From Chthonomonadales bacterium (GTDB taxonomy: Bacteria > Armatimonadota > Chthonomonadetes > Chthonomonadales > Chthonomonadaceae): a DNA stretch of 21,564 nucleotides. The notes below the pieces were generated by a model. It worked only from the letters and a program-made list of their open reading frames with translations, did not search any database and had not been told where the DNA came from. Of the stretch, positions 1-21,564 are shown in pieces. How positions within the stretch are numbered: position 1 is the stretch's first letter; each line of letters opens with the position of its first letter. The translations under genes were made by a program, and so were the position numbers. The stretch is from assembly GCA_038217285.1 (NCBI GenBank), contig JBBQPO010000077.1, positions 1 through 21,564 of the forward strand, written 5' to 3'.

Positions 1-63
1 GAGGACCTCGGTGCTCTTTGTCGTCGTCTCGTCGGATGCGGATTCCTCTTTGGAGGGGTACAT
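1..63 (-). CDS. Possible 5' end of a minus-strand gene running off the window (MYPSKEESASDETTTKSTEVL...)
   Basis: ATG at 63-61 on the minus strand opens a frame that stays open to position 1. A purine-rich GGGCGAGAAAAG lies just upstream, and there is a minus-strand TATAAT at 126-121. Only 21 codons are visible. Confidence 0.35.
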   Translation of the reverse strand, partial: MYPSKEESASDETTTKSTEVL

Positions 64-111
64 AACCGGTCTTTTCTCGCCCTAACGTAAGTTGATTTCT
101 ACTGTAGTGAC

Positions 112-687
112 TTGTCTCACATTATATTGACACACAGGGACACGAAACAGTTGGGACTGCTGATCCGCACACTATCCGCGCAAAACCGCTCCTTGCGCGA
201 CTTTGGGGTGCAAAATCTGACCACCCTTTTGCCCAAGCTGTATGCCGGCGAGGACTCCCTGCTCAGTAAAGCGCACCGCGCCCTCCTGCTACAGCAGTTG
301 ATGGTCCTGCCCAACGACCCACGCTACCGGGATCGTACCGAACCGCTTTCACGCGCGGCTTATCGGCGCGAAATGGATCTGCGTCTGGCGATCCTCAAAG
401 CGCTGGAGAAGGTGGGCGGAGAACAGGAACTGGCGACCGTCACGCAGTTGGCGCAGTCACTTCCCACAGGACGCAATGCGCGCACGGTACCGGCGGAACT
501 ACGCGCCGCCGCGCAGGAATGTCTGCCAACTCTGCAGATGCGTGCCGCAGGACAGCGCTCCGAAACGCAGTTGCTGCGCGCGTCCAGCCTGACCACCCGC
601 CCTGAGAGCGAGCTCTTGCGTCCCACCACCCCTGGCGCCTCGGATCCGCCGGAACAGTTGCTGCGTGCCAGCGAACCTCACGCGTAG
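112..687 (+). CDS. Hypothetical helical (HEAT-like) protein with C-terminal LLRAS/LLRP repeats; possibly N-terminally truncated
   Basis: 191-aa ORF with plausible codon usage. It contains a HEAT-like segment (LRLAILKALEKVGGEQEL...ELRAAAQECL) and a tail QLLRASS...ELLRP...QLLRAS. The start is TTG with no RBS, and there is an in-frame TAA at 88-90. Confidence 0.55.
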   Translation: MSHIILTHRDTKQLGLLIRTLSAQNRSLRDFGVQNLTTLLPKLYAGEDSLLSKAHRALLLQQLMVLPNDPRYRDRTEPLSRAAYRREMDLRLAILKALEKVGGEQELATVTQLAQSLPTGRNARTVPAELRAAAQECLPTLQMRAAGQRSETQLLRASSLTTRPESELLRPTTPGASDPPEQLLRASEPHA

Positions 688-778
688 TCAGCTCACCAAA
701 ACGGTGTCACGGTACGGGCCGAGGCTGCGCTACGGATGCTGCCGAGCAAACAAAGTTTACGCAAACGCCCTCGAAATC

Positions 779-808
779 TTGACAAATGGGGGAGATATAG
801 GCTAAAAC
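779..808 (+). promoter_or_regulatory. Putative sigma70-type promoter for glnA
   Basis: TTGACA (779-784), 18-nt spacer, TAAAAC (803-808), upstream of the structured glnA leader. Confidence 0.45.
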
Positions 809-839
809 AGCAGAACAGATTTCCCCTATAAACCCTGCT

Positions 840-914
840 TGGCAGTGACGCCACGCCGATCCTCGATTTCCCGCCGCGCAACGCGACAGGAGCATTGATT
901 CGGCGTGGCTTTTT
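840..914 (+). promoter_or_regulatory. Structured glnA 5' leader: terminator-like stem plus a competing small hairpin (candidate attenuator)
   Basis: Perfect 10-bp inverted repeat GCCACGCCGA (850-859)/TCGGCGTGGC (900-909) followed by TTTTT (910-914). The hairpin TGGC-AGTGAC-GCCA (840-853) overlaps the 5' arm. Confidence 0.55.
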
Positions 915-969
915 GTCGGGTATGGGTTTTTCTGTGACAAGCCATCAATTTTCAGGGAGAGTGATCGAC

Positions 970-3150
<2,181 letters not shown>

Positions 3151-3157
3151 CCCCACT

Positions 3158-3250
3158 GGCAGGCCGCACTCTCTCACAGCCTGCCCTCTCTGCAACAACC
3201 GTCGCGCCGGTCTCTTCCTCGCCATCAGGCAAAAAAGAGATCGGCGTTTC
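3158..3250. terminator. Two hairpins between the convergent glnA and glycoside hydrolase genes (probable terminators)
   Basis: GGCAGGC (3158-3164)/GCCTGCC (3179-3185), and CGCCGGTCTCTT (3205-3216)/AAGAGATCGGCG (3235-3246) followed by TTTCGTTTG. Confidence 0.6.
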
Positions 3251-3259
3251 GTTTGTAAA

Positions 3260-5875
3260 TCACTCTTTCCAAACCTCGATCTCCGTCACGCCGCTGCGCG
3301 ATTCGCCGCGATGGGTGAAGAGGACGCGAAGCTTCTGTGTCTTCACATGCGCGAAGGTCACGGTGTTGATGGCGCTGCCTGTCGGCACGGCGGGGCTTTT
3401 CACCTGACGTTCAGCGTCTCTCCACTGTCCGTCCGCGAAGTACTGAACGGTATAAGCGGCGGGAGGCTGAACGCCACCGTGATCGTCGTAGAGATAAAGC
3501 TCGACTCTGCCGACCTCTTTCCCTACGCCGAAATCGATCTCCAACCAGTCGGTGGGGCTCTTGGAGCCATAACTGGTCCAGCGGTTTACCGGAGTGGGAC
3601 GGTAGTTCACGCGACCGTCGTTCGCCCATTTCGGAAGGCCGCCATAGATGTCATGGAAAGAGGCGTCCGCCTTCGGAAAGCCTTCTCCTTTCAGGTTCAG
3701 CGCCAGGTTGCCGGGCGGGGGCGGCGTAGCGGTATAGAGTCCCTGCCCCTCTCCCCAGACCTCGATCTCGCTGAGTCCGGTCTTGCCTGCGGTGGAATGC
3801 GTGAACACGATGCGCAGTTGCTGCACATCCCTGGGAGAGAAAGCGACGGTGTTGGCGCGATGCCCGGTCGGGTTGGCAGGCGTCCGGGTCGCACCGGAGA
3901 GTGGGATCCAGCCGCTGCCGTTCCAGGTCTCCACCGCATAGCGGAGCGGAGCGGCCACTTCTGCGCCATCGTCCAGGAAGTAGAGCTTTACCTGATCGAC
4001 CCGGCGTGGAGCGCCGAGATCCAGCGTGATCCAGTCGGTCGCGTTCGGAGAGCCAACGGTGGTCCAGCGGTTGGGAGGGCTTTTGGCATACCAGATATTG
4101 CCGTCGTTGACGGCGCTGATCGGGGTGCGCGGGTCCGTGAACGAGGCGTTCAGGCGCGGATAGTAATCGCCGTCGTTGTTGACCGCGTAGTTACGGGGCG
4201 TATTCACGGGGACGCGGAGCGTTTTGAGTGCGGGAAGCTTGGTGATGATCTTACCCAGAGAGCTGCGCGAAGCGAGGGGCTTGCCGTCCGCCAAAACATG
4301 CAGACCTGCGCCGCGACGGTAGCGCGAGCCGTCGCGATCCCAGAAGATACTGAGGCGATGACCGTGGTAAGAGACGTCGTCCAGTGCGAACCAGGGCCAG
4401 TCCAAGGACGCCAGAGGATCGATTTCGAGGGTGTCGCCTGCACCCGTTTTGAGCCCGACCAACCCCGTGATGACGAGGTCGTTGAAGCTGCTGTGGAAGT
4501 AGTGCTCGCTATGGTTGTAGGAGTCGTGGCCCTCGAAGGAGCCCGTATCGGGGTTCAGAGCCTCCGCGAGGTAAGGCGTCCCGTTCTTGCGGTGAGAGAT
4601 CGCAAACGTGTGGAGCAGATTCCCGTAGTCGTCGCGCGTGACGACGTTCTGCTTGTAGTTGTGCAGCAGGTTCGCCATCGCCTTGAGTGTCTGCGCCGTG
4701 GCGTAGGGCCAGGACTGTCCGCTCCACCAGCAGCACGAGTTTTTGAGGACGAACAGCGGGTCGTGGCGCTCTACCGTCGTCGGACCATGGTCCGCCAGGA
4801 AATAGTTGGAGTCCATCAGAAACTTCCACGCCGACTCGTAGCCGGGATCCGGCAGGTTGAACTGCCACGGAACGTATCCGTACTCCTCGCGGCCATGGTC
4901 GCTGCCTGCATATTTGCCGGACTGATAGGTCAGGGTGTTCTTGAGGACCCTGTTGCCATCGGCATCGGTTTCGTCACGCATCGCCATCGGGAAGAAGAAC
5001 GCGCGTTGCGGATCCCAGAGCAACGCCTGTAGCTTCTGCTTGAGCGAAGCCGCCTTTGCGGTGTAATCCCTGGCCGTTTGCTCCTCTTCGGCGAGATGAG
5101 CGATGTTGGCGATTGCGAGGGCATCGGCATACATATAGGCGTTGAAGTCCGGGCGATAGCCGTTCGCACCGCGCAAAATGTCCTTTGTCTGGCGACTATT
5201 GATGTTGAACTCCATCCCATCGTCGTGACCGTTTTGCCAGAACAGCCCCTTCTCAGGCACAAATTGCCGCTGCTCCCAGCCTTCAAAGTTTTTCTTCAGG
5301 TCGGGCAACAGATCTTTTACGAAGGCGGTATCGGGATGGACCTCGTTGGCGGCCCAGACCGCATCGGTCAGCCAGCAGCCGTAGTTGCGCGGCTGCGAAC
5401 CGGGGGTACGAAACCAGTAGCGCGCATAGTCGCGGGCGTACCGTGGATCGCGCAGCCAGCGCACTTCGTAGAGTTGATGCCCGGCCGGGCAACTGATCGC
5501 GCCGTACGCTCCGCTCCAGAAAGGACGATCCATGAACTCGGTGAAACTGTATCCGCTGTTCGGTGAACCGTAGGTCAGATGCTTCGTTACCAACTCCCAG
5601 CGATAGTACCAGGTCGTGACGATCTCCCGATCCGGGCACTCGAAAAACGGGATATTCGCTTTGTACCAGTCCCAGTCGCGGTTGTCCCACCAGGAGTAGG
5701 CATCGAGCGCCTTCTGCTTGTCGATAATATCGGCGGATGCCCTGCTTGCGAATCCAAGCAACATCAGCAGGAGCCACACGTGCAAGACCATATGAGCAGC
5801 GCGATGTTTCCAAGACGCGACAGGGAGGACAGCACAACGTTCGTTCACACGATACAGGGCGATATGAGCAGGCAT
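3260..5875 (-). CDS. Secreted MGH1/GH63-like (alpha/alpha)6 glycoside hydrolase with two C-terminal F5/8 type C (discoidin/CBM32-like) domains
   Basis: AAGGAG RBS before ATG 5875 and a signal peptide (VWLLLMLLGFASRASA). Motifs: WYKANIPFFECPD, EVRWLRD, WQNGHDDGME, CWWSGQSWP, HSEHYFHSSF. Two repeats of NDG..NRWT..GS...DW(I/L)xxD(L/F)G...EIEVW. Confidence 0.85.
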   Translation of the reverse strand: MPAHIALYRVNERCAVLPVASWKHRAAHMVLHVWLLLMLLGFASRASADIIDKQKALDAYSWWDNRDWDWYKANIPFFECPDREIVTTWYYRWELVTKHLTYGSPNSGYSFTEFMDRPFWSGAYGAISCPAGHQLYEVRWLRDPRYARDYARYWFRTPGSQPRNYGCWLTDAVWAANEVHPDTAFVKDLLPDLKKNFEGWEQRQFVPEKGLFWQNGHDDGMEFNINSRQTKDILRGANGYRPDFNAYMYADALAIANIAHLAEEEQTARDYTAKAASLKQKLQALLWDPQRAFFFPMAMRDETDADGNRVLKNTLTYQSGKYAGSDHGREEYGYVPWQFNLPDPGYESAWKFLMDSNYFLADHGPTTVERHDPLFVLKNSCCWWSGQSWPYATAQTLKAMANLLHNYKQNVVTRDDYGNLLHTFAISHRKNGTPYLAEALNPDTGSFEGHDSYNHSEHYFHSSFNDLVITGLVGLKTGAGDTLEIDPLASLDWPWFALDDVSYHGHRLSIFWDRDGSRYRRGAGLHVLADGKPLASRSSLGKIITKLPALKTLRVPVNTPRNYAVNNDGDYYPRLNASFTDPRTPISAVNDGNIWYAKSPPNRWTTVGSPNATDWITLDLGAPRRVDQVKLYFLDDGAEVAAPLRYAVETWNGSGWIPLSGATRTPANPTGHRANTVAFSPRDVQQLRIVFTHSTAGKTGLSEIEVWGEGQGLYTATPPPPGNLALNLKGEGFPKADASFHDIYGGLPKWANDGRVNYRPTPVNRWTSYGSKSPTDWLEIDFGVGKEVGRVELYLYDDHGGVQPPAAYTVQYFADGQWRDAERQVKSPAVPTGSAINTVTFAHVKTQKLRVLFTHRGESRSGVTEIEVWKE

Positions 5876-6204
5876 AAAACGGGTCTCCTTGAAAAATAGA
5901 AAGCAGGCTCTTCCCTACGAGTAGCCTCTCTGAGGTTTCCGGGACGACAGAGCGCTCTCTTCTGACGACCGTACGCATGAAACAGCCTTCCAGAAACAGC
6001 GTCTCTATGTATGTGGTGCAAGGCCCCGGCAGAATCCTGCTGTGCAACCAATATCCAACAACTCATGACCGGTTTGCTGCAATATGCTCAAGATTGGGAC
6101 GAAAGTGTTCCTCCTGCCCAACAGTGGTTTCCTCCGGCAGCCTCTCAGACGCCGCTATATACCGTGTATAATAGACTATTCCGTGACGAGAGGAGAGAAC
6201 TAGG

Positions 6205-6477
6205 ATGCCGCACCCCTTCTATACAGGTGAGGAGATTGTTCGACGCGGTGAGGAGTTTTACGAGCAGACTATCCGCCATCAGGTGGAGACAGAGGAGAAT
6301 ATCGGCAAAATCGTCTCCATCGATATCGAAACCGGCGACTATGCCATCGATGTCGATCCCGTGGTCGCTGGTCTCCAGGTACAGTCCAGACATCCGCAAG
6401 CAGCCATTTATGGTAAACGCATTGGATATGATGCCGCATTTGCTTTAGGCGGCACACTTACGAGGACGCCACGTTGA
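6205..6477 (+). CDS. Small hypothetical protein of the type found upstream of clan AA aspartic proteases (DUF5678-like)
   Basis: GAGGAG RBS near 6188-6193. 90 aa with EEIVRRGEEFYEQ.IR..VE...GKIVSIDIETGDY...RIG. Its stop overlaps the next start (TTGA). Confidence 0.8.
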   Translation: MPHPFYTGEEIVRRGEEFYEQTIRHQVETEENIGKIVSIDIETGDYAIDVDPVVAGLQVQSRHPQAAIYGKRIGYDAAFALGGTLTRTPR

Positions 6478-6839
6478 CGAATGGCATCGTACTGGATATG
6501 CAAGCATGTGTGAATGTCATGTTTCGACTGCCAAACCGAACTGATATTTCCATTGAATTCGTTGTCGATACCGGTTTTGCCGGTGCATTGGTACTACCGA
6601 CAGCAGTAACTGCGATGCTGGGCTTGCCTTATCTACAAGAGATGATAGCGAATCTGGCCAACGATGACGCTATAAAGGCGGATGTTCATGTAGCGACAAT
6701 TGTTTGGGAAGGTCAGGAACGCCAGGTAGCGGTTTTAGCTATGGGGAAGCGACCGTTGCTTGGGACAGATCTACTGAGAGGGAAAGAACTCGTCGTTCAA
6801 TTTATTGAAAACGGTCTGGTCACTGTTGAGGATCCTTAA
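6474..6839 (+). CDS. Clan AA (retropepsin-like) aspartic protease, AF_0612-type
   Basis: 121 aa with the catalytic VVDTGF motif, an LAND flap-like segment and the C-terminal PLLGTDLL motif. The TTG start overlaps the upstream TGA. Confidence 0.9.
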   Translation: MTNGIVLDMQACVNVMFRLPNRTDISIEFVVDTGFAGALVLPTAVTAMLGLPYLQEMIANLANDDAIKADVHVATIVWEGQERQVAVLAMGKRPLLGTDLLRGKELVVQFIENGLVTVEDP

Positions 6840-6844
6840 GCGGG

Positions 6845-6863
6845 CATGGGCGAATCTCATGCT
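6845..6863 (+). terminator. Hairpin after the aspartic protease gene
   Basis: GCATGGG-CGAAT-CTCATGC (7-bp stem with one G-U pair); weak U-tract. Confidence 0.35.
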
Positions 6864-6929
6864 CTCCCAAACAGTTGCTGAGAGCCGACACTCGACATTC
6901 TTAAAATGCTACAGAAAGGGCACTGTCTG

Positions 6930-7598
6930 ATGACGAAATCAACGGATAGAATCCCGCCAGAGAAGGTAGCGTTGTACGAGAAGCTCATCGCCACCAACCC
7001 GAATATCGAGTGCAAAGGCGAGGAGATTCCCTATACCTCTGTAAACGGCCATATGTTCAGTTTTCTCTCCAGGGCGGGCGTCATGGGTCTTCGTCTGCCC
7101 ACCGCGAAACGAGTAGCATTCCTGAAAAAATATGATGCGAAACTTCACGAGCAGTATGGGATCGTCCAAAAGAGTTACGTGGAGGTTCCGGACACTCTCT
7201 TCGAGAAAACCGAGGAACTCAAGCCGTTTTTCAACTGGAGTTACGCCTACGTCAACTCTCTCAAGCCGAAACCGATCATAGGATACACAACAAGAAATGG
7301 ACGGCCCCGTCAGGCGAGTGAGGAGCCGGTGCCGGAAAACTTCGCAGGAGAGGTCATTGAGCACAAAGCGGACGCATACTTTGAAGTAAGACTTGATGAC
7401 GGGCGAGTATTGCCACTCTGCTTCATTGGACGCAGAAACGTTGGTCGTGGAGTAGATCTCAGCAGGTTGATTCCGAAGGTCGGCGACCGAATTTGGGTAG
7501 AGGAAAGCCCGTACAATCCAGGGCATGCACGTATCATCATCCATAAAAAATGGCCAGCTATCAATACAGCGGAGCCGACGTCCAAAACCAAAAGATGA
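6930..7598 (+). CDS. Fusion protein: N-terminal TfoX_N-like domain plus C-terminal translation initiation factor IF-1-like S1/OB domain
   Basis: GAAAGGG RBS before ATG 6930. N-half: PYTSVNGHMFSFL...MGLRLP...YG...KSYVEVP...SYAYVNSLKPK. C-half: GEVIE....FEVRLDDGRV...GDRIWVEESPYNPGHARII, which matches the IF-1 pattern G.V.E.LPN..F.VELENG...GD.V.VE..PYD...GRI. Confidence 0.75.
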   Translation: MTKSTDRIPPEKVALYEKLIATNPNIECKGEEIPYTSVNGHMFSFLSRAGVMGLRLPTAKRVAFLKKYDAKLHEQYGIVQKSYVEVPDTLFEKTEELKPFFNWSYAYVNSLKPKPIIGYTTRNGRPRQASEEPVPENFAGEVIEHKADAYFEVRLDDGRVLPLCFIGRRNVGRGVDLSRLIPKVGDRIWVEESPYNPGHARIIIHKKWPAINTAEPTSKTKR

Positions 7599-7736
7599 CC
7601 GTTCGGCGCAGGGAAGAGATCTATGAGCGCGAACTGCGCTCCCATCTCGAACCCGCCCCGAACGATCTCTGTACGCGAAAGTGCTGATGTAGCTATTGCG
7701 TTTCCTCCGTGTATAAACGCAGAAGGATGAGAATCG

Positions 7737-8102
7737 TTATTTGGGGGTGAAGGAGGTGCCGCAACCGCAACTGCGCTGGGCGTTGGGGTTGGAGAACTTC
7801 CAGCCGCCTTCGAGCAGGTTTTTGGTGGTGTAGTCGAGTTCCATGCCTTCGAGAAAGCGGGCGCTTTTGCGATCTACGAGGACGGTCAGCCCGCCGATTT
7901 CGAGGATGTGGTCGCGTTCCGTCGGCATCTCTTCGAGGCCCAGTGAATAGGAGAGGCCGGAACAGCCTCCGCCCTTGACGCCGAGACGCAACGAGAGGTT
8001 CGGTTTGCCCTGCTTCGCCATCAAAAAGTTGACGCGCACAATGGCGGCGGGCGTCAGCGTGATCGTTGGGTCGGCGTTTTCGGTCAGTGTCGTATCGCTC
8101 AT
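7737..8102 (-). CDS. sufA: A-type Fe-S carrier (HesB/IscA/SufA family)
   Basis: LRLGVKGGGCSGLSY and FSNPNAQRSCGCGTSF motifs; GGAGGG RBS. Confidence 0.93.
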   Translation of the reverse strand: MSDTTLTENADPTITLTPAAIVRVNFLMAKQGKPNLSLRLGVKGGGCSGLSYSLGLEEMPTERDHILEIGGLTVLVDRKSARFLEGMELDYTTKNLLEGGWKFSNPNAQRSCGCGTSFTPK

Positions 8103-8206
8103 CTCATTTCCCTCCAGCAGCCTCTCAGCCGCCGCGCATTACCTATTGGCAGCCAACAAAACCTTCGCTGCTCTGTGCGAAGCTGCCAGGCGCTCACAAA
8201 TAGAAG

Positions 8207-8539
8207 TCAGAGCAGGCCGAGTTCGAGTTTCGCGCCATCGGACATCATGTCCATCGTCCAGGTCGGGTCCCAGACCACTTCCACTTCCACATCGGTCGCG
8301 CCGGATTCTGCACGCGCTTTCGACTCGACCTCGCCCGGCAGCGTGCCCGCGACCGGGCAACCCGGCGAGGTGAGCGTCATGCGGATGTTGGCCGAGCCGT
8401 CCGTGTCCACATCCACCTCGTAGATGAGGCCGAGCTCGTAGATGCTGACCGGGATTTCCGGGTCGTACACGGTCTTCATGGCCTCGATGATCTCGTTCTT
8501 GATGATCTCGGTTTCGATCGGTGTCAATTCCACGGTCAT
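8207..8539 (-). CDS. sufT: SUF system Fe-S assembly protein SufT (DUF59)
   Basis: VYDPEIPVSIYELGLIY, MTLTSPGCPVAG and VWDPTWT motifs; start overlaps the sufE stop. Confidence 0.92.
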   Translation of the reverse strand: MTVELTPIETEIIKNEIIEAMKTVYDPEIPVSIYELGLIYEVDVDTDGSANIRMTLTSPGCPVAGTLPGEVESKARAESGATDVEVEVVWDPTWTMDMMSDGAKLELGLL

Positions 8540-9003
8540 TATGTTGCCTCCAGGGGGCGGGCAGAGTCGGTCTGAAGCGCGAGCGCCAGGCGCTTGATCC
8601 GCTGAATCATTTCGTAGAGCCCGTTGCGTCGGTTCATGCTCAGGTGTTGGTCCAACTCCAGGCGATGCAGCAAGCCCTCGATATCGAACTGTAAGATCCG
8701 ATCCGCCGTCTGCCCGTAGAAGACGCGGCGCAGGATGGAGATCAGCCCTTTCACGATATCGGAGTCGCTGTCCGCCACGAACTCCACGACATCGCCTTCT
8801 GGGGCGGAGCGCTTCTCGGCCACGACCCAGACGCGACTCTGGCAGCCGTGAATACGGTTCTCCTCGGTCTTCTCGGATTCCGGCAAGGCAGGCAGTTTGC
8901 GCCCCAGATCGATCAGGAAGCGATACTTGTCTTCCCAGTCGTCGAACATCTCGAACGCCTCAATTAGGTCGTCTGCCTGTTGCTGTTGTGTCTCTGTCAT
9001 CAT
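8539..9003 (-). CDS. sufE: Cysteine desulfuration protein SufE
   Basis: DDWEDKYRFLIDLGRKL, IHGCQSRVW, ADSDSDIVKGL and LSMNRRNGL motifs. Confidence 0.93.
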   Translation of the reverse strand: MMTETQQQQADDLIEAFEMFDDWEDKYRFLIDLGRKLPALPESEKTEENRIHGCQSRVWVVAEKRSAPEGDVVEFVADSDSDIVKGLISILRRVFYGQTADRILQFDIEGLLHRLELDQHLSMNRRNGLYEMIQRIKRLALALQTDSARPLEAT

Positions 9004-9013
9004 TTCTCTTGTG

Positions 9014-10285
<1,272 letters not shown>

Positions 10286-10311
10286 TTCTGACGACCTTTC
10301 CAAACCTCTCT

Positions 10312-11652
10312 CTAACGTTGCGGCAACTGGGCCAGCAGGATCGCGTCCAGCGCGTCACGCAGGGCCGCTATCTTAATGCGGCTGATGACGTCACCGGCGA
10401 AAGCGTAGATCAGCAGATTGCGGGCTTCTACTTTCGGGATGCCGCGCGACCGAAGGTAGAACATCTGTTCCGGGTCGAGCTGCCCGATGGTCGCGCCGTG
10501 GGTACATTTCACATCGTCGGCGAAGATCTCCAACTGCGGCTTGGTGTTGATCTGCGCGTCGGCGGAGAGCAGGAGCGCCCGATTAGTCTGCTTGGCGTCG
10601 GTCTTCTGCGCATCCTCACGCACATAGATCTTGCCGTTGAAGACGCCGCGCGCCTGGTCGTCTATGATGTACTTGTAGAGCTCGTGGCTGTTGCAGTTCG
10701 GAAGCGCATGGTCGATGGACGTATGGTTGTCCACCAGCCGCTTACCGTCCACCAGCGAGAGGCCATTGAGCGTGCATTCGGCATACTCCGCGCCCAGCGT
10801 CGCGTTGGCGTCGTTGCGCACGAACAGGCCGCCGAGATTGATGGAGTGCGAAGAGAAGACGCTCTCGCGCCCCATCTGCACCTGCATCGTCGCGACATGG
10901 TAGCCGTTCCGGCTCTCGCGATTGAGTTTGTAGTGGTCCAGGTTCGCGCTCTGCGCCACCACGATCTCCGTCACGGCGTTCGTAAAGGTGACGCCGTCGC
11001 CGATCCCCGCATAACTCTCGACCACGGTCGCCTGACTGTTCTCTTCCGCTACGATGAGGGTGCGCGGATGCGCGACCGTCGGCTCGGCGGATGCCGTCGA
11101 GATGAACAGCAGATGAATCGGCTCGGTGACGACGACGCTCTTGGGGATATGGACAAACGCCCCATCGCTCAGAAACGCCGTATTCAGCGCCGGAAACGCC
11201 GTGTCGAACTTCGCGATACGCGCCAGATGCGGCTCGATGGCCGGGTGATGCGCCGCGAAGGCTTCGGCCAGACTGCTGACGGTCACGCCCTGCGGCAGCG
11301 TTCCGACCGAAGAGAGGTCGGGCACATAGCCGCCATCGACGAAGACCAGCCGCGTCGTCCCCATCTCCGCAAAGGCGAAGGGAGCGAGTTCTGCCGCCGT
11401 CACAACCTGTTGTCCCGGCTTTGCCGTCTGAAACGGAATATCCGCCAGCGGCGCGGGATTGGTGAACCGCCACTCTTCGTCGTGGCGGGTCGGAAGACCG
11501 ACCTCGCGGAAGCGGGAGATTGCGGCCTTGCGCAGCGGAGTCAGCCAGGAGGGCCCCGCCGCTACATGGCGCTCGAACTCCGCGAAGGCTTCCAGATAGC
11601 CCTTCTGCGGCTGCACGGACTGCGTCATCGTTGCTAAATTCTCCTTGCTCAC
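10312..11652 (-). CDS. sufD: Fe-S cluster assembly protein SufD
   Basis: GLPTRHDEEWRFT, VFNGKIYV...AQKTDAKQ and KPQLEIFADDVKCTHGATIG...FYLRSRGI motifs. Confidence 0.95.
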   Translation of the reverse strand: MSKENLATMTQSVQPQKGYLEAFAEFERHVAAGPSWLTPLRKAAISRFREVGLPTRHDEEWRFTNPAPLADIPFQTAKPGQQVVTAAELAPFAFAEMGTTRLVFVDGGYVPDLSSVGTLPQGVTVSSLAEAFAAHHPAIEPHLARIAKFDTAFPALNTAFLSDGAFVHIPKSVVVTEPIHLLFISTASAEPTVAHPRTLIVAEENSQATVVESYAGIGDGVTFTNAVTEIVVAQSANLDHYKLNRESRNGYHVATMQVQMGRESVFSSHSINLGGLFVRNDANATLGAEYAECTLNGLSLVDGKRLVDNHTSIDHALPNCNSHELYKYIIDDQARGVFNGKIYVREDAQKTDAKQTNRALLLSADAQINTKPQLEIFADDVKCTHGATIGQLDPEQMFYLRSRGIPKVEARNLLIYAFAGDVISRIKIAALRDALDAILLAQLPQR

Positions 11653-12428
11653 TATGCCGTGACCGGTTCCGGAGTCGCCGCGCCGGCTTCCAGCCAGCCG
11701 TAGCCCTTCGCTTCCAGCTCCAGCGCCAGCTCCTTGCCGCCGGACTGCACGATCCTGCCATGCGCCAGCACATGCACGAAATCGGGCACGATATAGTCCA
11801 GCAGCCGCTGATAGTGCGTGATGACTACGAAGCCGCGCTCCGGGCTGCGTAGCGCGTTCACGCCGTCCGCCACCACCCGCAGGGCGTCGATGTCCAGCCC
11901 CGAATCGGTCTCGTCCAGGATCGCCAGCTTCGGCTCGAGCACCGCCATCTGGAAGATCTCGTTGCGTTTCTTCTCGCCGCCGGAGAATCCGTGGTTGACC
12001 GGACGGTTCATCAGCTCGCGGTCGATATGCAGGATGTTCAGCTTCTCGCGCATCAGCTTCAGGAACTCGACACCGTCCAGCGGCTCCTGCTCGCGGTACT
12101 TCCGAACCGAGTTTAGAGCCGAGCGCAGGAAATACTGGTTGTTGACGCCCGGCAGCTCGACCGGGTACTGAAACGCCAGGAACAGCCCTTCCGCCGCCCG
12201 CTCTTCAGGCTCCAGTTCCAGCAGGTCTTTGCCCCCGAACCGGATCGCGCCCTCTGTTATCTGATACGCTTCGCGACCCGCCAGAACTCCGGCCAGCGTA
12301 CTCTTACCGGAGCCGTTCGGCCCCATGATCGCGTGAACCTCGCCCGGATTGATCGTTAGATTAATCCCGCGCAGGATCTCCTTGCCGCCCACCTCGGCGT
12401 GCAGGTTCTCTATCTCCAGTAGTGCCAT
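11652..12428 (-). CDS. sufC: Fe-S cluster assembly ATPase SufC
   Basis: Walker A GPNGSGKST, FLAFQYP, GFSGGEKKRNEI, Walker B ILDETDSGLDID and ITHYQRLL motifs. Confidence 0.97.
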   Translation of the reverse strand: MALLEIENLHAEVGGKEILRGINLTINPGEVHAIMGPNGSGKSTLAGVLAGREAYQITEGAIRFGGKDLLELEPEERAAEGLFLAFQYPVELPGVNNQYFLRSALNSVRKYREQEPLDGVEFLKLMREKLNILHIDRELMNRPVNHGFSGGEKKRNEIFQMAVLEPKLAILDETDSGLDIDALRVVADGVNALRSPERGFVVITHYQRLLDYIVPDFVHVLAHGRIVQSGGKELALELEAKGYGWLEAGAATPEPVTA

Positions 12429-12472
12429 CAGTAATCTTTATCCTCTTCAATTCGAAATTCGAAATTTTGGCC

Positions 12473-13915
12473 TTAGCCGACGCTGCCTTCGAGGCTGACG
12501 CCGAGCAGTTTCTGCGCTTCCACAGCGAACTCCATCGGCAGTTCGCGGAACACCTCTTTGCAGAAGCCGTTGACGATCATGTTCACGGCGTCCTCGGCGG
12601 AGATGCCGCGTTGCTTGCAGTAGAAGATCTGGTCTTCGCCGATCTTCGAGGTCGAGGCTTCGTGCTCGACCTGCGCGGTCGGGTTGCGCACGTCGATATA
12701 GGGGAAGGTGTGCGCCCCACAGCGGTCGCCCAGCAGCATCGAGTCGCACTGGGAGTAGTTGCGTGCGCCGTCGGCGCCGGGGTTGATGCGTACCAGCCCG
12801 CGATAGGTGTTCTGGCCGTGCCCCGCCGAGATGCCCTTGGAGACGATGGTGCTGCGGGTGTTCTTGCCGATATGGATCATCTTCGTGCCGGTGTCGGCCT
12901 GCTGGCGGTGGTTGGTCAGCGCGACCGAGTAGAACTCGCCGACCGCGTTGTCGCCCTGCAGGATGCAGGAGGGATATTTCCAGGTGATCGCCGATCCGGT
13001 CTCGACCTGCGTCCAGGTGATCTTGGCGCTCTCCATCGCTTTGCCACGCTTGGTGACGAAGTTGTAGATGCCGCCCTTGCCGTCCTTGTCGCCGGGGTAC
13101 CAGTTCTGCACCGTGGAGTACTTGATCGTCGCGTCTTTGAGCGCAACCAACTCGACCACGGCGGCGTGAAGCTGGTTTTCGTCCCGCATGGGGGCCGTGC
13201 AGCCTTCGAGATAGGAGACATAGCCGCCCTCATCCGCAATGAGGAGGGTGCGCTCGAACTGCCCCGTATTGGCCGCGTTGATGCGGAAATAGGTGGACAG
13301 TTCCATGGGGCAGCGAACGCCCTTCGGAATGTAGCAGAAGGAGCCGTCGCTGAAGACCGCCGAATTGAGCGCCGCGAAATAGTTGTCGGAGTACGGCACG
13401 ACGGAGCCGAGGTACTGGCGCACCAGCTCCGGATGCTCCTTCACCGCCTCGGAGAACGAGCCGAAAATGATGCCGAGTTCGAGCAGCTTGCCCTTGAACG
13501 TCGTGGTGACGGAGACGCTGTCGAAGACCGCATCGACCGCCACACCGGACAGGCGCTTCTGTTCGAGCAGGGAGATGCCTAGCTTGTCGAAGGTCGCCAG
13601 CAGCTCCGGATCGACCTCGTCGAGACTGTTCAGCACCTTTTTGGGCTTGGGCGCGGAGTAGTAGTAGAGGTTCTGATAGTCGATCTTCGGATAGTGAACG
13701 TTGGGCCACTCCGGCTCCGACAGGGTCAGCCAGTGCCGGTAGGCTTTCAGCCGCCACTCCAGCAGCCACTCCGGCTCATTCTTCTTGGAGGAGATCAGGC
13801 GGACAATATCTTCGCTCAGCCCCATCGGAATGGTCTCCGACTCGATGTCGGTCACGAACCCATATTTGTAGTCCTGACGCGCAATCTCTTCGAGCGTATT
13901 TGTAGCGGTCGTCAT
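12473..13915 (-). CDS. sufB: Fe-S cluster assembly protein SufB
   Basis: [52 protein letters not shown] and C-terminal LEGSVG motifs; no intein. Confidence 0.97.
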
Positions 13916-13930
13916 GGTATATTTCCCTCG

Positions 13931-14416
13931 TTAGGACGATGCGGTTGTTTTCGTGTGTTCGGTCAAACGGGACGGCTGCCGCCGAAACCCGATGTCGGTC
14001 TGCGGCGTCTCGTCCTGGCTGATCTCCGCGATGGAGATCAGCTCGAGCATCTGAAGTATTCGGGCGTTGATCCGGGCCAGCGGCAGGCGGACCGTGCAGC
14101 GGTCGTGCTGCCCACAGGCGTTGGCAGCGGTCTTCATGCAGTGGGTGATCGCGGGCGCGCCGTCTATCGCTGCTACGACCGAGCCGATACTGATGGTTTC
14201 CGGTGTGCGCGCCAGCCGATAGCCGCCGGTCGGGCCGGGGGTCGAGACGACCAGTTGCGCTTTCGCGAGACGCTGTAATATTTTGGCGAGCAGCTCCCCC
14301 GGTATGGAGTACTGTTCGGCGATCTCTTTCGTATTGACCGCGCGTCCCGCTTTGGAGTGCGCCAGATACGACAGGGCCAGCAGGGCATAGTCCGCTTTTT
14401 TGCTCAGGCTCAACAT
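13931..14416 (-). CDS. Rrf2-family (IscR/SufR-like) transcriptional regulator of the suf operon
   Basis: LSKKADYAL, wHTH LAKILQRL...G..GGYRLAR and three Cys (C-x7-C-x5-C). Start at ATG 14416 with GGAGAGGAG RBS (the ORF track extends to 14518). Confidence 0.93.
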   Translation of the reverse strand: MLSLSKKADYALLALSYLAHSKAGRAVNTKEIAEQYSIPGELLAKILQRLAKAQLVVSTPGPTGGYRLARTPETISIGSVVAAIDGAPAITHCMKTAANACGQHDRCTVRLPLARINARILQMLELISIAEISQDETPQTDIGFRRQPSRLTEHTKTTASS

Positions 14417-14432
14417 CGTCCCGGCTCCTCTC

Positions 14433-14464
14433 CGACCAAATCGGTCGCCGACTAGTTTAGTCGG
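14433..14464. promoter_or_regulatory. Tandem IscR/Rrf2-type operator palindromes
   Basis: CGACC-AAATC-GGTCG (14433-14447) and CCGACTA-GTT-TAGTCGG (14448-14464). The minus strand reads ATATCCGACTAAACTAGTCGG, resembling the IscR type-1 consensus. Confidence 0.75.
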
Positions 14465-14468
14465 ATAT

Positions 14469-14497
14469 AGTCTACCCTGCCGCGACGTATAAGTCAA
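14469..14497 (-). promoter_or_regulatory. Sigma70-type promoter of the rrf2-suf operon
   Basis: Minus-strand TTGACT (14497-14492), 17-nt spacer, TAGACT (14474-14469). The predicted start near 14462 falls inside the operator. Confidence 0.7.
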
Positions 14498-14585
14498 GAG
14501 GAAGCTCTGCCTCGACACCGCCTCTACCGTCTGAATTCCGGTTTTCGACGTTCTGCCGTAGTAGACAGAACGTTACCGTTTGTAG

Positions 14586-14615
14586 TAGACAGAAAGGCAC
14601 GTTTTGTGGTATAAT
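14586..14615 (+). promoter_or_regulatory. Sigma70-type promoter (extended -10) for the topoisomerase gene
   Basis: TAGACA (14586-14591), 18-nt spacer, TATAAT (14610-14615) preceded by TG at 14607-14608. Confidence 0.6.
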
Positions 14616-14792
14616 AACCATACTATTACACGCTCGTCGAAAGACGTTGACACTTGTTGCGGGCATGCCTGATGCTCGCCCTCTGCCCTTGCCCGTTCGC
14701 TCGATCCGCAGGTTGCACCACTCCCCTGAACCCGAGCGCCGTGAGCCGCAGAACGCACCAAAACAGGCCGCATAATGGAGGAGATCGACTCT

Positions 14793-16997
14793 ATGGCTAG
14801 TAAAGCCCCCATGGCTGGTAAAGCCCCTACGCGTATAAATCTGGAAGGGTCCGGTTCGAACGGTCATGCACCGGGCGAAGAGACGACGAAGCGCACCGCC
14901 GCAGAACGGGCCGTGGAAGATGTCCAGATGGAGAACATCGGCTCTGTCGGCCATGTCTCGGCGGCGTACGGTGCCAGCCAGATTCAGGTTTTGGAAGGCC
15001 TGGAGGCCGTGCGTCTGCGCCCCGGTATGTACATCGGCGGCACGGACGGCAAGGCCCTGCAACATCTCTTCACCGAAGTCAGCGACAACTCGGTAGATGA
15101 GGCGATGGCGGGCCATTGCGACCAGATCGATGTCGTTCTCTATGCCGACGGCAGCGTCTCTGTGAAGGACAACGGGCGCGGTTTCCCGGTCGATATCAAC
15201 ACCCAGTACGGCATTCCCGGCGTTGAGTTGGCGCTGACCAAACTCCACGCGGGCGGTAAGTTCGACAGCGGCGCCTACAAGGTCTCCGGCGGACTGCACG
15301 GCGTCGGCGTCTCATGTGTGAACGCGACCGCCGACTGGATGGAGATCACGATCTGGCGGGACAGCAAAGTCCATCGTATTCGCTTCGAGCGCGGCGTCAC
15401 CGTCGAACAACTGAAGGTGATCGGCAAGGCCAAGCCGGGCGAACACGGCTCGCTGGTAAAGTGGCATGCCGACCCCGAGATCTTCGCCGACCATCAGTAC
15501 GACGGCGAGAAGATCGAGCGCCGACTGCGCGAGCTCGCCTACCTGAACAAGAACCTGACCCTCACCTTCACCAACGAAAGGGATCTGGCTCTGCCGGAGA
15601 TTTCCGAGGGCGTCGAGCAGGAGGACGTCAAGCCGCTGCCTGTGCATCGGGTGTTTCACTTCACCAAGGGCATTCTGGAGTATGTCGAGCACCTCAACGA
15701 AACCAAGGACCCGCTGCACAAGCCGATCTACTTCGGCGGCGCGCGTGACACGACCATCGCCGAGGTCGCGTTCCAGTACAACTCCAGCTATCAGGACACG
15801 ATCCTCTCGTTCGCCAACAACATCAATACCCCCGACGGCGGCACCCATGTCTCCGGCCTGAAGACGGCGCTGACACGCGTCCTCAACAACTACGCCCGCC
15901 GCATCGGGATTTTGAAGGAGAAGGACTCGAACTTCTCCGGCGACGACGTGCGCGAGGGCCTGACCGCTATCGTCTCCGTCAAGCTGACCCACCCGCTTTT
16001 CAACGGCCAGGAGAAGCACCGCCTCATCAACAACGAGATCGAGGGGATCATCGCCGCGATCGTTGGGGAGAAACTGGCGGAGTATCTGGAAGAGAACCCT
16101 GCGGTCGCCAAGCGCATCATCGACAAGTCGCTGACCAGTCAGCGGGCCCGTGATGCCGCGCGCCGTGCCTCAGAGCTGGTGAAGCGACAAAACGCCCTGG
16201 ACTCGAACTCGCTGCCCGGCAAGCTCGCCGACTGCACCGACAAAGATCCCCGGAAGTGCGAGCTGTTCCTCGTGGAAGGCGATTCGGCCGGTGGGCCCGC
16301 CAAACAGGGCCGTGACCGCCGTACCCAGGCCATCCTGCCACTGCGCGGCAAGATCTTGAATGCGGGCAAGACCCGCGTCGACAAGGTGCTGGAGAACGAA
16401 GAGATCCGCGCCATGATCACCGCCCTCGGCACCGGCATCGCCTACGGCACCAATGAGGATGAGGAAGATCCCAACAGCGAGCTGCTGGAGACCAAAGCAG
16501 ACAAGAGCCGTGGCCCCAGCTACGATCTGAGCAAGCTGCGTTACCACAAGCTTATCATCATGACCGACGCCGATGTGGACGGCGACCATATCCGGACGCT
16601 GCTGCTCACGTTCCTCTGGTACTACATGCGCCCGCTGCTCGAAAACGGGCATGTCTACATCGCGCAGCCGCCGCTTTTCCGCATCAAGGTCGGCAAGAAC
16701 GATCAGTACTACGCCAAGAACGAGGCCGAGCGCGACGTGATCCTGAAGAGCGTGCGCAACAAGCGCGATGTCGTGGTCAACCGGTTCAAAGGACTGGGCG
16801 AGATGGATGCCATCGATCTGGCGGATACCACCATGGATGTCGAGAAACGTCAACTAGCGCAGGTGCAGATCGACCCGGAGAATCTGCCCGCCGCGCTGGA
16901 GATGTTCGATATCTTTATGAGCGAAAAGGTCGAACCGCGCCGTGATTTCATCGTGGCCCACGCCAAAGAAGTCACCGATGTGGACTGGCACGGGTAG
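14793..16997 (+). CDS. Type IIA DNA topoisomerase B subunit (GyrB/ParE)
   Basis: IQVLEGLEAVR.RPGMYIG, DNSVDE, DNGRG, LHAGGKF, SGGLHGVGVS, PGKLADC, EGDSAGG, PLRGKILN, IMTDADVDG and RFKGLGEM motifs. GGAGGAG RBS before ATG 14793. GyrB versus ParE is not resolved. Confidence 0.95.
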   Translation: MASKAPMAGKAPTRINLEGSGSNGHAPGEETTKRTAAERAVEDVQMENIGSVGHVSAAYGASQIQVLEGLEAVRLRPGMYIGGTDGKALQHLFTEVSDNSVDEAMAGHCDQIDVVLYADGSVSVKDNGRGFPVDINTQYGIPGVELALTKLHAGGKFDSGAYKVSGGLHGVGVSCVNATADWMEITIWRDSKVHRIRFERGVTVEQLKVIGKAKPGEHGSLVKWHADPEIFADHQYDGEKIERRLRELAYLNKNLTLTFTNERDLALPEISEGVEQEDVKPLPVHRVFHFTKGILEYVEHLNETKDPLHKPIYFGGARDTTIAEVAFQYNSSYQDTILSFANNINTPDGGTHVSGLKTALTRVLNNYARRIGILKEKDSNFSGDDVREGLTAIVSVKLTHPLFNGQEKHRLINNEIEGIIAAIVGEKLAEYLEENPAVAKRIIDKSLTSQRARDAARRASELVKRQNALDSNSLPGKLADCTDKDPRKCELFLVEGDSAGGPAKQGRDRRTQAILPLRGKILNAGKTRVDKVLENEEIRAMITALGTGIAYGTNEDEEDPNSELLETKADKSRGPSYDLSKLRYHKLIIMTDADVDGDHIRTLLLTFLWYYMRPLLENGHVYIAQPPLFRIKVGKNDQYYAKNEAERDVILKSVRNKRDVVVNRFKGLGEMDAIDLADTTMDVEKRQLAQVQIDPENLPAALEMFDIFMSEKVEPRRDFIVAHAKEVTDVDWHG

Positions 16998-17026
16998 ATC
17001 CCCAGAGGCCCTCAAGGCAGATCGTT

Positions 17027-17055
17027 GGGGCGGCATTCACGTGGAATGCCGCCCC
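17027..17055. terminator. Perfect 12-bp GC-rich hairpin downstream of the topoisomerase gene (terminator or REP-like)
   Basis: GGGGCGGCATTC-ACGTG-GAATGCCGCCCC, 30 nt after the stop; poor U-tract. Confidence 0.55.
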
Positions 17056-17100
17056 TTCGCATGCGAACGAGACAACGGAACGAGAACCTGAGCAGGCGAG

Positions 17101-17294
17101 AGATCAGCGAACAATTCCTGGCTAGGAGGCGGTTTGTAGAGGAGTGTGCCAGCGAAATTCGCCGGCACACTCTGTTTCAAGCCGGTTTCCCATGCGGGAA
17201 GCCTGCAAAACATAAGAGAGGAAATCGAGCAAACGACCAGGAATTAACGCCTTCTGACAGCGCCTTGTCTAAATGCTCTTGCTGATCTGTCAGA
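17101..17294. other. Nested inverted-repeat element (candidate structured ncRNA or MITE-like element)
   Basis: Nested stems at 17101-17110/17279-17288, 17113-17121/17237-17245 and 17133-17138/17204-17209, enclosing hairpins at 17142-17172 and 17184-17203. Confidence 0.4.
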
Positions 17295-17373
17295 GACGCA
17301 GGCTCCTTCATCGCTGGAGTTCCCGAAAGAGTTCGGCGTGAAAACCACAGTCCCCCCGAGCGGCTTCCTACCT

Positions 17374-18582
17374 TTAACCCGAGCGCCCTGCCCTTTCGAG
17401 ACGCGCCAGTGTGGCGTCCATGACCTCGTGCGTCTGCGCCTGAACCGTGTAGAACATCGCTTCACGCAGCAACCGCTGCGCGGGATGCGAGAGCAGGTTG
17501 GCCGCTCCACTGCTGGCCGTAACCGCCGCATGGGCCGCGCGGAGCGCCAGTTCGATGCACCAGGCGCGCACACGCACGGCGTTGGCGAAAAACTCCGACT
17601 CCGCGCCCCGACCGTTCCATTCGTCCACCTGTCTCTCCACCTCTGCCCACTCCCCCGCAAACGTCTGGGCCGCGCGATGGATCGCCGCGATAGGCCGATT
17701 TTCCGCCGTCGTTTCGAGCAGGCGAATAGCGGCGGCGGCGCATCCCAGCGGCATGGCGGTCGCGCCCAGCACCCCGTTGCGGTCGTTGCGCTGCATCGTC
17801 TCCCGGTCGGACTCCGAGAGGCGGTGGGCGGCGGGGATAAACCAGTCGTTCAGCGTCAGTTCTGCGGTGGCGGAGGCGTTCATGGCGCAGAGGGCGAGCG
17901 GCGGGGAGGCGGTGAGCGCACCCCAATTCCCTTCCGGCGGCGTGATGTACTCGAAAAGATCCGGGAACTCGTCGCGGCGCGTGGGGGACCAGACGTAGAG
18001 GAAGCGCCCATCCGGCAACGTTGCTCCAAAGACCAACTGCGAAATGAGCCCCCACCCGGTCACCCAGGGCGCAGTGCCCTGCAGTCGCCAGCCACCCTCG
18101 ACCGGTTCCGCGCGCAGGACAGGCGGTCCCGGACGGCGGAGGTGCGCGAACGAGATGCCGCTCAGCTGTGTGCCGCTCGCCAGATCCGGCAGAAGGCGGC
18201 GCTTCAGTTCCGCATTCGGGCCGTTGGCGATCATCCGCGACGGCCCGTGATGCTGCGCCTGCGTAAATGTCGTGACCCCGCAATAGGAAGCAAGCAACTG
18301 CGTGAACTTGCGCTGCGTCGCTCCACTCGCATCCAGTCCGCCGTACTCCCGCGGGATCGCCAGACCCAGCAGTCCGTTCTGCGCCAGGGCGCGAAAGTTG
18401 GCGCGGTTCGGCTCCGCTCCCCGATCCGTCGCCTCGGCGTTTGGACCCAGCGCCGTTTCACAGACACGCTGCGCCGCCGCCAGAATCGCTTCCTCATCGA
18501 TATTGTGGTCTGCACTGTCCTGCGGCAGGCCCGCCCCGATCACATCCGCGCTGTCTTCGTCTCTGCTATTCGCCTCCGCCAC
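17374..18582 (-). CDS. Acyl-CoA dehydrogenase-like flavoprotein
   Basis: GLLGLAIPREYGG, RRLLPDLASG, GWRLQGTAPWVTGWG and AQRLLREA motifs. GTG 18582 follows an AAGGAG RBS; 18603 is an alternative start. Confidence 0.85.
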   Translation of the reverse strand: MAEANSRDEDSADVIGAGLPQDSADHNIDEEAILAAAQRVCETALGPNAEATDRGAEPNRANFRALAQNGLLGLAIPREYGGLDASGATQRKFTQLLASYCGVTTFTQAQHHGPSRMIANGPNAELKRRLLPDLASGTQLSGISFAHLRRPGPPVLRAEPVEGGWRLQGTAPWVTGWGLISQLVFGATLPDGRFLYVWSPTRRDEFPDLFEYITPPEGNWGALTASPPLALCAMNASATAELTLNDWFIPAAHRLSESDRETMQRNDRNGVLGATAMPLGCAAAAIRLLETTAENRPIAAIHRAAQTFAGEWAEVERQVDEWNGRGAESEFFANAVRVRAWCIELALRAAHAAVTASSGAANLLSHPAQRLLREAMFYTVQAQTHEVMDATLARLERAGRSG

Positions 18583-18733
18583 GACTTGGCCACTCCTTCC
18601 CACAACAACGTTTCACTAATCTACGTTAGTGTACCCGGACTTATCCGCACACAAAAATTGAGGTGACGCAGGAATTGGGTCGGTATACGGGCAATCTGCC
18701 GGCAAACCAACGACTGTGACAAGGGGAACCCAC

Positions 18734-21022
18734 GTGAGCCAACGGATGATCGGTATTCTATTTTGCATGGGGTTGTTGCCGCAAGCAGCAACCGCCCTGC
18801 CGCCGACAGAGATCGGGCCGCATACAAAGATCACGCAGAATGCCGTGATAAAGCCCGGTGTCTACCATGTTACCGATGATGGGGCCGGAGCCGTGCAGAT
18901 TTCCGGCAGCGATTTCACCGTCGATTTCTCCAAGGTGCGGCTTCTCGGCCCCGGTAAGTCTCTGGGGATCGGCCTGCATATTACCGATGCGCATAATGTC
19001 ACGATTCGCAGGGCCGAGGTGAGCGGCTATCTCTGGGGCATTGTCATCGAGCGGAGCAGCGGCGTGAAGTTGGTGGACTGCGTCTCTGCTCACAACGCCG
19101 ACCTGCCGCCCGGTACGGTGATCGACGAGAGCGGCACGCAGCCGGAGGACACGCATGGCGGCGGTATTCTGCTGCGGGACAGCCGGGAGTGCGCGCTGGA
19201 GCGGTGTCGTTCTCAGTATCAGTGGGACGGGATCGATGTGGTGCGTTCCGAGAAAAATGTGATCGAGGACGGCGACTTTTCGTTCAACGGCAACTGGGGT
19301 CTGCATCTCTGGAACTCGTCGCGCAACATCTTCCGGCACAATCGCGCCGTCTGGTGTACCACCGGGGAGGGCACCCTGTATCAGGCTCTCACCGGATGGC
19401 AGACCTACGACTCGCAGGCCGTCGGCATCGACCATAACAGCAACGAGAACACCATCGAAGGCAATGACCTGCGCTTTGGGGGCGACGCTATTTTTATTCG
19501 GGCTAACGAGGGGCCGATCACGCCCGGCGTCATCGTGCCTCCTCTGAACGCCTCTAACCGCAATATCCTGCGCGGCAACGACTGTTCCTTCTCACCCAAC
19601 AACGCCATCGAGGCGGATTTCGTGGACGATACCGTCATTGAGAACAACAACTGCTCCAACTCCAACTACGGCATGTGGCTCGGCTATTCACGTCGCTGTA
19701 TCGTGCGCGGCAACACCTGCGTCAACGATTCCAGCCGCGCCATCGAAGTCGAGAATGGACAGGACGATCTGTTCGAGAACAACGTCTTCGGGTTCGACAC
19801 GCGCCGCCCCACCGGGCAACTGGTCGTATTGCGCCAGAACGGACGCGATAAGACGCGCTCCGGCGGCTACATTCTCCGGGGCAATGTCTTCTACGGCGCG
19901 GGGACGGGCGTGGAGTTGAAGGCGACCCAGGCAACTTTGGCGGGCAATACGGTGGTTCCGCTGACAGATGCCGGACAGACTGTGGTGCATGCCGATGCCT
20001 CCTCCCGTTTCGACGAAAAGGAGACGCAGCAGGGCGTTGCCGATACCGCTCCGCGTCCGCCCTATGTTCTTCCCATGCCGAAGAACGCAAATATTCGACC
20101 GGGTTCGCTGGTGAAACTGAAAGTGCCCGGCGTGAAGCCAAATACCGCGCCGCCTGTCGTGGAGATGGAGAATATCCCCCTGTGGGTGACGTCCGTCGAG
20201 CCGGATGCCGTGACCTTCTGGATGCCCGCCGACTTTTGGGATCGACCTGCCACAAACCGGGCGGAGCTGCACGTTCTCCGCGCAGGCTTTTCCAGCACGT
20301 CGCTCGTCCTGGGAATCGTCTGGCCGACGGGTTCACCGCGCATCGACTTCCTCTCCCCGAACCCGGCGAAGATCGGCGATGTTTTCGCACTTACCGGAGT
20401 CCACTTGAAGGGCGGGCGTGTCCTGCTGAACGGACAGGTCGCCGCCAGTGACGCGGTCAACGAAAACTTCGTCGTGACGAAGCTGCCAGGAGGGATTCTG
20501 GTTCCGACCCGCTATAATGTGATCTGGGAGCAGGGCGTCGATGACAACAGGATTCGAACCTGGCCGATGACCCTGAGAGTCGATATTCCGCAGGAGAAGC
20601 TGCCCCATCTGATCGCCGCCGAGTTCAGTCCGAAAACCCTGAAAGCAGGCGAACTTCTGAAGGTGACGATGACCGTCCGCAACAACCTGCCGACGACCGC
20701 CCCGCTGACGACGAAGCCCACTCCTCCATTTACCTACGATGAGAAGCAGGCTGCTTACGAGATGGGTTATGGGGAGACGGCCGGCCTGCTGCATCTGCGC
20801 GTCTCGACCGACTTCGAGGTCGGCGGCCACAATCCCGGCTCGTGGCCCTGGCTGTTCGGCTTCGGCAAACCGACGCTTGCGCCCGGAGAAACAACCACGG
20901 TGGTCGGCTATGTCCGCGTCAAGACGCCGGGCGTCCATGAGTTCCGTATCGGACTGGTCGCCGGTGGCTTCCGCTTCATCGACGACAACGCCTATCGTAC
21001 GCGGATCACCGTTCTGCCCTGA
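18734..21022 (+). CDS. Secreted right-handed parallel beta-helix (NosD/pectate-lyase-like) protein with C-terminal IPT/TIG-like and Ig-like domains
   Basis: AAGGGG RBS and a signal peptide (IGILFCMGLLPQAATA). Repeated Asn-ladder coils (GIDVVRSEKNVIEDG, GLHLWNSSRNIFRHN, GIDHNSNENTIEGN, GMWLGYSRRCIVRGN). TIG-like PRIDFLSPNPAKIGDVFALTG and Ig-like FSPKTLKAGELLKVTMTVRN. Confidence 0.85.
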   Translation: MSQRMIGILFCMGLLPQAATALPPTEIGPHTKITQNAVIKPGVYHVTDDGAGAVQISGSDFTVDFSKVRLLGPGKSLGIGLHITDAHNVTIRRAEVSGYLWGIVIERSSGVKLVDCVSAHNADLPPGTVIDESGTQPEDTHGGGILLRDSRECALERCRSQYQWDGIDVVRSEKNVIEDGDFSFNGNWGLHLWNSSRNIFRHNRAVWCTTGEGTLYQALTGWQTYDSQAVGIDHNSNENTIEGNDLRFGGDAIFIRANEGPITPGVIVPPLNASNRNILRGNDCSFSPNNAIEADFVDDTVIENNNCSNSNYGMWLGYSRRCIVRGNTCVNDSSRAIEVENGQDDLFENNVFGFDTRRPTGQLVVLRQNGRDKTRSGGYILRGNVFYGAGTGVELKATQATLAGNTVVPLTDAGQTVVHADASSRFDEKETQQGVADTAPRPPYVLPMPKNANIRPGSLVKLKVPGVKPNTAPPVVEMENIPLWVTSVEPDAVTFWMPADFWDRPATNRAELHVLRAGFSSTSLVLGIVWPTGSPRIDFLSPNPAKIGDVFALTGVHLKGGRVLLNGQVAASDAVNENFVVTKLPGGILVPTRYNVIWEQGVDDNRIRTWPMTLRVDIPQEKLPHLIAAEFSPKTLKAGELLKVTMTVRNNLPTTAPLTTKPTPPFTYDEKQAAYEMGYGETAGLLHLRVSTDFEVGGHNPGSWPWLFGFGKPTLAPGETTTVVGYVRVKTPGVHEFRIGLVAGGFRFIDDNAYRTRITVLP

Positions 21023-21211
21023 CCGTTGCAGTGCCGACAACTTGCTTTCTTGTGCTCTCCCATCAGAGGATAATTTAAAAACAGTTGGGGCATACGGAAG
21101 TCTTTCATCTAATTTTCATTTAAGCTGTCTATACTACCCTCTGGTGAGGCAAACCGCGCCAGAGGGGCAATTCACTGCGAAGCAAAGAGACACTTAAGAG
21201 GAGATTAGACA

Positions 21212-21463
21212 TTGCTGTTACCTAGAACAACACTCCAGCGCTTGAACCTGACGTTTATTGTGGTGTGCGTGGGATTCACCTCCGTCATTAGCTATACTCA
21301 AGGCCTTGCAGGACAGGGTCCCGGAGGACAGAGACAAGGTAGCCCTGGAGGAGCCCCTCCCCCGCCTGCGTCGGGATCGAAAGCCGGCGTTCCACCTAGA
21401 AGCGCGGCCGAAAAGTCGCCTTACAAACCAAAGGAATTGTTGGGTTGTGTGGTGAATCTATAG
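21212..21463 (+). pseudogene. N-terminal fragment of a secreted or membrane protein, probably interrupted by an IS
   Basis: GAGGAG RBS and TTG start. A hydrophobic signal-like segment (LTFIVVCVGFTSVISYTQGLA) precedes a Gly/Pro linker, and the frame stops about 20 nt into the putative IS end. Confidence 0.5.
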
Positions 21464-21564
21464 CCATCACACAATGCTCCCAGGAGACCATGCTCACATG
21501 ATTGGAAAACGAAGCAGCCAGGCCGATCTATTCGATATTGGTAACGTCTATGACCTCAAGCTCA
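21442..21564 (+). mobile_element. Left end of a probable insertion sequence (IS1182/IS5-like) with the start of its transposase
   Basis: IR-like GGGTTGTGTGGTGAA (21442-21456) and CAGGAG RBS (21481-21486). ATG 21498 gives MIGKRSSQADLFDIGNVYDLKL..., open to the edge and resembling the MxGxxxxQxxLF N-terminus of IS1182/IS5-type transposases. Confidence 0.5.

Follow-up and report, generated by a model that had tools for sequence, protein, structure and literature searches.

The Chthonomonadales genome encodes a 222-residue protein in which a TfoX_N-type domain runs through a flexible linker into a divergent IF-1-like OB-fold domain. It is a genuine, lineage-specific gene fusion. The domain kinds themselves are already known; what is new is the architecture and the little-known IF-1-like subfamily to which the C-terminal half belongs. 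The gene lies on the forward strand of the window, by which we mean the whole 21,564-nt stretch of DNA that was analysed, and we assign its parts with high confidence as follows:

6930..7598, + strand: the whole ORF, 222 codons plus stop, beginning at ATG 6930
6930..7274, + strand: TfoX_N-type (double-wing-like) domain, residues 1-115, ending SLKPKP, recognised from homologs, Pfam and fold
7275..7340, + strand: flexible linker, residues 116-137, with first part IIGYTTRNGRPRQ, recognised from pLDDT and likeness to a natural tail
7341..7547, + strand: IF-1-like OB-fold domain, residues 138-206, recognised from sequence, structure model and standalone relatives
7548..7595, + strand: short, basic, low-confidence C-terminal tail, residues 207-222, net charge +3, from pLDDT and translation

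The ATG at 6930 agrees with the N-termini of aligned homologs. An upstream ATG at 6906 shares the open frame and would give an alternative product of 230 aa ending at the same stop codon (7596-7598). In a single-sequence family scan the protein gives two weak, non-overlapping domain matches, to TfoX_N over residues 38-105 and to IF-1 over residues 138-204. The full-length AlphaFold model has a mean pLDDT of 84.5, with values above 90 in the N-domain and below 50 at residues 118-133 of the linker.

The genome assembly is fragmented (459 contigs) and the architecture is unique, as might be expected of an assembly or sequencing artefact in which a chimeric join, a missed stop or a frameshift had brought two genes together. 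Contigs from three studies nevertheless span the boundary with no indels or joints. One of them (X1) has no differences to the window over 6400-7554, although its run may be the source sample. A 166-nt contig from another study (X2, 7255-7420) has six substitutions and no indel, and a contig from a third study (X5, 7164-7314) carries the same two substitutions as X2, at 7299 and 7309. A contig from a fourth study covers 7353-7589 with no differences to the window. None of the sequencing runs listed is an RNA run. Read in frame, the X2 differences are A21A, G124R, R127L, E132E, V142V and I143K; they introduce no stop, and with three synonymous and three non-synonymous changes their ratio is uninformative on selection. 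Since X2 and X5 have a variant haplotype in common, these contigs are independent of the window's assembly. The evidence consists of contigs rather than raw reads, at a low depth of 2-7. The earlier note had named a stop or an assembly error at the junction as the hazard to its reading, and neither was found on the contigs from other studies. A boundary covered without indel or stop makes a chimera or missed stop very unlikely, and the variant haplotype keeps the frame open. We conclude that the junction is genuine and give an artefact next to no weight.

The N-terminal half has many relatives. Among 5.8 billion protein clusters we found 428 of them, 122-389 aa long. The 119 listed homologs are 55-70% identical to residues 1-115 and each covers only about half of the query; 96 of these have a precomputed PF04993 match. 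The best non-self score is 164 bits compared with 508 for self, so there is no full-length relative in that cluster collection. Several hundred standalone TfoX_N proteins of 122-160 aa stop just past KPKP. Scanned alone, the N-terminal half matches Pfam TfoX_N with E 5e-4 and 20.5 bits, below the cut-off of 30.1; over all scans of the protein the score is 18.5-20.5 bits. We further collected 80 TfoX_N genomic loci from Acidobacteriota, Planctomycetota, Bacteroidota, Chloroflexota, Verrucomicrobiota and others, and the ORF could be delimited in 79. Past KPKP they extend by a median of 7 aa and by 39 at most, and the 25 longest of these tails are still short and for the most part rich in K/R. 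None of the 79 has a globular C-terminal extension or further domain. The fusion keeps both KPKP and the basic tail, but where the standalone proteins end 0-39 residues past KPKP it runs on into the OB domain. A TfoX_N-like half that normally ends near KPKP was thus correctly recognised in the earlier note.

No recurrent neighbour of standalone TfoX_N genes emerged from 75 loci (150 of the 157 flanking ORFs picked). Two Bryobacterales TfoX_N loci have an ordinary infA (99.6 bits) in convergent orientation ~300 bp downstream, which is probably coincidence. In the available parts of the literature we found nothing on the function of the standalone TfoX_N/PF04993 domain.

The N-domain model matches several solved structures. 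It matches 2od0_B with a Z score of 9.3 (97 of 102 residues aligned, model residues 10-109), and Foldseek gives the same pair a TM of 0.59 normalised to the target. We take 2OD0 (VP1028) to be a solved TfoX_N domain. Further matches are DR2400/DUF419 (2a1v_A, Z 9.1), the YjbR-type structures 2kfp (Z 8.1) and 2fki (Z 7.8), a YdhG-like protein (Z 7.2) and the T4 MotA C-terminal domain with dsDNA (5jlt, Z 5.9). The likeness to the YjbR/DUF419 and MotA folds (Z 5.9-9.1) is one of structure, whereas sequence identity to the N-domain is only 7-13%. The fold class is presumably the 'double-wing' DNA-binding motif, and DNA binding by the N-domain is suggested by the model. The match to TfoX_N/YjbR 'double-wing' structures also upholds the proposal that the IF-1-like part is fused to a TfoX_N-type domain. 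TfoX/Sxy competence regulators have the same N-terminal domain family, but a Pfam scan of the full protein at E <= 10 returned only TfoX_N and eIF-1a and no TfoX C-terminal domain, and no link connects this gene to competence.

The C-terminal half is homologous to IF-1. It aligns with positions 7-67 of the 69 in TIGR00008 (E 3e-4 and 20.7 bits for this half alone, 18.1-20.7 bits over all scans) and with residues 9-71 of the 72 in the PDB IF-1 structure 2n3s (E 1.8e-4). A profile built from the C-terminal half and nine relatives finds 12 distinct PDB IF-1 sequences over their full length (E 2.6e-10 to 2.2e-6). The AlphaFold model of the C-terminal half is a five-strand barrel with a core pLDDT above 90, with strands at residues 21-29, 34-39, 44-50, 71-76 and 83-87; strand 3 is followed by a short helical turn. 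Foldseek gave 28 matches at E <= 0.001, every one of them to IF-1, eIF1A or aIF1A, and superposition on IF-1 (3i4o, 4ql5, 2n3s, 9fco and 1hr0) gives a TM of 0.74-0.82, target-normalised, with an rmsd of 2.0-3.1 A. The OB barrel of IF-1 (infA; TIGR00008, PF01176) thus recurs strand for strand in the C-terminal 69 residues (beta1-beta2-beta3-short helix-beta4-beta5), together with the motifs GxV.E, F.V.L..G and SPY....GRI. The homology is solid and far beyond chance. The end-to-end alignment with IF-1 that the earlier note had drawn is reproduced by TIGR00008, 2n3s, the family profile and the AlphaFold superposition, and its short insertion in the central segment resolves into insertions of 4 and 2 residues relative to 2n3s.

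There are also differences from IF-1. IF-1 is a standalone protein of 72 aa, whereas here the domain forms the C-terminal third of 222 residues. Its scores fall below the family cut-offs, which are 61.15 bits for TIGR00008 and 30.2 bits for PF01176 (17.4-20 bits here). Each half matches its expected family at sub-threshold strength. By its sequence scores, the C-terminal half is placed outside the infA equivalog. Among PHROGs, only phrog_30201 matched. Because the host infA itself scores 90 bits on phrog_30201, this family is simply IF-1 and signals no phage link, and we rejected that connection.

To our knowledge, IF-1 is usually treated as single-copy, single-domain and universally conserved. 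The genome of the window has its canonical infA on another contig (G000:C45:17067-17282, 104-106 bits), and the fusion protein is an extra copy beside it. The description of the C-terminal half as an accessory, non-housekeeping relative of IF-1 therefore holds, with the canonical gene located on contig C45 at 104 bits. The term paralog fits in part: the domain is an IF-1 homolog, but it is no diverged copy of the host IF-1, to which it is 21% identical. A Polyangiales MAG shows the same coexistence, with a canonical infA (113 bits) beside the paralog P0135 (23 bits).

On sequence comparison, the C-terminal half belongs to a pre-existing, rare and sporadically distributed family of standalone IF-1-like proteins. 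A HMMER pass with the C-terminal half over 1.84 billion representatives returned 14 proteins at E <= 0.001, about 11 of them convincing; three look like low-complexity or repeat sequences and were set aside. Nine of the convincing ones stand alone, with lengths of 81-102 aa (P0121-P0124, P0126, P0127, P0130, P0131 and P0133). The relatives match residues ~20-90 of the C-terminal half with phmmer E values from 6e-18 to 1.9e-4. P0128 (347 aa) has the IF-1-like domain at its C-terminus after an unrelated 250-aa region, and P0132 (183 aa) has two tandem IF-1-like copies. The family motifs are GEVIE, VRLDDGR, an invariant Cys, PKVGxRVWVE and SPYxPGxGRI, and the invariant alignment columns are G, L, D, G, C and G. 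None of the 11 members reaches the TIGR00008 cut-off (17-43 bits or no match; host infA 105.6). Some sources label family members 'translation initiation factor IF-1' or 'hypothetical protein'.

Compared with the family as a whole (P0121-P0133, P0135 and locus L176 of genome G391), the C-terminal half has the shared motifs and 28-53% identity, rising to 48-53% with P0121 and P0122. Since it is this close to P0121 and P0122 and only 21% identical to the host IF-1, it was not made by duplicating the resident infA. Unlike the fusion, the family members are standalone, save P0128 with its different N-domain and the tandem P0132, and none is linked to TfoX_N.

The family is sparsely represented in genomes. 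A word-based homolog search with the C-terminal half alone found nothing, and the queries A4, P0121 and A7 recovered no family loci in genome, metagenome and viral contig collections. The sole true locus from the related-locus scans is L005, found with query P0135; a second P0135 locus (L006) overlaps a long opposite-strand ORF and was dismissed as spurious. Among 400 other genomes of the window's phylum, one (G391) has a family-type standalone ORF of 99 aa (68.9 bits, locus L176), and six further profile matches, with 46-47 bits, resemble ordinary IF-1. No family-type member occurs in 300 other genomes of the order of the Polyangiales MAG (G041). In the ESM Atlas, the sole matches to the N-domain of P0128 were 'hypothetical' clusters.

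Two genomic contexts suggest that the family could be a mobile accessory module, but two are too few to generalise from. In L005, a 4.3-kb Polyangiales contig, the IF-1-like gene is flanked by copies of a ~100-nt repeat, of which there are four. Three of the four repeats are 91-94 nt long and have RYYYAAC...GTTRRRY termini that pair when folded, which we take to be the attC signature of an integron-type cassette array. In G391, a SUKH-4 immunity-type gene and an ankyrin-repeat gene immediately precede the standalone gene. Such surroundings would suit a component of a conflict system (immunity or defence), in which a mobile IF-1-like module protects or mimics the decoding centre or guides a partner to nucleic acid. 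The joining of the domain to another uncharacterised 250-aa domain in P0128 and the very sporadic distribution (1/400 phylum genomes, 0/300 of the order of G041) point the same way. Set against this, the contexts seen number only two, attC-like sites are absent from the window and from L176, no toxin gene was identified near the fusion, and PADLOC gave no match for the fusion protein. We regard a conflict-system role as improbable.

The architecture itself is known from one species-level lineage. No protein with the same two domains was found among 5.8 billion clusters, 1.84 billion representatives or the 80 TfoX_N loci, and the ESM Atlas gave no usable match for the whole protein. This bears out the earlier note, which knew of no description of such an architecture: protein and locus searches yielded no full-length homolog. 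In the openly searchable literature we found nothing that joins TfoX with IF-1 and nothing relevant on IF-1 paralogs or IF1-like bacterial proteins.

The boundary between the domains suggests how the fusion may have arisen. The linker start IIGYTTRNGRPRQ resembles the natural tail of the standalone homolog P0101, KPKPTKGPTTKKPGKKRQ, and the segment ASEEPVPENFAGEVIE is similar to the leader at the N-terminus of P0122, NSEEQPKEQYQQGEVIE. A further feature lies within the linker region:

7320..7331, + strand: GAGGAG at 7320-7325, then 3 nt, then an in-frame GTG at 7329-7331, a weak signal read from the sequence

GAGGAG is Shine-Dalgarno-like. Because it also recurs elsewhere in the ORF as Glu-Glu codons, we consider the signal weak, and GAGGAG with GTG at the boundary may be what is left of a separate cistron, or may act as an internal start. 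We infer that two adjacent cistrons, a TfoX_N gene followed by an IF-1-like gene, would have been joined through loss of the stop codon between them. The basic Lys/Arg-rich tail of the TfoX_N protein would now serve as the flexible linker. The N-module is a complete member of the widespread ~120-aa TfoX_N family and the C-module a complete member of the rare family. The OB domain may also be translated alone from the internal GTG.

The same features would fit a neutral or recent read-through fusion, in which the fused state is functionless and the domains work as before or the gene decays; the IF-1-like part may then still be translated separately from GTG 7329. The singleton architecture, the complete upstream-family tail and nearly complete downstream-family leader, the GAGGAG with its in-frame GTG and the disordered linker all agree with such an origin. 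However, both domains are intact and confidently folded, and the diverged variant from other studies keeps the fused frame. The unfused ancestral pair that this explanation predicts is also unseen, with no family-type IF-1-like gene near TfoX_N at any of the 80 TfoX_N loci. We consider a neutral fusion unlikely. As a singleton in one lineage, the fusion does not speak for selection on the fused state.

The gene lies in a stretch of unusual composition, with a possible promoter immediately before it:

5780..7695, no strand assigned: low-GC stretch holding the gene, from GC content and same-genus comparison
6878..6907, + strand: match to a sigma-70-like promoter shortly before the start codon, weak (three sites vs 1.9 expected)

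GC content is 0.47-0.55 across 6000-7700 compared with ~0.53-0.68 in the flanks. Four same-genus genomes match both sides of the stretch, at 4500-5779 (a glycoside hydrolase) and at 7696-9500 (suf genes). None of the four matches 5780-7695, save for short scattered matches to 6205-6665 on other contigs, and with the full protein as query neither half was found in them. On this comparative evidence the low-GC stretch was probably acquired horizontally. The neighbours are an MGH1-like glycoside hydrolase (-) and a 90-aa ORF overlapping a retropepsin-like aspartyl protease (+), followed further on by the Fe-S assembly genes IscA-type, DUF59-type, SufE and SufS (-). The SufS is 67-71% identical to that of MAGs labelled Armatimonadales or Capsulimonadaceae, which points weakly to an Armatimonadota bacterium as the host.

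What the protein may do can be approached through the contacts of IF-1 with the ribosome. According to one account, IF-1 binds the 30S A site mainly via three elements (PMC10913371). The first is the beta3-beta4 loop, which includes a short helix: its Lys39 and Met42 touch the 530 loop, its Arg41 and Arg46 the flipped A1492/A1493. The beta1-beta2 loop sits in the minor groove of h44, and His35, Tyr60, Arg64 and Arg66 face S12 (PMC10913371). The same paper describes the beta3-beta4 loop as highly conserved among true IF-1s (PMC10913371). The fusion protein does not keep this loop in its conserved form. Relative to 2n3s, Lys39 is replaced by Arg, Arg41 by Asn and Met42 by Val, Arg46 is kept, and 4+2 residues are inserted. 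Across the rare family no segment is less conserved or varies more in length than this loop: its majority residues occur in 1-4 of 10 sequences, those of the strands and the SPY..GRI motif in 7-10 of 10. The equivalents of Tyr60 and Arg66 are kept among the 30S-contact positions.

These observations bear on a ribosome-targeting regulator, one of the roles that the earlier note had considered. The IF-1-like domain would occupy the 30S A site as IF-1 does and bring along the TfoX_N domain, which as effector or sensor would modulate initiation. No other OB folds match as well in sequence and structure as IF-1, eIF1A and aIF1A. The conserved SPY..GRI includes the equivalents of Tyr60 and Arg66, which face S12 according to PMC10913371, and basic residues align with Lys39 and Arg46. 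But the main 30S contact loop, conserved in true IF-1s according to PMC10913371, has 4+2 insertions here as well as Arg41->Asn and Met42->Val, within the family it is less conserved than any other part, and the scores are far below the infA cut-off. A remodelled and variable beta3-beta4 loop makes A-site occupation less likely than generic single-stranded nucleic-acid binding, and we give the ribosome-targeting reading only a minor share of the probability.

We tentatively favour an accessory two-module nucleic-acid-binding protein, the reading to which we attach most weight while granting it somewhat less than an even chance. Judged from its sequence, the protein is not a canonical initiation factor and would not be the initiation factor of the cell. 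Single-stranded RNA or DNA would be the ligand of the OB barrel, and a second nucleic-acid contact would come from the double-wing domain together with the basic disordered linker. Such a protein would behave as an RNA chaperone or adaptor rather than as a canonical occupant of the 30S A site.

We also speculate, at decidedly low probability, that the rare IF-1-like family, including the fused copy, could consist of mobile decoding-centre binders that travel on integron-type cassettes and in islands of immunity genes. Their target would be the 30S A site around A1492/A1493, which they would occupy or shield, and here the binder would be tethered to a double-wing nucleic-acid-binding domain. 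If so, the family might protect from decoding-centre toxins or antibiotics, or act as a translation switch under stress.

The biological weight of the fusion is modest, as it is known from one lineage. It nevertheless brings to light a distinct, rare and patchy family of IF-1-derived OB-fold proteins that exists beside the housekeeping gene. The IF-1-like module is recombinable: it is joined to TfoX_N here, and elsewhere to a 250-aa domain of unknown kind or to a tandem copy of itself. For the abundant, uncharacterised standalone TfoX_N proteins, the fusion would provide a first functional hint, namely association with nucleic acid. It also gives a concrete handle for asking what roles IF-1-like folds may have off the canonical initiation pathway.

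The low-GC island that holds the fusion gene is bordered by a large glycoside hydrolase gene.

Window 3260-5875, minus strand: MGH1-like glycoside hydrolase, 871 aa

The encoded protein has a hydrophobic, signal-like stretch predicted at its N-terminus, and it also carries two domains of the F5/8 type C (galactose-binding-like) kind. Window 735-5779 was compared with locus L011 of the same-genus genome G003. Upstream of the glycoside hydrolase gene, where the window has the island and the suf genes, G003 carries DNA matching window 735-1951. Synteny within the genus therefore breaks at the island.

The island also encodes a pair of small ORFs upstream of the fusion gene.

Window 6205-6839, plus strand: 90-aa ORF and 121-aa retropepsin-like aspartyl protease, reading frames overlapping by 4 nt

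The 90-aa ORF has no family match, and the protease matches PF13975 (E 1.6e-6) and, weakly, PADLOC PEPT_D. Several other contigs of two same-genus genomes (G002 and G004) contain DNA resembling window 6205-6665, which suggests that the two ORFs form a repeated or mobile module.

Within the fusion gene, GAGGAG is followed 3 nt on by an in-frame GTG (window 7320-7331), exactly at the domain boundary. The two elements could mark an internal start, or else the relic of a junction between two cistrons. An ordinary infA-type gene is convergent with, and ~300 bp downstream of, a standalone TfoX_N gene at two of 80 loci, both from Bryobacterales genomes.

L066 3130-3411, minus strand: ordinary infA-type gene (99.6 bits)
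L069 3141-3371, minus strand: ordinary infA-type gene

The two arrangements probably reflect one shared ancestral context.

The IF-1-like module occurs in other architectures. In P0128 (347 aa) it lies at the C-terminal end, after an uncharacterised domain of 250 aa; that domain's neighbours in Atlas are "hypothetical" clusters, with DUF6946 in 18% of members of lower-ranked clusters. P0132 (183 aa) has two OB domains in tandem. Standalone genes were found in G391, from the same family as the window's organism, and in a Polyangiales MAG.

L176 89-1776 (G391): ankyrin-repeat gene, SUKH-4 immunity-protein gene and, immediately 3' of both, IF-1-like gene (99 aa)
L005 1280-3362 (Polyangiales): repeat array with single genes between copies

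The L005 repeat (~100 nt) is present in four copies, and the IF-1-like gene (1489-1752) is one of the single genes that they set apart. No integrase is visible on this short contig. In three of the four copies (91-94 nt), the RYYYAAC...GTTRRRY termini base-pair in the folded repeat, the signature of integron attC sites. The array is an attC-like cassette array of the integron type.
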